Part shown: positions 1 to 64,000 of the stretch, piece by piece
Position numbering within the stretch: position 1 is the first letter of the stretch
How the letters are laid out: every line of letters starts with the position of its first letter
IMG/VR virus record: IMGVR_UViG_2721755721_000001
Strand: one strand, 5' to 3'
Length of the DNA stretch: 64,000 nt
From: a virus
Lineage: Duplodnaviria; Heunggongvirae; Uroviricota; Caudoviricetes
Translations under genes and position numbers: made by a program
The notes under the pieces: model-generated
The model's database searches: none
What the model saw: the letters and a program-made list of their open reading frames with translations, nothing else
What the model was told of the DNA's origin: nothing

Positions 1-849
1 TTAGTCTAAATGTTGAATGTCTTTTAAGAAATCCATGGCGCGGATTCTTGATTGACCATTTATCAGGAAAATATAAGATGATAGTTCTCTTTCTGCAGTG
101 TCATTTTTCATTATTTCGTTTTCATTTTTGCGTAACTTAGTTGACTCTATAGTTTTTATCAGACTATTAATTTTTTCATCAAAACCGATAGGTTTTTTTG
201 TTAATGAAATCTTATTTTTTTCAATAGCGCGACGGATCTTTGCTAGAATTTTGTTGCGGATATTTTCAGGGACATTTTCTGAACTTGAGATAAAGTTATG
301 ATTGCCATTTTTTAATGCTTCATTAATTGCATCATAAGGAGATATATATAAATTACTAGGAGTATTATAGGCTGTTTTGGCGTCACCCAGTGTATTGTTC
401 ACAAAATCTGTGCTCTTAGAAATATAAACTACTCCAACTAGCCCCGAAAAATTCTCCCAGAAAACAGATTCAAGATTCTTGTTGTTTGCATTGACCGCTC
501 TTTTGGCAATGGTCTTTTGTTTATTTAGTTCATTTAAAGTTTTTCTTAGTTCAGAATTTATTGAATTTAATTTTTCTTCTGATTCTTTGTATTGTAAATC
601 AAGTTTGGCAATGCTTCCCTCCAATTCTTTTCGTAAGATTTTATTATTCTCTATAAATTTTTGGGAGTTTTCCATTGCAGTTTTTAATTTATTTAATTCA
701 ACTTCTTTTTTTGCAATTTCTTCTGATAAAAGTTCCTTTTGGTAAATTGGTCTTACTGTATAAAAATATCCAAAAATAGCAAATGCCACCAATACAAACT
801 GTGATACATGGCTAACTCGGCTCAAAAAAACATCAACTTTATTTGACAT
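1..849 (-). CDS. hypothetical protein, 282 aa; N-terminal transmembrane helix, long coiled-coil, C-terminal globular region; AT-rich cargo
   Basis: complete ORF (ATG at 847-849, TAA at 1-3); hydrophobic segment VSQFVLVAFAIFGYFYTV; Lys/Glu/Asn-rich heptad-like stretch; no family recognised. Confidence 0.6.
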   Translation of the reverse strand: MSNKVDVFLSRVSHVSQFVLVAFAIFGYFYTVRPIYQKELLSEEIAKKEVELNKLKTAMENSQKFIENNKILRKELEGSIAKLDLQYKESEEKLNSINSELRKTLNELNKQKTIAKRAVNANNKNLESVFWENFSGLVGVVYISKSTDFVNNTLGDAKTAYNTPSNLYISPYDAINEALKNGNHNFISSSENVPENIRNKILAKIRRAIEKNKISLTKKPIGFDEKINSLIKTIESTKLRKNENEIMKNDTAERELSSYIFLINGQSRIRAMDFLKDIQHLD

Positions 850-1210
850 AACGCCTCTATAAGATTCTCTTTTTATCTACAACATTATAATTTTTTAATG
901 AAAAAAATCATCTAAAAATTAGTTCAAAGCAATACGTTCAAACTGATATTGATGCTTAGGAGCTAATCGGTACGTATTGATGGTACAACAGAAAAGAACA
1001 ATAGAAAGCTTGGGGGCTGACGTTGCTACTGGCGCACATACCCATGTCGTACTAAAAGAGTTCATTTGATTTTATAACTATATCAGCCCGTTATTTTTAT
1101 GTTGATGCGAACAGCCCCGCACGCCTGCCCGCTTCGCTTAACAGACTGGTTTTCATGCACCTCATAAATCGTCTCAGAAGCCACCACACAAGGGCTTTCT
1201 CGTCAAAAAT

Positions 1211-1262
1211 GGTGCATAAGGTTCATGCGTTTTCATGCGCTATAGACATGCACTCATGCGCT
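1211..1262. repeat. cluster of TCATGCG / CATGCAC direct repeats at about 10-bp spacing
   Basis: TCATGCG at 1223, 1233, 1254 and CATGCAC at 1247, between ogr-like gene and the 282-aa gene. Confidence 0.35.
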
Positions 1263-1285
1263 CTCAGGCCAGCCAGGGAAAAGGT

Positions 1286-1311
1286 GTTAAAAATCCCGGT
1301 ACTCGACCGGG
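1286..1311 (-). terminator. putative intrinsic terminator after ogr-like gene
   Basis: hairpin CCCGGTCGAGTACCGGG then ATTTTTAA on minus strand, 23 nt past the ogr stop. Confidence 0.45.
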
Positions 1312-1333
1312 ATTACGTGGGCGTTTTTTCTAA

Positions 1334-1615
1334 TCAGACAGGAATCTGCTGACGGCTTGACAGTTTTGACGCGGAGCCATAGCGATTGAGCGTTTGCTGT
1401 TGTTTTACCGGGGGGTGTGATTTGTCTGGTTCCTGTTCATTGCGCCGGGGTTTCATGATTATCTTATCCACACTCTCCAGTGCCGTAAATGTGCAGGAAC
1501 ATTCCAGATTCTGGCACTGATACCACGAGCGTTTAACTGACGGAGCTTCATAGGCTGCTGTTCTGGCGTGTGCAACTGTACCGCATTCCGGACATTTAAG
1601 TGCCATTAAAATCAC
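1334..1615 (-). CDS. ogr: Ogr/Delta-family zinc-finger late transcription activator
   Basis: motifs CPECG...HART...YQCQNLECSCTF...ESV...KP match P2 Ogr / P4 Delta as recalled; true start may be internal Met at 1606. Confidence 0.8.
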   Translation of the reverse strand: MILMALKCPECGTVAHARTAAYEAPSVKRSWYQCQNLECSCTFTALESVDKIIMKPRRNEQEPDKSHPPVKQQQTLNRYGSASKLSSRQQIPV

Positions 1616-2163
1616 TCCTGTATATCGTTAATGTCATTCAGGCGTTGCTGAAAATGCAGATGTTGTGCCGGGGTGTAAGAGTCCTGGCAATCACGAATCA
1701 TCCCGGGGTCAGGTATCAAACCGGATTCATCCAGGATCTCACGATAATCCCCGGCAATTTCAGGCGGTGTTATTGCCAGCTGGCGAACCAGAGCACTGCG
1801 TAATATACGGGACGCAACGTCAACCCCTCCGCGCCCCTTCAGGAACGGAGCCAGTGCAGATGTCAGGGCTGCCCCATTCGCCTGCATAAAATTGCTGAGA
1901 GCGGCTTCTGTGCAGGCCTCCATCAGTAAATGCTGCGCGTAAATGCATTCGCGCGCAGCACAGTTAATTTGCCATTTCAGCACATCCAGACGTTCCCGCA
2001 GTAATTCGAGCTGTCGGGCATAATCTGCTGGTTTTTCTGTGGCAGCGAGGAGAGATGTTATCTGTTGTTCAACGGCTTTTCGGCTCTCACTATGTCCGGC
2101 CCACAGAATACGGGCATTCCGAAAACTGGTAAGTGCCTGGTCAGGCGTGCCTCGGGCCGTCAT
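1612..2163 (-). CDS. hypothetical helical protein, 183 aa (Psu-like by size/position only)
   Basis: ORF translationally coupled between upstream 247-aa ORF and ogr; no motif recognised. Confidence 0.45.
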   Translation of the reverse strand: MTARGTPDQALTSFRNARILWAGHSESRKAVEQQITSLLAATEKPADYARQLELLRERLDVLKWQINCAARECIYAQHLLMEACTEAALSNFMQANGAALTSALAPFLKGRGGVDVASRILRSALVRQLAITPPEIAGDYREILDESGLIPDPGMIRDCQDSYTPAQHLHFQQRLNDINDIQE

Positions 2164-2903
2164 ACTGCTTTCTCCTTCTCAGCGAGTTCCTGACGAACCT
2201 TAATTTTATGCATAGCTGCCGGAGAGAGTTGATTACTGAAATCCAGACGCGCCGCATAATCCGGGGCAACTCCCGCCAGTTTAAACACCGGGTCCTGCTC
2301 AGGCATCGCATCGTTAGCCAGAGCCGGTCTGGTGATATGTTTATGAATAAAGTCTTTCAGCACTGTGTCCGGGTCATTAACTGAATTCACCACACCCACA
2401 ACGGCACTGGCTTCCCGGCCCATTGTGGATTTAAGCAGGCTCAGCGTCTGAATAAGCGCTTTTCCATGCGACTGCATAAAATCCTCCCAGATTTGTTTTG
2501 CGCGAATATCCACAAGAATGTTATGCGCGTGGATATACTTTCCGGCTAATTCTGCAGCTTTCTGCGGCAAAAGTGCATTTTCGCTTTCCTGAGCCGCCAG
2601 CAGCTCATCAAAATCCTCAAGCGTTTCTCGTCCCAGCGCAATTTCCGTGCGCAGTTTTTTCATTTCCTTTGAGACCACGCCCTGACTTTCACGAAACAGC
2701 GTGCGCCACTCCTCATTCAGTGTGTTCGTCGTGGCTTCCATTTCAGCGCGACGCTGGCGGATTGTCGCAATATTATCCGCTGCCGCTTTCTGCTGACGAC
2801 GTGCTTCAAGCCATGCGTTTCTGGCTGTGTTCATGGTTTCCAGTGCCCGCTGCGTTACAGCCGGAAAAGTGGAAAGGTTGTTATTTACTGCGGTATTGTT
2901 CAT
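2160..2903 (-). CDS. hypothetical coiled-coil protein, 247 aa (Sid-like by size/position only)
   Basis: ORF downstream of iteron/promoter region and primase; predicted helical/coiled-coil; no motif recognised. Confidence 0.45.
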   Translation of the reverse strand: MNNTAVNNNLSTFPAVTQRALETMNTARNAWLEARRQQKAAADNIATIRQRRAEMEATTNTLNEEWRTLFRESQGVVSKEMKKLRTEIALGRETLEDFDELLAAQESENALLPQKAAELAGKYIHAHNILVDIRAKQIWEDFMQSHGKALIQTLSLLKSTMGREASAVVGVVNSVNDPDTVLKDFIHKHITRPALANDAMPEQDPVFKLAGVAPDYAARLDFSNQLSPAAMHKIKVRQELAEKEKAV

Positions 2904-2941
2904 GACTTCTCCTGTCGGGTTGGTTCGTTACGTCAATTGTG

Positions 2942-3269
2942 TCGTGGCTGACACAAGCACACTATCGGTGCTCAGTGTGTGGTGGCTGGCACAACGGGCG
3001 CTTGCGGTTATTCAGACGTGGCTATGAAAGCCAGCCAGATAAAAATGCCCTCTGTTTCAGTCTGCTTTATGTCCCTGATGCGGTGGAACAGGTGAAACAT
3101 GTGTTACAGCTTTGTTTTATAAGGCATTTATATACACTGCACCGGTGGAACATCGCGGGTAACAAGGTGAAACAGCGGATTGGCTGGCGTTACATCTGTT
3201 CCACCTCACTATTTCAGAAGGTGGAACAGGTTCAGCCCTGTAAAATACGGTTGTTCCACCTGTTTCACC
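2942..3269. repeat. iteron cluster resembling P4 ori/crr-type repeats
   Basis: GGTGGAACAGGTGAAACA at 3083-3100; GGTGGAACA at 3144 and 3220; GGTGAAACA at 3166; inverted copies TGTTCCACC at 3197 and 3252 and TGTTTCACC at 3261; GTGGCTGNCACAA at 2942 and 2981. Confidence 0.55.
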
Positions 3270-3303
3270 TGTTACCCTTAATAAATAAGACTCACGCAAA
3301 GCC

Positions 3304-5976
3304 TTAACCCGGCACCTCGCTGTTGAAGACATAGAGCCTGCGGGGATTCATCTCTGGCGGGCGAATGGTTGTCTGGAGTTTGCCATCAGTGGAGGGCAGC
3401 AGGTATCCACGATCTGCGCACAGACGCGCCACCTTGCGCGGGTCAAATCCCCTGCAGATTTCTTTCCAGCCGGACGGCATGACATAGAACGTAGTGACAG
3501 CTTCCGTGCCCTGCGCGGTACTGCCTTTCTCCACCCTTCGCCAGCCCACCATATTGCCGGGGCGGTTGCGCTCGTCATACCAGTCTGCAAAGCGGCTGTA
3601 CTGATTCGCGGTAAAGAAACTGCGAACCTGCTCCAGTGCGGCGATATCTTCCTGATTGGCGGTGTGCCCGCGATCTTTCAGCCATGCGTTCAGGCAGACG
3701 CGGGTTGCCCGCAGTGCTTCACCCTCAGGCCAGCCGGTGATACCCAGACGGGTTGCCAGTTCACCTGCCATCGCCACCAGTGCAAAGCGGTTCACAGCCC
3801 GGCCCACCTGATTGCCTGCATCTTTCGGAGTCAGGGCGGCAGCATATTCCTTCATCAGCGATTTTGCCTGTGCCGTTAGTCCGTTAAGATCAGCGGTCAG
3901 TGCTTTCAGCCACTCCCGGAACGGCGAACCGTAGTAGCAGGACGTGGCCCATTCAAGATGCTCTGCCAGAGCCTTGCCGCTGTCGAAGCCGTGCAGCTCC
4001 TCAAAAACGCCAAACTTCCCGGAATCGCTGGGGATCTGGATCATCCTGACTTCCATCCCGGCAAAAGTACGCTCACCGGCCTTTGCCGCATGTTCGGTCA
4101 GAGACAATTCGCCAGTTGAAAAGAACAACAGGCGCCACTGCTTACGGGTACGCAGCTCACCGTCCGTACCGGCACGGCCCTTGCCCTGACCGTTTGCCAG
4201 CATGTAGGCGATATTGCCTGCCTCGCGTCCGTCAACTTCCCGGATCTCATCAAGCATCATGGCGGCATCGTTGCGGCGGCTGGCGCATCCCTCCAGTGCG
4301 TTGCCGGTGGCCCGCCATGTCTGCCAGTAGTCAGGCCCGCCGCAGACGGAGGTTGCTGCTTTCATGGTGGTGGTCTTACCGTCTGTCGATTCCCCTTTGA
4401 GGTGGTAGCCGCCGCCGTCCATACCAACCAGCCGTAACAGTGGTGCAGCAAAGGCCAGGCTGACAGCAAATGCCACGCGGGAGTTGCCGGTACAGTAGCG
4501 GGATACATGCTCCCGCCATTCCTCTGTTGTGCCCGACACGCGGAAATCACGCCCCTGCACGGAAGTGGTCTGGAGAATGACACCCTCTGCACCTTCACCG
4601 CTGACCTCATCCTGCAGGACGTAAACCTGACCATGCCAGCCAGTACGACTGACGCAGGTCACGCGGCGTTCCGGTTTACACAGTGAGATATATTCCATCA
4701 GGCGTGCGCGTGCCTCACCGGTGGTGCTGATATAAGACAGCCCGTTAACCAGCAGTACCCGGCGCAGTTCCTCACCACTGCCGCTCAGCATTTCCATCGG
4801 CATCGCCCAGCGGCGACACTCACCCCACGTATCTTCCCATTCCAGCAGTCGTCCGAAGTTACCGCCATCGGCATCGCAGGTGATTGCCGTCACGCGCAGC
4901 GGGCTGCATATTTTGACGTTCTGGATCTCCGTCTCACCGTTGCGCTGTACCTGCTTTTCATACCAGAGATATTCCTGGGTAAGACGGAACCCGTGCGGCA
5001 GTTGCGTGCGGCTTTCCCCGCAGAGTACCAGACCGTTGCGAAAGGCTTCACGGGCACGGGTAATACCGTGCTCCCGATGAAAGTCATTCCAGTCAGCCTT
5101 AATCTCTTCTGGTGGCAGCGTCATCCAGCCGCCAACAGCTTTTGCCGCCCGTTCAGCAAAGGCTCTGCCGGGATTCTCACCCCCGTCCTGAAAATCGTTA
5201 TCACCGGCGATGATAATTTTTACCTCAGGCCAGCGTGCCCGCAGCGACTGCGCCACATTGGGCAGGTTGCCCGCAGATATGGCAGCCACTACGCATCCGG
5301 CAGTGAGCTGGCTTACCGTCAGCGCCGTAGCGTAACCTTCGGTAATCACCACCTGTATCGGTGGTTCAGACGGTAACGGGCTGAGCGACACAAACGCGCC
5401 TTTCATCGTGCTGCCGGGCAGTATGCTTTTTTCACCCGTCGGGGCGATAAGCTGTGCACCGGTCACGGCTCCGGTGTTGGTCGTGAGTGGTAACAGCAGG
5501 GAACCGGCAGGAAAATCCTTACCGCTGATATGCTGTACGCTTCCGGTCAGAGAGGCCGGGTATCCGGCGAACCCTTTTCCTGTCAGATAGGCGCTTTCTC
5601 CCGTGTGGCTCTCTTTCATCAGCGCCGCCACGGTAAGACCCATGTCGCGTTTAGGGGCTTTTTGTCTGGCAGGCTTAACAGGCAGTTCCTGCATATCCGG
5701 CACATTAAGCACCTGCGCCACCTCCTGCGCAGCCTTTCTGACGTTGTAACCGGTTACGAGCTTAACCAGATCCAGACCGTCACCATTGCCACACTGGCTG
5801 CAGATCCACGTCCCGCGCCCGTCAAGGTCATCAAGGCGAAAACGATCCTTGCCCCCACATTTCGGGCAGGGACCGTGCCTGCCGTTTTCAGGTACATCAA
5901 TACGCAGCATCTGCAGAATAACGGGCCATTTCCCCCGTGCGGCGGCTGAAACCTGCGTAACCGTCTGTATTGTCAT
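3304..5976 (-). CDS. DNA primase/helicase, P4 alpha-like
   Basis: 890 aa; N-terminal zinc motif CPKCGG...CSQCG; acidic primase-like cluster IIIAGDNDFQDGGENPG; P-loop GESTDGKTT in C-terminal half. Confidence 0.85.
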   Translation of the reverse strand: MTIQTVTQVSAAARGKWPVILQMLRIDVPENGRHGPCPKCGGKDRFRLDDLDGRGTWICSQCGNGDGLDLVKLVTGYNVRKAAQEVAQVLNVPDMQELPVKPARQKAPKRDMGLTVAALMKESHTGESAYLTGKGFAGYPASLTGSVQHISGKDFPAGSLLLPLTTNTGAVTGAQLIAPTGEKSILPGSTMKGAFVSLSPLPSEPPIQVVITEGYATALTVSQLTAGCVVAAISAGNLPNVAQSLRARWPEVKIIIAGDNDFQDGGENPGRAFAERAAKAVGGWMTLPPEEIKADWNDFHREHGITRAREAFRNGLVLCGESRTQLPHGFRLTQEYLWYEKQVQRNGETEIQNVKICSPLRVTAITCDADGGNFGRLLEWEDTWGECRRWAMPMEMLSGSGEELRRVLLVNGLSYISTTGEARARLMEYISLCKPERRVTCVSRTGWHGQVYVLQDEVSGEGAEGVILQTTSVQGRDFRVSGTTEEWREHVSRYCTGNSRVAFAVSLAFAAPLLRLVGMDGGGYHLKGESTDGKTTTMKAATSVCGGPDYWQTWRATGNALEGCASRRNDAAMMLDEIREVDGREAGNIAYMLANGQGKGRAGTDGELRTRKQWRLLFFSTGELSLTEHAAKAGERTFAGMEVRMIQIPSDSGKFGVFEELHGFDSGKALAEHLEWATSCYYGSPFREWLKALTADLNGLTAQAKSLMKEYAAALTPKDAGNQVGRAVNRFALVAMAGELATRLGITGWPEGEALRATRVCLNAWLKDRGHTANQEDIAALEQVRSFFTANQYSRFADWYDERNRPGNMVGWRRVEKGSTAQGTEAVTTFYVMPSGWKEICRGFDPRKVARLCADRGYLLPSTDGKLQTTIRPPEMNPRRLYVFNSEVPG

Positions 5977-6356
5977 ACTTCCCCCTCATACAACGTCACA
6001 CCGGTACTGCAGAAGTCATCAAATGCCGCCGGAAGCGTGCGGTACATCTCCGCCATCACTTCACAGCCGCGCGCGGTCAGTACCGGCGGCGCGGTCAGCA
6101 GTGACGGCTCCAGCATGTCAGTCAGCAGTGCCAGCGCGGCAGCGGCGCCCTGCACTTCGCCGTACTCGTTAATCAGTACGCACTCGATATGCAGCGCAAT
6201 GGCCATTTCAATACGCTCCACCGTCAGGCTGTGCGGACCATACTGATCACTGCCAGTTTCGTTCAGCATTTTCTGCCGCCATGCTGAAGCAATAGCCCGC
6301 CGGTAAAGCGCGGTGGTCATTTCTACCGGGAAAATGGAAACCTGCGGCTGGTTCAT
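5973..6356 (-). CDS. hypothetical protein, 127 aa
   Basis: ORF overlapping primase start by 4 nt in satellite early operon. Confidence 0.45.
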   Translation of the reverse strand: MNQPQVSIFPVEMTTALYRRAIASAWRQKMLNETGSDQYGPHSLTVERIEMAIALHIECVLINEYGEVQGAAAALALLTDMLEPSLLTAPPVLTARGCEVMAEMYRTLPAAFDDFCSTGVTLYEGEV

Positions 6357-6637
6357 CTGGCACCTCCTTCAATCAGTGCGCAGCTGTGTGCAATATCCGT
6401 CAAATCTGCCAGCAGGTACTCCATCAGCGCGGCGACACCAGGCGCACAGCCTGCGTCCAGTGCTCCGGCCTGAGACGGGTATTCAGAAAAGAGAAGCTGG
6501 AGCATGTCGCAGGCATTTCTTGCGCGGGTCAGCTTTCCGAAACTGTCCTCTGACAACCCATAGGCAAAAGCACCGGTATTGTGTTTTTCAGGCAAAGTGT
6601 GGCCCTGAGCACCGTTGTGCCCGTTTGAAATATTCAT
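6353..6637 (-). CDS. hypothetical protein, 94 aa
   Basis: ORF translationally coupled within the same operon. Confidence 0.4.
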   Translation of the reverse strand: MNISNGHNGAQGHTLPEKHNTGAFAYGLSEDSFGKLTRARNACDMLQLLFSEYPSQAGALDAGCAPGVAALMEYLLADLTDIAHSCALIEGGAR

Positions 6638-6668
6638 CGTGGATTACTCCGTTTTCAGCGGTATTTTG

Positions 6669-7058
6669 TCAGAGAAACTTTGAATAGTGACCGTCGTCAG
6701 GCTCAGCAGAACGCCGTATGCTACGCTCCCGCCAGCGGATAAATAGCACAGACGGATGCAGTGTCAGCGGGCCGGAACCACTACCGCCAGCAGGAGCTGG
6801 TGCAGGCTTCAAGAGCGGTACATCAAACAGGCGCGTATACCGCTGTTCAAACCATGCCAGAGGGCAGGAAGAAAGCTTGTTGTCGCTGTCATGACGTATC
6901 AGCACTTCACAGCTGAATTCAGGATTAACCAGCGCCACAGAGGGCGAGGCTTCTATTAATCGGATAATCGTGACCGTCCAGCCACGTTCATGCTGCCAGC
7001 GTTCGCCGGGGTGCGGATAATTACGCATGTTCACCTCCGCAGGGAATGCGCCCGGCAA
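6669..7058 (-). CDS. hypothetical protein, 129 aa (start uncertain)
   Basis: ORF in satellite early operon; alternative internal start MRNYPHP. Confidence 0.4.
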   Translation of the reverse strand: MPGAFPAEVNMRNYPHPGERWQHERGWTVTIIRLIEASPSVALVNPEFSCEVLIRHDSDNKLSSCPLAWFEQRYTRLFDVPLLKPAPAPAGGSGSGPLTLHPSVLFIRWRERSIRRSAEPDDGHYSKFL

Positions 7059-7251
7059 AGCTCAGTACATAGTCCGGGGCAAGTCTGCGCCGCGCTGATC
7101 GTTCGTTATCTGCGGTGATCCTTAACATCACAGGACGGGCATTGCGTTGACTGCGGTTGATCGCCGCAAATAACCAGGTACACTTCTGTTTAGCCATCTT
7201 CGTTACCTCATATAACGTGCTGGTCAGACGCCTCGGTGCTGCTGCAAACAC
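7021..7251 (-). CDS. hypothetical small basic protein (likely starts at MAKQKC, position 7197)
   Basis: ORF immediately downstream of the palindromic operator region. Confidence 0.35.
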   Translation of the reverse strand: MFAAAPRRLTSTLYEVTKMAKQKCTWLFAAINRSQRNARPVMLRITADNERSARRRLAPDYVLSFAGRIPCGGEHA

Positions 7252-7279
7252 TCCGGGGCGTTGCTATTTTGTTTTTCTG

Positions 7280-7300
7280 TGTGTAATGTGTCATTACACA
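7280..7300. promoter_or_regulatory. perfect 9-3-9 palindrome TGTGTAATG-TGT-CATTACACA, putative operator
   Basis: located 14 bp upstream of the plus-strand RHH-like ORF and upstream of the minus-strand primase operon; ATTACA...TGTAAT half-sites recur at 7308-7326. Confidence 0.5.
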
Positions 7301-7313
7301 TAAATACATTACA

Positions 7314-7508
7314 ATGGGTGTAATTGACGTGTCAACACACAAAAATGAAAGACGTGGGAATCCGCCATTCCAGTTCCGACTTGACCCTGAACTGCGTGAA
7401 CTGATGGAACAAGCACAACAGCAGGATGGCGATGAATCGCTAGCGGCTTGGATCAAGCGCATTCTACGCAAAGAGTTACAAAGCCGAGGTTTAGAACCAA
7501 AGAATTGA
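7314..7508 (+). CDS. putative ribbon-helix-helix DNA-binding protein, 64 aa
   Basis: FQFRLDPELRELMEQA...SLAAWIKRILRKEL fits strand-helix-helix pattern; only plus-strand gene in the module; followed by hairpin GGGGAG-loop-CTCCCC at 7517-7540. Confidence 0.45.
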   Translation: MGVIDVSTHKNERRGNPPFQFRLDPELRELMEQAQQQDGDESLAAWIKRILRKELQSRGLEPKN

Positions 7509-7557
7509 TTAATACGTTGGGGAGGCTTTTTTCTCCCCAGCTTTGTTAATATTGTCA

Positions 7558-7773
7558 TTACACTACTTCCTCCAATCCTGCTGATTGAGCTTTAACCCAC
7601 TGCCTAATTTCTTGTGCATCGTAAACAGATACCCGTTTTGAAATGCGTATAGATTTGGGAAATTCAGGATTGTTCTTTTCCCAGCGCCAGAGAGTAACCG
7701 TACTTATTTGCAAAAAGTCAGCAGTAGCTCGTGGGCGGGCATGTCCAGTGATAGGATAAGTTTTTAATGTCAT
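7558..7773 (-). CDS. alpA: AlpA-family helix-turn-helix regulator
   Basis: 71 aa with AlpA-like pattern (LQISTVTLWRWEKNNPEFP...VYDAQEIRQW). Confidence 0.7.
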   Translation of the reverse strand: MTLKTYPITGHARPRATADFLQISTVTLWRWEKNNPEFPKSIRISKRVSVYDAQEIRQWVKAQSAGLEEVV

Positions 7774-7875
7774 GAAATTACCTGCCGTATTATGTAATGA
7801 ACACGGCAGATACTATGGGGATATCAAAATGCTGTGAAGGTAGTGTAATCAACTCTACCTGTAGATTGTTTCAGT

Positions 7876-8757
7876 CTACCCCTTTTGTTTTAATCCCGCA
7901 TGATTAACCGCTAATCGTAATTTTCTTAAGATTTCTTGTTCATTAGTGATAAATATTGGAGGTAGCTCTCCTAAATGTTTAATTATGGCGTTAGTCCACT
8001 TTTCAGGACTTATCTCTTTTCTTTCACCACGACATTCGCTTGGGTATTTTGCTAATATATATATGGCTGCATTTAATAACCCCTCCCTATTTTTTGCATG
8101 ATGCTCAGCAGTGTTATTTAATCGCTTGGGGATTTTAGGTTCAGATGAAATTCTTTTCGTAAGTAAACTTGGCATAGGAATTCCAGTTTTTACTGATTTC
8201 CATATTAACTCTAAATCTCTTCGCATGATAAGAAGATCTTCAAATGGAATCTTAATTACCTTATTTCCTTCATATGAGGCCGTTGCCATCAAAACATTAT
8301 CTCGTATTTTTACCGGTTTAAGCCTGAATTCATAATCTGGATCTATAGCTAATCCATTTTTTATGTCACTTATCATATCATCGGCGTACCAAATACCACA
8401 GGCAAATCCTATAATTTGAAGCCCATTTTCAAAATGTTCAAAGGAATCATCTTTAAGGTCATACCATATTGTTGAAAATTCCATCTCTAGTGATTGATTA
8501 GTTAATACGGGATGAATTAAGTCAATTTCCATTTTCTGATTTTTATTGAGGAAATTAACATTAAATCTAACTGCAAGTCCATCCGCCTTGAATGCGATAT
8601 TAAAAGCGCCTATTTCGTATAGATGTAATAAATCATCAATCTCGCATTCTAATAGTCTTGAAGCGCGTTCAAATGAACAATATTCTAATGGTGGTATTTT
8701 TTTGTCAATCCATAGATTTCCTAAGAATATAGTTTCATTCTCTGTTGAATGCTGCAT
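7876..8757 (-). CDS. hypothetical protein, 293 aa; AT-rich cargo between int and alpA
   Basis: complete ORF starting 30 bp after the int stop; GC well below flanking genes; no family recognised. Confidence 0.6.
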   Translation of the reverse strand: MQHSTENETIFLGNLWIDKKIPPLEYCSFERASRLLECEIDDLLHLYEIGAFNIAFKADGLAVRFNVNFLNKNQKMEIDLIHPVLTNQSLEMEFSTIWYDLKDDSFEHFENGLQIIGFACGIWYADDMISDIKNGLAIDPDYEFRLKPVKIRDNVLMATASYEGNKVIKIPFEDLLIMRRDLELIWKSVKTGIPMPSLLTKRISSEPKIPKRLNNTAEHHAKNREGLLNAAIYILAKYPSECRGERKEISPEKWTNAIIKHLGELPPIFITNEQEILRKLRLAVNHAGLKQKG

Positions 8758-8787
8758 TATGACCTCTGTTTTAAATTATAAGAGTAT

Positions 8788-10122
8788 TTAATTGATAATG
8801 TTAATACCTGATAAGTCATAAGGAGCATGGAATTCGTCCTTATTTAGTTCCAGATAATTAGACCACCATTGCATCATTCTGCGGCGTTCCTGCATGTGCT
8901 GCGCAAGATGCACATATGCTGCCCGCACTTCGTTTCTTTCTTGGTGACTCATCTGCCGTTCAACTGCATCGCGTGACCAGAGTCCTGATTCGGTCAGTGC
9001 AGAGCAGGCCATCGCCCTGAACCCATGCAAGCAAACATCAGTTTGAGTGTCGTAACCCATCGTTCGCAGTGCTTTATTAACTGTGTTTTCGCTCATCGGT
9101 TTATATGGGTTGCTGTCACCGGGAAAAACCAGCAGATATTCACCACTGATTTTCCTTATATCCTCCAGTACCCCGATAGCCTGACTAGATAGCGGGACAT
9201 AATGAGCAGCCCCCATCTTTGCACCCCGATCTGAGAATTTAACCCCTGCGATCTCTTCACGTTGTCCTGGTATCGTCCATAGCCCATTTTCAATGTCGAT
9301 CTCCTCCCATCTGGCATGTCGTAGTTCGCTGGATCGCACAAAAGTGTGCAGGGAAAAGAGAACTGCTAGGCGAGTCAATGGTCTTCCCGTGTAACTTCTC
9401 GTTTTCGCTAACAGTTCAGGTAAACGTTCGAGAGGTAGTGCGGGGCGATGTCGTACTTTGGGGGCCGTAATTGCACCTTTTAGATCGTGGGCAGGGTTGT
9501 AATCGACAATTCCACGTTGCACGGCATAACGGAAGATGCTCGTCATAGTGGTTTTTACACGGCTCGTTGTGGCACCAATTCCTTTCTCAGTCATCTCAAC
9601 CAGCATCGGCATCAAGTCACGGGTTTTGAGCGTATCGATAGGCTTTGAACCGATGGCAGGAAAGAGGTGGTTTTCCATTTCTCGGAGAATTTTTTTACGG
9701 GTGATCTCTTTCCACTCAGGATGCCCCATCGTTCCACTATGCCACTCTCTGGCAACACTCTCGAACGTGGGGGAAATTGGGTCTTCCTTTTTGGGTTTCT
9801 TTGCTTCGCGAGGATCACGACCATCGGCTAGTAGTTGCCTGGCTTCATCACGCCGTTTCCGCGCTGTTGCAAGTGAGACATCTGGGTAGACCCCTAATGC
9901 CAATGTCACTTGTTTTCCATCAAAACGATAATTCATACGCCAGTATTTTCCACCAGTCTTTCGTACCAGTAGATACAAACTCCCTCCATCGGTAAGTTTG
10001 TAATCATTGGTCTTCGGCTTGGCGTTTTCTATCTGTTTGGGGGAAAGCACATTAATGGCCATATCTGTACTCATTTTGGTAAATTGATGGTATCTGCATA
10101 TCGAACTGGGGAATACCATCAC
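8788..10122 (-). CDS. int: tyrosine integrase, P4-type
   Basis: 444 aa; N-terminal arm-binding-like region (LTDGGSLYLLVRKTGGKYWRMNYRFDGK); C-terminal catalytic region with HGFRAMACSAL and late Tyr. Confidence 0.9.
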   Translation of the reverse strand: MMVFPSSICRYHQFTKMSTDMAINVLSPKQIENAKPKTNDYKLTDGGSLYLLVRKTGGKYWRMNYRFDGKQVTLALGVYPDVSLATARKRRDEARQLLADGRDPREAKKPKKEDPISPTFESVAREWHSGTMGHPEWKEITRKKILREMENHLFPAIGSKPIDTLKTRDLMPMLVEMTEKGIGATTSRVKTTMTSIFRYAVQRGIVDYNPAHDLKGAITAPKVRHRPALPLERLPELLAKTRSYTGRPLTRLAVLFSLHTFVRSSELRHARWEEIDIENGLWTIPGQREEIAGVKFSDRGAKMGAAHYVPLSSQAIGVLEDIRKISGEYLLVFPGDSNPYKPMSENTVNKALRTMGYDTQTDVCLHGFRAMACSALTESGLWSRDAVERQMSHQERNEVRAAYVHLAQHMQERRRMMQWWSNYLELNKDEFHAPYDLSGINIIN

Positions 10123-10334
10123 TTATACCATCACGAGGTTGTAATGTCATGAAATTAACTGAAATGAAAATCAGGCCGATTCGGTGATAACTTACTGTTT
10201 TTTTAAGTGGTTATGTAATGAAGTGAAATGTAGAGAAAGGTCTTTAAAGTGTCCCCTGCAGACATCTACTTGAGGCAGCAGGGGATTGATTGGAATGGTG
10301 TTTTTTAGGTGTGAGAAATATTTTACCCGCTATT

Positions 10335-10535
10335 TTACCCATTGGCGCGGCTTAAGAGCTTATTTTTGAATTCACAATGGTCACGATATAACCATCTTGC
10401 TCGACCGTGGATAACTTTGGCTTTTGGCAGGTCGCCGGACTTAATCCGGTCGTAGATGAAGGTTTTACCAAAGCCAGTATCGGCCATGATGAATTTCAAA
10501 TCAACCAGTGAATCAGGTTGTAGTTCGTGTTGCAT
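10335..10535 (-). CDS. AlpA/Xis-family excisionase-like HTH protein
   Basis: 66 aa, FIMADTGFGKTFIYDRIKSGDLPKAKVIHGRARWLYRD pattern; immediately upstream of int. Confidence 0.6.
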   Translation of the reverse strand: MQHELQPDSLVDLKFIMADTGFGKTFIYDRIKSGDLPKAKVIHGRARWLYRDHCEFKNKLLSRANG

Positions 10536-10577
10536 GAGTGCTATCTCCGAATAGGGAATCGAACCTGCAAATCAGGC

Positions 10578-10600
10578 AAGAAAAAACCGCCATCAGGCGG
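10578..10600 (-). terminator. intrinsic terminator between early-left genes and xis-like gene
   Basis: minus strand CCGCC-TGAT-GGCGG then TTTTTTCTT. Confidence 0.55.
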
Positions 10601-10666
10601 CTTGGTGTTCTTTCAGTTCTTCAATTCGAATATTGGTTACATTGTTTTCATATATGAATAAATAAA

Positions 10667-10879
10667 TTAGCTTTTTTCGTTGCCTTCGCGTTCTTTATTA
10701 ATTTTGACAAAATCGTTTTTACCACGCTCTCCAAATGCGTCTTTAGAGTCGTTGTATCCGCAATCGCAGCACACATAATCATCAGACCATCCACGCATTG
10801 TTTTTTCTTTTGCAATATTTCCAGAACCGCATTTTGGACAAGACATATCACTACCTCCAAAGCATGAGAGAGATGACAA
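10667..10879 (-). CDS. small zinc-ribbon protein
   Basis: CPKCGSG...CCDCGY four-Cys motif; start may be internal MSCPKCG. Confidence 0.5.
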   Translation of the reverse strand: MSSLSCFGGSDMSCPKCGSGNIAKEKTMRGWSDDYVCCDCGYNDSKDAFGERGKNDFVKINKEREGNEKS

Positions 10880-10942
10880 CGTAACATTGATTGGAGATTA
10901 ACAATAGATTGCTGATGTAAAAGATATGTATAAGCTTAGCTA

Positions 10943-11317
10943 TCAAAGGGGAGGCTCTGGTAGCGGCATCCAGTGTGACGGTTTCCACGACGCACCAGGA
11001 ATTATCCACCCATCATTAGCGTCAGGATGCCCCGGGATGTAAGTCGCCCATTTCATTCGCCAGTCACCTTTCCTGTCAAACTCCCTGGCAACAAGAACGG
11101 CTGTTTTGGTATCCGGCATTCGCTCACTACAGCTTATCCAACCATCAGGAGTTACCGGAGAGTTGCCGGGTTCTTTAATGTGCAAGCGAGGCTCACCATC
11201 TTTTGGCTCAGGCCACTGGCGCTCCATGTTGATCTTCAATTTATCTTCCATAGCAGCGGTAATTTCAGCATCGCTGATGCCAGCACGGCGCTGTGCATCC
11301 CACAACAGGAAATGCAT
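10943..11317 (-). CDS. DUF551-like phage protein
   Basis: Trp-rich C-terminal pattern as recalled for DUF551; in frame with the upstream ORF across a TAG. Confidence 0.5.
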   Translation of the reverse strand: MHFLLWDAQRRAGISDAEITAAMEDKLKINMERQWPEPKDGEPRLHIKEPGNSPVTPDGWISCSERMPDTKTAVLVAREFDRKGDWRMKWATYIPGHPDANDGWIIPGASWKPSHWMPLPEPPL

Positions 11318-11326
11318 ATCAGCCCA

Positions 11327-11572
11327 CTAGCTGAGATCGTCTGGTTCGGCTGCGGCTTCCAGAGCCTCTTTTGAGAGGTGTTTCAGTGGACCAATGGGGC
11401 CAACGCAGCCAAATGTGGAGTCAGACCATTTGGCATGCTCGTGGCGAATCAGTTCGCGTTCCAGTGATGCCAGTGCAATTCGTGCCAGTTCCATTTGTTC
11501 GCCACGAGTAAGCCCGTTTTCAAGCGGATTTTTAATGAACAATTCAATACGTTCTTTGGTAATAGTGGTCAT
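11327..11572 (-). CDS. hypothetical protein, 81 aa (possibly N-terminal part of a gene interrupted by an amber codon)
   Basis: ORF ends at TAG 11327-11329; same frame continues 9 nt later into the DUF551 ORF. Confidence 0.4.
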   Translation of the reverse strand: MTTITKERIELFIKNPLENGLTRGEQMELARIALASLERELIRHEHAKWSDSTFGCVGPIGPLKHLSKEALEAAAEPDDLS

Positions 11573-11582
11573 TTGTTAGTCC

Positions 11583-12338
11583 TTAAACTGCTAGTTGCAA
11601 TTGCATTTCAAAGCGGTCGCGTTGTTCACAATACGCAAGAGAACCAGGGCTATTGTGTGCCTCAATCCGTTCTACCATTAATGCTGCGCGTGTCTCTTTA
11701 CTTGCAGGTGCATAAGCCCCAGACCAGGCTTTATCAATACCGATGTTTCGAGCGACGTTCGTACTATCTGCGCTGGCTAAGGGTAATTTTGTGAATATCA
11801 GCGGATTTAACATGCGCAATCCATGTAGTTTCGTAACCGGCTGACCATGCCCATCAACAATGTGACGAATCAGGTCTTTCATTCTGGCTACCGCAAGAGT
11901 TGGGCGCTTTACGTCATAGTCGCCACAACTACCGATAGCCACTCGCGGAAACTCATTGCACAAATGAATAAATCGCGCGTCACTTTCATTCATGTGCCAC
12001 ACTGGAACGCCAGCTAGTTTTCCGTGAGGCCACTCATTCAGAAGCGCATCATTTTCCTCCTCTCCGCCATCAATAATATCCGGGATAATGGCAAAATCGA
12101 ATCCTGGGTGATTCTTCCAGCGAGCAACAAACTCGTAGTAATCGCTCCAGTCGATTTTGTTTTTGCCAGCTGCTTTCCAGGCGGTGAATGCACCGTTGTC
12201 CAGCGCGAACGACTGACAGTATTCAGCCGCGAGATTGATCTGGCCTGAATGCGCAAAACTGATAAACGCATGTCGCCCTTTCCATGCTCTCATTGCGCAC
12301 GTATCAGGAGTAATAGGCCCACCGTGGTAGTGAATCAT
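11583..12338 (-). CDS. conserved hypothetical early-left protein, about 251 aa
   Basis: ORF; likely start MIHYHGGPITP at 12338; family not recognised. Confidence 0.5.
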   Translation of the reverse strand: MIHYHGGPITPDTCAMRAWKGRHAFISFAHSGQINLAAEYCQSFALDNGAFTAWKAAGKNKIDWSDYYEFVARWKNHPGFDFAIIPDIIDGGEEENDALLNEWPHGKLAGVPVWHMNESDARFIHLCNEFPRVAIGSCGDYDVKRPTLAVARMKDLIRHIVDGHGQPVTKLHGLRMLNPLIFTKLPLASADSTNVARNIGIDKAWSGAYAPASKETRAALMVERIEAHNSPGSLAYCEQRDRFEMQLQLAV

Positions 12339-12339
12339 C

Positions 12340-12747
12340 TCACTCTCCTTTGATGCGAATGCCAGTAGCGCGGATTGCATCGATGACTTCAGAAACTTTG
12401 TATGCCATTACCGTTTGGTAATCATCGTGAAAATCTGTTCGATGAAGCATGCTGCTACGTTCCGGGAGCAGTATTTCCCGCGCTTCCAGTTCTGCAATGC
12501 GCTTTTTTGCTGCTTCCAGTTCATCCAGTAATTCCAGCACGGTAGCCGGATTAGCCTTGGCAACAAAATCCCGGACTGGCTTACAATCAATCTCCGCAAT
12601 GGGTTGATACGATGTGTAGCCATGCTGTCTTGTATAACTACCGTGACGAATAACGAAAAAATCACCATTTATTTTTTTAGCCTGCCACTTATCTTCACCG
12701 GCTTTCTCTGCCGCTTCACGCAGTGCCTGAGAGTTAATTTCGCTCAC
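12340..12747 (-). CDS. Ead/Ea22-like protein
   Basis: PATVLELLDELEAAKKRIAELEA coiled-coil motif typical of Ead/Ea22-like proteins as recalled. Confidence 0.5.
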   Translation of the reverse strand: MSEINSQALREAAEKAGEDKWQAKKINGDFFVIRHGSYTRQHGYTSYQPIAEIDCKPVRDFVAKANPATVLELLDELEAAKKRIAELEAREILLPERSSMLHRTDFHDDYQTVMAYKVSEVIDAIRATGIRIKGE

Positions 12748-12965
12748 TTCGAACCTCTCTGTTTACTGATAAGCTCCAGATCCTCCTGGCAACTTGCACA
12801 AGTCCGACAACCCTGAACGGCCAAGCGTCTTCGTTCATCTATCGGATCGCCACACTCACAACAATGAGTGGCAGATATAGCCTGGTGGTTCAGGCGGCGC
12901 ATTTTTATTGCTGTGCTGCGCTGTAATTCTTCAATTTCTGATGCTGAATCAATGATGTCTGCCAT
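12744..12965 (-). CDS. TraR/DksA-type C4 zinc-finger protein
   Basis: CCECGDPI...CRTCASC motif. Confidence 0.6.
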   Translation of the reverse strand: MADIIDSASEIEELQRSTAIKMRRLNHQAISATHCCECGDPIDERRRLAVQGCRTCASCQEDLELISKQRGSK

Positions 12966-13063
12966 CTTTCATTAATCCCTGAATTGTTGGTTAATACGCT
13001 TGAGGGTAAATGCGAGCAATAAAAAAGGAGCCTGTAGCTCCCTGATAATTTTGTTTTTCATGT

Positions 13064-13345
13064 TCATCGTTCCTTAAAGACGCCGTTTAACATGCCGATT
13101 GCCAGGCTTAAATGAGTCGGTGTGAATCCCATCAGCGTTACCGTTTCGCGGTGCTTCTTCAGTACGCCACGGCAAATGTCATCGACGTTTTTATCCGGAA
13201 ACTGCTGTCTGGCTTTTTTGATTTCAGAATTAGCCTGACGGGCAATACTGCGAAGGGCGTTTTCTTGCTGAGGTGTCATTGAACAAGCCCCATGTCGGCA
13301 AGCATAAGCACACAGAATATGAAGCCCGCTGCCAGAAAAATGCAT
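13064..13345 (-). CDS. hypothetical protein
   Basis: ORF in early-left operon; start likely internal. Confidence 0.35.
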   Translation of the reverse strand: MHFSGSGLHILCAYACRHGACSMTPQQENALRSIARQANSEIKKARQQFPDKNVDDICRGVLKKHRETVTLMGFTPTHLSLAIGMLNGVFKER

Positions 13346-13355
13346 TCAGTGGTTG

Positions 13356-13547
13356 TCATACCTGGTCTCTCTCATCTGCTTCTGCTTTCGCCACCATCAT
13401 TTCCAGCTTTTGTGAAAGGGATGTGGCTAACGTATGAAATTCTTCGTCTGTTTCTACTGGTATTGGCACAAACCTGACTCCAATTTGAGCAAGGCTATGT
13501 GCCATCTCAATGCTCGTTCTTAACTCAACAGGAGATGCTTTGTGCAT
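13356..13547 (-). CDS. hypothetical small protein
   Basis: ORF in early-left operon. Confidence 0.35.
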   Translation of the reverse strand: MHKASPVELRTSIEMAHSLAQIGVRFVPIPVETDEEFHTLATSLSQKLEMMVAKAEADERDQV

Positions 13548-13708
13548 ACAGCCCCTCGTTTATTATTTATCTCCTCAGCCAGCCGCTGGGCTTTCAGTGG
13601 ATTTTGGATAACAGAAAGGTCGGGAAATACCCAGCCTCGCTTTGTAACGGAGTAGACGAAAGTGATCGCACCTACCCGGATATTATCGTGAGGATGCTTC
13701 ATCGCCAT
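13520..13708 (-). CDS. hypothetical small protein
   Basis: ORF directly upstream of exo. Confidence 0.35.
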
Positions 13709-14379
13709 TGCTCCCCAAATACAAAACCAATTTCAGCCAGTGCCTCGTCCATTTTTTCGATGAACTCCGGCACCATCTCGTCAAAACCCGCCATGTACTT
13801 TTCATCCCGCTCAACCACGACATAATGCAGTCCTTCACGCTTCATACGCGGGTCATAGTTGGCAAAGTACCAGGCATCTTTTCGCGTCACCCACATGCTG
13901 TACTGCACCTGGGCCATGTAAGCTGACTTTATGGCCTCGAAACCACCGAGCCGGAACTTCATGAAATCCCGGGAGGTAAACGGGCATTTCAGTTCAAGGC
14001 CGTTGCCGTCACTGCATAAACCATCTGGAGAGCAGGCGGTACGCATACTTTCGTCGCGATAGATGATCGGTGATTCAGTAACATTCACGCCGGAAGTGAA
14101 CTCAAACAGGGCTCTGGCGTCGTTCTCGTACTGTTTTCCCCAGGCCAGCGCTTTAGCGTTAACTTCCGGAGCCACACCGGTGCAAACCTCAGCAAGCAGG
14201 GTGTGGAAGTAGGACATTTTCATGTCAGGCCACTTTTTTCCGGAGCGGGGTTTTGCTATTACGTTATGAACTTCTGAAGCTGTGATGACGCCGAGCCGTA
14301 ATTTGTGCCACGCATCATCCCCCTGTTCGACAGCTCTCACGTCGATCCCGGTACGCTGCAGGATAATGTCCGGTGTCAT
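13699..14379 (-). CDS. exo: lambda exonuclease (Red alpha)
   Basis: 226 aa, near-identical to lambda Exo as recalled ([40 protein letters not shown]...). Confidence 0.95.
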
Positions 14380-15161
14380 GCTGCCACCTTCTGCTCAGTG
14401 GCTTTCTGTTTCAGGAATCCAAGAGCTTTCACTGCTTCGGCCTGTGTCAGTTCTGACGATGCGCGAATGTCGCGGCGAAATATCTGGGAACAGAGCGGCA
14501 ATAAGTCGTCATCCCATGTTTTATCCAGGGCGATTAGCAGAGTGTTAATCTCCTGCATGGTTTCATCGTTAACCGGAGTGATGTCGCGTTCCGGCTGGCG
14601 TTCTGCAGTGTATGCAGTATTTTCGACAATGCGCTCGGCTTCATCCTTGTCATAGATACCAGCAAATCCGAAGGCCAGACGGGCACACTGAATCATGGCT
14701 TTATGCCGTAACATCCGTTTAGGATGCGACTGCCACGGCCCCGTGATTTCTCTGCCTTCGCGAGTTTTGAATGGTTCGCGGCGGCATTCATCCATCCATT
14801 CGGTAACGCAGATCGGATGATTACGGTCCTTGCGGTAAATCCGGCATGTACAGGATTCATTGTCCTGCTCAAAGTCCATGCCATCAAACTGCTGGTTTTC
14901 ATTGATGATGCGGGACCAGCCATCAACGCCCACCACCGGAACGATGCCGTTCTGCTTATCAGGGAAGGCGTAAATTTCTTTCGTCCACGGATTAAGGCCG
15001 TACTGGTTGGCGACGATCAACAATGCGATGAACTGCGCATCGCTGGCATCGCCTTTAAATGCCGTCTGGCGAAGAGTGGCGATCAGTTCCTGTGGGTCGA
15101 CAGAATCCATGCCGACACGTTCAGCCAGCTTCCCTGCCAGCGTTGCGAGTGCTGTACTCAT
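14376..15161 (-). CDS. bet: lambda Bet single-strand annealing protein (Red beta)
   Basis: 261 aa, near-identical to lambda Bet as recalled. Confidence 0.95.
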
Positions 15162-15185
15162 CCGTTTTATACCTCTGAATCAATA

Positions 15186-15584
15186 TCAACCTGGATGGTG
15201 AGCAATGGTTTCAACCATGTACCGGATGTGTTCTGCCATGCGCTCCTGAAACTCAACATCGTCATCAAACGCACGGGTAATGGCTTTTTTGCTGGCCCCG
15301 TGGCGTTGCAAATGATCGATGCATAGCGATTCAAACAGGTGCTGGGGCAGGCCTTTTTCCATGTCGTCTGCCAGTTCTGCCTCTTTCTCTTCACGGGCGA
15401 TCTGCTGGTAGTGACGCGCCCAGCTCTGAGCCTCAAGACGATCCTGAATGTAATAAGCGTTCATGGCTGAACTCCTGAAATAGCTGTGAAAATATCGCCC
15501 GCGAAATGCCAGGCTGATTAGGAAAACAGGAAAGGGGGTTAGTGAATGCTTTTGCTTGATCTCAGTTTCAGCATTAATATCCAT
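15186..15584 (-). CDS. gam: lambda Gam (RecBCD inhibitor) with altered C-terminus
   Basis: near-identical to lambda Gam up to ...ETIAHH, then PG-stop instead of QVDIDSEV; 1-nt insertion in a GG run near 15193 explains it. Confidence 0.85.
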
Positions 15585-15682
15585 TTTTTATAAGCGTCGA
15601 CGGCTTCACGAAACATCTTTTCATCGCCAATAAAAGTGGCGATAGTGAATTTAGTCTGGATAGCCATAAGTGTTTGATCCAT
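15539..15682 (-). CDS. kil: Kil host-killing protein
   Basis: 47 aa [47 protein letters not shown] matches lambda Kil. Confidence 0.85.
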
Positions 15683-15815
15683 TCTTTGGGACTCCTGGCT
15701 GATTAAGTATGTCGATAAGGCGTTTCCATCCGTCACGTAATTTACGGGTGATTCGTTCAAGTAAAGATTCGGAAGGGCAGCCAGCAACAGGCCACCCTGC
15801 AATGGCATATTGCAT
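15651..15815 (-). CDS. cIII: cIII (FtsH inhibitor)
   Basis: 54 aa [54 protein letters not shown] matches lambda cIII. Confidence 0.9.
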   Translation of the reverse strand: MQYAIAGWPVAGCPSESLLERITRKLRDGWKRLIDILNQPGVPKNGSNTYGYPD

Positions 15816-15887
15816 GGTGTGCTCCTTATTTATACATAACGAAAAACGCCTCGAGTGAAGCGTTATTGGTATGCGGTAAAGCCGCAC

Positions 15888-16256
15888 TCAGGCGGCCTTG
15901 ATAGTCATATCATCTGAATCAAATATTCCTGATGTATCGATATCGGTAATTCTTATTCCTTCGCTACCATCCATTGGAGGCCATCCTTCCTGACCATTTC
16001 CATCATTCCAGTCGAACTCACACACAACACCATATGCATTTAAGTCGCTTGAAATTGCTATAAGCAGAGCATGTTGCGCCAGCATGATTAATACAGCATT
16101 TAATACAGAGCCGTGTTTATTGAGTCGGTATTCAGAGTCTGACCAGAAATTATTAATCTGGTGAAGTTTTTCCTCTGTCATTACGTCATGGTCGATTTCA
16201 ATTTCTATTGATGCTTTCCAGTCGTAATCAATGATGTATTTTTTGATGTTTGACAT
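15888..16256 (-). CDS. ea10: Ea10-like early protein
   Basis: 122 aa, same size and position as lambda Ea10. Confidence 0.7.
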   Translation of the reverse strand: MSNIKKYIIDYDWKASIEIEIDHDVMTEEKLHQINNFWSDSEYRLNKHGSVLNAVLIMLAQHALLIAISSDLNAYGVVCEFDWNDGNGQEGWPPMDGSEGIRITDIDTSGIFDSDDMTIKAA

Positions 16257-16436
16257 CTGTTCATATCCTCATAGATAAAAAATCGCCCTCACACTGGAGG
16301 GCAAAGAAGATTTCCAATAATCAGAACAAGTCGGCTCCTGTTTAGTTACGAGCGACATTGCTCCGTGTATTCACTCGTTGGAATGAATACACAGTGCTGT
16401 GTTTATTCTGTTGTTTATGCCAAAAATAAAGGCCGA

Positions 16437-17060
16437 CTATGCGGCCTCGGAAGGAAGTCCAATCATCTTATTCAAATCTTCTACCCGTAAAGCAGGAAGT
16501 GCTGTACTTGCTTTATCTGCTTCTTTTGGTAGCAATTCTTTGCTTTCAGGCCAAACTTCAATAAGTCGCTTAACTGTTGTTACTGAGTTCAAAGCAGCCC
16601 ATACATTTGATTCGATATCCTTTTTCCTGGCTTCAAGTTTTTGTTGCAATGCGCAGATTTCATCAAACCTTTTTGTTATTTCGTGTTCTGCGTTAAACAT
16701 GCATTTATCTCTGTTAGGAGTAGGGAGCAATATATCTTCGCCGTTACCGTCTTTTCCATATGAATACCAGCCAACCCTTCTGCCAGATACAGTCAGATAA
16801 ATTGAAGTAGAACGAACATCGTATGAGTAAAATGAACATCCCATCTTTTCAAGTTCTTCACTTATAGCCATTAATCTGGATGATAACTGATCCACTTCTT
16901 CAGTTTTCTTTTTACCGCCAAACGCAACAACTCTGGCGTCAAGTGCAAGCCGGTTCTTTAACTTTGTTACTTCTTCAAGTTCGGTGAAAACCCCGGACTT
17001 AATTAAAGCGTTACGAGCGATATCCTCTTTCATTCTCGTAGTTAAGCGGATTGATGACAT
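16437..17060 (-). CDS. hypothetical protein, about 207 aa, in the ral/sieB slot downstream of N
   Basis: ORF; ATG at 17058-17060 with RBS GAGAGG is preferred over the TTG at 17120; no TM segment; no family recognised. Confidence 0.55.
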   Translation of the reverse strand: MSSIRLTTRMKEDIARNALIKSGVFTELEEVTKLKNRLALDARVVAFGGKKKTEEVDQLSSRLMAISEELEKMGCSFYSYDVRSTSIYLTVSGRRVGWYSYGKDGNGEDILLPTPNRDKCMFNAEHEITKRFDEICALQQKLEARKKDIESNVWAALNSVTTVKRLIEVWPESKELLPKEADKASTALPALRVEDLNKMIGLPSEAA

Positions 17061-17121
17061 ATTAATTCCTCTCAAATAAGTGGTTTGCTGCCTGATTTCA
17101 TTTTCTGGTGACCAACACAAG

Positions 17122-17505
17122 TCATCTTGCTGTCAGTTGTTTTGATTTCCGGTAGCCTGCCGCGTAAATGGCTACGTTTGGAAGACATACACCAGTTTCT
17201 GGTTGCTTATGTCCAAACTCATTCGCGTACACAATGGCCGCTCGCTCCAGATTGCGTCTGTATTCTTTCTGTTGCCAGATCACGTCCTGTGCCATGAACT
17301 TAATTGGCTTAGCGTCTTCTATGCGCTCAGGCGTTTCGTGAGTACCTTTAGCCTGAATCTGCGCTCTGCTTAGAGTAGGGCGGTGTAATACTTCTGAACT
17401 TATTGCTTCTTCGCGGGCCAGTACGCCGTTAGCTAATGCCTTTGCCTTTAAACGCTCACGACGACGAGAACGTGAATTGCCTTTGAACTGAGTTCTGCGT
17501 GTCAT
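17122..17505 (-). CDS. N: N-like antitermination protein
   Basis: Arg-rich N-terminal motif GNSRSRRRERLKAKA resembling the lambda N ARM; first gene leftward of the pL region. Confidence 0.7.
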   Translation of the reverse strand: MTRRTQFKGNSRSRRRERLKAKALANGVLAREEAISSEVLHRPTLSRAQIQAKGTHETPERIEDAKPIKFMAQDVIWQQKEYRRNLERAAIVYANEFGHKQPETGVCLPNVAIYAAGYRKSKQLTAR

Positions 17506-17761
17506 ATAGACCTCCTGATGAACTTTGGTGGTGTGGTAGGTGGGAGACCCATTTCGACCTGTTTCGGCCTACTTCAATTCGGCAATAGTCCCGCAGGCCT
17601 CGCCGCTTTACGTGCGACATATTCCCGTCCATGAACCCTTCACCACACCCCAAAGTTCACTTTGGTTATTGCGCTTTGTCAGCGCCGTAGATTCATATTC
17701 GAATCGTTGTATATTCACCGCCCTGGTGAGTAATGCGTCCTGCTGACGACGATAATAATGA

Positions 17762-17794
17762 ACCAATAGTTCGACATTATTAAGAACTATTGGT
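17762..17794. promoter_or_regulatory. 33-bp palindrome (11-bp perfect arms ACCAATAGTTC / GAACTATTGGT, 11-bp spacer) in the pL/oL region
   Basis: perfect inverted repeat between N and the rex-slot gene. Confidence 0.4.
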
Positions 17795-17969
17795 ACGAAT
17801 TTTGGTGATTTATTAACTCTACGAAGTATGATTCTGATATATAAGGAAATTTATTTTTGAAAATGTGGCTGATGAAGGTTATGCGGCAGGGATCATAACT
17901 GCATGGTTTAGCGAGTTACATCAACAAATACAATTGGTTATGGTGTTTTTAGGTGGGGGATCGAGAGGC

Positions 17970-17995
17970 AAAGAAAACCCGGCTCGGTGGCCGGG
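17970..17995 (-). terminator. intrinsic terminator after the rex-slot gene
   Basis: minus strand CCCGGCCACCGAGCCGGG then TTTTCTT, 14 nt past the ORF stop. Confidence 0.55.
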
Positions 17996-18008
17996 GTTAG
18001 ATTTTCTG

Positions 18009-19034
18009 TTATGGGCGAGTGATGGTTGATGCGTTTCCGTTTTCTATTACACCTGCTCGTATCGTGTAGCTTCCCAAGATTTTTACTGTCCTGTTTTCTT
18101 TCATTGCATCAAACAGTATGGCGATCTCGTCTTTATCATCTATGAACGACGTGTCCACCGAAACAGGGAAACTGTCTTCACTAGATGGTTCGCGGCAGCT
18201 TAGGGTTATCTTTTCCGCAGTACGCTTGATTCCATCAATGACTAATTCAAGGTTTCTTTCTTCTTTTTTTGCTTTTTCGATAGGGTTCTTGATTAGTTCG
18301 TGGATTTCTTTGTTAGACAGTTCAACTGTGCTTGCGCCTGATATGACAATTTTGTCAGCATCAGACGCGCCTTTTAATACCCCTGTATACGCTTTTGCAG
18401 TATGCTCTTGAATCCCTTCGGCGCGCTCTACTGCATCTATGCCCGCTTTAGCTCTAATCGCCTCAAGCATTCCGTCCCTTAATATCGTCATGCGCTCGTT
18501 TTCTGATTTAATCTTGGCTTCTTCGAGCTTTGTTTCTTCTTGCTTGACTTCTACTTCGGCTTTTTTCTCTAAGTATGATGTACCAACCCATGCACCGCCT
18601 ATAACGGTGACAGCAAACAAGAAGCATAATGTTTTTTGGCTAGGACTCATACCGTGTGTTACCTTCTCAAAGGCTTTACCGAATGCTTCAAAAAGCTTTG
18701 TTAATGCAGCAAGTATATCAGTACAACCTTCATTAATGGTAAAGATGATCTCTGCTTCCTCTTTATCTTTACCAGTTAACCTTTGAAGGTTGTCAGTTTT
18801 ATATTTTATTAGTGTGAAAACTTTATAAATTTCAGTCTGAAATTCGCATAAACCCTGAGCTAGAGGAGATGGAAGCGTTCCGTTGTAGCGAGAAGGATCA
18901 CCATAAATCTTAAAATTCACATTATTGAAGAGGTCTAACTTGATCCTGTCGATAGTGATCTCTTCGCCACCATCTAACCTTGCAAACAAAGATTCAATGT
19001 CGTCCAGACTTGAAACATTAATAATATCTTTCAT
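18009..19034 (-). CDS. hypothetical protein, 341 aa, one central TM helix; occupies the rexAB position
   Basis: complete AT-rich ORF between cI and pL; hydrophobic TLCFLFAVTVIGGAWVGTSYL; TATAAT (minus, 19065-19070) upstream; no family recognised. Confidence 0.6.
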   Translation of the reverse strand: MKDIINVSSLDDIESLFARLDGGEEITIDRIKLDLFNNVNFKIYGDPSRYNGTLPSPLAQGLCEFQTEIYKVFTLIKYKTDNLQRLTGKDKEEAEIIFTINEGCTDILAALTKLFEAFGKAFEKVTHGMSPSQKTLCFLFAVTVIGGAWVGTSYLEKKAEVEVKQEETKLEEAKIKSENERMTILRDGMLEAIRAKAGIDAVERAEGIQEHTAKAYTGVLKGASDADKIVISGASTVELSNKEIHELIKNPIEKAKKEERNLELVIDGIKRTAEKITLSCREPSSEDSFPVSVDTSFIDDKDEIAILFDAMKENRTVKILGSYTIRAGVIENGNASTITRP

Positions 19035-19114
19035 TACAACACCTTCGGCACAACCTTGCTAGTTAAATTAGTGATTATAAAAATTGGATACTTACCAGCT
19101 ATGTGACGATGAAG

Positions 19115-19822
19115 TCACGAACTTTTCAGCCACTCCCTTGCCTCGATGTCATCCAGATGGCGAGATTGCTTCAGAATACCAGCTACATACTCCACCTTTG
19201 CTACTTGATGATAAGGCAACGTTATAGGCCTGTGATCCTGGTTAATGCTTGTAAATTGGTATTCTCCATCTCTGTCATAGCCAAGAACCTTAATCATGTT
19301 GTGTCCTTCAACGGTTCTGACAAACACCTCATCACCCGGGAATACTTTGGTGTTAGGCTCAATGAGTACATATTCTCCTGATTTTATTCTGGGCCACATG
19401 CTGTCTCCTTTCACACGAAGACCAAAGGCATCTGGATCATCGCTATAAATTTTGAGCCACCCATCGCGCTCTTCGGTCATCTCGATGGCACCATCAACAC
19501 CAAGAATTGCCTCACCAACCACGCGCACTAACCCTTTTTTTAATTTGCCAACAAATGAAAGAGTATCTTCATCATTCGCTCCATTTAACGAAGTGCCGTG
19601 CTGAAGCCAAACAACATCAACGTTTAGAAATTTCGCAAGCGCATTCATTTTTTCCTGACGCGGTAAAGACTCAGCATTAAACCATTTGCTAACGCCTTTG
19701 GACGAAAGAGAAAGGGCACGGGCTATAGCCATTCCCCTACCATGTTCATCAAGACCAGCTTCTTTACAGGCTTGCGCTAGCCGCTGGGCGAATTCTTTGC
19801 GCACTTTTTCATTCTGAACCAT
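19115..19822 (-). CDS. cI: cI-type prophage repressor (HTH plus S24 LexA-like peptidase domain)
   Basis: 235 aa; N-terminal HTH region; C-terminal GDSMWPRIKSGEYVLIEPN and Lys motif typical of autocleaving repressors. Confidence 0.85.
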   Translation of the reverse strand: MVQNEKVRKEFAQRLAQACKEAGLDEHGRGMAIARALSLSSKGVSKWFNAESLPRQEKMNALAKFLNVDVVWLQHGTSLNGANDEDTLSFVGKLKKGLVRVVGEAILGVDGAIEMTEERDGWLKIYSDDPDAFGLRVKGDSMWPRIKSGEYVLIEPNTKVFPGDEVFVRTVEGHNMIKVLGYDRDGEYQFTSINQDHRPITLPYHQVAKVEYVAGILKQSRHLDDIEAREWLKSS

Positions 19823-19900
19823 GAGTACGATACTAAAGCACTTGCAAAAACTTTCAGTTCAACCATAATACGTACTGAAAGTACGAAAAAGGATATTCCT
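19823..19900. promoter_or_regulatory. cI-cro divergent promoter/operator region (OR-like)
   Basis: palindrome GTACTGAAAGTAC at 19872-19884; related ACTTTCAGT at 19850-19858; AGTACGATACT at 19824. Confidence 0.5.
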
Positions 19901-20128
19901 ATGCAAAATCTTGATGAGCCGATTAAAGGTGTCGGCATCCCTGAAGTTGCGAAGGCTTGTGGAGTTAGCGAAAGGGCTGTCTATAAGTGGCTCAAAAACG
20001 GCTTCCTCCCTAAGACTGAGTTTTTTGGGAAAACTAAATACGCATCAAAAATCGAAGAGATTTCTGGTGGCAAATATCAAGCAAGCGAAATGCTTGAAAT
20101 AAGCAAAAAGAACCTTCTGGCTGCATAA
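19901..20128 (+). CDS. cro: Cro-like HTH repressor
   Basis: 75 aa HTH protein divergent from cI. Confidence 0.7.
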   Translation: MQNLDEPIKGVGIPEVAKACGVSERAVYKWLKNGFLPKTEFFGKTKYASKIEEISGGKYQASEMLEISKKNLLAA

Positions 20129-20266
20129 GTAACACCGCTATTTTCACAATGGACATTCGTCCTACGTCGCTGACAAAGCGAGTCCCAATATATCTGACCA
20201 ACTAAGGCCATATGCGTTTCCACGCATACCTTTCAACTAGCTATTCGCTATTGGAAATCTTAAGAA

Positions 20267-20563
20267 ATGGAACAAACAAGTTACAGCAAACTATCACAGC
20301 GAGAAATTGATCGCGCTGAAACTGATTTACTCATCAACCTGTCAACGCTTACCCAGCGCGGTCTGGCAAAGATGATTGGCTGTCATGAATCGAAGATAAG
20401 CAGAACAGACTGGAGGTTTATAGCTTCGGTCTTGTGTGCTTTTGGCATGGCATCAGACATCAGTCCGATTAGCAGAGCTTTTAAGTATGCGCTTGATGAA
20501 ATCACAAAGAAAAAATCCCCGGTGGCCGCCGGGGACTCTAAGCAAATTGATATGCAATTCTGA
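20267..20563 (+). CDS. cII: cII-like transcriptional activator
   Basis: 98 aa; HTH and C-terminal ...KKKSPVAAGDSKQIDMQF resembling lambda cII. Confidence 0.7.
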   Translation: MEQTSYSKLSQREIDRAETDLLINLSTLTQRGLAKMIGCHESKISRTDWRFIASVLCAFGMASDISPISRAFKYALDEITKKKSPVAAGDSKQIDMQF

Positions 20564-20595
20564 GGGAATTACTGGATCAATCCACAGGAGTCATT

Positions 20596-21534
20596 ATGAC
20601 AAATACAGCAAAAATACTCAACTTCGGCAGAGGTAACTTTGCCGAACAGGAGCGTAATGTGGCAGATCTCGATGATGGTTACGCCAGACTATCAAATATG
20701 CTGCTTGAGGCTTATTCAGGCGCAGATCTGACCAAGCGACAGTTTAAAGTGCTGCTTGCCATTCTGCGTAAAACCTATGGGTGGAATAAACCAATGGACA
20801 GAATCACCGATTCTCAACTTAGCGAGATTACAAAGTTACCCGTCAAACGGTGCAATGAAGCCAAGTTAGAACTCGTCAGAATGAATATTATCAAGCAGCA
20901 AGGCGGCATGTTTGGACCAAATAAAAACACCTCAGAATGGTGCATCCCTCAAAACGAGGGAGGTTCCCCTAAAATGAGGGACATCCCTCAAAACGAGGGA
21001 AAATCCCCTAAAACGAGGGATAAAACATCCCTCAAATTAGGGGATTGCTATCCCTCAAAACAGGGGGACACAAAAGACACTATTACAAAAGAAAAAAGAA
21101 AAGATTATTCGTCCGAGAATTCTGGCGAATCCTCTGACCAGCCAGAAAACGATCTTTCTGTGGTTAAACCGGATGCTGCAATTCAGAGCGGCAGCAAGTG
21201 GGGGACAGCAGAAGACCTGACCGCCGCAGAGTGGATGTTTGACATGGTGAAGACCATCGCGCCATCAGCCAGAAAACCGAATTTTGCAGGGTGGGCTAAC
21301 GATATCCGCCTGATGCGTGAACGTGACGGACGTAACCACCGCGACATGTGCGTGCTGTTCCGCTGGGCATGCCAGGACAACTTCTGGTCCGGTAACGTGC
21401 TTAGCCCGGCCAAACTCCGCGACAAGTGGACCCAGCTCGAAATCAACCGTAACAAGCAACAGGCAGGCGTGACAGCCAGCAAACCAAAACTCGACCTGAC
21501 AAACACTGACTGGATTTACGGGGTGGATTTATGA
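20596..21534 (+). CDS. O: replication initiator O
   Basis: near-identical to lambda O as recalled, with a 13-aa insertion in the iteron-binding region. Confidence 0.95.
   Translation: MTNTAKILNFGRGNFAEQERNVADLDDGYARLSNMLLEAYSGADLTKRQFKVLLAILRKTYGWNKPMDRITDSQLSEITKLPVKRCNEAKLELVRMNIIKQQGGMFGPNKNTSEWCIPQNEGGSPKMRDIPQNEGKSPKTRDKTSLKLGDCYPSKQGDTKDTITKEKRKDYSSENSGESSDQPENDLSVVKPDAAIQSGSKWGTAEDLTAAEWMFDMVKTIAPSARKPNFAGWANDIRLMRERDGRNHRDMCVLFRWACQDNFWSGNVLSPAKLRDKWTQLEINRNKQQAGVTASKPKLDLTNTDWIYGVDL
20944..21069. repeat. ori-lambda-type iterons within O (six units)
   Basis: six 18-19-bp repeats of ATCCCTCAAAACGAGGGA type, versus four recalled for lambda. Confidence 0.8.
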
Positions 21535-22232
21535 AAAACATCGCCGCACAGATGGTTAACTTTGACCGTGAGCAGATGCGTCGGATCGCCAACAACATGC
21601 CGGAACAGTACGACGAAAAGCCGCAGGTACAGCAGGTAGCGCAGATCATCAACGGTGTGTTCAGCCAGTTACTGGCAACTTTCCCAGCGAGCCTGGCTAA
21701 CCGTGACCAGAACGAACTGAACGAAATCCGCCGCCAGTGGGTTCTGGCTTTCCGGGAAAACGGGATCACCACAATGGAACAGGTTAACGCAGGAATGCGC
21801 GTAGCCCGTCGGCAGAATCGACCATTTCTGCCATCACCCGGGCAGTTTGTTGCATGGTGCCGGGAAGAAGCATCCGTTACCGCCGGACTGCCAAACGTCA
21901 GCGAGCTGGTTGATATGGTTTACGAGTATTGCCGGAAGCGAGGCCTGTATCCGGATGCGGAGTCTTATCCGTGGAAATCAAACGCGCACTACTGGCTGGT
22001 TACCAACCTGTATCAGAACATGCGGGCCAATGCGCTTACTGATGCGGAATTACGGCGCAAGGCTGCCGATGAACTGACCTGTATGACAGCGCGAATTAAC
22101 CGTGGTGAGACGATACCTGAACCAGTAAAACAACTTCCTGTCATGGGCGGCAGACCTCTAAATCGTGTTCAGGCGCTGGCGAAGATTGCAGAAATTAAAG
22201 CTAAGTTCGGACTGAAAGGAGCAAGTGTATGA
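21531..22232 (+). CDS. P: replication protein P (DnaB loader)
   Basis: 233 aa, near-identical to lambda P as recalled. Confidence 0.95.
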   Translation: MKNIAAQMVNFDREQMRRIANNMPEQYDEKPQVQQVAQIINGVFSQLLATFPASLANRDQNELNEIRRQWVLAFRENGITTMEQVNAGMRVARRQNRPFLPSPGQFVAWCREEASVTAGLPNVSELVDMVYEYCRKRGLYPDAESYPWKSNAHYWLVTNLYQNMRANALTDAELRRKAADELTCMTARINRGETIPEPVKQLPVMGGRPLNRVQALAKIAEIKAKFGLKGASV

Positions 22233-22519
22233 CGGGCAAAGAGGCAATTATTCATTACCTGGGGGCGCATAATAGCTTCTGTGCGCCGGACGTTGCCGCG
22301 CTAACAGGCGCAACAGTAACCAGCATAAATCAGGCCGCGGCTAAAATGGCACGGGCAGGTCTTCTGGTTATCGAAGGTAAGGTCTGGCGAACGGTGTATT
22401 ACCGGTTCGCTACTAGGGAAGAACGGGAAGGAAAGATGAGCACGAACCTGGTTTTTAAGGAGTGTCGCCAGAGTGCCGCGATGAAACGGGTATTGGCGGT
22501 ATATGGAGTTAAAAGATGA
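22229..22519 (+). CDS. ren: Ren
   Basis: 96 aa, near-identical to lambda Ren as recalled. Confidence 0.9.
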   Translation: MTGKEAIIHYLGAHNSFCAPDVAALTGATVTSINQAAAKMARAGLLVIEGKVWRTVYYRFATREEREGKMSTNLVFKECRQSAAMKRVLAVYGVKR

Positions 22520-22592
22520 CCATCTACATTACTGAGCTAATAACAGGCCTGCTGGTAATCGCAGGCCTTTTTATTTGGGGGAGAGGGAAGTC

Positions 22593-23033
22593 ATGAAAAA
22601 ACTAACCTTTGAAATTCGATCTCCAGCACATCAGCAAAACGCTATTCACGCAGTACAGCAAATCCTTCCAGACCCAACCAAACCAATCGTAGTAACCATT
22701 CAGGAACGCAACCGCAGCTTAGACCAAAACAGGAAGCTATGGGCCTGCTTAGGTGACGTCTCTCGTCAGGTTGAATGGCATGGTCGCTGGCTGGATGCAG
22801 AAAGCTGGAAGTGTGTGTTTACCGCAGCATTAAAGCAGCAGGATGTTGTTCCTAACCTTGCCGGGAATGGCTTTGTGGTAATAGGCCAGTCAACCAGCAG
22901 GATGCGTGTAGGCGAATTTGCGGAGCTATTAGAGCTTATACAGGCATTCGGTACAGAGCGTGGCGTTAAGTGGTCAGACGAAGCGAGACTGGCTCTGGAG
23001 TGGAAAGCGAGATGGGGAGATCGGGCTGCATGA
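22593..23033 (+). CDS. ninB: NinB recombination protein
   Basis: 146 aa from MKKLTFEIRSPAHQQNAIHAV, matches lambda NinB. Confidence 0.9.
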   Translation: MKKLTFEIRSPAHQQNAIHAVQQILPDPTKPIVVTIQERNRSLDQNRKLWACLGDVSRQVEWHGRWLDAESWKCVFTAALKQQDVVPNLAGNGFVVIGQSTSRMRVGEFAELLELIQAFGTERGVKWSDEARLALEWKARWGDRAA

Positions 23034-23557
23034 CTATCAAATCAAATACGCCAGCACACGACAAGGACTGCTGGCAAACGCCGCTTTGGCTTTTTGATGC
23101 ACTGGATATTGAGTTTGGATTCTGGCTGGATTCGGCAGCGAGCGACAAAAATGCTCTGTGTGCTCACTGGCTAACTGAGGCCGACGACGCGCTCAATTCT
23201 GAGTGGGTAAGCCACGGTGCAATCTGGAATAACCCACCGTACAGCAATATCAGGCCGTGGGTGGAAAAAGCCGCTGAGCAGTGCATACAACAGCGACAGA
23301 CGGTAGTTATGCTTGTGCCAGAGGATATGTCAGTCGGATGGTTCAGCAAGGCTCTGGAGAGTGTCGACGAAGTTCGCATTATCACTGATGGACGGATTAA
23401 TTTTATCGAACCATCGACAGGGCTGGAGAAGAAGGGAAACAGCAAAGGCTCCATGCTGCTGATTTGGCGACCGTTCATCAGTCCTCGACGGATGTTTACT
23501 ACCGTATCCAAAGCGGCATTGATGGCGATCGGGCAGGGCGTCAGGAGGGCGGCATGA
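23030..23557 (+). CDS. phage DNA N6-adenine methyltransferase (Dam-like)
   Basis: NPPY motif (IWNNPPYSN); ATG at 23030 overlaps ninB stop. Confidence 0.7.
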
Positions 23558-23736
23558 GGCGACAGCGACGAAGTTTCACCGACATAATCTGTGAAAACTG
23601 CAAATACCTTCCAACGAAACGCTCCAGAAATAAACGCAAGCCAATCCCAAAAGAATCTGACGTAAAAACCTTCAATTACACGGCTCACCTGTGGGATATC
23701 CGGTGGCTAAGACATCGTGCGAGGAAAACAAGGTGA
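23554..23736 (+). CDS. ninE: NinE
   Basis: 60 aa [60 protein letters not shown], matches lambda NinE. Confidence 0.9.
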
Positions 23737-24010
23737 TTGACGCGATGATTTATTCGGGGCTATATTCCTCACGCGCCAGCAAAATCTGGCGTCGGGATTG
23801 GCGTCCTGGATAGAGACCGCGACAGATACACGCCGCGAGCGTGTTTTTTATTGTCGTATGCACGCGCACATCTGAATTATGGTGGGCTGTGTGGGGGCGG
23901 AGAGATCCGCGCCGGTCGGTTTCCCGGTTACGCCAACCCTGCACAGTTCACCACCAGACGATTGGCGTCGTCGGTGGTGAGTTATTAAGAAACCACCAGA
24001 GGGCGTCATT

Positions 24011-24745
24011 ATGACAACTCAAATTTCTGTTGAAACTCTCTCCCCGATCACCCATAACCAGATTCCTGTTATTACCACCGAACTTTTGGCGCAGCTTTAC
24101 GGCACTGAGCCGGTGCGTATTCGCCAGAATCATCATGAGAACAAAGTACGCTTCGTTGAAGGGAAACACTTTTTCAAAGTTGTTGGTAATGACCTTAAAG
24201 AATTGCGGGTAGCTTTAAACTACTCACAAAATTTGCGGGTTACTTTAAGTAACTCACAAAATTTGCAACCATCTTTAAGAGGGTTACAAATTTCCCCGAA
24301 AGCCCGCTCCCTCATACTCTGGACAGAACGAGGCGCAGCCCGTCACGCAAAAATGCTCGAAACTGATCAGGCGTGGGATGTGTTCGAAAAACTGGAAGAC
24401 TGCTATTTCAGCCAGTGCGAGAAAAATACTGGCAAACAAGAGAAGAAGCTCAACGGGCTTTCCGCAAAAGAAACAGACAGCCTTGTATGGCTGTGGGATT
24501 ATGCCAACCGCTCACAGGCATTGTTCCGTGAGTTGTATCCCGCATTAAAACTGATTCAGTCTGGCTATTCCGGCATATGCCACGACTACGGCTATGAGTT
24601 CTCGTATATCATCGGGAGGGCGAGGGGCGTTTTAATTAATCACACGCGGGATATAGATATTTATGAGCCTGACGGGCCGACGAACCTTCTGGCATGGGAA
24701 AGGCTTAAGAACAAAGAGTTGCCGCCTTCACTGCATCGCTACTGA
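24011..24745 (+). CDS. Roi-like / antirepressor-like DNA-binding protein
   Basis: N-terminal [21 protein letters not shown] pattern; internal tandem DNA repeats at 24196-24300. Confidence 0.5.
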
Positions 24746-24813
24746 CAATTGACAACTTAACAAACCCAGCTTCGGCTGGGTTTTTTATTGCTGAATTTTC
24801 AATGTGAGAGGAC

Positions 24814-25542
24814 ATGACAATGAATGAGCTGATAAATAGCAATGCCATCAAAATGACAAGCATTGAAATCGCTGAGTTGGTGGGAAGCCAACACGGTAAT
24901 GTCAGAATATCAATAGAACGTCTGGCAAAGCGTGGGGTGATTCAACTTCCTTCAATGCAAAAAGTTGAAAATAAACAAACAATTAGCCCTAACAAATTCA
25001 CAAGCGTGTATATATTCGAAGGCGAACAAGGTAAGCGAGACAGCATTATTGTCGTCGCTCAGTTGTCGCCGGAATTCACCGCTCGCCTTGTTGACCGCTG
25101 GCGAGAACTCGAAGGGGCAACCGCGAAAATACCACAAACCTTTTCTGAGGCATTGCGCCTTGCGGCCGACCTTGAAGACCAGAAGGCTGAACTGGAGAAA
25201 CAGCTTGCTCTCGCAGCACCTAAAGTTGAGTTTGCCGATCGCGTTGGCGAGGCCAGCGGAATTTTGATTGGAAACTTTGCAAAGGTTGTTGGTATTGGTC
25301 CAAACAAACTGTTTGCGTGGATGCGCGATCACAAAATCCTTATTGCTTCAGGTGCCCGGCGCAATGTGCCAATGCAGGAATATATGGATCGCGGCTATTT
25401 CACAGTGAAAGAAACAGCGGTCAATACAAATCACGGAATACAGATATCGTTCACCACAAAAATCACCGGGCGTGGTCAACAGTGGCTGACAAGAAAGCTG
25501 CTAGATAACGGAATGCTTAAAGTAACAGGGGAGGCTGCTTAA
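24814..25542 (+). CDS. Rha-family regulatory protein with KilAC-like C-terminal domain (antirepressor)
   Basis: N-terminal Rha-like region ([30 protein letters not shown]) and antirepressor-like C-terminal region. Confidence 0.6.
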
Positions 25543-26147
25543 TGGCTAAACCAGCGCGAAGGAAATGCAAAATCTGTAAGGAATGGTTTCACCCGGCATT
25601 CTCAAATCAGTGGTGGTGCAGCCCGGAACACGGAACTAAATTAGCGCTCGAACGACGAAATAAAGAACGCGAAAAGGCGGAAAAAACAGCAGAGAAGAAA
25701 CGACGACGAGAGGAGCAGAAACAGAAAGATAAACTTAAGATTCGAAAACTCGCCTTAAAGCCCCGCAGTTACTGGATTAAACAAGCCCAACAAGCCGTAA
25801 ACGCCTTCATCAGAGAAAGAGACCGCGACTTACCATGTATCTCGTGCGGAACGCTCACGTCTGCTCAGTGGGATGCCGGACATTACCGGACAACTGCTGC
25901 GGCACCTCAACTCCGATTTGATGAACGCAATATTCACAAGCAATGCGTGGTGTGCAACCAGCACAAAAGCGGAAATCTCGTTCCGTATCGCGTCGAACTG
26001 ATTAGCCGCATCGGGCAGGAAGCAGTAGACGAAATCGAATCAAACCATAACCGCCATCGCTGGACTGTCGAAGAGTGCAAGGCGATCAAGGCAGAGTACC
26101 AACAGAAACTCAAAGACCTGCGAAACAGCAGAAGTGAGGCTGCATGA
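25542..26147 (+). CDS. ninG: NinG (Rap) recombination endonuclease
   Basis: 201 aa, near-identical to lambda NinG as recalled. Confidence 0.9.
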
Positions 26148-26809
26148 ATATCTACGAAAGAATTGATGGCAGCAAATACCGAAATATTTGGGTAGTTGGC
26201 GATCTGCACGGATGCTACACGAACCTGATGAAAAAACTGGAGACGATAGGATTCGACACCAAAAAAGACCTGCTTATCTCGGTTGGCGATTTGGTTGATC
26301 GTGGTGCAGAGAACGTTGAATGCCTGGAATTAATCACATTCCCCTGGTTCAGAGCTGTACGTGGAAACCATGAGCACATGATGATTGATGGCTTATCAGA
26401 GCGTGGAAACGTCAATCACTGGCTGCTTAATGGCGGTGGCTGGTTCTTTAATCTCGATTACGACAAAGAAATTCTGGCTAAAGCTCTTGCCCATAAAGCA
26501 GATGAACTTCCGTTAATCATCGAACTGGTGAGTAAAGGAAAAAAATATGTCATCTGCCACGCCGATTATCCTTGTGATGAATACGAGTTTGGAAAGCCAG
26601 TTGATCATCAGCAGGTAATCTGGAACCGCGAACGAATCAGCAACTCACAAGACGGGATCGTGAAAGAAATCAAAGGCGCGGACACGTTCATCTTTGGTCA
26701 TACGCCAGCAGTGAAACCACTCAAGTTTGCCAACCAGATGTATATCGATACCGGCGCAGTGTTCTGCGGAAACCTCACATTGATTCAGGTACAGGGAGAA
26801 GGCGCATGA
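26144..26809 (+). CDS. ninI: NinI Ser/Thr protein phosphatase
   Basis: 221 aa; GDLHG and GNHE metallophosphatase motifs; near-identical to lambda NinI. Confidence 0.9.
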
Positions 26810-27429
26810 GACTCGAAAGCGTAGCTAAATTTCATTCGCCAAAAAGCCCGATGATGAGCGACTCACCACGGGCTACGGCTTCTGACTCTCTTTCCGGTAC
26901 TGATGTGATGGCTGCTATGGGAATGGCGCAATCACAAGCCGGATTCGGAATGGCTGCATTCTGTGGTAAGCACGAACTCAGCCAGAACGACAAACAAAAG
27001 GCTATCAACTATCTGATGCAATTTGCACACAAGGTATCGGGGAAATACCGTGGTGTGGCAAAGCTCGAAGGAAATACTAAGGCAAAGGTACTGCAAGTGC
27101 TCGCAATATTTGCTTATGCGGATTATTGCCGTAGTGCCGCGACGCCGGGCGCAAGATGCAGAGATTGCCACGGTACAGGTCGGGCAGTTGATATAGCCAA
27201 AACAGAGCTGTGGGGGAGAGTTGTTGAGAAAGAATGCGGAAGATGCAAAGGTGTCGGCTATTCAAGAATGCCAGCAAGCGCCGCATATCGCGCTGTAACG
27301 ATGCTAATCCCAAACCTTACTCAACCCACCTGGTCACGCACTGTTAAGCCGCTGTATGACGCTCTGGTTGTGCAATGCCACAAGGAAGAGTCAATCGCAG
27401 ACAACATTTTGAATGCGATCACACGTTAG
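26806..27429 (+). CDS. Q: Q late antiterminator
   Basis: 207 aa, near-identical to lambda Q as recalled. Confidence 0.95.
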
Positions 27430-27473
27430 CGCCATGATTGCCACGGATGGCAACATATTAACGGCATAATATT

Positions 27474-27502
27474 GACTTTTTGAATAACTTTGGGGAAACT
27501 TG
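27474..27502 (+). promoter_or_regulatory. pR'-like late promoter with overlapping qut region
   Basis: TTGACTTTTTGAATAACTTTGGGGAAACTTGAC resembles lambda pR' TTGACTTATTGAATAAAATTGGGTAAATTTGAC. Confidence 0.55.
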
Positions 27503-27665
27503 ACACCAATAATGGGCGTTTTTTACATGTCATTGATGAGCTCAATAACCTGCCGCCGAGTAGTTTTTATGCTCTGAATTGTATTTGTGTAGTAAACATG
27601 CTGACTGCAATGTAATAGAGTTTTTTTAGCCTGTAACCTCTTGACGGCATTGAATTGCTTTTGTT

Positions 27666-28424
27666 ATGAGTTGTAAGCCAATGTTATCATCTTGTATTGG
27701 GGTGGTTATGAAGGATGGTGCGCTGCTCAGGAGTTCTTCACTTTTTATTGCCTACATGGGATGCCTTGGATGGGGGAGTGCTTATTTCTATGGATGGGGT
27801 ACTTCTTTTTACTACGGCTTCCCATGGTGGATTGTAGGTGCAGGTGTTGATGATGTTGCCAGAAGTTTATTTTTTGCAGTTATCGTCATTGCTATATTTC
27901 TTATCGGTTGGGGTATTGGTGTTGTATTCTTTTTCGCAGTGAAAAGAAAACATTCTATGCAAGAGCTAAATGTATTTCGCCTTTATTTTGCTGTGGAATT
28001 ATTGTTTGTGCCGGCAATTATTGAGTTTTCTATATTGAGACAGAAGATTCAGGTACCTCTTTTGCTACTGTCAGCAGCGATTGCGCTGGCGGTTACAATT
28101 TCGATAAGATCTTATGGGCGATTTTTATCGGTATCATGCTTCTATGATAAGCCATTTATAAAAAAACATTTTTTTGAGATTGTGATGATTGCTTTTGTGG
28201 CATATTTCTGGCTTTTTTCATTTCTGACAGGATATTACAAACCACAGTTTAAGAAAGAATATGAAATGATTAATTATAATGATGATTGGTATTATGTTCT
28301 TGCTCGTTATGATAATTGTCTGGTTTTGTCTACTTCTTTCAATGCAGGTAGTAAAAGGTTTGTCATTTATCAATCAGCACAAGATAAGAATCTTCAGGTT
28401 GATATTGTAAGGACCAGAATTTAA
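27666..28424 (+). CDS. hypothetical multi-pass membrane protein (about 238-252 aa) in the stx/moron slot
   Basis: AT-rich ORF with at least five hydrophobic helices; likely start ATG 27709 after RBS GGGGTGG; possible own promoter TTGACG at 27641. Confidence 0.55.
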   Translation: MSCKPMLSSCIGVVMKDGALLRSSSLFIAYMGCLGWGSAYFYGWGTSFYYGFPWWIVGAGVDDVARSLFFAVIVIAIFLIGWGIGVVFFFAVKRKHSMQELNVFRLYFAVELLFVPAIIEFSILRQKIQVPLLLLSAAIALAVTISIRSYGRFLSVSCFYDKPFIKKHFFEIVMIAFVAYFWLFSFLTGYYKPQFKKEYEMINYNDDWYYVLARYDNCLVLSTSFNAGSKRFVIYQSAQDKNLQVDIVRTRI

Positions 28425-28557
28425 TTGGCTGCATAAATAATATTTTAAGTTGCAAGTTGGCTATTCGTAGGAATAGAACCTCAGGCATGCTGAATGCGTT
28501 TTCTGAACATTGTTTTATAAACTGTGTCTGCTTGCTGTTGTGATCCTGCTTTTAGTG

Positions 28558-28668
28558 ATGGTGATGATGGATTTCACCAGCAGGATAATGTTGGTACTGA
28601 CTGATGGCGCTCTGGTCTGCGGCATTGTGGTATTGCTGTGGCCGATGATGAAAGAACAGAATGAATAA
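28558..28668 (+). CDS. small hydrophobic ORF, 36 aa, not in supplied ORF track
   Basis: ATG 28558, TAA 28666-28668; MVMMDFTSRIMLVLTDGALVCGIVVLLWPMMKEQNE; 134 bp after the membrane protein gene. Confidence 0.3.
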   Translation: MVMMDFTSRIMLVLTDGALVCGIVVLLWPMMKEQNE

Positions 28669-28854
28669 TTCTTGACTTTTTTGTTTACTGTTTATTAAAA
28701 AACCAACCGCATGGTGAATCCTCCTTGGAGGGGCTAAATGATCGAGTTTTAAGGGCACGTAGCGAGTTCTGTTTGATCATTGCAGAACTTAGCGGGAGGC
28801 GCCATGCGTACATCACTAGTGTTATTCCTTTTATCATTTTCCTTGTGAGTTCTG

Positions 28855-28880
28855 GCTGCGCATTGCGCAGCTTTTTTTTA
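28855..28880 (+). terminator. intrinsic terminator upstream of nanS-p
   Basis: perfect hairpin GCTGCGCA-T-TGCGCAGC then TTTTTTTTA; preceded by a 14-codon ORF at 28804-28848. Confidence 0.6.
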
Positions 28881-28965
28881 TGACCTGCCACTGGCAGATG
28901 GTCATCCTGTGATTTGATTCCGGTTCCGGCTTTTTAACTCTGTTCCTGTACACGGGAGAAATTCG

Positions 28966-30816
28966 ATGTCGATTAAACATTACGATGTTGTCAGGGCGGC
29001 GTCGCCGTCAGACCTTGCGGAAAAGCTGACACACAAACTGAAAGAGGGCTGGCAGCCATACGGCGGACCGGTTGCCATTACGCCGTACACACTGATGCAG
29101 GCGGTGGCTATTGAAGGAGAGCCACAGGTCGGCCCTTCATCTGAGCCGGATTGGTACTACGTCATCGTACTGGCCGGGCAGTCCAATGCCATGGCTTACG
29201 GTGAAGGGCTTCCGCTGCCGGATTCATACGATGCTCCGGATCCGCGCATTAAACAGCTGGCGCGCCGCAGTACAGTGACGCCGGGCGGGGCTGCCTGCAG
29301 ATATAACGATATTATTCCGGCTGACCACTGTCTGCATGATGTGCAGGATATGAGTACGCTGAATCATCCGAGGGCTGACCTGAGCAAAGGGCAGTACGGC
29401 TGTGTCGGCCAGGGTTTACATATTGCCAAAAAACTGCTCCCGTATATCCCGAATAACGCGGGGATCCTGCTGGTACCATGCTGTCGTGGTGGTTCGGCAT
29501 TTACCCAGGGCGCGGAGGGGACATTCAGCGAGTCCACGGGGGCCAGTCAGGATTCGGCACGCTGGGGGGTGGGCAAGCCGTTATATCAGGATCTGATTTC
29601 CCGCACAAAAGCGGCATTGCAGAAAAATCCCAAAAACGTTCTGCTGGCCGTCTGCTGGATGCAGGGTGAGTTTGACATGAGCGCCGCCACCCACGCACAG
29701 CAACCTGCGCTGTTTACAGCCATGCTGACACAGTTTCGTGCTGACCTCTCCGTGTTTAACGCGCAGTGCCATGGTGGCAGCGCTGCAGATGTGCCGTGGA
29801 TTTGTGGTGACACGACGTATTACTGGAAAAATACATACGCTACCCAATACGACACCGTGTACGGCGGGTATAAAAACAGGGAGAGTGAGGGCGTTTATTT
29901 TGTGCCCTTCATGACAGACGGTAACGGCGTCAATACCGCCACTAACGCGCCGGCAGAAGATCCGGATATTCCGGCATCAGGATATTACGGTGCGGCATCG
30001 AGAACGAATGGAAACCAGGTATCATCAAACCGCCCGACACATTTCAGTTCATGGGCGCGCAGGAGCATTATTCCGGATCGTCTGGCAACCGCTATTCTGA
30101 ACGCAGCCGGGCGCACCTCAGCCTTCATCAGTGGTAAGGCACCGGAAATCAAACCCTCGCCCGGCGGCAACACACCATCGGGTCCGTCTGCAGATACGTC
30201 CGTTCGCACAATCTCCCTGCTGCCGACAGCCGGAGAGGCTGCTGCGCAGGGCTGGACCATTAAGGACGGCGGAATTCAGTTGTCGGGTGGTGTATTTAAG
30301 ATCGCCAAGCAGAGCAATAAAACCTGGTCCCTGACGCATCCGGTGGATGACGCAATTACCCTGCTGACACAGGGCGGCAGACTGACCTGTAAGTTCCGCC
30401 TGTCAGGCGCACTGACCAACAATCAGTTCGGGCTGGGGATTTATCTGTATACGGATGCTCCCGTTCCTGATGGTGTGGCGATGACGGGTACCGGTAATCC
30501 GTTCCTGATGTCGTACTTCACTCAGACCACTGACGGCAGAGTGAATCTGATGCATCACAGGAAAGCCGGAAACACGAAGCTGGGGGAGTTCGGCGATTAC
30601 GGTAACGACTGGCAGACGCTGGAGCTGGTGTTCACCGCCGGCAGTGCCACGGTTACTCCGAAACTGAATGGAGTGGCTGGCCCGGCATTCCAGGTTATAA
30701 AAGACAGTCTGACACTGGGACTGAATGCGCTGACGCTGACGGATGTTACAAAAAATGCAGCGTATGGCGTTGAGATAGAAAGTCTGGTGCTGGAGATAAA
30801 TGCACCGGCAGCATAA
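28966..30816 (+). CDS. nanS-p: NanS-p-type prophage esterase (N-terminal DUF1737-like plus SASA/sialate O-acetylesterase-like domain)
   Basis: 616 aa; architecture and position (between Q/stx slot and holin) as recalled for EHEC prophage nanS-p genes. Confidence 0.65.
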   Translation: MSIKHYDVVRAASPSDLAEKLTHKLKEGWQPYGGPVAITPYTLMQAVAIEGEPQVGPSSEPDWYYVIVLAGQSNAMAYGEGLPLPDSYDAPDPRIKQLARRSTVTPGGAACRYNDIIPADHCLHDVQDMSTLNHPRADLSKGQYGCVGQGLHIAKKLLPYIPNNAGILLVPCCRGGSAFTQGAEGTFSESTGASQDSARWGVGKPLYQDLISRTKAALQKNPKNVLLAVCWMQGEFDMSAATHAQQPALFTAMLTQFRADLSVFNAQCHGGSAADVPWICGDTTYYWKNTYATQYDTVYGGYKNRESEGVYFVPFMTDGNGVNTATNAPAEDPDIPASGYYGAASRTNGNQVSSNRPTHFSSWARRSIIPDRLATAILNAAGRTSAFISGKAPEIKPSPGGNTPSGPSADTSVRTISLLPTAGEAAAQGWTIKDGGIQLSGGVFKIAKQSNKTWSLTHPVDDAITLLTQGGRLTCKFRLSGALTNNQFGLGIYLYTDAPVPDGVAMTGTGNPFLMSYFTQTTDGRVNLMHHRKAGNTKLGEFGDYGNDWQTLELVFTAGSATVTPKLNGVAGPAFQVIKDSLTLGLNALTLTDVTKNAAYGVEIESLVLEINAPAA

Positions 30817-31183
30817 TAAAAAAAGAGCCAGCGACTGACCTGAAAGAAGACGCTGGCTAAAAGGCCTTATATGTTTGTAGAGACTTATTTTTCACAGACA
30901 GCAATGATGCCTGTCAATATATTATCAATATGCGGATTGTTTCAGTTACAGATGCTTTATTAAGGAAAAAAACAGCCAGCACTGACTTTCGGTGGAGAGG
31001 TGCTGGCTCAGAAGGATAGTTGGATTTCACATGATACTTATGCCTGGCGGTATATTTTCTGACAGACAGTGACGGGTGTTGTCAAGATATTGTGTCATTT
31101 ATAACCTGAATCAGGGGAGGCCGGAATGTTATCTGGCATTTTTAGCAGAGCCTGAATGCCATAATCACGGCTCCCGGAGTTGG

Positions 31184-31215
31184 CCGTCAGTGGGTGACAC
31201 TGGCGGTTTTTTTGT
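31184..31215 (+). terminator. hairpin/T-tract upstream of holin
   Basis: CCGTCAGTG-loop-CACTGGCGG then TTTTTTTGTTTTT. Confidence 0.45.
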
Positions 31216-31263
31216 TTTTCTTTACTTTCATTTTCTGTCGGCGGTGACGGAGACATACATCAG

Positions 31264-31470
31264 ATGGAAAAAATCACAACGGGTGTGTCATACACCACGT
31301 CAGCGGTGGGGACGGGATACTGGTTACTGCAGCTGCTGGACAAAGTCTCTCCGTCCCAGTGGGTGGCAATCGGTGTGCTGGGGAGTCTGCTGTTTGGCCT
31401 GCTGACGTATCTGACTAACCTTTATTTCAAGATTAAAGAAGATAAGCGTAAGGCGGCGCGGGGAGAGTAA
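31264..31470 (+). CDS. S: holin, phage 21 S-type (pinholin-like)
   Basis: 68 aa; [37 protein letters not shown] resembles S21 as recalled. Confidence 0.8.
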
Positions 31471-31474
31471 AGCG

Positions 31475-31819
31475 ATGAAGAAAAAATACGAACTGGTTGT
31501 TAAAGGGATAAATAATTACCCGGATAAGATTACTGTTACTGTGGCACTGGAAATTGGTGGGTATCCGTCACTGTTGTTGCCAAATGTGGCGATTAGTCTT
31601 GACCGTACTGAAGGTGCCACGCTGGAGTTTTACGAAGCGGAGGCGAAAAAGCAGGCGAAGCAGTTTTTCATGGATGTTGCTGCCGGGTTATGTGAAGGGG
31701 ATGGTCCGTTGCCGGAAAAGCGGCCCATCATTTTAGAGGCGCAGGATGTGTTGATAACCTACAGAGGAAAACTACCGGGAATAATTACTGGTTCTCTGAA
31801 GACTCCACCGCTGGCCTGA
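31475..31819 (+). CDS. DUF1327-like lysis-cassette protein
   Basis: 114-aa ORF between holin and endolysin; family assignment from memory. Confidence 0.45.
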   Translation: MKKKYELVVKGINNYPDKITVTVALEIGGYPSLLLPNVAISLDRTEGATLEFYEAEAKKQAKQFFMDVAAGLCEGDGPLPEKRPIILEAQDVLITYRGKLPGIITGSLKTPPLA

Positions 31820-31869
31820 AGACTTAACATATCCAGGGATTTGAAATCGATAAACCCTGATAAATATCC

Positions 31870-32403
31870 ATGAACACCAAAATCAAATACGGCCTGTCGG
31901 CTGCCGTTCTGGCGCTGATTGCCGCAGGTGCGCCTGCGCCTGAAATCCTCGACCAGTTTCTGGATGAAAAGGAAGGTAACCACACCACGGCATACCGTGA
32001 TGGCGCGGGTATCTGGACCATCTGCCGCGGTGCCATCCTGGTGGATGGTAAACCTGTCGTTCCGGGCATGAAGTTGTCGAAGGAAAAATGCGACCAGGTT
32101 AACGCCATTGAACGTGATAAGGCGCTGGCATGGGTGGAGAAAAACATCAAAGTGCCACTGACCGAACCCCAGAAAGCGGGGATCGCGTCATTCTGTCCGT
32201 ACAACATTGGTCCCGGTAAATGTTTCCCGTCGACGTTTTACAGACGAATTAATGCAGGTGATCGCAGGGGAGCGTGTGAGGCGATTCGCTGGTGGATTAA
32301 GGACGGTGGCAGAGACTGCCGTATTCGCTCAAATAACTGTTACGGTCAGGTATCCCGTCGCGACCAGGAGAGTGCGCTGGCGTGCTGGGGAATTGACAGA
32401 TAA
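31870..32403 (+). CDS. R: SAR endolysin (T4-lysozyme-like, signal-anchor-release type)
   Basis: 177 aa; N-terminal weakly hydrophobic SAR segment YGLSAAVLALIAAGAPA; lysozyme-like body. Confidence 0.8.
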   Translation: MNTKIKYGLSAAVLALIAAGAPAPEILDQFLDEKEGNHTTAYRDGAGIWTICRGAILVDGKPVVPGMKLSKEKCDQVNAIERDKALAWVEKNIKVPLTEPQKAGIASFCPYNIGPGKCFPSTFYRRINAGDRRGACEAIRWWIKDGGRDCRIRSNNCYGQVSRRDQESALACWGIDR

Positions 32404-32701
32404 GCAGAATATTTTGCTGAAAAATGCGGTTTGCTCACACGGACGGATAACACGAAATCCTGAGAACTGACAAAAACTAAGTGAATAAAAGTAAAAACCC
32501 CATTTGTTGGCTGCAAGCGGGGTTTTGTGTTTCCTGACTCCGGAAAAGTCAAAGGAGAAAGTGTGTTTGATTTTAGCAAACTGATTCGGGAGATTCGAGT
32601 GATGGCTGAAAAATTATCCACCTGGAAGTTCATCCTTATCTGGCTGGTGTTTGTGATTATGGCCTCCGGTTATTTCATCGGTCAGATACGCTGGTGGTGA
32701 A

Positions 32702-33196
32702 ATGAACCGCGTACTGTGCGTGGTCATCATTGCCCTGCTGGTGGCCTGTGGTGCGCTTAGTCTGGGGCTGAATCATTACCGTGATAACGCCATAACCTAC
32801 AAAGAGCAGCGCGATAAAAAAGTCAGTGAGCTGGAGCTGGCAAATGCAACCATTACTGATATGCAGCAGCGCCAGCGTGATGTTGCTGCACTTGATGCCA
32901 GATACTCGAGGGAATTAGCCGATGCGAGAGCTGAAAATGAAACTCTTCGCGCTGACGTTGCCGCTGGTCACCGCAGCCTGCGGATCAACGCCACCTGTCC
33001 AGGTCCCGTGCGTGAAGCCACCGGCACCGCCCGCGTGGATAATGCAACCGGCCCCCAACTGGCAGACACCGTTACACGGGATTATTTCACCCTCAGAGAG
33101 CGGCTGATGACGATGCAGAAGCAACTGGAAGGGGCACAGGACTATATCCGCACTCAGTGTACTAAGCAGGCTTTTTATTATCCGGAGGATGTATGA
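32702..33196 (+). CDS. Rz: Rz i-spanin
   Basis: 164 aa; N-terminal TM, coiled-coil periplasmic domain; Rz1 embedded in +1 frame. Confidence 0.8.
   Translation: MNRVLCVVIIALLVACGALSLGLNHYRDNAITYKEQRDKKVSELELANATITDMQQRQRDVAALDARYSRELADARAENETLRADVAAGHRSLRINATCPGPVREATGTARVDNATGPQLADTVTRDYFTLRERLMTMQKQLEGAQDYIRTQCTKQAFYYPEDV
32937..33107 (+). CDS. Rz1: Rz1 o-spanin lipoprotein embedded in Rz
   Basis: [15 protein letters not shown] lipoprotein signal; Pro-rich mature part; nested in Rz. Confidence 0.7.
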   Translation: MKLFALTLPLVTAACGSTPPVQVPCVKPPAPPAWIMQPAPNWQTPLHGIISPSESG

Positions 33197-33417
33197 AGAA
33201 ATTACAGGTAACGGTAAAACCTTTTCAGGGAACAATTCCGTTCCGTGTTTTGCAACATGGCCGTGTTCTGCTTGAAGAGGTGTTCAGAGGTAAATGCACT
33301 GAATGTTATTCACGAACATATGAAGTGAATGCCACGCATGAAGAATTCACCGTTGAGTGTGTGATGAATACTGATAAATGCCGAATGGTATCCGCTGAAT
33401 TACAGCCAGTGTGTTGA
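33193..33417 (+). CDS. hypothetical small Cys-containing protein downstream of Rz
   Basis: 74-aa ORF conserved in both lysis cassette copies. Confidence 0.45.
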   Translation: MKKLQVTVKPFQGTIPFRVLQHGRVLLEEVFRGKCTECYSRTYEVNATHEEFTVECVMNTDKCRMVSAELQPVC

Positions 33418-33776
33418 GCGACCTTATTATCCATGCGCGGTATTGTCGCCGTATTCCTGCATTAACAGAGACCGCAGCCCGACAGGGCGACTCCTCTGCG
33501 GGAGTGTGCGGGGATAATCAAAAACGATACACACCGGGGTTTACCGCGTAAACGGAGCGCGGCGTTCTCCCCTCATGGTCGCCCGTCCGGTGCGATGGTG
33601 GAAGAAACTGGAATCTGTTCAATAAAAAAAACTGCCGTGTTGGAGTCACAGCAGTAATGTACTGATTGGGTAGAAGATTATTATTGTTATGCTTTATTCT
33701 TATTCTATATGGCTGATTATTTGGTAACCGGCTCATTTAAACCGTCTGGTCTGTTTCCTCCGGCTCTACAAAAATA

Positions 33777-34454
33777 ATGTCCATCATTTTTAATGGACAC
33801 TATCGTATGAAACACCGGACCTGGATCACTGAAGCTTTACGTCTTCACTTTGAAGAACATTTACCCCGGGTTGTGGCCGGGCGTCGCCTGAGTGTACCAA
33901 AATCAACAGTTTGTAGTATGTTCGTGCGCTTTCGGAGAGCTGGCCTTTCGTGGCCTTTGCCCGCAGGCATGTCGGAGCAGGAACTTGATGCCTGCCTTTA
34001 CGGACAATTTTCCACGGTACCAGTCGTACGTCCTGAAAGCACCGTTATATCCGAAGCCCCCGTGGTAAAAAAACGTCCCCGGCGGCCCAACTTCCCTTAT
34101 GAGTTTAAAATCGCCTTAGTGGAGCAGTCACTACAGCCCGGAGCCTGTGTGGCGCAGATCGCCCGGGAAAACGGAATCAACGATAACCTGCTCTTCAACT
34201 GGCGCCATCAATACCGGAAAGGTGGCCTGCTGCCTTCCGGAAAAAATATGCCGGCACTGCTTCCCGTGACGTTAACGCCGGAGCCGGATAATAAAATCCC
34301 GGCCCCCGCACAGGAACCAGAGCAGATAAATACACCGTCCGACAGTCTGTGTTGTGAGCTGGTTCTGCCGGCCGGAACTCTCAGGCTTAAAGGTAAACTG
34401 ACGCCGGCGTTATTACAGACACTTATCCGCGAAATAAAAGGGAGCAGCCACTGA
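33777..34454 (+). CDS. IS66-family accessory protein (orfA-like)
   Basis: first ORF of IS66-type unit; start possibly at MKHRT (33807). Confidence 0.6.
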   Translation: MSIIFNGHYRMKHRTWITEALRLHFEEHLPRVVAGRRLSVPKSTVCSMFVRFRRAGLSWPLPAGMSEQELDACLYGQFSTVPVVRPESTVISEAPVVKKRPRRPNFPYEFKIALVEQSLQPGACVAQIARENGINDNLLFNWRHQYRKGGLLPSGKNMPALLPVTLTPEPDNKIPAPAQEPEQINTPSDSLCCELVLPAGTLRLKGKLTPALLQTLIREIKGSSH

Positions 34455-34801
34455 TGATATCTCTCCCTGCAGGTTCGCGTATCTGGCTGGTTGCAGGTAT
34501 CACCGATATGCGAAATGGCTTTAACGGCCTGGCATCAAAAGTTCAGAACGTCCTGAAGGATGACCCGTTCTCCGGACACCTGTTCATCTTCCGCGGACGC
34601 CGGGGTGACCAGATAAAAGTGTTGTGGGCTGACAGTGACGGACTGTGCCTCTTCACCAAACGCCTGGAGCGGGGCCGCTTCGTCTGGCCAGTCACCCGTG
34701 ACGGCAAGGTGCACCTTACTCCGGCTCAGTTATCCATGCTTCTTGAAGGTATCAACTGGAAGCACCCGAAACGAACGGAACGCGCTGGAATCCGCATATA
34801 A
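34454..34801 (+). CDS. IS66 Orf2-like protein (TnpB)
   Basis: 115 aa MISLPAGSRIWLVAGITDMRNGFNGLASKVQ..., characteristic IS66 orfB. Confidence 0.85.
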   Translation: MISLPAGSRIWLVAGITDMRNGFNGLASKVQNVLKDDPFSGHLFIFRGRRGDQIKVLWADSDGLCLFTKRLERGRFVWPVTRDGKVHLTPAQLSMLLEGINWKHPKRTERAGIRI

Positions 34802-34820
34802 CCCGTTGTAAAGTGAGGAT

Positions 34821-36392
34821 ATGGACACCTCACTTGCTCATGAGAACGCCCGCCTGCGGGCACTGTTGCAGACGCAACAGGACACCATCCGCCAGATGGC
34901 TGAATACAACCGCCTGCTCTCACAGCGGGTGGCGGCTTATGCTTCCGAAATCAACCGGCTGAAGGCGCTGGTTGCGAAACTGCAACGTATGCAGTTCGGT
35001 AAAAGCTCAGAAAAACTTCGTGCAAAAACCGAACGGCAGATACAGGAAGCACAGGAGCGAATCAGCGCACTTCAGGAAGAAATGGCGGAAACGCTGGGTG
35101 AGCAATATGACCCGGTACTGCCATCCGCCCTGCGCCAGTCTTCAGCCCGTAAACCGTTACCGGCCTCACTTCCCCGTGAAACCCGGGTTATCCGGCCGGA
35201 AGAGGAATGCTGTCCTGCCTGTGGTGGTGAACTCAGTTCTCTGGGATGTGATGTGTCAGAGCAACTGGAGCTTATCAGCAGCGCCTTTAAGGTTATCGAA
35301 ACACAACGTCCGAAACAGGCCTGTTGCCGGTGCGACCATATCGTGCAGGCACCAGTACCTTCAAAACCCATTGCACGCAGTTATGCCGGAGCGGGGCTTC
35401 TGGCCCATGTTGTCACCGGGAAATATGCAGACCATCTGCCGTTATACCGCCAGTCAGAAATATACCGTCGTCAGGGAGTGGAGCTGAGCCGTGCCACACT
35501 GGGGCGCTGGACAGGTGCTGTTGCTGAACTGCTGGAGCCGCTGTATGACGTCCTGCGCCAGTATGTGCTGATGCCCGGTAAAGTCCATGCTGATGATATC
35601 CCCGTCCCGGTCCAGGAGCCGGGCAGCGGTAAAACCCGGACAGCCCGGCTGTGGGTCTACGTCCGTGATGACCGTAACGCCGGTTCACAGATGCCCCCGG
35701 CGGTCTGGTTCGCGTACAGTCCGGACCGGAAAGGTATCCATCCACAAAATCACCTGGCCGGTTACAGCGGTGTGCTTCAGGCCGATGCTTACGGTGGTTA
35801 CCGGGCGTTATACGAATCCGGCAGAATAACGGAAGCCGCGTGTATGGCTCATGCCCGGAGAAAAATCCACGATGTGCATGCAAGAGCGCCCACCTACATC
35901 ACCACGGAAGCCCTGCAGCGTATCGGTGAACTGTATGCCATCGAGGCAGAGGTCCGGGGCTGTTCAGCAGAACAGCGTCTGGCGGCAAGAAAAGCCAGAG
36001 CCGCGCCACTGATGCAGTCACTGTATGACTGGATACAGCAACAGATGAAAACACTGTCGCGTCACTCAGATACGGCAAAAGCGTTCGCATACCTGCTGAA
36101 ACAGTGGGATGCACTGAACGTGTACTGCAGTAATGGCTGGGTGGAAATCGACAACAACATCGCAGAGAACGCCTTACGGGGAGTGGCCGTAGGCCGGAAA
36201 AACTGGATGTTCGCGGGTTCCGACAGCGGTGGTGAACATGCGGCGGTGTTGTACTCGCTGATCGGCACATGCCGTCTGAACAATGTGGAGCCAGAAAAGT
36301 GGCTGCGTTACGTCATTGAACATATCCAGGACTGGCCGGCAAACCGGGTACGCGATCTGTTGCCCTGGAAAGTTGATCTGAGCTCTCAGTAA
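34821..36392 (+). CDS. IS66-family transposase (TnpC)
   Basis: 523 aa; N-terminal leucine-zipper-like region, CPACGG zinc motif, conserved catalytic core. Confidence 0.85.
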
Positions 36393-36422
36393 ATATCAAT
36401 ACGGTTCTGACGAGTCGCTTAC

Positions 36423-36713
36423 ATTACTGTTACTGTGGCACTGGAAATTGGTGGGTATCCGTCACTGTTGTTGCCTGATGTGGCGATTAGTCTTGACCGT
36501 ACTGAAGGAGCCACGCTGGAGTTTTACGAAGCTGAGGCGAAAAAGCAGGCGAAGCAGTTTTTCATGGATGTTGCTGCCGGGTTATGTGAAGGGGATGGTC
36601 CGTTGCCGGAAAAGCGGCCCATCATTTTAGAGGCGCAGGATGTGTTGATAACCTACAGAGGAAAACTACCGGGAATAATTACTGGTTCTCTGAAGACTCC
36701 ACCGCTGGCCTGA
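36423..36713 (+). pseudogene. 5'-truncated second copy of DUF1327-like gene (starts at IS66 junction)
   Basis: sequence after the IS right end aligns with 31527 onward of copy 1; N-terminal 22 codons missing. Confidence 0.7.
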
Positions 36714-36763
36714 AGACTTAACATATCCAGGGATTTGAAATCGATAAACCCTGATAAATATCC

Positions 36764-37297
36764 ATGAACACCAAAATCAGATACGGCCTGTCGGCTGCCG
36801 TTCTGGCGCTGATTGCCGCAGGTGCGCCTGCGCCTGAAATCCTCGACCAGTTTCTGGATGAAAAGGAAGGTAACCACACCACGGCATACCGTGATGGCGC
36901 GGGTATCTGGACCATCTGCCGCGGTGCCATTCTGGTGGATAGTAAACCTGTCGTCCCGGGCATGAAGTTGTCGAAGGAGAAATGCGACCAGGTTAACGCC
37001 ATTGAACGTGATAAGGCGCTGGCATGGGTGGAGAAAAACATCAAAGTGCCACTGACCGAACCCCAGAAAGCGGGGATCGCGTCATTCTGTCCGTACAACA
37101 TTGGTCCCGGTAAGTGTTTCCCGTCGACGTTTTATAAACGAATTAATGCAGGTGATCGCAGGGGAGCGTGTGAGGCGATTCGCTGGTGGATTAAGGACGG
37201 TGGCAGAGACTGCCGTATTCGTTCAAACAACTGCTACGGTCAGGTATCCCGTCGTGACCAGGAGAGCGCGCTGGCGTGCTGGGGTATCGACAGATAA
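36764..37297 (+). CDS. R: SAR endolysin, second diverged copy
   Basis: 177 aa, about 98 percent identical to 31870-32403 product. Confidence 0.8.
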   Translation: MNTKIRYGLSAAVLALIAAGAPAPEILDQFLDEKEGNHTTAYRDGAGIWTICRGAILVDSKPVVPGMKLSKEKCDQVNAIERDKALAWVEKNIKVPLTEPQKAGIASFCPYNIGPGKCFPSTFYKRINAGDRRGACEAIRWWIKDGGRDCRIRSNNCYGQVSRRDQESALACWGIDR

Positions 37298-37778
37298 GCA
37301 GAATATTTTGCTGAAAAATAAAGCATGGCCACGCGGGCGGATAACATGAAATCCTGCGAACTGGCGAAACGTAAGTGAATAAAAGTAAAAACCCCGTTTG
37401 TTGGCACCAAGCGGGGTTTTGTGTTTCTGACCTTGAGTAAGGCAAGGGAGAACATGGCGAAGTATAAACGAATTCTGTTGAGGTTGACCATGAAAAACGG
37501 CCTTGAACTGAAAGCGCCTGTAACTGATGACATCAGCAGAGCACTGGCTTTTGCCATTAAGTGGGTGGCGGTCGGTGTTGCTGTGTCCCCGATGCTGTAT
37601 GGGCTGGCAAAACTGGTCATTGCGTTGAAATCGTGAAGGGAGGATTAAGCATGTCAGACAAACTCATAACGCTGGCGAAGATCCTCTGTGTAATTGTCGG
37701 CATTTCATTTTCACTAATGCTGGTTGCTCTTTTTCTTTCCATGGCCTGGATGATGTTGTCTTCGTCGGGGCTGCTGGG

Positions 37779-38279
37779 GTGAACATAAACCGAATGCTTT
37801 CCGCGTTTATCGTTATTCTGCTGGTGGCCTGTGGTGCGCTGTGGATGGCAACAGACCATTACCGTGATAACGCGATTACCTACAAAGCGCAGCGCGATAA
37901 CAAAGCCAGTGAACTGAAGCTGGCGAACGCAACCATTACTGATATGCAGGTGCGCCAGCGCGATGTTGCTGCGCTCGATGCAAAATACTCGAGGGAATTA
38001 GCCGATGCGAGAGCTGAAAATGAAACTCTTCGCGCTGACGTTGCCGCTGGTCGTAAGCGCCTGCGGATCAACGCCACCTGTCCAGGCTCCGTGCGTGAAG
38101 CCCCCACCACCTCCGGCGTGGATAATGCAACCGGCCCCCGACTGGCAGACACCGCTGAACGGGATTATTTCATCCTCAGAGAACGGTTGATGACAATGCA
38201 GAAGCAGCTGGAAGGGGCGCAGGAATATATCCGCACTCAGTGCACTAAGCTGGCTTTTTATTATCCGGAGGATATATGA
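37779..38279 (+). CDS. Rz: Rz i-spanin, second copy (diverged N-terminus)
   Basis: 166 aa; C-terminal two thirds near-identical to copy 1, N-terminus differs. Confidence 0.75.
38020..38190 (+). CDS. Rz1: Rz1 o-spanin, second copy
   Basis: [15 protein letters not shown] lipoprotein signal, embedded in Rz copy 2. Confidence 0.7.
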
Positions 38280-38500
38280 AGAAATTACTGGTAACCGTAA
38301 AGCCTTTTCAGGGAACAATTCTGTTCCGTATTTTGCAGCGTGGTCGTGTTCTTGTTGAAGGTTCGTTCAGTGGTAAATGTACGCAATTACACTCCCGGAC
38401 CTTTCAGGTGAATGCCACGAATGAAGAGCTAACCGTTGAGTGTACGATGAATGCCGCTAAATGCCGCATGGTATCCGCTGCATTACAGCCAGTGTGTTGA
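38276..38500 (+). CDS. hypothetical small Cys-containing protein, second copy
   Basis: homolog of 33193-33417 product. Confidence 0.45.
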
Positions 38501-38823
38501 GCGACCTTATTATCCATGCGCGGTATTGTCGCCGTATTCCCGCATTAACAGAGACCGCAGCCCGACCGGGAGACTCCTCTTCGCGAGTGTGCGGGGATAA
38601 TCAAAAACGATACACACCGGGGTTTACCGCGTTAACGGAGCGCGGCGTTGCCCCTCATAGTCGCCTGTCCGGTGCGATGGTGGAAGAAGCCGGACGATGT
38701 GTTACCTCGCAAGCCCTGTTATGTGTCTGATTTGTGATTTAAGTCGGATAATTGTCGTTGCCATCAAGCAGAGGATTGATGACCGACAGGGTGGCATTGT
38801 TAGAATAAGACTTATTCTTATCT

Positions 38824-39165
38824 GTGCCGGGAATGAAAATGAAAAGAAATCTTCCGTTAATTATTTTGTTGTCTTCTCTGGTTATGGGCTGTACGCAACA
38901 TAAAACAGATATGCCCCGACAATTGGTGAAGGCATTACCACAATATCCGGCCTATGCAGCGGCAAATTATATAAAGGGACGGGTTGATGTGAAGTTTGAT
39001 ATTGGTGCTGATGGTACTGTCACCCGAATTGAGTTTATCCGTTCAGAGCCGCACCATCTGTTTGATGAGCAGGTTGTAAAGGCGATGGCAAAATGGCGAT
39101 TTGAGAAGGACAGGCCGCGTAAAGGCGTGAAGAAAACGTTTATCTTTAGTCCTTCTGCACCCTGA
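38824..39165 (+). CDS. lipoprotein consisting of a TonB C-terminal-like domain (in bor position)
   Basis: lipobox LVMGC; PQYPAYAAANYIKGRVDVKFDIGADGTVTRIEFIRSEPHHLFDEQVVKAMAKWRFE parallels the E. coli TonB C-terminal domain as recalled. Confidence 0.65.
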   Translation: MPGMKMKRNLPLIILLSSLVMGCTQHKTDMPRQLVKALPQYPAYAAANYIKGRVDVKFDIGADGTVTRIEFIRSEPHHLFDEQVVKAMAKWRFEKDRPRKGVKKTFIFSPSAP

Positions 39166-39296
39166 TTATTTCATCAGAAATTAATTATCACTCTGTTGTT
39201 ATTCTGTACATCCCGGCTGGGTAAGTCTTGTTCCGCCGGGTATGAAGATGAAATATTGTTGGAGGACAGTGGGTACCTGCTCCTGTAACCGAACGT

Positions 39297-39497
39297 TCAT
39301 TTCTCGTTATTTGTCATGCTGGCCGTACGCAGATGCGTTGCATCTGTTGCCAGCCTTCTCCTGCAGGCTTCAATAACCCACGCTGAAAAGTTACCGGACC
39401 CTTTATGCTCAAGGGCGATGTTGATCTGTTCAATCATCTGGTTTGGAAATCGGATGTTGCGGGTTGTTGTTCTGCGGGGCCGGTTTTTCGATGACAT
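39297..39497 (-). CDS. YlcI/DUF3950-like small RHH-type protein
   Basis: 66 aa, RNIRFPNQMIEQINIALEHKGSGNFSAWVIEACRRRL; same relative position as ylcI in DLP12 as recalled. Confidence 0.45.
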   Translation of the reverse strand: MSSKNRPRRTTTRNIRFPNQMIEQINIALEHKGSGNFSAWVIEACRRRLATDATHLRTASMTNNEK

Positions 39498-39538
39498 TTT
39501 CTTTCCTCTGGTGACAAGCTATATGGCGAGGATTTTAC

Positions 39539-39904
39539 ATGGCTGTGCTTCGTACGTTACCGGGCAGAATCAAAACTCTGAACACCCGGCGGGTGAATGT
39601 CCTGAAGGGTGAACAGCGTCGTGTCAGTGGCAGTGCACGTGTTTCCCTCAAGCGTCATATCTGGCTCAGGGATGCCGGGCAGTGCTGTCTCTGTGGTCGT
39701 GTGGTTGACCTCTGTGACAGTGAACTCGATCACCGAATTGCACTTCAGTTCGGTGGTGGTAATGAGGAGACGAATCTCTGGACGCTCTGTACCGAATGCC
39801 ATCGACAAAAGTCTGCTCGTGAAGCGGCGGGTGGTATGCCGGACCCGACGCTGCCGGAGGTGTCCGGAGGTCATGGCAGGGCAGACGATATCATCGGACT
39901 GTGA
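39539..39904 (+). CDS. HNH endonuclease (packaging-associated)
   Basis: CCLCGRV...DHRIALQFGG...NLWTLCTECH HNH motif; immediately upstream of terminase genes. Confidence 0.8.
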   Translation: MAVLRTLPGRIKTLNTRRVNVLKGEQRRVSGSARVSLKRHIWLRDAGQCCLCGRVVDLCDSELDHRIALQFGGGNEETNLWTLCTECHRQKSAREAAGGMPDPTLPEVSGGHGRADDIIGL

Positions 39905-40007
39905 CCCGCCCCGGGGGGGGGATCATCCGGCGAAAAAAACGATCGCTCCGGACACCGCCCCCCCTCTCATGCAGAGAAAAAATTCCTGTTTCAGGGCAGT
40001 TAACATG

Positions 40008-40124
40008 TTAACTGGCTGCCCGGGCATTTTTGCGGTTTTTATCTTTATTATTCAGTTTGTTGTGCGAAAAAAATGTTAACTGGCTTTTTCAGCAAATGTT
40101 AACCAAGCAGCAGTTAACATTTGC
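40008..40124. repeat. GTTAAC-containing palindromes/repeats between HNH and terS (candidate cos/terminase recognition or regulatory site)
   Basis: 14-bp palindrome GTTAACATGTTAAC (40008-40021); ATGTTAACTGGCT twice (40014, 40073); 12-bp-arm inverted repeat GCAAATGTTAAC-9bp-GTTAACATTTGC (40092-40124); G9 tract at 39913-39921. Confidence 0.45.
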
Positions 40125-40194
40125 GGCATGAGACGCCGGGAAAAATGGGCTGAACCATACCCGGCTGAGTGCGTTCTGGACCCGGGAGGAGGCT

Positions 40195-40758
40195 GTGCTG
40201 ACAACGCAAAAACGAAAATTTGCGCTGGCGCTCATGTCCGGGAAAAACAAAACAGCGTCAGCCATTGCCGCCGGTTATTCGGCGAAGACCGCCAGGGTTA
40301 AAGGCTCGCAGCTGGCAAAAGATCCGGAGGTGCTCGCGTTTATAGCCCGTAAACAGTGCGAGACGGTGGAGGTGGATGAGGTTCCTGTTTACCGGCAGAA
40401 AAAATCAGAGCAGGAGGATAAACCCCGTCGCCGTGAGGTGGCTGCAATACCACAGCCGGACGAAAACAATCCGGAGATGCCACCGTCCGCGGTGATGTCT
40501 CCTGGTATTGAATATATGGAGGATGGTCTTCCCGATCCGGTGAAAGCCATGGGGCGGATCCTGGTGGAAAACCTCTGCATTGATCCGAAACTGGCACTGG
40601 ATGCGGCCTGGCGTCTGGCGCAGTTCACGCACCATAAAAAAGGCGATGCCGGTAAAAAATCGGCAAAAGGTGATGCCGCGAAAAAAGCGGCTAACCGTTT
40701 TGCGGTGCCACCACCTCCCCGGCTGGTGGTGAATAACCAGAATGAGGAAAGCGGATGA
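40195..40758 (+). CDS. terminase small subunit
   Basis: 187-aa ORF directly upstream of and overlapping terminase large subunit. Confidence 0.65.
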   Translation: MLTTQKRKFALALMSGKNKTASAIAAGYSAKTARVKGSQLAKDPEVLAFIARKQCETVEVDEVPVYRQKKSEQEDKPRRREVAAIPQPDENNPEMPPSAVMSPGIEYMEDGLPDPVKAMGRILVENLCIDPKLALDAAWRLAQFTHHKKGDAGKKSAKGDAAKKAANRFAVPPPPRLVVNNQNEESG

Positions 40759-42416
40759 TACCTGTATGGAGCACGGCATGTCCGGACTGGGCAGAGCGCC
40801 TGCAAAAGGGACTGTCGATTATTCCGGCTCCGATTTATCCGGACCAGGCTGCACATGCCCTGGCGATTTTTAAACAACTGCGGATTGTGGATGCACCGGG
40901 TAGCCCGACGTTCGGGGAGTCCTGCGCACCGTGGGTGTTTGACCTGGTGGCGGCCCTGTTTGGCTCCTATGATGCGCAGACCGGTGTACGCCATATCAAG
41001 GAAGTGTTTATCCTTATCCCCAAGAAAAACAGTAAGTCCACGCTGGCCGCGGGGATCATGATGACGGCGCTGTTACTGAACTGGCGGCAGGCGGCGGGCT
41101 ACACCATTCTGGCCCCGACCGTGGAGGTGGCGGCCAACGCCTTCAACCCTGCCAGGGATATGGTGCGACGGGACGATGATCTGGATGACCTCTGTCAGGT
41201 GCAGACACATATCCGGACCATCACCCATCGGGTGACGGACACCACCCTGAAGGTGGTGGCAGCCGATCCGAATACGGTGTCCGGTATCAAGTCCGTGGGG
41301 ACACTGATTGATGAACTGTGGCTGTTTGGCAAGCAGTACAAAGCGGAAGACATGCTACGTGAAGCCATCGGCGGGCTTGCCTCCCGTCCGGAAGGATTTG
41401 TGGTGTACACAACCACCCAGTCGAATGAGCCGCCAGCCGGGGTGTTCAGACAGAAACTGCAGTACGCCCGGGATGTCCGTGACGGCAAAATTCATGATCC
41501 GCACTTTCTGCCGGTGATATTTGAACACCCTCCTGAAATGGTGGAAAGCGGGGCTCACCTGCTGATGGAAAACCTCGCCATGGTTAACCCGAATCTCGGT
41601 TATTCGGTGGATGAGGCTTTTCTGTACCGGGAGTACCGTAAAGCCCGGGAGGCTGGTGAGGAAGCATTTCGTGGCTTCATGTCAAAACACGCCAATGTGG
41701 AAATCGGTCTTGCCCTGCGTTCTGACCGCTGGGCGGGCGCGGATTTCTGGGAGCAGCAGGGCAGGCGCGTCAGCCTGGACGATATCCTGCAGCGCGCTGA
41801 TGTGGTGACGGTGGGGATTGACGGCGGGGGCCTGGATGATCTGCTGGGAATGTACGTGACTGGCCGTGACAGGGAAACCCGCGAATGGCTGGGCTGGGGC
41901 CATGCCTGGGTGCATGAAACCGCGGTGGTCAGACGGAAGAGTGAGGCATCCCGGTTTCAGGATTTTGTGGCCTGTGGAGACATGACGATTGTCCGTCGGG
42001 TCGGGGATGACACGGCGGAAGTGGCGGAGTATGTGCGTCGTATTCATGAGGCTGAGTTACTGGACCATATCGGTATTGACCCGTCAGGGGTGGGGCAGAT
42101 TCTGGATTCACTGGCGGAAGCCGGGATCCCCGATGAGAGTGTGGTGGGGATAAGCCAGGGCTGGAAGCTGGGCGGGGCCATCAAAACCACCGAGCGCAAA
42201 CTGGCTGAAGGGGTGCTGATTCACGGTGATCAGCCCCTGATGGCCTGGTGTGTCGGTAATGCCCGGGTGGAGCCTAAAGGTAACGCCATTCTTATCACCA
42301 AACAGGCCAGCGGACGGGGAAAAATTGACCCGCTGATGGCGCTCTTCAATGCGGTGTCCCTGATGTCCCTTAACCCGGAACCGAAAAAGAAAGCGTATGA
42401 GGTTTTTTTCATATAA
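40755..42416 (+). CDS. terminase large subunit
   Basis: 553 aa; typical size and position; ATPase/nuclease-type acidic motifs. Confidence 0.8.
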   Translation: MIPVWSTACPDWAERLQKGLSIIPAPIYPDQAAHALAIFKQLRIVDAPGSPTFGESCAPWVFDLVAALFGSYDAQTGVRHIKEVFILIPKKNSKSTLAAGIMMTALLLNWRQAAGYTILAPTVEVAANAFNPARDMVRRDDDLDDLCQVQTHIRTITHRVTDTTLKVVAADPNTVSGIKSVGTLIDELWLFGKQYKAEDMLREAIGGLASRPEGFVVYTTTQSNEPPAGVFRQKLQYARDVRDGKIHDPHFLPVIFEHPPEMVESGAHLLMENLAMVNPNLGYSVDEAFLYREYRKAREAGEEAFRGFMSKHANVEIGLALRSDRWAGADFWEQQGRRVSLDDILQRADVVTVGIDGGGLDDLLGMYVTGRDRETREWLGWGHAWVHETAVVRRKSEASRFQDFVACGDMTIVRRVGDDTAEVAEYVRRIHEAELLDHIGIDPSGVGQILDSLAEAGIPDESVVGISQGWKLGGAIKTTERKLAEGVLIHGDQPLMAWCVGNARVEPKGNAILITKQASGRGKIDPLMALFNAVSLMSLNPEPKKKAYEVFFI

Positions 42417-42479
42417 CCCTGCTCACCCTGTAACCATCATGAACCGCTGCGGCGGTTTTTTTATTTTCAGGAGGCTGAT

Positions 42480-42960
42480 GTGACTCTTAAACGGGCCTGT
42501 TCCCTGCTGACGGTGAAATCCTTCAGTGAGGATGAGCGGGTGATCACCGGGATTGCGTCAACGCCTTCTCCGGATCGGGATGGTGACATCCTGGAGCCGG
42601 AGGGCGCGGAGTTTGGCAGTGCGATCCCGTTTCTCTGGCAGCATGACCATTCCCGCCCGGTGGGGCAGTGTACGGTGCGCCGGGTCAGCGAAGGGCTGGA
42701 AATCACGGCAACACTGGCGAAGCCCGTGCCGGATATGCCATCGCAACTGGTTGCCCGGCTGGATGAGGCCTGGGCGGCCATTAAGACCGGGCTGGTCAGG
42801 GGGCTTTCCGTGGGCTTCCGTCCCCATGAATACACCTTTCTGGACGGAGGCGGACTGCATTTTCTGCGCTGGGAACTGATGGAGGTGTCTGCCGTCACCG
42901 TGCCCGCGAATGCGGAATGCACCATCCGGACCATTAAATCTTACGACCGCCCGTTTTCTG
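42480..42960 (+). pseudogene. prohead protease N-terminal fragment truncated at tandem-duplication junction
   Basis: identical start to the 44309 ORF, diverges after 42959 where sequence re-enters terminase (copy of 41136 onward). Confidence 0.7.
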
Positions 42961-44245
42961 CACTAACGCCTTCAACCCTGCCAGGGATATGGTACGACGG
43001 GACGATGATCTGGATGACCTCTGTCAGGTGCAGACACATATCCGGACCATCACCCATCGGGTGACGGACACCACCCTGAAGGTGGTGGCAGCCGATCCGA
43101 ATACGGTGTCCGGTATCAAGTCCGTGGGGACACTGATTGATGAACTGTGGCTGTTTGGCAAGCAGTACAAAGCGGAAGACATGCTACGTGAAGCCATCGG
43201 CGGGCTTGCCTCCCGTCCGGAAGGATTTGTGGTGTACACAACCACCCAGTCGAATGAACCGCCTGCCGGGGTGTTCAGACAGAAACTGCAGTACGCCCGG
43301 GATGTCCGTGACGGCAAAATTCATGATCCGCACTTTCTGCCGGTGATATTTGAACACCCTCCTGAAATGGTGGAAAGCGGGGCTCACCTGCTGATGGAAA
43401 ACCTCGCCATGGTCAATCCGAATCTCGGTTATTCGGTGGATGAGGCTTTTCTGTACCGGGAGTACCGTAAAGCCCGGGAGGCTGGTGAGGAAGCATTTCG
43501 TGGCTTCATGTCAAAACACGCCAATGTGGAAATCGGTCTTGCCCTGCGTTCTGACCGCTGGGCGGGCGCGGATTTCTGGGAGCAGCAGGGCCGTTGTATC
43601 AGCCTGGACGATATCCTGCGTCGTGCTGATGTGGTGACGGTGGGGATTGACGGCGGAGGGCTGGATGATCTGCTGGGAATGTACGTGATTGGGCGTGACC
43701 GGGAGACCCGCGAATGGCTGGGCTGGGGCCATGCCTGGGCGCATGAAACCGCGGTGGTCCGACGGAAGAGCGAGGCGTCCCGGTTTCAGGATCTTGTTGC
43801 CTGTGGAGATATGACCATTGTCCGGCGTGTCGGGGATGACACGGCGGAAGTGGCGGAATATGTGCGTCGCATTCATGAGGCTGAGTTACTGGACCATATC
43901 GGTATTGACCCGTCAGGGGTGGGGCAGATTCTGGATTCACTGGCGGAAGCCGGGATCCCCGACGGAATTGTGGTGGGGATAAGCCAGGGCTGGAAACTGG
44001 GCGGGGCCATCAAAACCACCGAGCGCAAACTGGCTGAAGGGGTGCTGATTCACGGTGATCAGCCCCTGATGGCCTGGTGTGTCGGTAATGCCCGGGTGGA
44101 GCCTAAAGGTAACGCCATTCTTATCACCAAACAGGCCAGCGGACGGGGAAAAATTGACCCGCTGATGGCGCTCTTCAATGCGGTGTCCCTGATGTCCCTG
44201 AATCCGGAACCGAAAAAGAAAGCGTATGAGGTTTTTTTCATATAA
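42961..44245 (+). pseudogene. duplicated 3' two thirds of terminase large subunit gene
   Basis: 42966-44245 aligns with 41136-42416 at about 97-98 percent identity; lacks N-terminal third. Confidence 0.7.
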
Positions 44246-44308
44246 CCCTGCTCACCCTGTAACCATCATGAACCGCTGCGGCGGTTTTTTTATTTTCAGG
44301 AGGCTGAT

Positions 44309-46246
44309 GTGACTCTTAAACGGGCCTGTTCCCTGCTGACGGTGAAATCCTTCAGTGAGGATGAACGGGTGATCACCGGGATTGCGTCAACGCCTTCTCC
44401 GGATCGGGATGGTGACATCCTGGAGCCGGAGGGGGCTGAGTTTGGCAGTACGATCCCGTTTCTCTGGCAGCATGACCATTCCCGCCCTGTAGGACAGTGT
44501 ACGGTGCGTCGGGTCAGGGAAGGGCTGGAAATCACGGCAATGCTGGTGAAGCCGGAGCCGGGGATGCCCTCCCAGATGGCAGCCCGGCTGGATGAGGCCT
44601 GGGCTGCCATTAAGACCGGGCTGGTCAGGGGGCTTTCTGTGGGCTTCCGGCCCCATGAATACACTTATCTGGACGGAGGCGGACTGCATTTTCTGCGCTG
44701 GGAGCTGATGGAGGTGTCTGCCGTCACCGTGCCCGCGAATGCGGAATGCACCATCCGGACCATTAAATATTTCGACCGCCCGTTTTCTGCCGCGTCCGGC
44801 AACCGGAAACCGGTGGTGAAAATCGCATCTTCTGCCGGCGCTGCGGCACAGTCAATAACCTCTTTTCATAAGGAAAAGTCAGCAATGAATACTGGTGAAC
44901 AGATTAAAAGTTTTGAAAACAAGCGTGCGGCGCTGGCAGCCTCCCTTGAGGAGATCATGAACAAAGCCGCAGAGGAAGGCCGCACACTGGATGTGGAAGA
45001 GGAAGAGCACTACGACAACACCGCAGCGGAAATCCGTCAGGTGGATGCGCACCTGAAGCGTCTGCGTGAACTGGAAACCAGTAAGGCCGCCACGGCACAG
45101 CCGGTGAAACAGGCCGGTAACGGGAATGTGGCCACGGTGGCTTCAGCGCCGGTGATCCGTGTTGAGCAGAAACTGGAGAAGGGGATTGGTTTCGCCCGCT
45201 TTGCCAAATCACTGGCCGCGGCTAAAGGTGTCCGCTCTGAAGCCCTGGAAGTGGCCCGTCGTCAGTATCCGGATGACAGCCGTCTGCATCATGTCCTGAA
45301 ATCGGCGGTGGGGGCAGGGACCACCACGGACCCACAGTGGGCAGGCAGCCTGTCTGAATATCAGGAATATGCGCAGGACTTTATTGATTACCTGCGTCCG
45401 CAGACCATTATCGGGCGATTTGGTCAGGGCGGGATCCCTGCACTTCGTCAGGTGCCGTTCAATATCCGCGTGCATGCCCAGGTGTCCGGCGGTGCTGCCA
45501 GCTGGGTGGGGGAGGGTAAGGCCAGACCCCTGACGAAGTTTGATTTTGAGTCCATCACCTTCAGTCATGCGAAGGTGTCGGCCATTGCGGTACTGACGGA
45601 AGAGCTGATCCGTTTTTCCAGTCCGGCAGCTGATGCGCTGGTCCGTAATGCGCTGGCAGAAGCGGTGGTGGCGCGTCTGGACACAGACTTTGTGGACCCG
45701 AAAAAAGCCGCAGTGGCAGATGTCTCCCCGGCGTCCATCACCCATGATGTGAAGGGCACGGCATCAACCGGTAACCCGGATGCGGATGCCGAGGCGGCGT
45801 TTGGCCAGTTTGTGGCAGCAAACCTGCAGCCCACCGGTGCGGTCTGGCTGATGTCCAGCACCAATGCCCTGGCACTGTCCATGCGTAAAAATGCGCTGGG
45901 TCAGAAGGAATACCCGGACATGACCCTGCTGGGTGGCTCCTTCCAGGGGCTGCCGGTGATTGTCTCCCAGTACGTGGGTGACCAGCTGGTGCTGGTGAAT
46001 GCCCCGGATATTTATCTGGCGGATGACGGCGGTGTGGCAGTGGATATGTCCCGTGAAGCGTCACTGGAAATGCAGTCTGAGCCGGGCGGCGACAGCACCA
46101 CACCGTCGCCGGTGGAGCTGGTTTCCATGTTCCAGACCGGCAGCGTGGCCATCCGTGCGGAGCGCTGGATCAACTGGCGTCGTCGCCGTACTGCGGCGGT
46201 GGCTGTGATCACCGGTGTGAACTACGGCAGTGCGTCCGGCGGCTGA
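44309..46246 (+). CDS. prohead protease - major capsid protein fusion (HK97-like)
   Basis: 645 aa; N-terminal protease-like region followed by capsid-like domain. Confidence 0.7.
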   Translation: MTLKRACSLLTVKSFSEDERVITGIASTPSPDRDGDILEPEGAEFGSTIPFLWQHDHSRPVGQCTVRRVREGLEITAMLVKPEPGMPSQMAARLDEAWAAIKTGLVRGLSVGFRPHEYTYLDGGGLHFLRWELMEVSAVTVPANAECTIRTIKYFDRPFSAASGNRKPVVKIASSAGAAAQSITSFHKEKSAMNTGEQIKSFENKRAALAASLEEIMNKAAEEGRTLDVEEEEHYDNTAAEIRQVDAHLKRLRELETSKAATAQPVKQAGNGNVATVASAPVIRVEQKLEKGIGFARFAKSLAAAKGVRSEALEVARRQYPDDSRLHHVLKSAVGAGTTTDPQWAGSLSEYQEYAQDFIDYLRPQTIIGRFGQGGIPALRQVPFNIRVHAQVSGGAASWVGEGKARPLTKFDFESITFSHAKVSAIAVLTEELIRFSSPAADALVRNALAEAVVARLDTDFVDPKKAAVADVSPASITHDVKGTASTGNPDADAEAAFGQFVAANLQPTGAVWLMSSTNALALSMRKNALGQKEYPDMTLLGGSFQGLPVIVSQYVGDQLVLVNAPDIYLADDGGVAVDMSREASLEMQSEPGGDSTTPSPVELVSMFQTGSVAIRAERWINWRRRRTAAVAVITGVNYGSASGG

Positions 46247-46290
46247 GTCTGATGAGGAGGGCGGGAGGTAAGAGCGTCCCGCAGTAACTG

Positions 46291-46512
46291 ATGGCAAAAA
46301 TCCGATATCTGCAGGGTACACATGATGCCCGGCCCGGGGATATCCGGGATGTCGCACAGCCGTGTGCGGAGGTGCTGGTTCGCCTGAGGAAGGCGGAGTA
46401 CATCACAGTGCGACGTCCGGCAGGTCAGAAAAAGAAACGTGATGCGGAGCATGGCGAATGTGGAACCTTTTGCGGCGAACCCGAAAAAACCAGAAATCAG
46501 GACGTGACGTAA
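46291..46512 (+). CDS. hypothetical small protein
   Basis: ORF between capsid and portal genes; overlaps portal ORF start. Confidence 0.3.
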   Translation: MAKIRYLQGTHDARPGDIRDVAQPCAEVLVRLRKAEYITVRRPAGQKKKRDAEHGECGTFCGEPEKTRNQDVT

Positions 46513-47822
46513 GAGAAGTGGGCTGGCGGTCCCTGTTTCAGGCGGTGGCTGAGCCTTTTGCCGGTGCCTGGCAGCAGGGTGTGAAAGCCGATCCGGAAAC
46601 CGTTTTGTCCTTTCACGCGGTGTTTTCATGCATTTCGCTGATATCCCAGGATATTGCCAAAATGCGGCTTCGCCTGATGCAGACTGATGTACAGGGAATA
46701 CGCCGGGAAAAGCGGCAGGGAGATACTGCCCGTCTCTGTCGTCGTCCTAATGCACAGCAGAATCGCATCCAGTTTTTTGAACTGTGGCTGAATTCCAAAT
46801 TGCGTCACGGCAATACGGTGGTGCTGAAAATCCGCAACCACCGGGGGCAGATCAAAGAACTGCGTATTCTGGACTGGAGCCGGGTTGAACCTCTGGTGGC
46901 GGATGACGGCGACGTGTTCTACCGCATCACGCCGGACCGGAACTGTGGGATCACGGAGGCGGTGACGGTGCCTGCCCGGGAGGTGATCCACGACCGTTTT
47001 AACTGTTTTTTTCATCCGCTTGTGGGGCTGCCGCCGGTGTATGCCGCAGGACTGGCCGCCATGCAGGGGCATCATATTCAGGCAAATTCGACGTATTTTT
47101 TCAGAAATGGCGGGCGACCATCAGGCGTGATTGAGGTCCCCGGCAGTATTACGGAAGAAAACGCGAAAAAACTGAAGGGGAACTGGGACAGCGGATATAC
47201 GGGCGAAAATGCGGGGAAAACGGCCATACTGAGCAACGGGGCAAAATACAGCCCTACGACGTTTTCACCGGTGGATGCGCAGACGGTGGAACAACTGAAA
47301 ATGACGGCTGAAATTGTCTGTTCGGTGTTCCGTGTCCCGGCCTACAAGATTGGCGTTGGCCACCCGCCTTCCAGTGACAACGTGGAGGCGCTGGAGCAGC
47401 AGTATTATTCCCAGTGTCTGCAGACGCTGATTGAGTCCATTGAGCTGTTACTGGATGAGGCGCTGGAAACGGGGGAAAACGAGAGCACGGAGTTTGACGT
47501 CACCACGCTGCTGAGAATGGACAGCGAACGGCGCATGAAAACACTGGGTGAATCGGTGAAAAATACGCTTCTCACGCCCAATGAGGCCCGTAAACGTGAG
47601 AACCTGCCGCCCCTTGCGGGAGGTGATGCACTGTATCTTCAGCAGCAGAACTACAGTCTGGAGGCGCTGTCCCGTCGTGATGCCCGTGAAGATCCGTTTG
47701 CGTCGTCCGGGAAAAGAGTTTCAGCCCAACTGCCTGACGGCGCATCTGACGGTAATAAGGCAATCAGTGAAACAGAGCATGGTGCGTTGAAAGCGATGTT
47801 GAGGGGGATACTGCGAAAATGA
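46458..47822 (+). CDS. portal protein
   Basis: 454 aa, size and position; start uncertain. Confidence 0.65.
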   Translation: MWNLLRRTRKNQKSGRDVREVGWRSLFQAVAEPFAGAWQQGVKADPETVLSFHAVFSCISLISQDIAKMRLRLMQTDVQGIRREKRQGDTARLCRRPNAQQNRIQFFELWLNSKLRHGNTVVLKIRNHRGQIKELRILDWSRVEPLVADDGDVFYRITPDRNCGITEAVTVPAREVIHDRFNCFFHPLVGLPPVYAAGLAAMQGHHIQANSTYFFRNGGRPSGVIEVPGSITEENAKKLKGNWDSGYTGENAGKTAILSNGAKYSPTTFSPVDAQTVEQLKMTAEIVCSVFRVPAYKIGVGHPPSSDNVEALEQQYYSQCLQTLIESIELLLDEALETGENESTEFDVTTLLRMDSERRMKTLGESVKNTLLTPNEARKRENLPPLAGGDALYLQQQNYSLEALSRRDAREDPFASSGKRVSAQLPDGASDGNKAISETEHGALKAMLRGILRK

Positions 47823-48556
47823 CGGAACGGGAACTGTCCATTATTCGTGCACTGGGCGAAGAATTCGCCACGGTGCTGGCGGATTTACAGCACACATTTG
47901 AGGAGAAGATGGCCGCGCAGGCACAAGCGTTTGAAGAGAAACTGGCTTCCCTGTCGGCGGTATTACAGAAGCATGTGACGGTGGATGAGGTACATCCGGT
48001 TCTGCAGGCGATGGTGGATGACGCTGTGGGGGCCATTTCGGTACCGCGTGATGGTCGTGACTACGATCCCGATGTTCTGCGGAAGGCGGTTCTGGAGGCG
48101 GTGAATGCCCTTCCGGCTCCGCAGGACGGGCGTGATGCCACGGCACTGGAAGTGCTCCCCGCTATTGACGATCAAAAATCCTTTCCCCGGGGCACGTATG
48201 CCACACACCTGGGTGGACTCTGGCGGGCGTATGAAAAAACGCACGGGATGCGGGGATGGGAATGCCTGGTTGACGGGGTGGCGGATATCGACGTCAGCAT
48301 GACGGATGAGCGGTTGTTCTCTGTGGTGATCCGGCAGAGCAGTGGCCAGTGTACGGAAAAAACATTTTCCCTGCCGGTGATGCTCTACCGCGGTGTGTTC
48401 AGAGCCGGTGAAACCTACCACCCCGGCGATACGGTGACGTGGGGGGGCTCGCTGTGGCACTGCAACAGTATGACCGGTGATAAACCCGGAGAAGCTCATT
48501 CATCAGGCTGGACCCTGGCTGCAAAACGTGGACGGGATGCAGGAGGCGGAAAATGA
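47819..48556 (+). CDS. hypothetical head-associated protein
   Basis: 245-aa ORF coupled to portal gene. Confidence 0.4.
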   Translation: MTERELSIIRALGEEFATVLADLQHTFEEKMAAQAQAFEEKLASLSAVLQKHVTVDEVHPVLQAMVDDAVGAISVPRDGRDYDPDVLRKAVLEAVNALPAPQDGRDATALEVLPAIDDQKSFPRGTYATHLGGLWRAYEKTHGMRGWECLVDGVADIDVSMTDERLFSVVIRQSSGQCTEKTFSLPVMLYRGVFRAGETYHPGDTVTWGGSLWHCNSMTGDKPGEAHSSGWTLAAKRGRDAGGGK

Positions 48557-48879
48557 CGGCATTACTGACACTGGAAGAGATCAAGGCACATCTGCGTGTT
48601 GACCATGACGCGGATGATGACATGCTGATGGACAAGGTTCGTCAGGCTACCGCCGTGCTGCTGGCCTACATTCAGGGTAGCCGGGATAAAGTGATTCGTG
48701 AGGACGGTGAGCTGATCCCGGGCGAGGCATTAACCCGGATGAAGGGGGCTGCCATGCGACTGACCGGGATGCTGTACCGGAATCCGGATCTTGCTGAGCG
48801 GGAAGACCTCGTGCAGGGGGAACTGCCGTTTTCTGTGTCCGTGCTGATTTACGATTTGCGTTGTCCGACGGTGTTATGA
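48553..48879 (+). CDS. head-tail connector protein (gp6-like)
   Basis: MTALLTLEEIKAHLRVDHDADDDMLMDKVRQATA pattern typical of gp6-like connectors. Confidence 0.65.
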   Translation: MTALLTLEEIKAHLRVDHDADDDMLMDKVRQATAVLLAYIQGSRDKVIREDGELIPGEALTRMKGAAMRLTGMLYRNPDLAEREDLVQGELPFSVSVLIYDLRCPTVL

Positions 48880-48889
48880 GGAGGGAGGA

Positions 48890-49240
48890 ATGGCAATATC
48901 TGCAGGTCGTCTGACACAGATGATAAGTGTTCTGAAGCCGGTGTTAACCCGTAATGCTGCCGGAGAAATGACGGAAGAATGGGTGTCATGCGGGAAAATT
49001 CATGCGGATATCCGTGGCAGGAGCAGCCGGGAGCGGATGCAGTCCGGTGCGGAAATGGCGCAGGCGGAAATCCGCATCTGGGTGCGCGGTCAGTCCGGTC
49101 GGGAAATCACGGCAGCGTCACGACTTCATGTGCTGAGTGGTCCCTGGCGTGACCGGATCCTGAACGTTGTCGGGCTGCCCGTGCCGGATGCGACCGGTGG
49201 GCGTCTGGAAATTCTCTGTCGGCTGGGAGGGGAAAAATGA
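48890..49240 (+). CDS. head closure / head-tail adaptor protein
   Basis: 116-aa ORF in conserved position. Confidence 0.5.
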   Translation: MAISAGRLTQMISVLKPVLTRNAAGEMTEEWVSCGKIHADIRGRSSRERMQSGAEMAQAEIRIWVRGQSGREITAASRLHVLSGPWRDRILNVVGLPVPDATGGRLEILCRLGGEK

Positions 49241-49683
49241 TCGAAACCCTGCTGGATTTTTCGGGGCTGGAGGACATCAGCCGCGATTTGCAGCTTCTGA
49301 GTGGTGCAGAAAATAACCGGGTGCTGCGTGAGGCAACCCGTGCGGGTGCGAATGTGCTGAAAGAAGAAGTGGTGTCACGGGCACCGGTACGCAGGGGAAA
49401 ACTGCGCCGCAATGTGGTGGTCCTTTCCCGGCGCTCCCGCGATGGCGGGATGGAATCCGGTGTCCATATCCGTGGTGTTAATCCGGACACCGGTAACAGC
49501 GATAACACCATGAAGGCGGATAACCCGCGCAATGCTTTCTACTGGCGGTTTGTGGAAATGGGGACCGTGAATATGCCACCGCACCCGTTTGTGCGCCCGG
49601 CATTTGATGTGCGCAGTGAACAGGCAGCTCAGGTGGCGATTGCGCGGATGAACCGGGCCATTGATGAGGTACTGAGACGATGA
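49237..49683 (+). CDS. HK97 gp10-family tail component
   Basis: 148 aa; FYWRFVEMGTVNMPPHPFVRPAFD pattern. Confidence 0.55.
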   Translation: MIETLLDFSGLEDISRDLQLLSGAENNRVLREATRAGANVLKEEVVSRAPVRRGKLRRNVVVLSRRSRDGGMESGVHIRGVNPDTGNSDNTMKADNPRNAFYWRFVEMGTVNMPPHPFVRPAFDVRSEQAAQVAIARMNRAIDEVLRR

Positions 49684-50024
49684 CGGAGGCGGATTTGTAT
49701 CCTCATCTGGCACATCTTGCCGGCGGGCAGGTGTACCCGTATGTGGTCCCCCTGCTGGATGGCAGGCCGTCGGTGGCGCTTCCGTGGGTGGTTTTCAGCC
49801 TGATTTCATCGGTGTCTGCGGACGTGATGGGCGGGCAGGCGGAGTCCTCAGTGTCGGTGCAGATCGACGTTTATGCCGGGACTGTGACGCAGGCGCGTCA
49901 GATACGTCAGGACGCCCGTGAAGCCATAATGCTGCTGGCCCCGGGATCCGTCAGTGAAATGCAGGACTATATTCCGGAAAACCGCTGTTACCGTGCAACC
50001 CTGGAGTTTCAGGTCACGGTGTGA
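49680..50024 (+). CDS. tail completion protein
   Basis: 114-aa ORF immediately upstream of major tail gene. Confidence 0.45.
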   Translation: MTEADLYPHLAHLAGGQVYPYVVPLLDGRPSVALPWVVFSLISSVSADVMGGQAESSVSVQIDVYAGTVTQARQIRQDAREAIMLLAPGSVSEMQDYIPENRCYRATLEFQVTV

Positions 50025-50090
50025 CTTTTTCTTTTTTTCTACAAAACCCATACCCCGCCGCGAGCGGGTTTTTTATTATCAGGAGGCAGA

Positions 50091-50807
50091 ATGTCTGCTT
50101 TGTATGAACGCTCACAGCTGACGCAGGTGATGATTTCATCTGCCCCGGCGACTGCTGAAACCATGGATAAGGCGGAATATCTGCGCCTGGACTGCACCAT
50201 CAAGGAAGTCCAGTTCACCGCCGGTCAGAAACAGGATATTGATGTGACCACGCTCTGCTCCACAGAGCAGGAGAACATCAACGGTCTGGGGGCGTCGTCC
50301 GAGATTTCCATGTCGGGTAATTTTTATCTGAATCAGGCCCAGAACGCCCTGCGTGATGCCTATGACAATGACACGGTGTATGCGTTTAAGGTGCAGTTTC
50401 CGTCCGGTAAGGGCTTTAAGTTCCTGGCGGAAGTGCGTCAGCACACCTGGTCATCCGGTACCAACGGCGTGGTGGCTGCAACGTTCTCACTTCGCCTGAA
50501 GGGTAAACCGGTGTCCTATGTGGTACCGCTGGCGTTTGTGAAAAATCCGGAGAAGACACTTACCGTGAATACCGGTGCGCTGCTGACAATGTCAGTCAGT
50601 GTCAACGGGGGAACGCCGCCTTATAAACACGCCTGGAAGAAGGATGGTCAGCCGGTAGAGGGACAGACTACTGACACTTTCAGTAAAGCCAATGCGCAGT
50701 CAGGTGATAAGGGGGCTTATACCTGCGAGGTAACGGATTCTGCAGAACAGCCGCAGAGCATTACCTCTGATGCGTGTACAGTAACGGTTAATGGTGCGGG
50801 CGGATAA
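50091..50807 (+). CDS. major tail protein with C-terminal Ig-like domain
   Basis: 238 aa; C-terminal TLTVNTGALLTMSVSVNGGTPPYKHAWKKDGQPV...YTCEVTDS Ig-like segment. Confidence 0.7.
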   Translation: MSALYERSQLTQVMISSAPATAETMDKAEYLRLDCTIKEVQFTAGQKQDIDVTTLCSTEQENINGLGASSEISMSGNFYLNQAQNALRDAYDNDTVYAFKVQFPSGKGFKFLAEVRQHTWSSGTNGVVAATFSLRLKGKPVSYVVPLAFVKNPEKTLTVNTGALLTMSVSVNGGTPPYKHAWKKDGQPVEGQTTDTFSKANAQSGDKGAYTCEVTDSAEQPQSITSDACTVTVNGAGG

Positions 50808-50812
50808 GGCTT

Positions 50813-51187
50813 ATGGCAAAAGATCTGAAAACACTGGCGCTGGCCAGACTGTCGGGGTTCCGTCATAAAACGGTGAAGGTGCCGGAATGGGGAAATGTCA
50901 GCGTGGTGCTGCGGGAGCCTTCGGCAGAGGCCTGGTATCTGTGGCAGGAAGTGCTCAATGGTGATGGAGAGGATGACGATACCCTGTCGGTGGTGGCGAA
51001 AACCCGCCGTAACCTGGAAGCGGATGTGACGCTGTTCTGCGATGTCCTGTGTGATACGGACCTGCAACGGGTGTTCACTCCGGACGACCGTGAGCAGGTG
51101 CTGGCCGTCTATGGTCCGGTACATGCCCGGTTGCTGCGTCAGGCACTGGAACTGATCGCTGATGCAGAGTCGGCCAGAAAAAAGTAG
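50813..51187 (+). CDS. G: tail assembly chaperone G
   Basis: 124-aa ORF ending at slippery site AAAAAAG. Confidence 0.75.
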   Translation: MAKDLKTLALARLSGFRHKTVKVPEWGNVSVVLREPSAEAWYLWQEVLNGDGEDDDTLSVVAKTRRNLEADVTLFCDVLCDTDLQRVFTPDDREQVLAVYGPVHARLLRQALELIADAESARKK

Positions 51188-51492
51188 CCCGCCCGGAAAT
51201 TCGCTTTCTGATGCGACTTGCGCTCCGTCTGGGGCGCACCTTATCCGAACTGCGGCACAGCCTGAGTGCGAGCGAGGCGATGATGTGGATGGAGTTCGAC
51301 AGGGTATCCCCGCTGGGTGATGAGCGCGGGGATATCCGTAATGCACAGATCGTGAAAGCGGTTTTCGGGGCACAGGGGATGAATGTTGCACTGAAGGACG
51401 CCATGCTCTGCTGGGGCGAGGATGAGGATAAGCCGGAGGTGGATCCGTTTGCGGCGCTGGAAGACGCGCTGAGCTTTGCAGCACAGTCATGA
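50813..51492 (+). CDS. GT: tail assembly chaperone GT (frameshift fusion product)
   Basis: G frame joined to 51188-51492 by -1 shift at 51178-51184, as in lambda G/GT. Confidence 0.65.
51178..51184 (+). promoter_or_regulatory. programmed -1 ribosomal frameshift slippery heptamer A-AAA-AAG (G/GT)
   Basis: heptamer at the 3' end of G; -1 frame continues into ORF 51211-51492. Confidence 0.7.
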
Positions 51493-51539
51493 ATGATGAG
51501 AACCGCTGAGGCGGTTTTTTTACGCCCGGAGAAAGGTGA

Positions 51540-54500
51540 ATGGCGACGTTACGTGAACTGATTATCAAAATTTCGGCAAATTCACAGTCATTCCAGTCGG
51601 AGATCCAGCGGGCTTCCCGTATGGGCAGTGAATATTACCGGACCCTGCAGAATGGCGGGCGTCAGGCCGCTGCGGCAGCCCGGGAGCAGCGACGTGCCCT
51701 GGCAGAACTGAACAGCCAGTTGACGGAAATCCGCGCTTCGGCTGTCGGAATGGCTGGCGCATTTGCCGGTGCCTTTGCCACCGGACACCTGATTTCACTG
51801 GCTGATGAGTGGAGTTCCGTGAATGCCCGTCTGAAACAGGCATCACAGTCATCCGATGAATTTTCGTCATCACAGAAAGTGCTGATGGATATCAGTCAGC
51901 GGACAGGTACCGCTTTTTCGGATAATGCGGCCCTGTTTGCCCGTTCGGCTGCCTCGATGCGTGAATATGGTTACAGTGCCGGTGATGTACTGAAGGTGAC
52001 GGAGGCCATTTCCACGGGGCTGAAAATCTCCGGTGCCAGTACGGCTGAGGCGGGTTCGGTGATCACCCAGTTCAGCCAGGCGCTGGCACAGGGTGTGTTG
52101 CGCGGTGAGGAATTTAATTCGGTCAATGAAAGTGGTGACCGGATCATTCGTGCACTGGCTGCAGGCATGGGCGTGGCCCGTAAAGATCTGAAGGCGATGG
52201 CGGACGATGGTCAACTGACGGCGGATAAAGTCGTGCCCGCGTTAATCAGCCAGCTGGGGACATTGCGTGATGAATATGCCGCCATGCCAGAAACGGTCTC
52301 TGACGGGATCACAAAGGTGGAAAACGCCTTTATGGCCTGGGTGGGCGGTGCGAATGAGGCCAGCGGAGCGACGAAAACGCTCTCCGGCGTGCTGAACGGT
52401 GTTGCCGGTAATATTGATAATGTGGCAACAGCCGCGGGGGCGCTGGTTGCCGTCGGGGTTGCCCGGTACTTTGGCAATATGGCCTCCGGAGCGATGTCTG
52501 CCACGGCAGGACTTGTGACGGCTGCACGTAATGAAGTTGCACTGGCGGAAGCACAGTTCAGGGGAACGCAGATTGCCACGGCGCGGGCAAGGGCAGCCGT
52601 GTACCGTGCTCAGCAGGCCGTGGCGGCAGCCCGCGGGACGGAGATGCAGATTGCTGCAGAGGCCCGTCTGGTGGCCACACAGGAACGCCTGAACAGAAAT
52701 ATTGCTGCCAGAAGCGCCGCCCAGAATGCGCTGAACAGTACAACGGCGGTGGGCTCACGTCTGATGAGCGGTGCGCTGGGGCTGGTTGGTGGCGTACCCG
52801 GACTGGTGATGCTGGGGGCTGCAGCATGGTACACGCTGTACCAGAATCAGGAGCAGGCCAGGGAGTCTGCGCGCCAGTATGCACTGACGATAGATGAAAT
52901 CGCGCATAAAACGCCGTCAATGTCTTTGCCTGAAGCCTCAGATAATGAAGGACGAACACGGGCGGCTCTGGCAGAGCAGAACCGGCTGATTGATGAACAG
53001 GCCAGCCGGGTGAAATCCCTGCAGGAAAAAATCGCTGGATATCAGTATGTTCTGGCTAACCCTGGCTGGACAACCGGTGACGGATTCATGATAAACCATC
53101 TGACCTCGGTGAAGACCGTAACGGAAGGGCTTTCTCAGGCAACAGAGCAGCTTGCCGTTGAGCAGTCCCGTCTGGCACAGATGCAGGAAAAAGCGCAGTC
53201 CATTCAGGATGTGCTTGCCGGGCTGGAAGACCGTCGTGTGGCGTTAATTCGTCAGCAGGCGGCAGAGCAGAATAAGGTGTACCAGTCCATGCTGGTTATG
53301 AACGGTCAGTATACGGAATTCAACCGTCTGCTGGGGCTGGGGAATGAACTGCTTCAGCAGCGGCAGGGACTGGTGAATGTGCCGTTACGGCTGCCACAGG
53401 CCACTCTGGATGATAAACAGCAGAGTGCCCTGACAAAAACAGAGCGTGAGCTGGCCCTGTCCAGACTGAAAGGGGAAGAAAAAGAGCGCGTCCGGCTGGG
53501 GTATGCGGCGGATGACCTCGGTTTTGTGGGTGAACCGTATCAGGAGGCGAGACAACGTTATATCAGTAATGCCCTGGAAGCCTGGCGCAATAACGAGGCG
53601 AATAAACCCAAATCCCGGGGTGGAAAATCAGAGACGGAAAAAGCGGAAGACAGTTTTTCCCGGCTGCTGAAGCAGCAGAAAGAGCAACTGGCACTTGCGG
53701 GGCAGAATACAGAGCTGGCGAAGCTGAAATACCAGACTGCGCAGGGCGAACTGAAAACCCTGACGGAGATGCAGAAGCAGGAACTGCTGCGCAATGCGGC
53801 CCTGATTGACCAGCAAAAAATCCGGGAACAGTTGCGGTCCCGGGAAGAGACCCTGAAGAATGATAATGTGGCTGCGCGTGCATCAAATGAAGCGGAACTG
53901 CTGGGGTACGGGCAGGGAGAGCGGCTCCGTGAACGCATGCGGGAGTTGCAGCAGATCCGCGACAGTTTCCGCCAGAAGGATGCGGACCTTCAGTCTCAGT
54001 ATCAGACCGGGGATATCAGTGAGGATTTTTACAGACAGGCGCTGGCACAGAACGCGCAGTATCTGAGTGAACGTCTGAAAGAGCAGGAAGCCTTTTATGC
54101 CGAATCGGATGTGCAGCGTGCGGACTGGCAGAAAGGGCTGCAGGAGGGATTCAGTAACTGGGTGGATAATGCGTCCGATTACGCCTCACAGGCAGCACAG
54201 CTTGCGACGGAGGGTATCTCAGGGATGGTGAATAACATCACGGAGATGCTGAACGGAAATAAAGTGGAATGGCGCAGCTGGGCCTCATCAGTGCTGCAGG
54301 AAATATCAAAAGTTCTTATGAATGCCGCGATTGTCAACGGAATTAAGACGGCGGCAAACGGTATGTCCGGTGCGGGAGGATTTCTCGGCAGCATTGGTGA
54401 CTGGCTGGGCGGGGCGGTGGCCAATGCAAAAGGCGGCGTGTATACCTCGGCAAACCTGAGTGCGTACAGCAACAGTATTGTGGATACGCCCACGTACTTT

Positions 54501-54782
54501 GCCTTTGCAAAAGGGGCGGGACTGATGGGGGAGGCCGGACCTGAAGCCATTATGCCTCTGACGCGGGCGGCGGATGGCTCGCTGGGTGTGCGAGCGGTGG
54601 GCAGTATGTACGGCAGTGCGGGTCTGGTGTATTCCCCGGTCTACCATATCGCCATTCAGAATGACGGGACTAATGGCCAGATAGGGCCGGAGGCGGCAGG
54701 CAGCCTTGTGCAACTGATTGACCAGCGGGTGCAGGCGGTGATGCTGTCCATGCGACGTGACGGAGGAATGCTGAGTGGCTGA
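51540..54782 (+). CDS. H: tail tape measure protein
   Basis: 1080 aa, helix-rich with repeats, position after G/GT. Confidence 0.85.
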   Translation: MATLRELIIKISANSQSFQSEIQRASRMGSEYYRTLQNGGRQAAAAAREQRRALAELNSQLTEIRASAVGMAGAFAGAFATGHLISLADEWSSVNARLKQASQSSDEFSSSQKVLMDISQRTGTAFSDNAALFARSAASMREYGYSAGDVLKVTEAISTGLKISGASTAEAGSVITQFSQALAQGVLRGEEFNSVNESGDRIIRALAAGMGVARKDLKAMADDGQLTADKVVPALISQLGTLRDEYAAMPETVSDGITKVENAFMAWVGGANEASGATKTLSGVLNGVAGNIDNVATAAGALVAVGVARYFGNMASGAMSATAGLVTAARNEVALAEAQFRGTQIATARARAAVYRAQQAVAAARGTEMQIAAEARLVATQERLNRNIAARSAAQNALNSTTAVGSRLMSGALGLVGGVPGLVMLGAAAWYTLYQNQEQARESARQYALTIDEIAHKTPSMSLPEASDNEGRTRAALAEQNRLIDEQASRVKSLQEKIAGYQYVLANPGWTTGDGFMINHLTSVKTVTEGLSQATEQLAVEQSRLAQMQEKAQSIQDVLAGLEDRRVALIRQQAAEQNKVYQSMLVMNGQYTEFNRLLGLGNELLQQRQGLVNVPLRLPQATLDDKQQSALTKTERELALSRLKGEEKERVRLGYAADDLGFVGEPYQEARQRYISNALEAWRNNEANKPKSRGGKSETEKAEDSFSRLLKQQKEQLALAGQNTELAKLKYQTAQGELKTLTEMQKQELLRNAALIDQQKIREQLRSREETLKNDNVAARASNEAELLGYGQGERLRERMRELQQIRDSFRQKDADLQSQYQTGDISEDFYRQALAQNAQYLSERLKEQEAFYAESDVQRADWQKGLQEGFSNWVDNASDYASQAAQLATEGISGMVNNITEMLNGNKVEWRSWASSVLQEISKVLMNAAIVNGIKTAANGMSGAGGFLGSIGDWLGGAVANAKGGVYTSANLSAYSNSIVDTPTYFAFAKGAGLMGEAGPEAIMPLTRAADGSLGVRAVGSMYGSAGLVYSPVYHIAIQNDGTNGQIGPEAAGSLVQLIDQRVQAVMLSMRRDGGMLSG

Positions 54783-55116
54783 GATAAAAACGCTGCATCT
54801 GGTCCCGCGTGAAGGGATGCAGGTGAGTGAGAAGCCGTCGGTGGTGAGGGTGCGGTTTGGTGACGGTTATGAACAGCGCCGCCCCACAGGGCTGAATCCT
54901 CAACTGAAGACGTTTCAGGCGGTGTTCCGGGTGACGGATGAGTCAACCCGGCGCTGGCTGGAAGAGTTTTTATCGTGGCATGGTGGTTACCGTGCCTTTT
55001 TGTGGCGACCGCCGAAACATAACCGGACGGTGAGGGTTGTGTGCCGTGAGTGGAGTGTCACGGATAATGCCCGGTACAGTGATTTCAGTTGCACGATAGA
55101 GCAGGTGGTGAACTGA
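54775..55116 (+). CDS. M: minor tail protein M
   Basis: 113 aa; VRFGDGYEQRRPTGLN...FLW...EQVVN resembles lambda M. Confidence 0.85.
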   Translation: MAEIKTLHLVPREGMQVSEKPSVVRVRFGDGYEQRRPTGLNPQLKTFQAVFRVTDESTRRWLEEFLSWHGGYRAFLWRPPKHNRTVRVVCREWSVTDNARYSDFSCTIEQVVN

Positions 55117-55814
55117 TGCAGGATATTCACGAAGAAAGCCTGAACGAGTCGGTTAAATCAGAGCAGTCACCGCGGGTGGTACTCTGGGAAATCGACCTGA
55201 CGGTACAGGGCGGTGAGCGGTATTTTTTCTGCAATGAGCTGAATGAAAAAGGGGAGCCGGTGACCTGGCAGGGGCGGAAGTACCAGGCATACCCGATTGA
55301 CGGCAGTGGCTTTGAGATGAACGGGAAGGGCAGCAGTGCCCGCCCGTCGCTGACGGTGTCGAATCTGTTTGGTCTGGTCACCGGGATGGCGGAGGACCTG
55401 CAGAGCCTGGTGGGGGCCACGGTGGTCCGCCGCCGGGTGTATGCCCGTTTTCTGGATGCGGTGAATTTTGTGGCAGGCAATCCGGAAGCGGACCCGGAGC
55501 AGGAGCTGAGCGACCGCTGGGTGGTGGAGCAGATGTCATCGCTGACGGCCATGACGGCCTCGTTTGTGCTGGCGACACCGACGGAGACGGACGGGGCGCT
55601 GTTTCCCGGTCGCATCATGCTGGCGAATACCTGTATGTGGACCTACCGCTCTGATGAGTGTGGTTACACGGGCGGGGCTGTGGCGGATGGGTTCGATAAA
55701 CCCACCACCGATATCCGTAAGGACAGATGCAGCAAGTGCATGCGCGGGTGTGAGATGCGCGGCATGGTGGCTAATTTTGGCGGTTTCCTTTCCATTAATA
55801 AACTTTCGCAGTAA
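55116..55814 (+). CDS. L: minor tail protein L
   Basis: starts MQDIHEESLN; high similarity to lambda L (FVLATPTETDGALFPGRIMLANTCMWTYR). Confidence 0.85.
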   Translation: MQDIHEESLNESVKSEQSPRVVLWEIDLTVQGGERYFFCNELNEKGEPVTWQGRKYQAYPIDGSGFEMNGKGSSARPSLTVSNLFGLVTGMAEDLQSLVGATVVRRRVYARFLDAVNFVAGNPEADPEQELSDRWVVEQMSSLTAMTASFVLATPTETDGALFPGRIMLANTCMWTYRSDECGYTGGAVADGFDKPTTDIRKDRCSKCMRGCEMRGMVANFGGFLSINKLSQ

Positions 55815-55824
55815 ATCCCGGTTT

Positions 55825-56568
55825 ATGACACAGACTGAATCAGCGATTCTGGCGCATGCCCGGCGGTGTGCGCCTGCGGAGTCGTGCGGCTTCGTGATAA
55901 GCACGCCGGAGGGGGAGCGGTATATCCCTTGTGTGAATATTTCCGCAGAGCCGGAGGCGTATTTTCGTATCGCACCGGAAGACTGGCTGCGGGCAGAGAT
56001 GCAGGGGGAGATTGTGGCACTGGTCCACAGTCATCCCGGTGGGCTGCCCTGGCTGAGCGAGGCTGACCGGCGGCTGCAGATAAAAAGTGCACTGTCCTGG
56101 TGGCTGGTCTGCCGGGGGGAAATTCACAAATTCCGCTGCGTGCCGCACCTGACCGGGCGTCGTTTTGAGCACGGGGTGACGGACTGTTACACCCTGTTCC
56201 GGGATGCCTACCATCTGGCGGGGATAACGCTGCCGGATTTTGTGCGTGAGGATGACTGGTGGCGCAACGGTCAGAACCTTTACCTGGACAATATGGCGGT
56301 CACCGGCTTTTACCGGGTGCCCCTGTCCTCTGCACAGGCGGGCGATATCCTGCTGTGCTGCTTTGGCGCATCGGTGGCCAATCATGCCGCCATTTACTGC
56401 GGCAACGGTGAACTGCTTCACCATCTGCCTGAACAACTGAGTAAACGGGAGAGGTATTCCGAAAAATGGCAACGACGAACGCATTCTGTCTGGCGTCACC
56501 GCCACTGGCACGCATCTGCCTTCACGGGGATTTACAACGATTTGGCCGCCGCCTCAGCCTGTACGTGA
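55825..56568 (+). CDS. K: tail assembly protein K (JAB/MPN plus NlpC/P60-like)
   Basis: starts MTQTESAILAHARRCAPAESCGF; HSHPGG motif; near-identical to lambda K as recalled. Confidence 0.85.
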   Translation: MTQTESAILAHARRCAPAESCGFVISTPEGERYIPCVNISAEPEAYFRIAPEDWLRAEMQGEIVALVHSHPGGLPWLSEADRRLQIKSALSWWLVCRGEIHKFRCVPHLTGRRFEHGVTDCYTLFRDAYHLAGITLPDFVREDDWWRNGQNLYLDNMAVTGFYRVPLSSAQAGDILLCCFGASVANHAAIYCGNGELLHHLPEQLSKRERYSEKWQRRTHSVWRHRHWHASAFTGIYNDLAAASACT

Positions 56569-57146
56569 ACACGGCAGCGGAAGCCATCCGGGCGCTGTCG
56601 TTACAGGTGCCGGGATTCCGCCGTCAGATGAACGAAGGCTGGTACCAGATACGTATTCGCGGTGAGGACACGGCACCGGAGGCGGTGTACGCCCGTCTTC
56701 ACGAACCTCTGGGTGAGGGGGCGGTCATCCATATTGTGCCGCGACTGGCCGGAGCCGGAAAGGGCGGACTGCGGATTGTGCTGGGGGCGGCAGCCATCGT
56801 GGGCTCTTTCTTCACTGCCGGAGGCTCGATGGCGTTATGGGGTACAGCCCTGAGTGCCGGTGGTTTTTCTGCCACCACGATGCTGTTTTCACTGGGTGCC
56901 AGCATGATTCTGGGTGGTGTGGCCCAGATGCTGGCACCGAAGGCAAAAACACCGGATTACCGCGCAACGGATAACGGTAAACAGAACACGTATTTTTCGT
57001 CACTGGACAATATGATTGCCCAGGGTAACCCGATGCCGGTGCCTTACGGGGAAATGCTGGTTGGTTCACGACGGATATCCCAGGACATCAGCACCCGTGA
57101 TGAAGGCGGGGGCGGAAAGGTCGTGGTTATCGGGCGGCAGGGGTAA
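56466..57146 (+). CDS. I: tail assembly protein I
   Basis: 226 aa; ARICLHGDLQRFGRR...NGKQNTYFSSLDNM resembles lambda I. Confidence 0.8.
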   Translation: MATTNAFCLASPPLARICLHGDLQRFGRRLSLYVNTAAEAIRALSLQVPGFRRQMNEGWYQIRIRGEDTAPEAVYARLHEPLGEGAVIHIVPRLAGAGKGGLRIVLGAAAIVGSFFTAGGSMALWGTALSAGGFSATTMLFSLGASMILGGVAQMLAPKAKTPDYRATDNGKQNTYFSSLDNMIAQGNPMPVPYGEMLVGSRRISQDISTRDEGGGGKVVVIGRQG

Positions 57147-57381
57147 AAAGAATAAAAAAATCCCGCAGAGTTGCGGAACTGAGGGAGCGTTACGAAGATT
57201 AAGTGTAAGGAATTATTCTTATGTCACGACAAAAAACATTAACGCAGAGAAATTATTAGCACCACAGTCAGTTTGTAAAAATGTGAAGATATTCAGAAGT
57301 TTTATTCAGTGATGATACAGGCATCCTCAGGGATGCCTGTTGTTTTTGTGCGTAACAGTTATCACAGTAAAGGGTGAGACA

Positions 57382-60300
57382 ATGGGCAAAGGTGGCGGCA
57401 AGGCGCACACACCGCGCGAGGCGAAGGACAATCTCAAATCCACGCAGATGATGAGTGTGATTGATGCGATTGGTGAGGGACCGATAGAAGGCCCGGTGAA
57501 AGGCCTGCAGAGTATTCTGGTGAACAAAACCCCGCTGACGGACACGGACGGTAATCCCGTGATACACGGTGTGACGGCGGTCTGGCGCGCCGGGGAGCAG
57601 GAGCAGACACCACCGGAAGGCTTTGAGTCCTCCGGAGCTGAAACCGGACTGGGCGTGGAAGTGACGAAGGCAAAACCGGTGACGCGCACCATTACGTCTG
57701 CGAACATTGACCGCCTGCGGGTTACCTTCGGGGTGCAGTCACTGGTGCAGACCACGTCAAAGGGCGACCGTAATCCTTCCTCTGTCCGGATTCTGATTCA
57801 GTTACAGCGTAATGGCCGCTGGGTGACGGAAAAGGACGTCACCATTAACGGCAAGACCACCTCACAGTTCCTGGCCTCGGTGATTCTGGAGAATCTGCCT
57901 CCCCGGCCCTTTAACATCCGGATGGTCAGGGAGACGGCGGACAGCACCACGGACCAGCTGCAGAATAAGACGCTCTGGTCGTCATACACCGAAATCATCG
58001 ATGTGAAACAGTGCTACCCGAACACGGCCATTGTGGGGCTGCAGGTGGATGCGGAGCAGTTCGGCGGCCAGCAGATGACGGTGAACTACCATATCCGCGG
58101 TCGCATCATTCAGGTACCGTCAAACTATGACCCGGAAAAACGCACGTACAGCGGCATCTGGGACGGCAGCCTGAAACCGGCATACAGCAACAACCCGGCC
58201 TGGTGCCTGTGGGACATGCTGACTCACCCGCGCTACGGCATGGGAAAACGCCTGGGGGCCGCGGATGTGGACAAGTGGGCGCTGTATGCCATCGGGCAGT
58301 ACTGTGACCAGCGTGTCCCGGACGGCTTCGGAGGGACAGAGCCGCGGATGACCTTTAATGCGTACCTGTCACAACAGCGTAAGGCGTGGGACGTTCTCAG
58401 TGATTTCTGCTCGGCGATGCGCTGTATGCCGGTATGGAACGGCCAGACGCTGACGTTCGTTCAGGACCGCCCGTCGGATGTGGTGTGGCCGTACACCAAC
58501 AGCGATGTGGTGGTGGATGATAACGGCGTGGGGTTCCGCTACAGCTTCAGCGCCCTGAAGGACCGCCACACGGCGGTGGAGGTGAATTACACCGACCCGC
58601 AGAACGGCTGGCAGACCTCCACGGAACTGGTGGAAGACCCGGAAGCCATACTGCGCTACGGGCGCAACCTGCTGAAGATGGATGCGTTCGGTTGCACCAG
58701 TCGCGGTCAGGCCCACCGTGCCGGGCTGTGGGTGATAAAGACCGGACTGCTGGAAACGCAGACGGTGGATTTCACGCTCGGGTCACAGGGGCTGCGTCAC
58801 ACACCCGGTGACATTATTGAAATCTGTGATAACGACTATGCCGGGACCATGACCGGCGGACGTATCCTGTCCATCGATGCCGCCAGCCGCACCCTGACAC
58901 TGGACCGTGAGGTGACCCTGCCGGAGACCGGTGCCGCCACGGTGAACCTGATTAACGGCAGCGGTAAGCCGGTGAGTGTGGACATCACCGCACACCCCGC
59001 GCCGGACCGGATACAGGTCAGCACCCTGCCTGATGGTGTGGAGACATACGGTGTATGGGGACTATCCCTGCCGTCACTGCGCCGTCGCCTGTTCCGCTGT
59101 GTCTCCGTCCGGGAAAACACGGACGGCACCTTTGCCATCACGGCGGTGCAGCACGTACCGGAAAAAGAAGCCATCGTGGATAACGGTGCCCGCTTTGAGC
59201 CGCAGTCAGGCACCCTGAACAGCGTCATCCCTCCGGCAGGTGCAGCACCTGACGGTGGAGGTGAGCGCAGCTGACGGCCAGTATCTGGCGCAGGTGAAAT
59301 GGGACACGCCGCGGGTGGTGAAGGGCGTGCGCTTCAGTCTGCGCCTGACCAGTGGAAGCGGTCAGGACAGCCGTCTGGTGACCACCGCCATCACCGCGGA
59401 TACAGAGCACCGTTTCAGCGGTCTGCCGCCGGGGGAATACACCCTGACGGTCAGGGCGATTAACAGTTATGGCCAGCAGGGGGAACCGGCCACCACCACG
59501 TTCAGGATTAATGCACCTGCGGTACCCGCCACGATTGAGCTGACACCGGGCTATTTTCAGATAACAGCGGTCCCGCGTCTTGCGGTGTATGACCCGACGG
59601 TACAGTTTGAGTTCTGGTTTTCGGAGACAAAAATCGCAGATACATCTCAGGTGGAAACCTCTGCCCGTTATCTGGGGACCGGCAGTCAGTGGAGTGTATC
59701 CGGCCCGCACATTAAGCCCGGGAAGGATTTCTGGTTTTACGTGCGCAGCGTCAACCTGGTGGGGAAATCTGCTTTTGTGGAAGCCAGTGGCCGGGCCAGC
59801 AATGATGCAGAAGGGTATCTGGGGCTGTTTCGGGAAAAAATAGGAAAACTGCATCTGGCTCAGGGGCTGTGGGAGCTGATAGACAACAGCCAGCTTGCGG
59901 ATGAGATGGCGGAGATGAAGACCACCATCACAGAAACCCGCAATGAAATCACGCAGACGGTCAGTAAAACCCTGGAAGACCAGAGTGCCACCATACAGCA
60001 GATACAGCGGGTGCAGACAGACACAAATAACGACCTGGCTGCGCTGTATATGCTGAAGGTGCAGAAAACGAAAAACGGCATTCCGTATGTTGCCGGTATA
60101 GGTGCGGGGATTGAGGATGCTGATGGCCAGCCCCTGAGCAATATTCTGCTGCAGGCAGACCGTATCGCGATGATTAACCCGGAGGACGGCAACAGCACGC
60201 CGTTATTTGTGGCGCAGGGGAATCAGTTGTTCATGAACGATGTGTTCCTGAAGCGGCTGTTTGCGGTGAGTATCACCTCGTCCGGCAATCCCCCGACGTT

Positions 60301-60856
60301 TTCCCTGACGCCGGAGGGCAGGCTGACCGCAAGAAATGCTGATATCAGCGGTAACGTGAATGCGAATTCCGGGACGCTCAACAACGTCACGATTAACGAG
60401 AACTGTCGGGTTCTGGGAAAACTGTCCGCGAACCAGATTGAAGGCGATCTCGTTAAAACAGTGGGCAAAGCTTTCCCCCGGGATTCCCGTGCACCGGAGC
60501 GGTGGCCATCAGGGACCATTACCGTCAGGGTTTATGACGATCAGCCGTTTGACCGGCAAATTGTTATTCCGGCGGTGGCATTCAGCGGCGCTAAACATGA
60601 GAGAGAGCATACTGATATTTACTCCTCATGCCGTCTGATAGTGCGGAAAAACGGTGCTGAAATTTATAACCGTACCGCGCTGGATAATACGCTGATTTAC
60701 AGTGGCGTTATTGATATGCCTGCCGGTCACGGTCACATGACGCTGGAGTTTTCGGTGTCAGCATGGCTGGTAAATGACTGGTATCCCACAGCAAGTATCA
60801 GCGATTTGCTGGTTGTGGTGATGAAGAAAGCCACCGCAGGCATCAGTATCAGCTGA
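57382..60856 (+). pseudogene. J: host specificity protein J, split by a frameshift near 59238
   Basis: two ORFs (57382-59274 and 59240-60856) in different frames together span a lambda J homolog; frames switch at CCGGCAGGTGCAG. Confidence 0.75.
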
Positions 60857-60874
60857 ATTTTATAACCCATATAC

Positions 60875-60900
60875 GGGCGCCAGAAATGGCGCCTTTTTTA
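60875..60900 (+). terminator. intrinsic terminator after J
   Basis: GGGCGCC-AGAAAT-GGCGCC then TTTTTTA. Confidence 0.6.
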
Positions 60901-60923
60901 TTGCAGAAAAGCGAGAGGTAATT

Positions 60924-61523
60924 ATGCGTAAACTTTATGCCGCCATTTTGTCCGCAGCCATTTGTCTGGCCGTATCCGGTGCGCCTGCATGGGCGTCTGA
61001 ACATCAGTCCACGCTGAGCGCGGGGTATCTTCATGTCTCGACGAACGTTCCTGGCAGCGATAATCTTAACGGGATTAACGTGAAATACCGTTATGAATTC
61101 ACGGACACGCTGGGGCTGGTGACGTCATTCAGCTATGCAGGAGACAGGAATCGCCAGCTGACCCGTTACAGCGATACCCGCTGGCATGAAGATTCCGTTC
61201 GTAACCGCTGGTTCAGCGTGATGGCGGGGCCCTCTGTGCGCGTGAATGAATGGTTCAGTGCGTATGCGATGGCGGGCGTGGCTTACAGCCGTGTGTCGAC
61301 TTTTTCCGGGGATTATCTCCGCGTAACTGACAACAAGGGGAAAACGCATGATGTGCTGACCGGAAGTGATGACGGTCGCCACAGCAACACGTCTCTGGCG
61401 TGGGGAGCTGGCGTGCAGTTTAACCCGATCGAATCCGTGGCCATTGATATTGCTTATGAAGGCTCCGGCAGTGGCGACTGGCGCACTGACGGGTTCATCG
61501 TGGGTGTCGGTTATAAGTTCTGA
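60924..61523 (+). CDS. lom: Lom outer membrane protein (Ail/Lom family)
   Basis: 199 aa; signal peptide; beta-barrel pattern ending GFIVGVGYKF. Confidence 0.85.
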   Translation: MRKLYAAILSAAICLAVSGAPAWASEHQSTLSAGYLHVSTNVPGSDNLNGINVKYRYEFTDTLGLVTSFSYAGDRNRQLTRYSDTRWHEDSVRNRWFSVMAGPSVRVNEWFSAYAMAGVAYSRVSTFSGDYLRVTDNKGKTHDVLTGSDDGRHSNTSLAWGAGVQFNPIESVAIDIAYEGSGSGDWRTDGFIVGVGYKF

Positions 61524-61548
61524 TTAGCCAGGTAACACAGTGTTATGA

Positions 61549-61576
61549 CAGCCCGCCGGTTCAGGCGGGCTTTTTT
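61549..61576 (+). terminator. intrinsic terminator after lom
   Basis: AGCCCGCC-GGTTCA-GGCGGGCT then TTTTTT. Confidence 0.6.
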
Positions 61577-61581
61577 GTGGG

Positions 61582-62901
61582 GTGAATATGGCAGTAAAGA
61601 TTTCAGGTGTACTGAAAGACGGCACAGGAAAACCGGTAGAGAACTGCACCATTCAACTGAAAGCCAGACGGACCAGCAGCACGGTGGTGGTGAACACGGT
61701 GGCCTCTGAAAATCCGGATGAAGCCGGTCGTTACAGCATGGACGTTGAGTACGGTCAGTACAGCGTCATTCTGTTGGTGGAGGGCTTCCCGCCGTCACAT
61801 GCCGGGACCATCACCGTGTATGAAGATTCTCAACCCGGTACGCTGAATGATTTTCTCGGTGCCATGTCGGAGGATGACGTCCGGCCGGAGGCACTGCGCC
61901 GTTTTGAACTGATGGTGGAAGAGGTGGCGCGTCACGCCGGGGAGGCGAAGAAGAATGCCGGAGAAGCAGAGACGTCCGCGAGGAATGCCGGCATATCAGC
62001 CAGTAAGGCAGAAGAGAGCGCTGCACATGCTGACACTTCAGCAGGGGATGCATCGGAGTCAGCCCGGCAGGCGGCAGAAAGTGCAGCCGCTGCAAAGAAG
62101 TCAGAGGAAGCGTCCTCGTCCTCGGCCTCTGAGGCCGCTCAAAAAGCCAGTGAGTCATTACAAAGTGCAGCAGATGCTGAGTTGTCAAAAAAGACGGCAG
62201 AAAGTGCAGCCGGTAATGCAGCCAGGGATGCAACGACCGCAACAGAAAAAGCCCGGGAGTCAGCAGAAAGCGCACAGTCAGCGGAACAAAGCAGGATAGC
62301 GGCGGAAGAGGCCGTAAACCGAATCCCCACCGTGGTGGGACCTCCCGGGCCAAAGGGGGAACCGGGGCCCGTGGGTCCTCAGGGGCCGAAGGGTGATAAG
62401 GGAGAGCGCGGTGACACCGGCCCTGTCGGGGCAACCGGCGAACGGGGACCGGCAGGTGATGCTGGTCCGGCAGGCCCGCAGGGGCCGAAAGGCGACAGGG
62501 GAGAGCGGGGAGAGACCGGGCTGACAGGAAGTACAGGTCCACAGGGGCCAAAGGGAGATACCGGGGCAACAGGCCCGGCAGGCCCACAGGGACCGAAAGG
62601 AGAAACAGGTGCGGCTGGCCCGGTGGGGGCAACCGGACCTCAGGGACCAAAGGGCGACCCGGGGGAGACACAAATCCGTTTTCGTCTGGGGCCGGGAAAC
62701 ATTATTGAGACAAACAGCAATGGCTGGTTCCCGGATACAGATGGTGCGCTCATCACCGGACTGACCTTTCTTGACCCCAAAGATGCCACACAGGTTCAGG
62801 GGCTGTTTCAGCATTTGCAGGTCAGATTTGGTGACGGGCCGTGGCAGGATGTTAAGGGGCTGGATGAAGTGGGCAGTGATACAGGCAGAACAGGAGAATG
62901 A
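61582..62901 (+). CDS. stf: side tail fibre protein (Stf-like) with collagen-like Gly-X-Y repeats
   Basis: N-terminus [26 protein letters not shown] like lambda Stf; long GPxGxKG collagen-like repeat run; only 439 aa. Confidence 0.8.
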
Positions 62902-62903
62902 CA

Positions 62904-63172
62904 TGAATATACTAAAAAAACTTATGCAGCGTCTGTGTGGTTGCGGAAAGCATGATGACCGTGAACACGGGGAGTTACTTACAGCACAGCTGCGGCTGGG
63001 ACCGGCAGACATTCTGGAGTCAGATGAGAATGGCATTATCCCGGAGCAGGCCAGGGTAATCACGCAGGTGGTGATACTGGATGCGGATAAAAAGCAGATA
63101 CAGTGCGTGGTAAGACCGCTGCAAATCCTGCGTGCTGACGGGACGTGGGAAAATATTGGCGGAATGAAATAG
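62904..63172 (+). CDS. hypothetical protein downstream of tail fibre
   Basis: 89-aa ORF from ATG 62904 (MNILKKLMQRLCGCGK...). Confidence 0.4.
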
Positions 63173-63189
63173 CCGACAGCTTCACAAAA

Positions 63190-63215
63190 ACCGGAGTCCG
63201 GCTCCGGTTTTTTGT
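63190..63215 (+). terminator. intrinsic terminator after tail-fibre region
   Basis: CCGGAGTCCGGCTCCGG then TTTTTTGTTG. Confidence 0.6.
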
Positions 63216-63314
63216 TGTCATGTCAGGTGGATGTTTGTTAGGAATGTTCAGACAGGTTTATTTTGAATTTACACAGAATCCTAAACAGGTTCTAGAATTA
63301 AGAAAGAGGTTGTA

Positions 63315-63377
63315 TGTTTAGCATAAGAACCCTACTACCTATTAGCGCCAGTGTATCAGTTCCGACAAAACAATCTC
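63315..63377 (+). pseudogene. 5' end of an ORF (MFSIRTLLPISASVSVPTKQS) interrupted by IS1
   Basis: ATG with RBS AAGAAAGAGG at 63315; reading frame runs into the IS1 left end after 21 codons. Confidence 0.3.
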
Positions 63378-64000
63378 GTAATGCTGCCAACTTACTGATT
63401 TAGTGTATGATGGTGATTTTAAGGTGCTTGCGTGGCTTCCATTTCCATCAGATGTCCTTCCTGCTCCGCTACTGAAGGCGTGGTGCGTAACGGCAAAAGC
63501 ACTGCCGGACATCAGCGCTATCTCTGCTCTCATTGCCGTAAAACATGGCAACTACAGTTCACTTACACCGCCTCTCAGCCCGGTACGCACCAGAAAATCA
63601 TTGATATGGCCATGAATGGCGTCGGATGTCGCGCCAGTGCACGCATTATGGGCGTTGGCCTCAACACGGTTTTACGTCACTTAAAAAACTCAGGCCGCAG
63701 TCGGTAACCTCGCGCATACAACCGGGCAGTGATGTGATTGTCTGCGCTGAAATGGGCGAACAGTGGGGCTACGTCGGTGCTAAATCACGTCATCGCTGGC
63801 TGTTTTACGCGTATGACAGGATACGGAGGACGGTTGTGGCGCACGTCTTCGGTGAACGCACTCTGGCCACACTGGAGCGTCTTCTGAGCCTGCTGTCGGC
63901 CTTTGAGGTCGTGGTATGGATGACGGATGGCTGGCCGCTGTATGAATCACGCCTGAAGGGAAAGCTGCACGTTATCAGCAAGCGTTACACTCAGCGCATT
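63378..64000 (+). mobile_element. IS1-family insertion sequence, left part (continues past window end)
   Basis: left end GTAATGCTGCCAACTTACTGATTTAGTGTATGATGGTG matches the IS1 terminal repeat as recalled; insA followed by insB-like frame. Confidence 0.9.
63432..63707 (+). CDS. insA: IS1 InsA
   Basis: 91 aa [45 protein letters not shown]..., about 95 percent identical to InsA as recalled. Confidence 0.9.

What the first reader, a model, noticed from the sequence alone, without database searches (positions are those of the whole stretch)
1..849. AT-rich TM plus coiled-coil protein at the distal end of the satellite late operon
Directly after the ogr/delta-like gene and its terminator lies a very AT-rich complete ORF (282 aa) with an N-terminal TM helix, a long Lys/Glu/Asn-rich coiled-coil and a C-terminal globular region. 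The position downstream of the late operon is equivalent to the P4 hotspot that holds abortive-infection cargo. The architecture (membrane anchor, coiled coil, effector-like C-terminus) recurs in abortive-infection proteins. The window starts at its stop codon, so any partner gene to the left is unseen.
Basis: partly seen in the sequence, partly recalled or inferred. Interest (0 to 1): 0.65.

Follow-up and report, generated by a model that had tools for sequence, protein, structure and literature searches.

The report
Orphan membrane-protein pair in satellite hotspot
The AT-rich gene at the window's left edge is real and is the first of two paired genes for membrane-anchored, probably periplasm-facing helical proteins with no known relatives, carried as rare swappable cargo in the anti-phage hotspot of an E. 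coli P4-like phage satellite; its function is untested.

Summary
Window 1-849 (-) is an intact 282-aa ORF at 30% GC, against 51-59% in the satellite core. It has one N-terminal TM helix, a roughly 120-residue coiled-coil stalk and an all-helical head. It starts just past the cos-like site, where near-identical satellites switch to unrelated cargo. Only 7 of 5426 complete E. coli genomes carry it, so it is cargo and not a core gene.

Extending leftward in an identical genome shows the unseen partner: a 234-aa gene 16 nt downstream, followed by a strong hairpin and, about 630 bp further, the att repeat. The two proteins share only a paralogous N-terminal TM module. That module is almost invariant across 738 database clusters from diderm bacteria, while the stalks and heads diverge.

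Positive-inside charges, even cysteine counts and an invariant Cys pair in the partner point to an N-in, C-out topology. No Pfam, NCBIfam, PADLOC, PDB-sequence or fold match exists, and no enzymatic domain was found.

My best reading is a new envelope-level anti-phage cassette. This is inferred from context only. Relatives sit in P4-like hotspots, beside NACHT/STAND genes, and in the repressor-integrase operon of 186-like prophages.

The parts
1..849 (-). Gene A: 282-aa bitopic membrane protein (RefSeq WP_000066845.1, 'hypothetical protein'), first gene of a two-gene cassette
694..849 (-). Codons 1-52: conserved N-terminal module (short cytoplasmic tail, TM helix about aa 14-33 at nt 751-810, juxtamembrane 'RPIYQKELLSEEIAKKE'). 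Invariant in the family: Q17 L20 A24 F26 G27 Y28 F29 Y30 T31 V32 P34 Y36 Q37 L41 E43
391..744 (-). Codons 36-153: long helical coiled-coil stalk, fast-evolving (34-44% aa identity to orthologues over aa 53-125)
13..375 (-). Codons 159-279: all-helical head with no cysteine. Conserved positions E132, P171, Y172, A174, P194, K213, L216. No fold relative found
850..1107 (-). AT-rich leader of the cassette with a GAGG ribosome-binding site 5 nt before the ATG. Promoter-like hexamers at 1105-1077 are no more frequent than in shuffles
1108..1140 (.). cos-like sequence (reverse complement AAGCGAAGCGGGCAGGCGTGCGGGGCTGTTCGC, aligns with P4 cos AAGCGGGCGGGCGAGGCGGGGAAAGCAC). It is the last sequence shared with sister satellites, so it marks the hotspot boundary
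1287..1314 (-). Terminator-like hairpin (9 bp, AAUCCCGGU/ACCGGGAUU) plus U-run after the delta gene
1334..1615 (-). Ogr/Delta-like zinc-finger activator gene of the satellite (RefSeq start at 1606)
1612..2903 (-). psu (1612-2163) and the Sid/Psu-like gene (2160-2903): conserved satellite late genes upstream of the cargo

Best explanation
ORF282 (A) is the first gene of a mobile two-gene cassette. Gene B (234 aa, WP_001095698.1) lies just left of the window. The cassette is exchangeable cargo in the cos-proximal hotspot of an 11.6-kb P4-like satellite integrated at tRNA-Arg (argW). Both products are single-pass inner-membrane proteins with the N-terminus in the cytoplasm. Each extends a long coiled-coil stalk and a small helical head into the periplasm. 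They share one highly constrained TM/juxtamembrane module and differ entirely in the head. I propose that the pair acts at the cell envelope in inter-virus competition. The variable periplasmic heads would recognise something a phage brings into or does to the periplasm, such as the tail tip, ejection proteins or wall damage. The conserved TM module would be the common output, either disturbing the inner membrane or blocking genome passage. Shown: the gene is real and under protein-level selection; it is hotspot cargo; the A-then-B operon is conserved; the module superfamily and its mobile-element contexts exist. Inferred from indirect evidence: the N-in/C-out topology. Pure inference: the anti-phage role, the division of labour between head and module, and the output.
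For: Cargo status: the homology break lies right after cos. Other cargo occupies the same slot in near-identical satellites. The gene is in 7 of 5426 genomes. GC is 29-30%. The att repeat delimits an 11.6-kb element. Operon: B starts 16 nt after A and is followed by a 12-bp hairpin (dG -21.4, z -5.9). The A-then-B order with 9-16 nt spacing is kept at 43-52% identity in Enterobacter, Cronobacter and Citrobacter P4-like elements, and in a K. pneumoniae islet beside a NACHT/nSTAND NTPase. Module: A and B are 49% identical over aa 4-56 (E 1e-12) and homologous only over the first 70 profile columns. The module profile finds 738 cluster representatives at E<=1e-3 and 461 at E<=1e-10. Module pN is 0.065-0.11, against 0.34-0.51 for stalk and head, with saturated pS. 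Topology: the N-flank has K+R 4.3 against D+E 1.6, and the C-flank 2.1 against 2.7; many homologues have poly-Lys/Arg tails. Cysteine counts in the C-terminal parts are 0:63, 2:68 and 4:21, against 1:7 and 3:8. C84 and C121 are the only invariant residues of the B family outside the module. All 19 genome loci are from diderm lineages. Defence-like context: neighbours include caspase, DUF4062, DUF2971-TPR, DEAD/ResIII helicase and AAA_15+DUF3696. A third head type is the last gene of the repressor-integrase operon of 186/P2-like prophages. Literature prior: the P4 hotspot holds anti-phage systems (PMC9122126), and 6 of 8 randomly chosen unknown P4 loci protected against phages (PMC13586616).
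Against: There is no experimental evidence of any phenotype. There is no match to any of 5027 PADLOC models, and no enzymatic or pore-forming fold. The topology is inferred, not measured, and the A head has no cysteines to support it directly. Some distant module proteins sit in contexts with no defence flavour: beside nif genes, or as the last gene after an RND efflux pair. So the module itself need not be immune-specific. A and B each also occur alone, so they may not be obligate partners. The gene is rare, and a frameshifted 50-aa allele exists (P0088). The cassette was not found among the systems tested by Rousset et al., so there is neither positive nor negative published data.
Confidence: 0.5

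Rival explanations
1. One reading: a cytoplasm-facing abortive-infection protein. The TM helix is only an anchor, and the coiled coil and C-terminal domain sit in the cytoplasm, where the head acts as sensor or effector and kills the infected cell.
For: Hotspot position. Membrane proteins are common effectors in known systems from the same hotspot, such as Gop, RT-nitrilase+1TM and hydrolase+3TM (PMC9122126).
Against: The positive-inside charge bias, the even-cysteine bias and the invariant Cys pair of B all indicate periplasmic C-terminal parts. The TM module, not the head, is the most constrained part. No enzymatic fold was found.
Confidence: 0.12
2. Pure superinfection exclusion. The pair is a passive periplasmic barrier or decoy that blocks DNA injection of particular phages, as T4 Imm/Sp or HK97 gp15 do, without any signalling or membrane damage.
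For: Periplasm-facing bitopic architecture. A relative lies in the lysogenic repressor-integrase operon of 186-like prophages, a classic place for exclusion genes.
Against: A mere anchor would not be the most conserved part of the protein across phyla, with invariant polar and aromatic TM residues. No similarity to any known exclusion protein. Absent from 50,697 sequenced phage genomes.
Confidence: 0.18
3. Not defence. The pair is envelope cargo serving another purpose: tuning helper-phage lysis (spanin- or antiholin-like), immunity to periplasm-acting toxins (CDI/Rhs/T6SS), a host-fitness 'moron', or a toxin-antitoxin addiction pair that stabilises the satellite.
For: The type II TM + periplasmic coiled-coil layout resembles the i-spanin Rz, with a weak PHROG Rz-like hit (E 0.0084). 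Pantoea and Burkholderia relatives lie next to CDI/RHS toxin loci. Some distant relatives are in housekeeping-looking contexts. P4 Gop/beta is a precedent for a toxic membrane protein with a neutraliser.
Against: The Rz hit is coiled-coil noise, far below significance. There is no o-spanin or lysis-cassette neighbour, and the gene is absent from phage genomes. It is dispensable for the satellite family (7 of 851 satellite-bearing genomes). Most sampled contexts are defence-like.
Confidence: 0.2

Closest known systems
P4 gop-beta-cII (Rst_gop_beta_cII), the cargo of the reference P4 hotspot
   Same: Same genomic slot (cos-proximal region between psu/delta and att/int), low GC, multi-gene cassette. 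Gop is a small membrane protein with a coiled-coil segment (sequence in Table S2A of PMC9122126).
   Different: No sequence similarity. Gop has 2 TM helices and partners with soluble proteins. Here there are two single-pass paralogue-headed proteins, both apparently periplasm-facing. PADLOC models for the Rousset systems do not match.
Membrane 'effector' partners of hotspot systems (RT-nitrilase+1TM, hydrolase+3TM, 2TM-1TM-TIR; Rousset et al. 2022)
   Same: Hotspot cargo that includes TM proteins, one of them with 1 TM plus a coiled coil.
   Different: Those TM proteins accompany an enzymatic sensor or signal generator. This cassette has no enzymatic component at all.
Phage i-spanin Rz
   Same: Type II (N-in/C-out) single TM, periplasmic coiled coil and functionally important cysteines. 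Weak PHROG hit.
   Different: Rz is about 150 aa, lies in a lysis cassette with an o-spanin lipoprotein gene, and is found in phages. This family is 230-285 aa, has a helical head and no lipoprotein partner, and is absent from 50,697 phage genomes.
Superinfection-exclusion proteins acting in the envelope (T4 Imm/Sp, HK97 gp15, P22 SieA); named from general knowledge, not tested by sequence beyond the library scans
   Same: Small membrane-anchored proteins of mobile elements that act before or during genome entry. Expression from a lysogenic operon is seen for the 186-like prophage relatives.
   Different: No homology. None has a phylum-spanning conserved TM module or a 17-nm stalk.
FtsB/FtsL (DivIC family) divisome pair
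   Same: Two bitopic N-in/C-out proteins with TM plus a juxtamembrane coiled coil that pair through these regions. Sub-threshold DivIC Pfam hits occur in a few module proteins.
   Different: The hits are below the gathering score and driven by architecture. The motifs differ, the genes are accessory and horizontally mobile, and the periplasmic parts are much larger.
Envelope-sensing defence systems Zorya and Kiwa (from general knowledge)
   Same: The proposed logic: detect phage-induced events at the envelope through inner-membrane proteins.
   Different: No similarity to ZorA/B or KwaA/B models in PADLOC. There is no motor or soluble effector component.

Membership tests
Cargo of the P4-like satellite defence hotspot (Rousset et al. 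2022; Moura de Sousa et al. 2026) | Lies between the late genes/cos and att-int of a P4-like element | tested here: met
   The order in the element is int - alpA - primase - sid-like - psu - delta - cos-like - A - B - att repeat.
Cargo of the P4-like satellite defence hotspot (Rousset et al. 2022; Moura de Sousa et al. 2026) | The slot content differs among satellites with near-identical core genes | tested here: met
   The core is 98.5-98.9% identical, yet the cargo is AAA+S8 peptidase, DprA+PRTase or another hypothetical protein. The break is at window ~1108.
Cargo of the P4-like satellite defence hotspot (Rousset et al. 2022; Moura de Sousa et al. 2026) | Confers phage resistance when cloned | not testable with these tools
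   The accessions are absent from the held supplements, and the motif is absent from the tested-system sequences. Table S1 of PMC9122126 was truncated when stored.
Any catalogued defence system (PADLOC-DB v2.0.0) | Significant match to a system's protein model | tested here: not met
   A gave only coiled-coil noise (JetC E 0.021). B gave nothing. 101 superfamily members gave only SMC-like coiled-coil hits.
   A single hydrophobic helix at aa ~14-33.
   No Pfam, NCBIfam, PDB or fold match. Charge and cysteine statistics place the domain in the periplasm.
   This needs infection time courses at high and low multiplicity.
Two-component spanin (i-spanin Rz) | Type II TM plus periplasmic coiled coil | tested here: inconclusive
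   The architecture is compatible. The PHROG Rz-like hit has only E 0.0084.
Two-component spanin (i-spanin Rz) | Adjacent or embedded o-spanin lipoprotein gene within a holin-endolysin cassette of a phage | tested here: not met
   The neighbours are delta and gene B, with no lysis genes. The family is absent from 50,697 phage genomes.
   It is present in 7 of the 851 genomes that carry this sid/psu/delta block. No structural PHROG match.

The most novel reading that the evidence does not exclude
The conserved 'FGYFYTV-P-YQKELL' TM module defines a previously undescribed, widespread class of envelope-level immune proteins of diderm bacteria (at least 738 clusters at 50% identity). These would be single-pass inner-membrane proteins whose interchangeable periplasmic heads (A-, B-, C-type and others) detect phage components during tail penetration, before the genome reaches the cytoplasm. 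Their shared TM module would execute a common response. P4-like satellites and 186/P2-like prophages would carry them as competing-virus exclusion cargo.
Probability: 0.2. Interest if true: 0.8.

Novelty: new variant of a known kind. Interest (0 to 1): 0.55.

Why it matters
P4-like hotspots are a proven source of new immune systems. Almost all known systems act in the cytoplasm and contain a recognisable enzyme or NTPase. A cassette made only of two periplasm-facing, non-enzymatic helical proteins would point to defence, or another virus-host interaction, at the stage of envelope penetration, which is poorly understood. The shared TM module is more conserved than the rest across phyla and absent from Pfam, NCBIfam and PADLOC. 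It gives a simple handle (one 60-residue profile) for finding hundreds of related genes, and it offers a testable hypothesis: conserved output, variable sensor. If the cassette proves not to be defensive, the result still defines a large unannotated family of bacterial envelope proteins that travels on satellites, prophages and plasmids.

Tried and rejected
- Family libraries (Pfam, NCBIfam, PHROGs, PADLOC) for A, B and the second AT-rich ORF gave only coiled-coil noise: SMC, JetC, DUF745, Rz-like.
- Pfam and PADLOC scans of 101 diverse module proteins found no domain in any member.
- PDB sequence-profile searches for A and B gave nothing below E 0.02.
- hhalign of A against B detected no homology beyond the first 70 columns.
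- The promoter/terminator scan gave promoter-like sites at chance frequency and no terminator under its strict rule. Hairpins were then checked by folding.
- The upstream leader alignment showed a shared TTGATT-17-TATAAT only between the Enterobacter and Klebsiella copies, with no clear conserved promoter in the window copy.
- Literature: the accessions are in no held paper. They were also not found in the held supplements of Rousset 2022 or DefensePredictor. No supplements are held for the 2026 NAR paper.
- My first att search pattern had a one-base error and found nothing. An exact-repeat script then found the 21-bp att repeat.
- I considered that B's diverged module variant (FTIFYTVIPIYQNA) occurs only when paired with A. 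This was rejected as a rule, because one E. coli element has that variant directly after Ogr_Delta with no A upstream, although the contig ends just after it.
- The module-profile word-index search returned mainly short fragments and added little.

Full report
**1. The observation**

Window 1-849 holds an intact minus-strand ORF that starts with ATG and encodes 282 aa. Its TAA stop is the first three bases of the window. GC is 30.0%. The adjacent sid/psu/delta genes have 51.3%, the primase 58.8% and the window as a whole 51.7%.

The protein has a single hydrophobic segment at about aa 14-33. Heptad periodicity across aa 36-153 is 0.431, against 0.282 +/- 0.048 in shuffles, with 3 of 500 shuffles as high. 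An AlphaFold2 model built on 31 homologues has mean pLDDT 88. It shows one continuous helix from aa 3-153 followed by a compact all-helical head at aa 159-279.

The three upstream genes are a Sid/Psu-like protein, Psu (E 3e-44) and an Ogr/Delta zinc finger (E 7.5e-16). A 9-bp GC-rich hairpin with a U-run follows delta.

**2. Where the window comes from and what lies to the left**

Sixteen bases after its stop comes a second gene on the same strand, of 234 aa (WP_001095698.1). This is followed by a perfect 12-bp hairpin with dG -21.4 kcal/mol and z -5.9.

About 630 bp further left is a 21-bp copy of the 3' end of tRNA-Arg. The tRNA itself lies beyond the integrase. The two copies delimit an 11.6-kb element, the size of P4. 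In the window's own strain a lambdoid prophage is inserted in tandem to the right of the satellite.

**3. It is hotspot cargo, not a core gene**

A total of 851 of 5426 complete E. coli genomes share the sid/psu/delta block, but only 7 carry ORF282.

Homology to the other satellites stops at window ~1108. This is immediately after a sequence that aligns with the P4 cos site, AAGCGAAGCGGGCAGGCGTGCGGGGCTGT against the P4 sequence AAGCGGGCGGGCGAGGCGGGGAAAGCAC.

Sister satellites with 98.5-98.9% identical late genes hold other cargo in the same slot:
- an AAA ATPase plus an S8 peptidase
- DprA plus a phosphoribosyltransferase
- a different hypothetical protein

This matches the cos-proximal hotspot described by Rousset et al. 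(PMC9122126). In this satellite subtype the integrated att site separates the cargo from int. Their 'psu to integrase within ten genes' extraction may therefore have missed such loci. That last point is my inference.

**4. The gene is under selection and travels as a pair**

Full-length relatives form a small family of 62 clusters. They are mostly from Enterobacterales and none is named.

The A-then-B arrangement, with 9-16 nt between the genes, recurs in several settings:
- Enterobacter hormaechei, at 52% identity
- Cronobacter, at 43% identity
- a Citrobacter P4-like element, between Ogr_Delta and int at the same yfdC/argW locus
- a Klebsiella pneumoniae chromosomal islet next to a NACHT/nSTAND NTPase and IS remnants

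A alone occurs in a Pantoea island with an integrase, AAA_15+DUF3696, an RNA ligase and Ogr_Delta. B alone occurs in Pectobacterium beside a RES-domain gene and in a Klebsiella indica P4-like element.

**5. A shared, unusually constrained N-terminal module**

A and B are 49% identical over aa 4-56 (E 1e-12). Profile-profile comparison finds homology only in the first 70 columns.

Within the A family the region SQ..LV..AIFGYFYTV.P.YQKELL.E is invariant or nearly so, while the rest falls to 23% identity.

Between the E. coli copy and five orthologues, the non-synonymous difference in the module is 0.065-0.11. Synonymous sites there are saturated (0.63-0.85). The stalk and head show 0.34-0.51. 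The conservation therefore acts on the protein. It is not a DNA element or a product of recent recombination.

A 60-position profile of the module finds 738 cluster representatives at E<=1e-3 among 1.84 billion, and 461 at E<=1e-10. Nearly all are 200-350 aa with the module at the N-terminus. Their C-terminal parts fall into at least three large groups: A-type, B-type and a further 'C-type'.

None of 101 diverse members has any Pfam domain or PADLOC match beyond coiled-coil noise.

**6. Topology**

Three indirect lines agree on a cytoplasmic N-terminus and a periplasmic stalk and head.
- Residues before the TM helix carry on average 4.3 K+R against 1.6 D+E, and many homologues have poly-Lys/Arg tails. 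The 15 residues after the helix carry 2.1 against 2.7.
- Cysteine counts in the C-terminal parts are strongly even: none in 63 proteins, two in 68 and four in 21, against one in 7 and three in 8.
- In the B family, at 19-78% identity, the only invariant residues outside the module are C84 and C121. This is as expected for a structural disulfide.

All 19 loci recovered from species-representative genomes belong to diderm lineages: Gamma-, Beta- and Alphaproteobacteria, Ignavibacteria, Bacteroidota and Planctomycetota. The one monoderm-labelled hit is a 1.7-kb MAG contig and is probably misbinned.

This is not a measurement. I put N-in/C-out at about 0.8.

If it is correct, the stalk of A would hold the head well out into the periplasm. 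It is roughly 75-120 residues long, or 11-18 nm, depending on how far the last helix packs back. That length estimate is my inference.

**7. No known relative**

Searches of the following gave nothing informative:
- Pfam, NCBIfam, PHROGs and PADLOC
- PDB sequence profiles
- BFVD

The matches are generic helical ones. No phage genome among 50,697 encodes a relative of A, or of a prophage-borne C-type member. Two Burkholderia conjugative plasmids carry module proteins in a region with IS3, DUF6602 and RHS genes.

**8. Context of distant relatives**

Neighbours of module genes in Beta- and Alphaproteobacteria include a caspase-like peptidase, DUF4062+OST-HTH, DUF2971+TPR, a DEAD/ResIII helicase and an SDH-type ClpP-like protease.

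In IMG/VR, a C-type module gene is the last gene of the repressor-(orf)-integrase operon of 186/P2-like prophages. It overlaps the 3' end of int, opposite a Cox-like excisionase and a CII-like activator. That position implies expression in the lysogen.

Other contexts have no defence flavour. One gene lies beside nif genes in a sulfate-reducer-like contig. Another directly follows an RND efflux pair in Pseudodesulfovibrio.

**9. Interpretation**

Three things are shown:
- a real, selected, rare two-gene cassette in the satellite's exchangeable hotspot
- two bitopic proteins with a common, strongly constrained TM module and unrelated helical heads
- a large unannotated superfamily that travels on satellites, prophages, plasmids and defence-island-like regions

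The published prior is favourable. Six of eight randomly chosen unknown P4 loci protected E. coli against phages (PMC13586616).

I therefore commit to an envelope-level anti-phage role, with confidence about 0.5. The TM module is conserved across phyla while the heads are interchangeable. This fits 'common output, variable sensor' better than a passive anchor. I rank a sensing-plus-membrane-output mechanism above pure superinfection exclusion (0.18). None of these mechanisms is demonstrated.

**10. Novelty and score**

The kind of thing, swappable cargo of the P4 hotspot with a membrane component, is known. The content is not. There is no enzymatic partner, both proteins probably face the periplasm, and the module is absent from all libraries searched. 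I rate it a new variant of a known kind, with interest 0.55.

The most novel reading that the evidence does not exclude is a widespread class of periplasmic phage sensors with a shared TM output module. I give that probability 0.2, and interest 0.8 if true.

Noticed in passing
window 7876-8757 (-): A second AT-rich orphan gene (293 aa, GC ~0.34-0.39) lies between the integrase and alpA. It has no Pfam, NCBIfam or PADLOC match. A sister satellite has a different 274-aa protein at the same place, so this may be a second variable cargo slot of the satellite.
   Followed up: partly
window ~10244-10256 and 10335 onward: A partial att copy (GTGTCCCCTGCAG) lies to the right of the satellite integrase. 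It is followed by a lambdoid prophage: torI, ERF recombinase, anti-RecBCD, kil and cIII. So there is a tandem satellite-plus-prophage array at tRNA-Arg (argW). No tRNA gene lies inside the window.
   Followed up: partly
window 15770-15828 (-), 23760-23958 (+): Rfam matches in the neighbouring prophage: the lambda CIII thermoregulator (88.5 bits), isrK (75.5 bits) and C4 antisense RNA with its a1/b1 targets. No Rfam family matched inside the satellite or the finding.
   Followed up: no
window 2160-2903 (-): The gene RefSeq calls 'septation initiation protein' matches the Psu family over its C-terminal half (E 1.8e-9) and sits where P4 sid would be. It looks like a Sid/Psu paralogue, so the RefSeq name is probably misleading.
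   Followed up: no
window 1-849; NZ_CM166345.1 1623556-1624413: A frameshifted allele exists. A 50-aa product (P0088, MSNKV...IAKKRS) is recorded on 49 contigs. In strain CH4811 the locus is 2 nt shorter and annotated as two hypothetical proteins.
   Followed up: partly
L047, L049, L050 (IMG/VR prophage contigs), about 5965-6774: A 264-268-aa protein with the same TM module but a different, Cys-containing head is the last gene of the repressor-integrase operon of 186/P2-like prophages and overlaps the end of int. It is absent from E. coli complete genomes and from sequenced phages.
   Followed up: partly
L030 7001-7633 (Pseudodesulfovibrio indicus): A 210-aa module protein starts 20 nt after an RND efflux pair (membrane-fusion protein plus ACR_tran), where an outer-membrane factor gene might be expected. 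This could hint that the module family has non-immune envelope roles.
   Followed up: no
window 1108-1140: The satellite's cos-like core (GGCGTGCGGGGCTGTTCGC) differs at several positions from the P2/P4 cohesive end (GGCGAGGCGGGGAAAGCAC). This suggests a helper with a different cos specificity.
   Followed up: no

Follow-up and report, generated by a model that had tools for sequence, protein, structure and literature searches.

The stretch of viral DNA analysed here (IMG/VR record IMGVR_UViG_2721755721_000001, Caudoviricetes; 64,000 nucleotides, termed the window in what follows) carries, directly after a gene for an alpha-like primase, a dense cluster of short repeats. The repeat resembles the iterons that are bound by the alpha protein of satellite phage P4, and the question which the locus raises is thus a double one: whether the cluster is an origin of replication and, if so, whether its likeness to P4 is one of common descent or conceals an origin that is built on other lines.

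The cluster belongs to a phage satellite. Positions 1 to ~10200 of the window are an integrated Escherichia coli satellite, 100% identical to NZ_CP148579, and 328 of 5426 complete E. coli genomes have related copies of it. Its genes follow one another on a single strand (−) in the order int, alpA, small genes, initiator, ori, sid-psu-delta and cargo, which is PICI-like and unlike the order in P4. The P4-type integrase gene (10122–8788) is followed by an ORF of 293 aa (8757–7876), alpA (7773–7558), several small ORFs including one Icd-like, a DUF5375 gene (6356–5973; orf106 of P4 is likewise DUF5375) and the gene of an 890-aa primase-helicase (5976–3304, with its stop codon at 3304–3306). Beyond a gap of 400 bp (3303–2904), which holds both the repeat array and a late promoter, lies the late operon, which consists of a sid-like gene of 247 aa starting at 2903 (2160–2903, RefSeq annotation, with a weak Psu-family match), psu (2163–1612; Psu match 3e-44) and delta (1615–1334; Ogr_Delta match 7.5e-16), and below 850 there is unannotated cargo. 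These limits of the primase gene and of its downstream neighbour are as originally drawn. P4 belongs to the same satellite family, in that sid, psu, delta, alpA, the DUF5375 gene and a P4-like integrase are common to both; moreover, int, psu, delta, a sid-like gene and alpA from the P4-like core set of de Sousa and Rocha are present in the satellite. The set is nevertheless incomplete, since neither epsilon/Ash (PF10554) nor a PF03288-type alpha was detected in domain scans of the element. In this regard, the published census of P4-like elements, which searched for alpha with PF03288, reports a frequent Type C class lacking epsilon and alpha (PMC8628076). The satellite fits this class and, having no detectable epsilon/Ash or PF03288 alpha, would be scored as incomplete (Type C) by standard P4-like detection.

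A motif count places eight exact GGTGRAACA sites within 3082–3269, with just two more in the other ~63.8 kb, where shuffles of the whole 64-kb window average 1.39 and never exceed 6. Five are on the + strand (3082, 3091, 3144, 3166 and 3220) and three on the − strand (3197, 3252 and 3261). When two mismatches are allowed, degenerate iterons appear at 3102–3110(−), 3156–3164(+), 3188–3196(−) and 3270–3278(−), all four of which are also occupied in relatives (alignment A3), and the number of such matches within a 206-bp stretch rises to 14, as against ~1.5 predicted from the remainder of the window. The array therefore comprises ~12 sites, eight exact and about four degenerate, in both orientations over 3082–3278, which bears out the initial count of at least seven cores. 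The tandem that had been picked out among them, GGTGGAACAGGTGAAACA, is found at 3082–3099, and its inverted counterpart at 3252–3269 forms with it an inverted repeat of 18 nt that is 89% complementary. The iteron closest to the initiator gene comes 26 bp beyond its stop codon (3278 vs 3304), and a search of the satellite for a second GGTGRAACA cluster, even with one mismatch allowed, found none.

The composition profile of the interval reaches its GC minimum, 0.30, at 3100–3143. This AT-rich spacer, a candidate DNA-unwinding element that shares its first bases with the degenerate iteron at 3102–3110, divides the array into an alpha-distal block (3082–3110; the exact tandem 3082+ and 3091+ with the degenerate 3102–3110−) and an alpha-proximal block (3144–3278; exact sites 3144+, 3166+, 3197−, 3220+, 3252− and 3261−, degenerate sites 3156+, 3188− and 3270−), such that there are three sites on one side and nine on the other, with the outer tandems as inverted repeats. 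Site positions in the alpha-proximal block are conserved in alignment A3; the spacer is AT-rich in both clades of that alignment, its own sequence not being conserved. A promoter and terminator scan of 2800–3400 predicted neither element, and the termination of the alpha transcript is left unexplained by that scan.

The 890-aa product of the initiator gene (3304–5976, − strand) consists of a Zn-ribbon/Toprim primase (aa 1–322), a DUF927 helicase (aa 330–612) and a C-terminal helical and winged-helix region. Pfam finds Zn_Ribbon_Prim, Toprim_3 and DUF927 (2e-90); D5_N, DUF5906 and Pox_D5 (PF03288) are absent from it, whereas P4 alpha, scanned alongside, shows all three. In BLASTP the two proteins share 38% identity over aa 5–322 only, the similarity stopping at 322. 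The central part instead matches PDB sequences of SaPIbov1 Rep (8TCH, 4.6e-15) and SCCmec Cch (5DGK, 2.9e-13), and the same two entries head the Foldseek matches (8TCH at E=6.5e-6), followed more weakly by the oriT-binding winged-helix protein TcpK; the origin-binding domain of P4 is among neither the PDB sequence nor the Foldseek matches. The AF2 model used for the latter covers aa 611–890 at a mean pLDDT of 72 (~90 for aa 780–890). Only aa ~700–890 are modelled well, and the underlying alignment is shallow, with 43 sequences, none of them below 55% identity to the query in the modelled part. The last 70 residues of the protein, aa 821–890 (codons 3307–3516, − strand), are predicted to fold as a winged helix with a helix at 846–855 and a hairpin at 869–884, and we infer that this domain is the iteron reader. 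Given these Pfam, PDB and Foldseek matches, the initiator is, as judged from sequence and model, a chimera of a P4-type primase and an MCM-like, self-loading helicase of the SaPIbov1-Rep/Cch type.

This chimera directs attention to the staphylococcal islands. SaPI Reps bind 6–12 iterons situated immediately 3′ of rep, through a C-terminal winged helix and about an AT-rich centre (PMC9371898; PMC7581432), and the DUF927 protein Cch is itself related to SaPIbov1 Rep (PMC7581432). By sequence and predicted fold the satellite's initiator is related both to SaPIbov1 Rep and to Cch, the latter being the structural relative, with SaPI Rep2 also a close system. There are, of course, differences. The C-terminal regions of the initiator and of SaPIbov1 Rep/Cch are only 11–13% identical; the P4-type Zn-ribbon/Toprim primase is fused N-terminally here, in contrast to the stand-alone AEP primase of SaPIbov1 (PMC7581432); each iteron is 9 bp long as against 5–6 bp in SaPIbov1; and the origin is carried by a P4-like satellite of Enterobacterales rather than by a staphylococcal island. 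The array nonetheless has the features of an origin of the SaPI/PICI type, in that it comes immediately 3′ of the initiator–helicase gene and its short iterons flank an AT-rich region in opposed sets. The departure is one of symmetry: SaPI origins are described as roughly symmetrical, and the AT-rich stretch here is off-centre.

The layout is shared with origins of Gram-negative PICIs such as EcCICFT073, whose pri-rep-ori segment drove plasmid replication in the vector pKO3-blue (Fillol-Salom et al. 2018, PMC6092414). Its genes have the same order (int, alpA, small genes, initiator, ori, helper-exploitation genes) in one direction of transcription, and two sets of iterons likewise flank an AT-rich region directly 3′ of the initiator gene. 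Its iteron is, however, GGTAGAC as against GGTGRAACA, and its Pri-Rep has a helicase of the D5_N/DUF5906/Pox_D5 type, as does P4 alpha, and is not alignable with the 890-aa initiator. In other words, the association of helicase with element is crossed, since the PICI EcCICFT073 has the P4-type helicase and the P4-like satellite the SaPIbov1-type.

A 15-homologue alignment was used to fetch 78 loci, one genome per species, of which 74 were usable (the L044 protein is frameshifted in its assembly, and only its C-terminal 231 aa were used). In 60 of the 74, with protein identities of 37–99%, the 320 bp 3′ of the gene hold at least six copies of a 7-mer and are the unique maximum of the locus in this respect, a level reached by 0.35% of 5716 control windows; 11 of the 74 have no clear array. 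In a further three loci the array lies ~1.1 kb downstream of the initiator gene: L038, L046 and L062 (Klebsiella, Scandinavium and Apirhabdus; ~8650–9760) carry 10–13 copies of GTGGGAACA at this distance, which indicates a gene inserted between initiator and origin. Relatives with arrays range in host from Enterobacterales to Burkholderiales. Their layout recurs, beginning ~25–45 bp after the stop codon with a tandem of two to three sites at 9-bp spacing, continuing in mixed orientations and ending, after a gap of ~50 bp, with an inverted tandem at ~+200. It is also indifferent to what comes next, as the array stays 3′ of the initiator whether it is followed by sid, by delta alone, by unrelated ORFs or by a PICI capsid module.

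The layout is conserved while the sequence of the repeat varies by clade. It is GGTGGAACA in the clade of the window and in Serratia sp. Ag1, GGTGTAACA in Pantoea, Yersinia and some Xenorhabdus and Proteus, GGGGTAACA in some loci of Rouxiella, Serratia and one Proteus, CTGGTAACA in many Enterobacterales, TGGATACA in Brenneria and GTACTACA in Rahnella; in more distant hosts (Burkholderiales, a Desulfohalobiaceae MAG) GGGTTAC, CGGTTAC, TGGGGACA and CAGGGGC are found. Alignment A3 shows such a change at close range: between the clades of the window and of Pantoea, with proteins 90% identical, all sites keep their position and the spacers diverge, and the fifth base switches in concert at every site, from GGTG-G/A-AACA to GGTG-T-AACA.

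These switches coincide with changes in the protein. The comparison took protein pairs whose divergence in aa 326–820 did not exceed 6%. Where both members have the same iteron, the ratio of divergence in aa 821–890 to that in aa 326–820 is 1.08; where the iterons differ, aa 821–890 are 2.6 times more divergent than aa 326–820. Individually, the pair L029/L019 has 11 of 68 C-terminal positions substituted as against 7 of 462 in aa 326–820 (Fisher p 1e-6), L024/L027 has 4/68 against 2/495 (p 0.0024) and L022/L023 has 6/68 against 7/495 (p 0.0022); the pair of the window and L006, with 6/70 against 19/495, is not individually significant (p 0.076). The substitutions fall at 846, 850 and 854, at the start and in the body of the predicted helix 846–855, and at 860–871 and 878–887 (hairpin), with residue 870 changed in three of the four independent switches. 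Relative to the satellite's own initiator, the Pantoea clade shows L860M, P861A, T863V, T870S and P878V. Their concentration in the last 70 residues at iteron switches fits a winged-helix reader, as a correlation over few events. It is very likely that the satellite replicates from this array, which is almost certainly the origin to which the initiator encoded next to it would bind, as was first proposed for this cis region and its adjacent primase.

Between the array and the sid-like gene there is a separate feature. The original prediction had counted, along with the iterons, two GTGGCTG(A/G)CACAA repeats, which are indeed present at 2944–2956 and 2982–2994; as iterons, these GTGGCTGRCACAA repeats are rejected, for they are two TGT-N12-ACA Ogr/Delta operators at a P4-like spacing. 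TGT-N12-ACA is the operator consensus of Ogr/Delta at P2/P4 late promoters (PMC3931495). On the minus strand the distal dyad, TGTGCCAGCCACCACACA, lies at 2976–2993 and the proximal one, TGTGTCAGCCACGACACA, at 2938–2955, followed by ACAATTGAC; in nine relatives (alignment A3) the TGT, the ACA and the following ACAATTGAC are invariant, and the surrounding sequence drifts. The dyad centres are 38 bp apart and the proximal centre is 43.5 bp from the sid ATG, both distances being identical in Psid of P4 (L002, dyads at 9493–9510 and 9531–9548, ATG at 9583). No sigma-70 consensus promoter was found in 2800–3400, which fits an activator-dependent promoter, and the satellite itself encodes an Ogr/Delta protein (delta, 1334–1615). 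The dyads at 2938–2993 are thus, by their sequence, a Delta/Ogr-activated late promoter of sid-psu-delta that is separate from the array. Julien and Calendar's footprinting reportedly centred the two Delta sites of P4 near −55 and −18; should these positions apply, the start point of the late promoter would be near 2929. A late promoter for the sid- and psu-sized genes was, then, rightly foreseen, and is of the Psid type, but it does not overlap the iterons, which end 88 bp from the distal dyad. Coupled control of replication and late promoter, which the supposed overlap had suggested, is not indicated, since the two do not overlap and the array persists in relatives with other genes downstream. 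Between the Delta operators and the iterons, at 3016–3023, there is a partial third copy of the half-repeat ACGTGGCT, which overlaps a short hairpin TGGCT-ATGAA-AGCCA (window 3010–3037) and is conserved in the clade of the window only.

The overall picture, which we consider likely, is that the array at 3082–3278 is the single origin of the satellite, built as in SaPIs and PICIs, with the adjacent dyads as a distinct Delta/Ogr promoter. Mechanistically, the 890-aa protein would recognise the 9-bp sites with the winged-helix domain at its C terminus, would then assemble as a self-loading MCM-like (DUF927) helicase and would melt the AT-rich stretch 3100–3143, after which priming would fall to its own fused Toprim primase.

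The most obvious competitor to an origin of this construction is the one from which the question began, namely that the cluster is a true homologue of P4 crr or ori1, with type I iterons bound by a C-terminal domain of the P4-alpha type. In its favour, the repeat is the P4 type I octamer GGTGAACA with one extra central base (GGTG-R-AACA), the primase domain is P4-like at 38% identity, and the cluster is placed where either P4 region could be: crr comes just after alpha in P4 and ori ~80 bp upstream of the Psid operators, and in both elements iterons lie ~80–90 bp upstream of a Psid with two Delta operators (88 bp to the distal dyad here, 80 bp in P4). The gene order is, however, rearranged relative to P4, with sid-psu-delta directly downstream of alpha in the satellite, and a single array consequently fills the positions of ori and crr at once, which explains why the original prediction could not choose between them. 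P4 needs two cis regions 4.5 kb apart: six octamers and type II repeats make up ori, and a pair of 120-bp repeats makes up crr. The satellite has a single array and no separate crr. P4 also has a terminator between alpha and crr, where none is predicted between alpha and sid in the satellite. In blastn, P4 aligns with the satellite solely over int and the 5′ portion of alpha, with nothing for ori, crr or cos, and the type I octamers TGTTCACC/GGTGAACA do not occur in 2903–3304, one isolated copy being found elsewhere in the satellite, at 7028. The helicase and origin-binding domain of P4 are not homologous to those of the satellite's initiator, and sister clades use CTGGTAACA, TGGATACA, GTACTACA and others in place of the P4-like core. 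With a DUF927 helicase, a C terminus like that of SaPIbov1 Rep/Cch and no P4 module, the likeness of the iterons is no evidence of homology. It is real, and, because the domain that would read the repeat is non-homologous and the repeat varies freely from one family member to another, it is best read, on the sequences compared, as coincidence or convergence; we hold descent from P4 ori or crr to be very improbable. As an aside, the octamer GGTGAACA occurs eight times in the whole window as against 2.4 expected, a number reached in none of 100 shuffles; seven of the eight copies are scattered over 30–62 kb (30629–61696), outside the satellite and with no clustering, and the excess is unexplained.

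Two further readings assign the sites another task. The array could be mainly a control site, serving copy number or incompatibility by handcuffing, autoregulation, or as a roadblock from alpha to sid, with replication starting elsewhere. Plasmid iterons commonly serve control as well as initiation, P4 itself needs two separate iteron regions, and, with no terminator predicted between alpha and sid, a bound protein could gate read-through. Such a reading would nevertheless need a start site in an element that has no other cluster of sites, and it leaves aside both the AT-rich stretch inside the array and a layout that matches SaPI/PICI origins shown to be functional, so that we regard it as unlikely. 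The repeats might, alternatively, be upstream activator or enhancer sites of the sid-psu-delta promoter, for they lie 88–275 bp upstream of the Delta operators and on the same side as the gene. That promoter, however, is already equipped with a full P4-like pair of TGT-N12-ACA operators, the array stays 3′ of the initiator even where the next gene is delta alone, unrelated or a PICI capsid module, and the iteron sequence co-varies with the C terminus of the initiator; an enhancer role is accordingly the least probable of the three, and scarcely to be expected.

Autonomous replication from such an initiator and origin has a single piece of indirect support. Two closed circular PICI-like records deposited as plasmids, NZ_CP148430 (L085; 12152 bp, E. 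coli) and NZ_CP142848 (L086; 10541 bp, K. aerogenes), have a Toprim-DUF927 gene as the sole one annotated for replication, and iterons follow it directly. They contain int, alpA or an Icd-like gene, and PerC or capsid genes; their Toprim-DUF927 proteins, at ~33% identity, come with iterons of their own. Both are probably episomal satellites captured in assemblies. Among other candidates for such evidence, OX345456 is uninformative, being a linear contig labelled plasmid, and pTAO100 was rejected as it has a RepM of its own.

A literature search found no description of an origin for the Toprim-DUF927 initiator lineage. The principle of SaPI/PICI-style origins is already established, and the origin described here adds useful annotation to it rather than a new principle; in practical terms, an element of 328/5426 complete E. 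coli genomes gains an annotated origin and late promoter. It also touches on the large class of P4-like elements that counts as ‘lacking alpha’ in searches that rely on PF03288. The present case suggests that this class is not replication-defective, and has, in place of the expected protein, a helicase of the SaPIbov1-Rep type joined to a P4-type primase and a PICI-style origin. Beyond this, close relatives with different iterons yield a small candidate set of specificity residues for self-loading initiator helicases, and these natural specificity switches are the most useful by-product of the analysis. More tentatively, and as a possibility to which we give somewhat less than even weight, Toprim-DUF927 initiators with downstream 9-bp arrays could constitute a widespread replicon family whose specificity is repeatedly re-set by a few substitutions and concerted change of the sites. 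Its members may be P4-like satellites, PICIs and other islands from Enterobacterales to Burkholderiales, making up a family uncharacterised so far; the re-set residues may be 846, 861, 863, 870, 878 and 887 in the wing and recognition helix, with all ~12 sites changing together. If so, the family would offer a natural, readable code of protein–DNA recognition, and co-resident satellites would escape cross-replication or incompatibility.

Several features of the surroundings deserve mention. Directly adjoining the satellite integrase (window 10123–12400 and beyond) are torI (xis) and HK620/P22-like prophage early genes, at 96–99% identity to HK620, Sf101 and Kapi1, so that the satellite and a prophage that is not P2-like lie in tandem. 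In L001, a comparison of the sequence upstream of int with the far flank found no att direct repeat of at least 12 bp, and neither the window nor L001 contains a tRNA gene. A match to the P2/P4 cos region was likewise not found in window 1–10400; a cos site would be expected in the 480-bp non-coding stretch 850–1334, downstream of delta. The position of the P4 defence hotspot, from the late operon to the end of the element, is occupied by two hypothetical genes, one at window 1–849 (−), which has no Pfam or PHROG match, and an ORF at 8431–9135 of L001, and both are candidates for anti-phage cargo. Finally, an ORF of 64 aa on the opposite strand (7314–7508, +) matches an Arc-like repressor PHROG at 9e-6, and an Rfam scan of 1–11000 matched no family, including any P4 cI/C4-type RNA; taken together, these two observations suggest that the immunity of the satellite may be protein-based, as against the RNA-based immunity of P4.

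What the first reader, a model, noticed from the sequence alone, without database searches (positions are those of the whole stretch)
7198..7545. Putative RHH repressor with a perfect palindromic operator, divergent from the satellite replication operon
The only plus-strand gene in the satellite encodes a 64-aa protein with a ribbon-helix-helix-like pattern. Fourteen bp upstream is a perfect 21-bp palindrome TGTGTAATG-TGT-CATTACACA, with related ATTACA/TGTAAT half-sites nearby, in the interval from which the minus-strand operon leading to the primase must be transcribed. This resembles a master repressor/operator switch, which is not the usually described control logic for P4-like or PICI elements (P4 uses the CI RNA; PICIs are described as AlpA-activated).
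Basis: partly seen in the sequence, partly recalled or inferred. Interest (0 to 1): 0.5.

Follow-up and report, generated by a model that had tools for sequence, protein, structure and literature searches.

The report
Satellite repressor switch with antisense RNA
A small DNA-binding protein gene, its repeated binding-site-like sequences, two head-on promoters and a previously undescribed antisense RNA form a conserved control cassette that probably keeps the replication genes of this E. coli phage satellite (and many others, including the model island EcCICFT073) switched off.

Summary
A 9-3-9 inverted repeat (7280-7300) lies upstream of a plus-strand gene for a ribbon-helix-helix (RHH) protein of the YlcI/YnfO (DUF3950) family. 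The gene most likely starts at GTG 7329 (59 aa), not ATG 7314.

The element is a P4-like satellite (sid, psu, delta, alpha-type primase, Icd-like) with no detectable P4-type CI RNA immunity. Comparison of 72 related loci shows a fixed cassette:
- A structured plus-strand RNA (~7191-7276) with its own -10 box buried in icd codons 5-7 and an intrinsic terminator. It is antisense to the icd ribosome-binding site.
- Two conserved face-to-face sigma-70 promoters. P_rhh has its -10 at 7284-7289. P_icd has its -35 TTGACA over the RHH start codon and its -10 at 7311-7306.
- Dyad or two-copy words between them that differ between RHH types, whose beta-strand is hypervariable.

The same cassette is in cfPICIs, including EcCICFT073, and I found no description of it in the papers searched.

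The repressor/operator reading is plausible but unproven. In relatives only the inner palindrome is conserved, and its variation also fits a 5' hairpin in the icd mRNA. I rate it a new variant of a known kind, closest to the P22 immI logic.

The parts
7329..7508 (+). RHH protein gene (59 aa, GTG start; RefSeq annotates ATG 7314, 64 aa, WP_000538173.1 'YlcI/YnfO family protein')
   Evidence: Homologues are mostly 59 aa and start MST. Third-codon-position changes dominate in this frame. PHROG 228 Arc-like match E=9e-6. AlphaFold gives helices at residues 20-33 and 38-52. hhalign to YlcI gives 94% probability.
7316..7320 (+). Shine-Dalgarno-like GGGTG, 8 nt before GTG 7329
   Evidence: Read from the sequence. 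AGGTG, AGGAG or AAGGG sit at the same place in the other groups.
7280..7300 (.). 9-3-9 inverted repeat TGTGTAATG-TGT-CATTACACA. It is a candidate operator O1 and also forms the predicted 5' hairpin of the icd mRNA.
7317..7340 (.). Second, degenerate copy of the unit (GGTGTAATTGACGTGTCAACACAC). It is a candidate operator O2 and overlaps the P_icd -35 box and the RHH ribosome-binding site and start codon.
   Evidence: Direct repeat D2 is 41 bp from the first copy. It is conserved across group 1. Other RHH types carry their own two-copy words.
7261..7289 (+). P_rhh: -35 TTGCTA (7261-7266), 17-nt spacer, -10 TAATGT (7284-7289); predicted transcription start about 7296
   Evidence: A TAnnnT hexamer lies 35-39 nt upstream of the start codon in 59 of 65 distinct regions, and at 41 nt in group 3. 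The TTG is invariant but is also part of the terminator stem.
7306..7335 (-). P_icd (counterpart of P4 P_LE): -35 TTGACA (7335-7330, over the RHH start codon), 18-nt spacer, -10 TAATGT (7311-7306); predicted transcription start about 7299
   Evidence: TGTCAA is present at the RHH start in 65 of about 74 distinct regions. Of these, 61 of 65 have TAnnnT at a spacer of 16-18 nt on the minus strand, three others have CATAAT and one has TGTGAT, with about 15 different hexamers in all.
7157..7184 (+). P_as, promoter of the antisense RNA: -35 TTGATC (7157-7162), 16-nt spacer, -10 TACACT (7179-7184), inside icd codons 5-7
   Evidence: T1, A2 and T6 of the hexamer are invariant in 46 diverse loci. icd codon 6 is NNT in 40/40 loci although it uses 9 different codons.
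7191..7276 (+). Candidate cis-antisense small RNA of about 85 nt. It has an outer helix (7193-7196 with 7221-7224), hairpin HP1 (7201-7217, whose loop carries the complement of the icd Shine-Dalgarno sequence), hairpin HP2 (7227-7262) and a T-run (7261-7276).
   Evidence: RNAalifold. In the named structure 94.3% of cells pair, 16 of 22 pairs show compensatory changes and 0 of 500 shuffles reach the observed values. Wobble cells are 149 G.U against 6 A.C, which places the structure on the plus strand. Covariance model R1 scores 58-106 bits in nearly all held-out loci that carry the cassette (L063, L018, L070 score only 21-31 bits). The window sequence folds to -25.3 kcal/mol.
7516..7541 (+). 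Intrinsic terminator of the RHH gene. It has no T-run on the minus strand, so alpA transcripts can probably read through.
   Evidence: sequence.
7021..7197 (-). Icd-like gene, first gene of the operon that leads to the primase (3304-5976)
   Evidence: NCBIfam phage_ICD_like E=5.5e-24. It is 54% identical to the P4 kil/icd region.
7558..7773 (-). alpA-type regulator/excisionase gene, upstream of the switch and co-oriented with icd
   Evidence: Pfam Phage_AlpA E=1.6e-7.

Best explanation
Window 7157-7541 is the immunity and maintenance switch of a P4-like satellite that has no P4-type CI RNA. It has three parts.

1. A 59-aa ribbon-helix-helix protein of the YlcI/YnfO-DUF3950 family is made from P_rhh.
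2. P_rhh faces P_icd head-on. P_icd is the promoter of the icd...primase operon. The two predicted transcription starts are about 3 nt apart, so RNA polymerase can occupy only one promoter at a time. The RHH protein (inferred) binds as dimers to two related units: O1, the palindrome at 7280-7300, and O2 at 7317-7340. O1 covers the P_rhh -10 box and positions +1 to +20 of P_icd. O2 covers the P_icd -35 box and the RHH ribosome-binding site. Binding would shut off the replication operon and autoregulate the RHH gene.
3. A plus-strand RNA of about 85 nt is made from a promoter hidden in icd codons 5-7 and ends at an intrinsic terminator just before O1. It is fully complementary to the icd leader, Shine-Dalgarno sequence and start codon. 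It would (inferred) block icd translation and so silence the downstream genes. P1 C4 RNA, P4 CI RNA and P22 sar RNA do the same job by other means.

Induction probably comes from AlpA-driven transcription that reads through the RHH gene into icd.

What is shown in silico:
- the RHH gene and its fold class;
- the conserved promoter boxes;
- the RNA structure and its strand;
- the presence of type-specific repeated words.

What is inferred:
- DNA binding by the RHH protein;
- repression of P_icd;
- expression and action of the antisense RNA;
- the induction route.
For: Fold and family:
- PHROG Arc-like match, AlphaFold topology and mostly RHH proteins among the best-ranked (weak) Foldseek hits.
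- Sub-threshold Pfam matches of family members to Arc, RepB-RCR_reg and RHH_10.
- Homology to YlcI.

Specificity pattern:
- The C-terminal helix is nearly identical across the family.
- The N-terminal arm and beta-strand fall into at least 6 types: GNPPFQFRL, GNKQIALRV, SPQYQMRL, RLVVQLRL, SQKLQARA and SQALKARV.
- Each type has its own dyad or two-copy word at the same place:
  - GGTAATTACCATGT x2
  - AGTGTCAGACACAT x2
  - ACTGGATTCCAGTA x2
  - AGGTGTGGCCCAC x2
  - CAAGTGT-CAT-ACACTTG
  - GAGTGC-GCACTC

Promoters:
- The minus-strand promoter TTGACA-16/18-TAnnnT is present in 61/65 regions.
- A plus-strand TAnnnT lies 35-41 nt before the start codon.

Antisense RNA.

No CI RNA: Rfam finds nothing in the window, and the P4 positive control works.

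Same backbone as P4: int 52%, icd 54%, primase 38%, delta 43% and psu 29% identity.

Same cassette elsewhere:
- cfPICIs, including EcCICFT073;
- Pasteurella element Pmp8;
- diverse islands of Enterobacterales, Orbales, Pasteurellales and Aeromonadales.

Literature:
- AlpA is an activator, and a global repressor of Gram-negative PICIs is 'unclear'.
- Among the papers I searched, none that describe this zone mention an RHH.
Against: - There are no expression or binding data.
- All Foldseek E-values are >=1.9. The Pfam scan of the protein itself is empty, and the NCBIfam score of 20.7 bits is below the cut-off of 30.
- Within group 1 much of the conservation is explained by the promoter boxes themselves, so an operator cannot be separated from a promoter.
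- The outer arms of the palindrome are not symmetric in most relatives. The mismatches are A.C, which is G.U on the minus-strand RNA (28 versus 0), and this points to an RNA hairpin.
- Groups 1 and 2 share the core TGTCAT(T)ACA although their beta-strands differ.
- Several representatives show no perfect dyad of 5 bp or more.
- For the window's own 83-nt region, a repeated 9-mer on either strand arises in 17% of shuffles.
- The P_rhh -35 TTG also belongs to the terminator stem.
- MST with ATGTCAAC is also present in K-12 ylcI, which has no matching -10 box.
Confidence: 0.58

Rival explanations
1. The palindrome works mainly as RNA. It forms a hairpin at the very 5' end of the icd-operon mRNA that stabilises the transcript or modulates pairing with the antisense RNA. 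The RHH protein binds other words, for example the GTGTAAT unit at 7318-7324, or binds the palindrome only incidentally. This can be true together with the best explanation.
For: The predicted P_icd transcription start (about 7299) lies at the outer edge of the right arm. The minus-strand RNA 7299-7198 folds with an 8-bp terminal hairpin, -26.4 kcal/mol, z = -2.7. In 28 distinct relatives the non-complementary cells are 28 A.C against 0 G.T. Pair 9 forms in 24/28 as minus-strand RNA but in only 9/28 as a DNA dyad. Dyads of other groups sit at the same +1 to +20 position with unrelated sequences.
Against: No pair of the palindrome shows a double compensatory change. Pairs 5 and 8 remain unpaired in 7-10 of 28 sequences. 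A hairpin does not explain the second copies of the same word 23 to 68 bp away (start to start) in several types, nor the hypervariable beta-strand.
Confidence: 0.35
2. The RHH protein is chiefly an autoregulator or copy-number regulator of the plasmid or replicative state, like CopG with RNAII in pMV158 or CopB with CopA in R1, rather than the lysogeny-type master repressor of the satellite.
For: The pairing of an RHH protein with an antisense RNA upstream of replication genes is the classical plasmid copy-control layout (established knowledge). One family member hits Pfam RepB-RCR_reg at E=0.0016. The dyad overlaps the RHH gene's own -10 box.
Against: The cassette is found in integrated islands next to int and alpA in all loci examined. 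The controlled operon begins with Icd-like and other early genes, not with the primase alone.
Confidence: 0.15
3. The palindrome is the site of another protein (AlpA/Vis, helper Cox or Ogr/Delta, or a host factor), and the RHH protein has a different target.
For: Extra GTGTAAT copies flank alpA (7557-7563 and 7843-7849). P4 Vis is known to bind the P_LE/P_LL region (own knowledge).
Against: The spacings available between the TGT and ACA triplets are 11, 13 or 15 nt, never the 12 nt of the Ogr/Delta site (read). The alpA-flanking copies are not conserved in relatives. Dyad words change with RHH type even where other genes differ independently.
Confidence: 0.08
4. The overlapping minus-strand ORF 7208-7558 (116 aa) is the real gene and the plus ORF is spurious.
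For: It is a longer ORF in this window.
Against: It is interrupted by stop codons in 13/43 relatives and has no family match. Substitutions follow the plus frame at 524/230/1291. PGAP annotates the plus gene.
Confidence: 0.02

Closest known systems
Phage P22 immunity I region (Mnt and Arc RHH repressors, overlapping Pant/Pmnt promoters, sar antisense RNA)
   Same: Both have a small RHH repressor gene transcribed opposite to the controlled operon and a dyad operator on overlapping promoters. Both also have a short antisense RNA that is made from inside the controlled operon and covers a ribosome-binding site (P22 facts: PMC2629481, and own knowledge).
   Different: There is one RHH gene here, not two. 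The controlled first gene is Icd-like, followed by replication genes, not the antirepressor Ant. The antisense RNA has a different structure and no Rfam family. The host element is a satellite, not a phage. Sequence similarity to Arc is only at profile level.
P4 CI RNA / P1-P7 C4 RNA immunity (Rfam C4, c4-a1b1, isrK)
   Same: The cassette sits at the same genomic slot, between alpA/vis and the icd-like gene of a P4-type backbone. The likely target is also the same: icd translation and downstream polarity.
   Different: No C4, isrK or a1b1 element is present. The RNA here is a cis-encoded antisense transcript from the opposite strand, not a processed sense-strand RNA, and a protein regulator is added.
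pMV158 CopG (RHH) plus RNAII, and R1 CopB plus CopA copy control
   Same: An RHH-type repressor and a countertranscript RNA act together on a replication operon (own knowledge).
   Different: In those plasmids the repressor gene is co-transcribed with rep. Here it is divergent, and the element is an integrated satellite.
P2 / 186 lysis-lysogeny switch (face-to-face Pe/Pc or pR/pL promoters)
   Same: Convergent, mutually interfering promoters carry repressor sites around the lytic -10 box. These are the helper-type phages of P4-like satellites (own knowledge).
   Different: The repressors there are HTH proteins (C, CI) and there is no antisense small RNA. Promoter spacing is 35-62 bp there, against about 3 nt here.
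E. coli K-12 YlcI / YnfO (DUF3950)
   Same: Homologous protein: hhalign probability 94.3%, with the same MST...RR N-terminus.
   Different: YlcI sits in the late region of the lambdoid prophage DLP12, has no R1-type RNA upstream and has no assigned function.

Membership tests
Ribbon-helix-helix (Arc/MetJ/CopG) superfamily | Beta-strand, helix A, turn and helix B topology in about 45 residues | tested here: met
   The AlphaFold monomer has an extended N-terminus (residues 1-19) and helices at 20-33 and 38-52, with pLDDT about 90 over the helices. The strand can form only in the dimer.
Ribbon-helix-helix (Arc/MetJ/CopG) superfamily | Significant similarity to known RHH profiles or structures | tested here: inconclusive
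   PHROG 228 'Arc-like repressor' matches at E=9e-6. Single family members hit Pfam Arc at 0.002 and RepB-RCR_reg at 0.0016, both below cut-off. The best-ranked Foldseek hits are mostly RHH proteins but have E>=1.9. PDB sequence and profile searches are empty.
Ribbon-helix-helix (Arc/MetJ/CopG) superfamily | Alternating hydrophobic and polar beta-strand ending in a basic residue, and a G-x-S/T/N turn between the helices | tested here: met
   The strand reads P-F-Q-F-R-L, with R17 invariant in all types. The turn is D-G-D-E-S, one residue longer than the canonical motif; types T4 and T5 have G-E-S.
Ribbon-helix-helix (Arc/MetJ/CopG) superfamily | Dimerisation through an antiparallel sheet and sequence-specific DNA binding | not testable with these tools
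   Needs a dimer model or an experiment.
YlcI/YnfO family (NCBIfam NF041551; Pfam DUF3950) | Score above the curated cut-off of the family model | tested here: not met
   NF041551 scores 20.7 bits against a cut-off of 30. Pfam DUF3950 does not match. Even so, PGAP names WP_000538173.1 'YlcI/YnfO family protein'.
YlcI/YnfO family (NCBIfam NF041551; Pfam DUF3950) | Homology to K-12 YlcI | tested here: met
   hhalign of A4 against YlcI: probability 94.3%, E=9.6e-8, 51 aligned columns.
P4-type CI RNA immunity | C4/CI RNA gene with seqA/seqC (a1b1, isrK-like) targets upstream of icd/kil | tested here: not met
   The Rfam E-value scan of window 1-12000 finds nothing. The same scan finds C4 at 74.9 bits, isrK at 60.8 and c4-a1b1 at 44.1 in P4.
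P4-like satellite (backbone) | int, psu, delta, sid, alpA and alpha-type primase co-located | tested here: met
   Annotation of the identical element, Pfam matches and tblastn against P4. Gene order differs from P4: here sid-psu-delta follow alpha on the same strand.
P22 immI-type switch | RHH repressor, operator on overlapping promoters, and an antisense RNA over the ribosome-binding site of the controlled gene | tested here: inconclusive
   All three parts are present by sequence analysis. None is shown to function.
P22 immI-type switch | The controlled gene is the antirepressor Ant | tested here: not met
   The first gene is Icd-like. No Ant or Bro domain was found in the ORFs scanned.
Gram-positive PICI Stl/Rpr master repressor | A larger repressor transcribed with int and divergent from xis-rep (cI-type/HTH by own knowledge) | tested here: not met
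   The protein is a 59-aa RHH and lies between alpA and icd, while int and alpA are on the opposite strand. Layout of the Gram-positive elements: PMC6092414; the cI-type/HTH nature of Stl/Rpr is own knowledge, not stated in the passages read.

The most novel reading that the evidence does not exclude
The RHH protein, the cis-antisense RNA and the face-to-face promoters together form the long-sought repression system of Gram-negative phage satellites. These include P4-like elements without CI RNA, cfPICIs and PICIs, among them the model island EcCICFT073. The hypervariable beta-strand and its matching operator words would define satellite immunity groups. AlpA-driven read-through, triggered by the helper phage, would be the way the lock is opened.
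Probability: 0.4. Interest if true: 0.78.

Novelty: new variant of a known kind. Interest (0 to 1): 0.62.

Why it matters
- Open question. For Gram-negative PICIs, the 2018 paper that defined them (the papers I searched add nothing later on this point) states that only an activator (AlpA) is known and that a global repressor is 'unclear'. For P4 the only described immunity is the CI RNA.
- What is new. A conserved, type-diversified RHH and antisense-RNA cassette sits exactly between alpA and the replication operon. It gives a concrete, testable candidate for how these satellites stay silent. It could also explain how they exclude relatives, through immunity types, and how helper phages wake them.
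- Model system. The cassette is present in EcCICFT073, where genetic tools already exist.
- Annotation. It adds an unannotated small-RNA family (no Rfam model) to enterobacterial genomes. It also suggests a function for the DUF3950/YlcI protein family.

Tried and rejected
- Consensus promoter scan. It proposed back-to-back promoters: plus strand GTGTCA/TACAAT and minus strand ATGACA/CAAAAT. I set these aside because their -10 boxes are not conserved. TACAAT-type hexamers 13 nt before the start occur in only 11/65 regions, and the CAAAAT position varies. The face-to-face pair is conserved across all groups.
- Pfam scan of the 64-aa protein: no hit.
- PDB sequence search with the single protein and with a profile: nothing meaningful.
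- Rfam scan of the window: nothing.
- R1 covariance model on P4 and on K-12 DLP12 (ylcI): no hit. The RNA therefore belongs to the satellite cassette, not to the protein family as a whole.
- Idea that the RHH protein also controls alpA through the GTGTAAT copies flanking it: these copies are not conserved in relatives, so this is kept only as a note.
- Ogr/Delta-type TGT-N12-ACA site in the palindrome: the spacing does not fit.
- Literature searches found nothing relevant on RHH in P4-like satellites or PICIs, on YlcI/YnfO/DUF3950, on Icd-like proteins, or on an EcCICFT073 repressor.
- Breadth search. Only 38 clusters at 50% identity reach E<=1e-3 with the group-1 profile, so the family as seen by this narrow group-1 profile is narrow.
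Full report
WHAT IS THERE

The window is E. coli DNA. Positions 1-10261 are 99.9% identical to a satellite integrated at tRNA-Arg (argW) in other complete genomes.

Apart from the RHH gene, the annotated genes of the element are all on the minus strand:
- int (8788-10122)
- a 293-aa ORF
- alpA (7558-7773)
- an Icd-like gene (7021-7197)
- three small ORFs
- a Toprim/DUF927 primase (3304-5976)
- sid-like, psu and delta genes

tblastn against P4 confirms the shared backbone: int 52%, icd 54%, primase 38%, delta 43%, psu 29% and DUF5375 40% identity. It finds no counterpart of the plus-strand gene.

CHECKING THE OBSERVATION

The inverted repeat TGTGTAATG-TGT-CATTACACA lies at 7280-7300. A perfect repeat with 9-bp arms and a short spacer arises in 0.25% of shuffles of the 131-bp intergenic region. 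Five of the eleven GTGTAAT words of the 64-kb window lie within 7281-7849.

The plus ORF is a real gene:
- 102 homologues were found across Enterobacterales.
- Substitutions against 43 relatives fall 524/230/1291 on codon positions 1/2/3 of the plus frame.
- The overlapping 116-aa minus ORF has stop codons in 13 of 43 relatives and no family match.

The start needs correcting:
- Most homologues are 59 aa and begin MSTHKNERRG.
- All groups align on (A/G)TG-TCA-AC.
- The frame upstream of it holds stop codons in several genera while the DNA stays conserved.

The gene is therefore 7329-7508 (GTG start), preceded by GGGTG at 7316-7320.

THE PROTEIN

- PHROG 228 'Arc-like repressor' matches at E=9e-6. 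NCBIfam YlcI_YnfO_N scores 20.7 bits, below its cut-off of 30.
- AlphaFold2 (pLDDT 78.8) gives an extended N-terminus and helices at 20-33 and 38-52.
- The best-ranked Foldseek PDB hits are mostly RHH proteins (NikR N-domain, Arc, ParD, ParB of pCXC100, MazE9), but with weak E-values, as expected for 59 residues.
- A profile of the wider family aligns to K-12 YlcI with 94% probability.

I conclude it is an RHH protein of the YlcI/YnfO-DUF3950 family. No function is on record for that family.

Across 72 genome loci the C-terminal helix (DGDxSxxAWIKRIIRKELQSRGIEPKG) is almost constant. The N-terminal arm and beta-strand are the parts that read DNA in RHH proteins. They fall into discrete types: GNPPFQFRL (this window), GNKQIALRV, SPQYQMRL and RLVVQLRL. 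The more distant SQKLQARA and SQALKARV types add two more.

THE SURROUNDINGS: AN UNEXPECTED RNA

Between the icd start codon and the palindrome the DNA is conserved from E. coli to Gilliamella, Pasteurella and Oceanisphaera. It folds, on the plus strand, into:
- an outer helix, GCCA with UGGU;
- hairpin HP1 (7201-7217), whose loop carries the complement of the icd Shine-Dalgarno sequence;
- a long hairpin HP2 (7227-7262) followed by TTGCTATTTTGTTTTT.

On 46 diverse sequences, 94.3% of cells pair, against 38-47% when the 3' partners are slid by 1-3 columns. Sixteen of 22 pairs show compensatory changes, and no shuffle out of 500 reaches the observed values.

The strand is settled by the wobble pairs. 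There are 149 G.U cells against 6 A.C cells, so 94% of cells pair on the plus strand and only 80% on the minus strand.

Upstream, a TAnnnT hexamer (window TACACT, 7179-7184) has T1, A2 and T6 invariant in all 46 sequences. It lies inside icd codons 5-7. Codon 6 encodes nine different codons and eight different amino acids, yet is NNT in 40 of 40 cases where NNC would be synonymous. This is nucleotide-level selection for a -10 box on the opposite strand.

A covariance model built from the alignment finds the element at 58-106 bits in nearly all held-out loci that carry the cassette (three, L063, L018 and L070, score only 21-31 bits). It is always just upstream of, and co-oriented with, an RHH gene. 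It finds nothing in P4 or next to K-12 ylcI.

Rfam has no family for it. The same scan finds C4, isrK and c4-a1b1 in P4.

I infer a cis-antisense RNA of about 85 nt (about 7191-7276) that covers the icd leader, ribosome-binding site and first two codons.

THE PROMOTERS

The consensus scan suggested back-to-back promoters, but conservation says otherwise.

- Minus strand. The RHH start region (A/G)TGTCAA reads TTGACA. Sixteen to 18 nt further on there is a TAnnnT hexamer in 61 of 65 distinct regions; three others have CATAAT and one has TGTGAT. About fifteen different hexamers are used across the groups. In the window this is -35 at 7335-7330, -10 TAATGT at 7311-7306 and a predicted start near 7299.
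- Plus strand. A TAnnnT hexamer lies 35-41 nt before the start codon in nearly all groups. In the window this is TAATGT at 7284-7289, with TTGCTA 17 nt upstream and a predicted start near 7296.

The two promoters therefore face each other, with starts about 3 nt apart. The palindrome spans the P_rhh -10 box to +5 of P_rhh, and +1 to +20 of P_icd.

A second, degenerate copy of the unit lies at 7317-7340 (41-bp direct repeat D2). It covers the P_icd -35 box and the RHH ribosome-binding site.

IS THE PALINDROME AN OPERATOR?

For:
- The protein is an RHH.
- The site lies on both promoters.
- Every RHH type carries its own dyad or two-copy word at the same relative position:
  - GGTAATTACCATGT x2
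  - AGTGTCAGACACAT x2
  - ACTGGATTCCAGTA x2
  - AGGTGTGGCCCAC x2 in EcCICFT073
  - CAAGTGT-CAT-ACACTTG
  - GAGTGC-GCACTC

Against:
- In 28 distinct group-1 relatives only GTAATGTGT and A..ACAC are invariant, and these include the -10 box.
- Outer arm pairs are often not complementary.
- All 28 single-side departures are A.C, which is G.U on the minus-strand RNA, and none is G.T.
- Together with the predicted start at about 7299 and the fold (8-bp terminal hairpin, z = -2.7), this suggests that the palindrome is also, or instead, a 5' hairpin of the icd mRNA.

The two readings are compatible. I give 0.58 to the full repressor/operator plus antisense RNA model. I give 0.35 to a real RNA-hairpin role, which is not exclusive of the first.

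DISTRIBUTION AND LITERATURE

- The group-1 DNA is present in about 200 of 5426 complete E. coli genomes at 80% coverage or more, and in 519 at least in part. This includes 33 places on plasmids.
- The cassette occurs with quite different primases and integrases. It is found in capsid-forming PICIs, in Pasteurella element Pmp8 and next to a BREX locus on a plasmid.
- It occurs in EcCICFT073, the model Gram-negative PICI. There a YlcI/YnfO gene is divergent from an Icd-like gene, R1 scores 67.9 bits and a 13-bp word is repeated twice.
- The paper that defined these PICIs found that AlpA is an activator and wrote that a global repressor is unclear (PMC6092414).
- A later survey places Bro-N proteins and C4/isrK RNAs in this zone and does not mention an RHH (PMC10111431).
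- The P4-like census does not treat immunity (PMC8628076).

I found no description of this cassette in the papers I could search.

COMPARISON WITH KNOWN SYSTEMS

The logic is closest to P22 immI, which has Mnt and Arc RHH repressors and the sar antisense RNA controlling ant (PMC2629481). It is also close to P1 and P4, where an RNA blocks icd. It resembles CopG/RNAII plasmid copy control and the face-to-face switch of P2 and 186.

It is not a member of the CI/C4 RNA system, because that defining feature was tested and not met. It fails the NCBIfam cut-off for YlcI/YnfO, although homology to YlcI is clear.

VERDICT

I rate it a new variant of a known kind of switch, of above-average interest because it addresses an open question in satellite biology and can be tested directly.

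Noticed in passing
window 7157-7276 (+): A conserved structured RNA has its own -10 box inside icd codons 5-7 and an intrinsic terminator. It is antisense to the icd ribosome-binding site and has no Rfam family.
   Followed up: yes
window 10249-10261 and beyond: Identity to the argW-integrated satellite ends inside the tRNA-Arg 3' core (GTGTCCCCTGCAG). ARAGORN finds no intact tRNA in the window. Different DNA follows, with a small ORF at 10335-10535 that looks AlpA- or excisionase-like by eye. This suggests a second element integrated in tandem at the same att site.
   Followed up: partly
window 7557-7566 and 7840-7849: A perfect 10-bp inverted repeat, ATTACACTAC / GTAGTGTAAT, brackets the alpA gene and contains the GTGTAAT word of the palindrome. 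It is not conserved in relatives.
   Followed up: partly
L077 6241-7317; also L027, L036, L047, L054: Some islands carry two RNA-plus-RHH cassettes of different specificity types in tandem. In L077 the second cassette keeps the first codons of a truncated minus-strand gene.
   Followed up: partly
L080 (E. coli CFT073 NC_004431 1380242-1381052): EcCICFT073 has the same cassette: a YlcI/YnfO gene C_RS30120 divergent from the Icd-like gene C_RS30125, and the word AGGTGTGGCCCAC repeated 23 bp apart around a TATGCT box. Their high-numbered locus tags suggest that these small genes were added in a later re-annotation.
   Followed up: partly
L019, L021-L025 (Xenorhabdus): The first minus-strand gene keeps the conserved N-terminus MADTQHNQTRPKF but continues directly into a zinc-ribbon primase. 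This is an Icd-leader/primase fusion.
   Followed up: no
L076 (plasmid pCUVET19-1426.1, 58434-59154): The RNA-plus-RHH cassette sits next to a WYL-domain gene and a BREX system on a 124-kb plasmid, with no satellite genes nearby.
   Followed up: no
window 7314-7328: RefSeq starts the RHH gene at ATG 7314 (64 aa). Comparative data favour GTG 7329 (59 aa), so the annotated protein is probably five residues too long.
   Followed up: yes
P0105 (representative library): A 2559-aa protein matches the RHH profile in 8 separate stretches (E=1.3e-21). Its origin is unexplained.
   Followed up: no
window 1334-5976: Gene order differs from P4. Here sid-psu-delta follow the primase on the same strand and int is next to alpA, so this is a distinct architectural subtype of P4-like satellite.
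   Followed up: partly

What the first reader, a model, noticed from the sequence alone, without database searches (positions are those of the whole stretch)
7876..8757. AT-rich 293-aa cargo gene in the int-alpA hotspot of the P4/PICI-like satellite
The satellite module has the order int, one cargo ORF, alpA, early operon, primase. The cargo ORF starts only 30 bp after the int stop, has markedly lower GC than int or alpA, and has no motif I recognise. The int-proximal interval of P4-like satellites and PICIs is a documented hotspot for interchangeable anti-phage systems, so this is a prime candidate for a new single-protein defence or helper-interference factor.
Basis: partly seen in the sequence, partly recalled or inferred. 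Interest (0 to 1): 0.72.

Follow-up and report, generated by a model that had tools for sequence, protein, structure and literature searches.

The report
Swappable unknown-family gene between int and alpA
The AT-rich 293-aa gene is real and belongs to a large, completely unannotated protein family that sits just upstream of the satellite master regulator alpA and is exchanged as a cassette between otherwise near-identical phage satellites, so it looks like a polymorphic phage-recognition factor, but nothing yet shows that it is a defence gene.

Summary
A 293-aa ORF lies on the minus strand at 7876-8757, 30 bp after the int stop. Its GC is 0.33, against 0.48 for int and 0.42 for alpA, and it matches no Pfam, NCBIfam, PADLOC or PDB entry. 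The element is a P4-like satellite at argW in E. coli.

The documented P4 defence hotspot is psu-int, which here lies at the other end of the element.

The int-alpA interval is nevertheless a true exchange hotspot. Satellites with flanks 99% identical carry unalignable genes there, and breakpoints fall at the int stop and about 40 nt before the alpA start.

The occupants are almost always alleles of one family, with at least 565 clusters at 50% identity. It has an acidic winged-helix-like N-domain, a hypervariable acidic beta domain and a conserved basic four-helix C-domain. These modules shuffle independently of Int and AlpA.

In 13 of 13 lineages the gene is followed by alpA. Close relatives show purifying selection (dN/dS 0.1-0.25). 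Its hairpins and promoter-like site suggest a separate transcription unit.

No known defence system was seen in the slot, and no effector domain was found. My best reading, at moderate confidence, is a lysogen-expressed, binding-type phage-recognition cassette. It would either interfere with phages or gate alpA induction.

The parts
7876..8757 (-). The 293-aa ORF (identical to WP_073569615.1). It has three modules: an N-terminal winged-helix-like module (about residues 20-69), a hypervariable acidic all-beta module (about 95-178) and a basic four-helix C-domain (215-292). The C-domain carries the motif E-R/H-x-A-x-N-R-E ... P-x-E-C ... W.
   Evidence: ORF. Family. AlphaFold2 model with pLDDT 84. 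Domain charges and conservation. dN/dS. Accession.
8775..8804 (-). Sigma-70 promoter-like site (TTAACA-18-TATAAT, 11 of 12 matches) overlapping the int stop codon, just upstream of the ORF. A GAGG Shine-Dalgarno lies at 8766-8763.
   Evidence: This is a consensus match only. The number of such sites in the region is not above the shuffle expectation.
7838..7880 (-). Two hairpins right after the stop codon: GTAGA-N9-TCTAC (7879-7861) and AGGTAG-N11-CTACCT (7860-7838). They occupy the position where relatives carry a clear intrinsic terminator.
   Evidence: The best example is L045: AGGCACAGTA-TCAT-TACTGTGCCT-TTTTT.
7782..7838 (-). alpA promoter-like site (TTCACA at 7838-7833, TAGTAT at 7815-7810) and leader inverted repeat CTGCCGT-N14-ACGGCAG (7809-7782), whose 3' arm abuts the Shine-Dalgarno. 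Homology with the sibling satellite L014 resumes at about 7811, so this marks the right boundary of the exchanged cassette.
7558..7773 (-). alpA (PF05930), the constant downstream neighbour of the family.
8788..10122 (-). P4-type tyrosine integrase (Arm-DNA-bind_3, Phage_int_M, Phage_integrase). RefSeq annotates the start at 10062. Its stop codon is the left boundary of the exchanged cassette.
1334..5976 (-). The rest of the satellite backbone that identifies it as P4-like: primase (3304-5976), Sid-like gene (2160-2903), Psu (1612-2163) and Delta (1334-1615).

Best explanation
The ORF is a functional accessory gene of a large, unnamed protein family. Its home is the slot directly upstream of alpA, usually directly downstream of a P4-type integrase, in primase-carrying satellites of Enterobacterales.

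Shown:
- It is probably a self-contained, moron-like unit. It has a promoter-like site, a Shine-Dalgarno, the ORF, terminator-like hairpins and persistently low GC.
- Homologous recombination replaces it wholesale, or replaces its N-terminal plus middle part, at two fixed boundaries. One is the int stop. The other is either about 40 nt upstream of the alpA start or the junction with the C-domain.
- Its domains do not co-vary with Int or AlpA.

Inferred mechanism:
- It is expressed from the integrated satellite, insulated from alpA.
- It acts without enzymatic activity, as a binding protein.
- The hypervariable acidic N/middle module recognises a phage-encoded protein, from a competitor or from the helper.
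- The conserved basic C-domain couples that recognition to a conserved host or satellite target.
- My preferred outcome is interference with the recognised phage, that is binding-type exclusion in the logic of the Tai proteins. The polymorphism would then be the footprint of an arms race.
For: Real gene under purifying selection:
- dN/dS is 0.19 and 0.11.
- The gene is present in 66 of 5426 complete E. coli genomes at 95-100% identity.

Family:
- It has 565 clusters at 50% identity with E<=1e-3.
- Every source name read is 'hypothetical'.
- None of 100 members gave a meaningful Pfam hit.

Fixed slot:
- Among 13 independent lineages, 13 are followed by an AlpA-family ORF and 11 are preceded by int.

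Cassette exchange:
- L045 and L048 have flanks 99.2% and 98.8% identical while the gene itself is unalignable.
- L002 and L017 share Int at 90%, AlpA at 73% and the C-domain at 73%, but the N-domain and middle domain at only 15% each. At nucleotide level, homology stops at the int stop and resumes at the C-domain.
- L017 and L043 share Int at 31% and AlpA at 35%, yet the gene is about 70% identical throughout, and only the gene plus its hairpin align.
- No domain correlates with Int or AlpA; Spearman is at most 0.30.

Architecture (model):
- Mean identity across the family is 16% in the middle domain, 41% in the N-domain and 29% in the C-domain.
- The middle domain has a mean net charge of -12. 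The C-domain has a pI of about 8.9.
- Conserved polar residues are R224, E225, C242 and W254.

Moron-like features:
- There is an 11/12 promoter match and there are terminator hairpins.
- GC is below that of the neighbouring int, or of the primase where int is not adjacent, in all 11 loci.

Dispensable for the host and the satellite:
- IS1 insertions and deletions occur in the gene.
- A frameshifted copy exists in L038.
- Functional satellites lack the gene.

Literature:
- Tested accessory loci of P4-like satellites and PICIs often turn out to be anti-phage (PMC9122126; PMC11364771).
Against: - There is no homology to any known defence protein or effector domain.
- Foldseek against PDB and BFVD gave nothing significant.
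- A defence hotspot normally holds unrelated systems. Here one family dominates the slot, which fits a dedicated satellite function as well.
- The strict adjacency to alpA, even where int is not adjacent (L026, L028), hints at a link with the AlpA switch.
- The exchanged segment includes the upstream half of the alpA promoter region.
- Promoter and terminator are consensus or structure predictions only. No expression data are available.
- Most loci were found by homology to the gene. Only the int-based samples are free of ascertainment bias.
Confidence: 0.38

Rival explanations
1. The gene is a helper-sensing gate of the AlpA switch, functionally analogous to Stl and to the immunity region of lambdoid phages. 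The protein keeps alpA silent, or licenses its induction, until its variable module binds a specific helper-phage protein. Swapping the cassette would change which helper induces the satellite.
For: - The gene is always immediately upstream of alpA. The spacer is about 100-113 nt in most lineages and 156-207 nt in two, and the adjacency holds even when int is not adjacent.
- The exchanged segment reaches to about 40 nt before the alpA ATG, so it carries the upstream part of the alpA promoter region with it.
- The N-domain has winged-helix topology and aligns in register with AlpA (hhalign P=0.002).
- Hyperdivergence between sister elements parallels Stl.
- The literature states that a global repressor of Gram-negative PICIs is unknown and that alpA is induced by an unidentified helper factor (PMC6092414).
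Against: - EcCIMP1, which is induced by its helper, has only a small unrelated ORF in the slot. EcCICFT073 appears to have nothing between int and alpA. L029 has an empty slot.
- The putative recognition helix is acidic, with an invariant Asp42. The N-domain is net negative in 62% of members.
- Nearly the same C-domain (60-68% identity) serves satellites whose AlpA proteins (22-34% identity) and alpA leaders are unrelated. Neither a specific AlpA partner nor a specific operator is therefore indicated.
- The gene is co-directional with alpA, not divergent like stl.
Confidence: 0.3
2. The gene is an accessory factor of site-specific recombination. It would be a large recombination directionality factor or an integrase partner, co-expressed with int.
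For: - The gene lies 3-177 nt downstream of int, on the same strand, in 11 of 13 lineages.
- The N-domain topology is that of Xis/TorI/AlpA-type excisionases.
- In the window-versus-L014 comparison, int and the gene both lie in the divergent segment.
Against: - Domain identities do not track Int. With Int at 90% the N-domain is 15%; with Int at 31% the whole gene is about 70%.
- Two alleles of about 26% identity serve the same argW site with Int at 77%.
- Lineages exist without an adjacent int.
- AlpA-type proteins already supply the excision function in such elements (PMC11773190).
- The N-domain is acidic.
Confidence: 0.08
3. The gene is an anti-defence or establishment factor. It would be an acidic, DNA-mimic-like or inhibitor protein that protects the incoming satellite or its helper from host restriction or defence.
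For: - The proteins are acidic overall, with a median pI of 5.5 and a middle-domain net charge of about -12.
- The sequence is polymorphic and the gene is accessory.
- The gene lies in the first transcription unit next to int.
Against: - There is no similarity to ArdA, Ocr or other known inhibitors.
- The acidity is moderate.
- No data exist on the timing of expression.
Confidence: 0.1

Closest known systems
P4-like psu-int defence hotspot (Rousset et al. 2022, PMC9122126; de Sousa and Rocha, PMC8628076)
   Same: Both are fixed slots in a satellite, flanked by conserved core genes, where AT-rich accessory cassettes are replaced by recombination between otherwise similar elements.
   Different: The location differs: this slot is int-alpA, not psu-int next to cos. 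In this element the psu/delta-distal region is a separate variable locus (ORF 1-849). The occupants here are almost always alleles of one unannotated family with shuffled domains, not unrelated known defence systems. Anti-phage activity is untested.
SaPI Stl / PICI Rpr master repressors
   Same: Both are encoded between int and the regulatory/replication module. Both are hyperdivergent between sister elements. Both pair a helix-turn-helix-type N-terminus with a variable partner-recognition part.
   Different: There is no sequence or detectable fold similarity. The gene is co-directional with alpA rather than divergent. The N-domain is acidic. Satellites without the gene exist. DNA binding and helper-protein binding are untested.
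Tai (tail assembly inhibition) proteins of PICIs and P4-like satellites (PMC11364771)
   Same: Both are single, non-enzymatic satellite-encoded proteins with no hit in PADLOC or DefenseFinder, located in an accessory slot of the satellite. In both cases the proposed logic is action by binding a phage component.
   Different: There is no homology, though this was tested only indirectly, through the family searches. The slot differs: Tai lies next to pri. No phenotype is known here.
Prophage morons (independent promoter-gene-terminator units of deviant GC)
   Same: The gene has a promoter-like site, its own Shine-Dalgarno, terminator hairpins and markedly lower GC than its neighbours, and it is inserted between two functional modules.
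   Different: The signals are only predicted. In many relatives the gene starts 3-20 nt after int and is probably co-transcribed with it.
AlpA/Xis/TorI (HTH_17, MerR-like winged helix)
   Same: The predicted beta-alpha-alpha-hairpin topology of residues 26-69 matches. A profile alignment falls in the correct register (P=0.002).
   Different: No Pfam match was found in 100 members. The recognition-helix positions are acidic (C-E-x-[ED]-D), not basic. The domain is part of a protein of about 300 aa.

Membership tests
P4-like satellite (core set int, psu, delta, sid, alpA, ash/epsilon, alpha) | Integrase, Psu, Delta, AlpA and alpha primase are all present in one cluster. | tested here: met
   Pfam hits: integrase domains, PF05930 AlpA, Toprim+DUF927+Zn ribbon, Psu at 3e-44 and Ogr_Delta at 7.5e-16. 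The RefSeq annotation agrees.
P4-like satellite (core set int, psu, delta, sid, alpA, ash/epsilon, alpha) | Sid and Ash/epsilon are present, and the gene order is int-psu-delta-sid-alpA-epsilon-alpha. | tested here: inconclusive
   A Sid-like ORF at 2160-2903 gives only a weak Psu-family hit (1.8e-9). No Ash hit was sought. The order here is int-X-alpA...alpha-sid-psu-delta, which differs from P4.
Documented P4 anti-phage hotspot | The locus lies between psu and int, adjacent to cos. | tested here: not met
   The gene lies between int and alpA. The hotspot definition comes from PMC9122126 and PMC13586616.
Documented P4 anti-phage hotspot | The slot content is swapped between related satellites for different, often known, defence systems. 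| tested here: not met
   Exchange is real. The occupants, however, are alleles of the same family, one unrelated unknown protein, or nothing. No significant PADLOC hit was found.
Known anti-phage defence proteins (PADLOC-DB 2.0) | A significant match to a defence-protein model. | tested here: not met
   There were zero families at E<=10 for the window protein and none for 6 other alleles. The one exception is a noise-level PDC-S31 hit at E 0.002.
HTH_17 / AlpA / excisionase winged helix | A Pfam-level sequence match and a basic recognition helix and wing. | tested here: not met
   None of 100 members matched. hhalign gave only P=0.002. Asp42 is invariant and the helix is acidic. The topology is compatible.
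Stl-like satellite master repressor | Encoded between int and the lytic/regulatory module, and hyperdivergent between elements. | tested here: met
Stl-like satellite master repressor | Binds operator DNA at the lytic promoter and is released by a helper-phage protein. | not testable with these tools
   This needs EMSA or reporter assays and interaction assays. Indirect evidence is mixed: the C-domain is shared across unrelated alpA leaders.
Stl-like satellite master repressor | Transcribed divergently from the operon it controls, and required for quiescence. | tested here: not met
   The gene is co-directional with alpA. Satellites without it exist.
Moron (autonomous transcription unit in a prophage) | Its own promoter and terminator, and a base composition deviating from its neighbours. 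| tested here: inconclusive
   The 11/12 promoter match is not above shuffle expectation. Terminator hairpins are conserved across alleles. The GC deviation is clear. Transcription was not measured.

The most novel reading that the evidence does not exclude
The family is the missing helper-sensing component of Gram-negative satellites. It would be a polymorphic, exchangeable specificity cassette placed directly in front of alpA. Its variable module would bind a helper-phage protein, and its conserved C-domain would control alpA expression or AlpA action. Swapping the cassette would re-programme which phage induces the satellite. This would answer the question, open since 2018, of how alpA is coupled to the helper.
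Probability: 0.25. Interest if true: 0.85.

Novelty: new variant of a known kind. Interest (0 to 1): 0.62.

Why it matters
Satellites with this slot are common. The yicC-site lineage alone is present in 393 of 5426 complete E. coli genomes, and the argW lineage in about 80.

The dominant occupant of the slot is a protein family with hundreds of sequence clusters. It has no Pfam model, no name and no known fold.

Its pattern combines three features: a fixed position, whole-cassette and domain-level exchange between near-identical backbones, and a hypervariable central domain between conserved ends. This is the signature of a specificity determinant in a phage-satellite-host conflict.

If it is an anti-phage factor, it defines a second, previously unlisted hotspot and a new single-protein system. 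If it gates alpA, it explains how Gram-negative satellites sense their helpers.

Either way it is directly testable. Natural allele pairs on 99%-identical backbones are available for the experiment.

Tried and rejected
- Sequence families. Pfam, NCBIfam, PADLOC and PHROGs on the window protein gave nothing meaningful. Pfam on 100 family members gave only scattered noise.
- Solved structures by sequence. The single protein, the full-family profile and a C-domain profile gave nothing. The one C-domain 'hit' (3k21) aligns to a His-tag/TEV linker and is an artefact.
- Domain fusions. A C-domain profile search for fusions to known domains returned only short unannotated fragments.
- yfjH of K-12 CP4-57, which lies in the same interval, proved unrelated and is on the opposite strand.
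- Rfam scan of 1-11000 for a P4 CI-like RNA found nothing.
- tblastn against 50,697 phage records found no match.
- Literature. A search for an accession of the same family (WP_001164861) found nothing. No paper read describes a gene family in the int-alpA interval.
- A conserved 'GGTA...TACC' operator downstream of the gene was considered. It was rejected in favour of an intrinsic terminator, because the stems vary with compensatory changes and are followed by T-runs.
- 'Same int lineage lacking the gene' looked like evidence of swapping, but these cases turned out to be IS1-mediated deletions.
- The IMG/VR hits are mostly prophage predictions from isolate genomes and do not show packaging.

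Full report
THE OBSERVATION

The window carries a 293-aa ORF on the minus strand at 7876-8757. Its ATG lies 30 bp downstream of the stop codon of a P4-type tyrosine integrase and is preceded by a GAGG Shine-Dalgarno. It is followed after 102 bp by alpA (PF05930), then by an Icd-like gene, a DUF5375 gene and a Toprim/DUF927 primase. Further on lie a Sid-like gene, Psu and Delta, so the element is a P4-like satellite, although its gene order differs from that of P4.

Near-identical copies in complete E. coli genomes show that the element sits at tRNA-Arg argW. In the window, and in some other strains, a lambdoid prophage whose torI gene abuts the satellite integrase lies between the satellite and the tRNA.

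The gene has GC 0.333 (GC3 0.245). This compares with 0.481 for int, 0.421 for alpA and 0.56-0.59 for the early operon and primase. It has no hit in Pfam, NCBIfam, PADLOC or the PDB sequence set.

IS IT A GENE?

Yes. Against a strain whose copy differs at 14 of 882 nt, dN/dS is 0.19. Against a 65%-identical homologue it is 0.11. Both values are comparable to the neighbouring core genes.

The exact protein is WP_073569615.1. Its 90% cluster has 468 members, from Escherichia, Salmonella and Klebsiella, and all are named 'hypothetical protein'. The gene occurs in 66 of 5426 complete E. coli genomes.

A profile search of 1.84 billion representative proteins found 565 clusters at E<=1e-3 and 176 at E<=1e-10, nearly all 260-380 aa long. 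None of 100 diverse members has a meaningful Pfam match.

ARCHITECTURE

With a 100-sequence alignment AlphaFold2 gives a confident model (pLDDT 84). Its parts are:
- residues 26-69: a strand, two helices and a beta hairpin, which is the topology of Xis/AlpA/MerR-type winged helices;
- residues 72-84: a helix;
- residues 95-178: an all-beta domain;
- residues 179-191: a helix;
- residues 196-214: a low-confidence linker;
- residues 215-292: a helical C-terminal domain.

Mean pairwise identity across the family is 41% in the N-domain, 16% in the middle domain and 29% in the C-domain.

The N-domain aligns in register with AlpA proteins only weakly (hhalign P=0.002). Its 'recognition helix' is acidic, with consensus C-E-V-[ED]-D-L-L-H, and Asp42 is invariant. 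The middle domain carries a mean net charge of -12. The C-domain is basic, with a pI of about 8.9. The C-domain holds the conserved polar residues of the family: E218, R224 (90%), E225, P239, C242 (83%) and W254.

Foldseek against PDB and BFVD gave no significant match for either model. Profile searches of the PDB gave nothing real. No fusion of the C-domain to a known domain was found.

CONTEXT IS THE STRONGEST EVIDENCE

I examined thirteen mutually divergent lineages of the family. They came from encoding contigs, GTDB genomes, IMG/VR and E. coli RefSeq. In all 13 the gene is followed on the same strand by an AlpA-family ORF. In 11 it is preceded within 3-177 nt by a P4-type integrase. The two exceptions (L026, L028) have other genes upstream but keep alpA downstream. 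The elements are always small primase-bearing satellites with varied hijacking modules.

In every locus the gene has lower GC than the adjacent int, or than the primase where int is not adjacent. Directly after its stop codon there is a hairpin. In several alleles this is a textbook intrinsic terminator, for example L045 with AGGCACAGTA-TCAT-TACTGTGCCT-TTTTT. In the window there are two weaker hairpins. In the window an 11/12 sigma-70 consensus match overlaps the int stop. This is a consensus match only, and the count of such sites is not above shuffle expectation. In other lineages the gene starts 3-20 nt after int and is probably co-transcribed with it.

IS IT SWAPPED?

Among genomes with the same int lineage at argW, those lacking the gene are IS1-mediated deletions, not swaps. 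At a slightly larger distance, however, the slot is clearly a recombination hotspot.

- Window versus sibling satellite L014. Int is 77% identical at protein level and AlpA 88-89%. The early operon aligns at 89% nucleotide identity. The slot proteins are only about 26% identical. Nucleotide homology stops about 56 nt before the int stop and resumes 38 nt upstream of the alpA ATG.
- yicC-site satellites. An int-based, and therefore unbiased, search found this lineage in 393 of 5426 E. coli genomes. L045 and L048 are 99.2% and 98.8% identical on the two flanks, yet unalignable from the start of the slot gene to 43 nt before alpA.
- Domain-level mosaicism. L002 and L017 share Int at 90%, AlpA at 73% and the C-domain at 73%, but the N-domain and middle domain at only 15% each, and homology resumes exactly at the C-domain boundary. 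L017 and L043 share Int at 31% and AlpA at 35%, yet the gene is about 70% identical throughout, and only the gene plus its hairpin align at nucleotide level.
- No domain of the protein correlates with Int or AlpA divergence; Spearman is at most 0.30.

WHAT OCCUPIES THE SLOT?

The unbiased samples gave the following.
- yicC: three full family alleles (L002, L045, L048); one allele with the family N and middle domains but a different C-domain (L046); and one unrelated 216-aa protein with no family (L047).
- argW: the window allele (66 genomes), the L014 allele (10 genomes) and an empty 619-bp interval in L029.
- Literature and K-12: in EcCICFT073 the gene fused downstream of alpA is called 'ORF3', which suggests nothing lies between int and alpA; EcCIMP1 has a small unrelated ORF there; CP4-57 has yfjH, which is unrelated and on the opposite strand.

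No known defence system was seen in the slot, and none of the alleles scanned matches PADLOC significantly.

COMPARISON WITH WHAT IS DOCUMENTED

The published P4 hotspot is psu-int, next to cos. In this element that corresponds to the delta-distal end. There the window has an AT-rich 282-aa ORF of unknown family (1-849), and sibling satellites carry other genes.

PICI immune loci are reported at the element ends and next to pri. [quoted passage not shown] None of the papers I read describes this family or cassette exchange at int-alpA.

For Gram-negative PICIs the literature states two open points: whether a global repressor exists is unclear, and the helper factor that induces alpA is unidentified.

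INTERPRETATION

Shown:
- a real, purifying-selected accessory gene;
- a large unannotated family;
- a fixed slot upstream of alpA;
- cassette and domain exchange at defined boundaries;
- independence from Int and AlpA divergence;
- a non-enzymatic-looking three-module architecture with a hypervariable acidic centre.

Inferred:
- expression from the integrated satellite, insulated from alpA;
- recognition of a variable, presumably phage-encoded, partner by the N/middle module;
- coupling to a conserved partner by the C-domain.

I rank the readings as follows.
- Binding-type phage interference or defence: 0.38. It fits the moron-like unit, the hotspot dynamics, the dispensability and the precedent of satellite accessory loci.
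- Helper-sensing gate of the AlpA switch: 0.30. It fits the invariable adjacency to alpA and the inclusion of the upstream alpA promoter region in the cassette. It is weakened by functional satellites that lack the gene, by the acidic 'recognition helix', and by one C-domain type serving unrelated alpA leaders.
- Anti-defence or establishment factor: 0.10.
- Recombination accessory factor: 0.08. It is disfavoured by the lack of co-variation with Int.

VERDICT

Its interpretation is partly supported. The slot is a hotspot and the gene is an exchangeable accessory cassette. It is not the documented hotspot, it is not swapped for known defence systems, and defence itself is unproven.

The finding is a new variant of a known kind: a previously undescribed satellite hotspot dominated by one novel polymorphic protein family. 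It is of good but not exceptional interest, and natural isogenic allele pairs make it readily testable.

Noticed in passing
window 10211-10222, 10142-10153 (upstream of int) and 7790-7801, 7765-7776 (alpA leader/start), all minus strand: The 12-mer TTCAT[GT]ACAT[AT]A occurs exactly four times in the 64-kb window, against 0.015 expected from shuffles. Two copies lie before int and two before or over the start of alpA. It also lies upstream of int in L014, L009 and L016, which have different slot alleles. It is a candidate shared operator (AlpA?) of P_int and P_alpA.
   Followed up: partly
window 7782-7809 (minus strand); equivalent positions in L002, L006, L008, L018, L026, L045-L048: Nearly every satellite lineage examined has an inverted repeat in the alpA leader whose 3' arm overlaps or abuts the Shine-Dalgarno. 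Examples are CTGCCGT-N14-ACGGCAG here, CCCGTAAC-N24-GTTACGGG at yicC and GCAGTTACC-N16-GGTAACTGC in L026. The structure is conserved although the sequence is not, which suggests RNA-level or operator control of alpA.
   Followed up: partly
window 1-849 (minus strand): A 282-aa ORF with GC 0.30 and no Pfam or PADLOC hit lies beyond delta, at the end of the satellite that corresponds to the published psu-int (cos-proximal) hotspot. Sibling satellites carry different genes there: a portal-like protein plus DUF4062, or other hypotheticals. This looks like the element's classical cargo locus.
   Followed up: partly
window 10335-10535 and rightwards (about 10.3-60 kb): A lambdoid prophage (torI/xis, exo/bet-type recombination genes, cI-like repressor) is integrated in tandem with the satellite at argW. 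This is the same arrangement as PICI EcCIMP1 with its helper Kapi1 in E. coli MP1 (PMC11773190). It is a possible helper or competitor for this satellite.
   Followed up: no
E. coli genomes NZ_CP069707, NZ_CP119006 (IS1 inside the gene); L011, L012, L013 and ETEC1739/1722 (deletions): IS1 is inserted in the gene in two genomes. In at least five others IS1-associated deletions remove the gene and most of the satellite but leave int. The AT-rich gene appears to be an IS1 target and is dispensable to the host.
   Followed up: yes
window 7314-7508 (plus strand): A small divergent ORF annotated as YlcI/YnfO family lies between alpA and the Icd-like gene, followed by a strong terminator-like hairpin at 7516-7541. 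Its role in the switch region is unknown.
   Followed up: no
L027 (Logan SRR32277962 contig), gene at 6001-6804: A short family member lies on a contig that also carries a phage antiterminator Q and an SLT lysozyme-like gene. It may be a satellite embedded in, or adjacent to, a prophage.
   Followed up: no
L046:4376-5299 and several members of alignment A3: Some family members keep the N and middle domains but carry a different, unrelated C-terminal domain (for example ...KQMRLIVALLKRIGLTDSDL...TLIDWLRKGG). The output module is therefore exchangeable too.
   Followed up: partly
L045:4356-5321: This allele gives a weak PADLOC hit to the candidate single-gene system PDC-S31 (E 0.002, residues 183-266). 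No other allele does, so it is probably noise.
   Followed up: no
window 20943-21020: Two tandem 39-nt repeats (CATCCCTCAAAACGAGGGA...) lie in the prophage region. They may be iteron-like or regulatory repeats.
   Followed up: no
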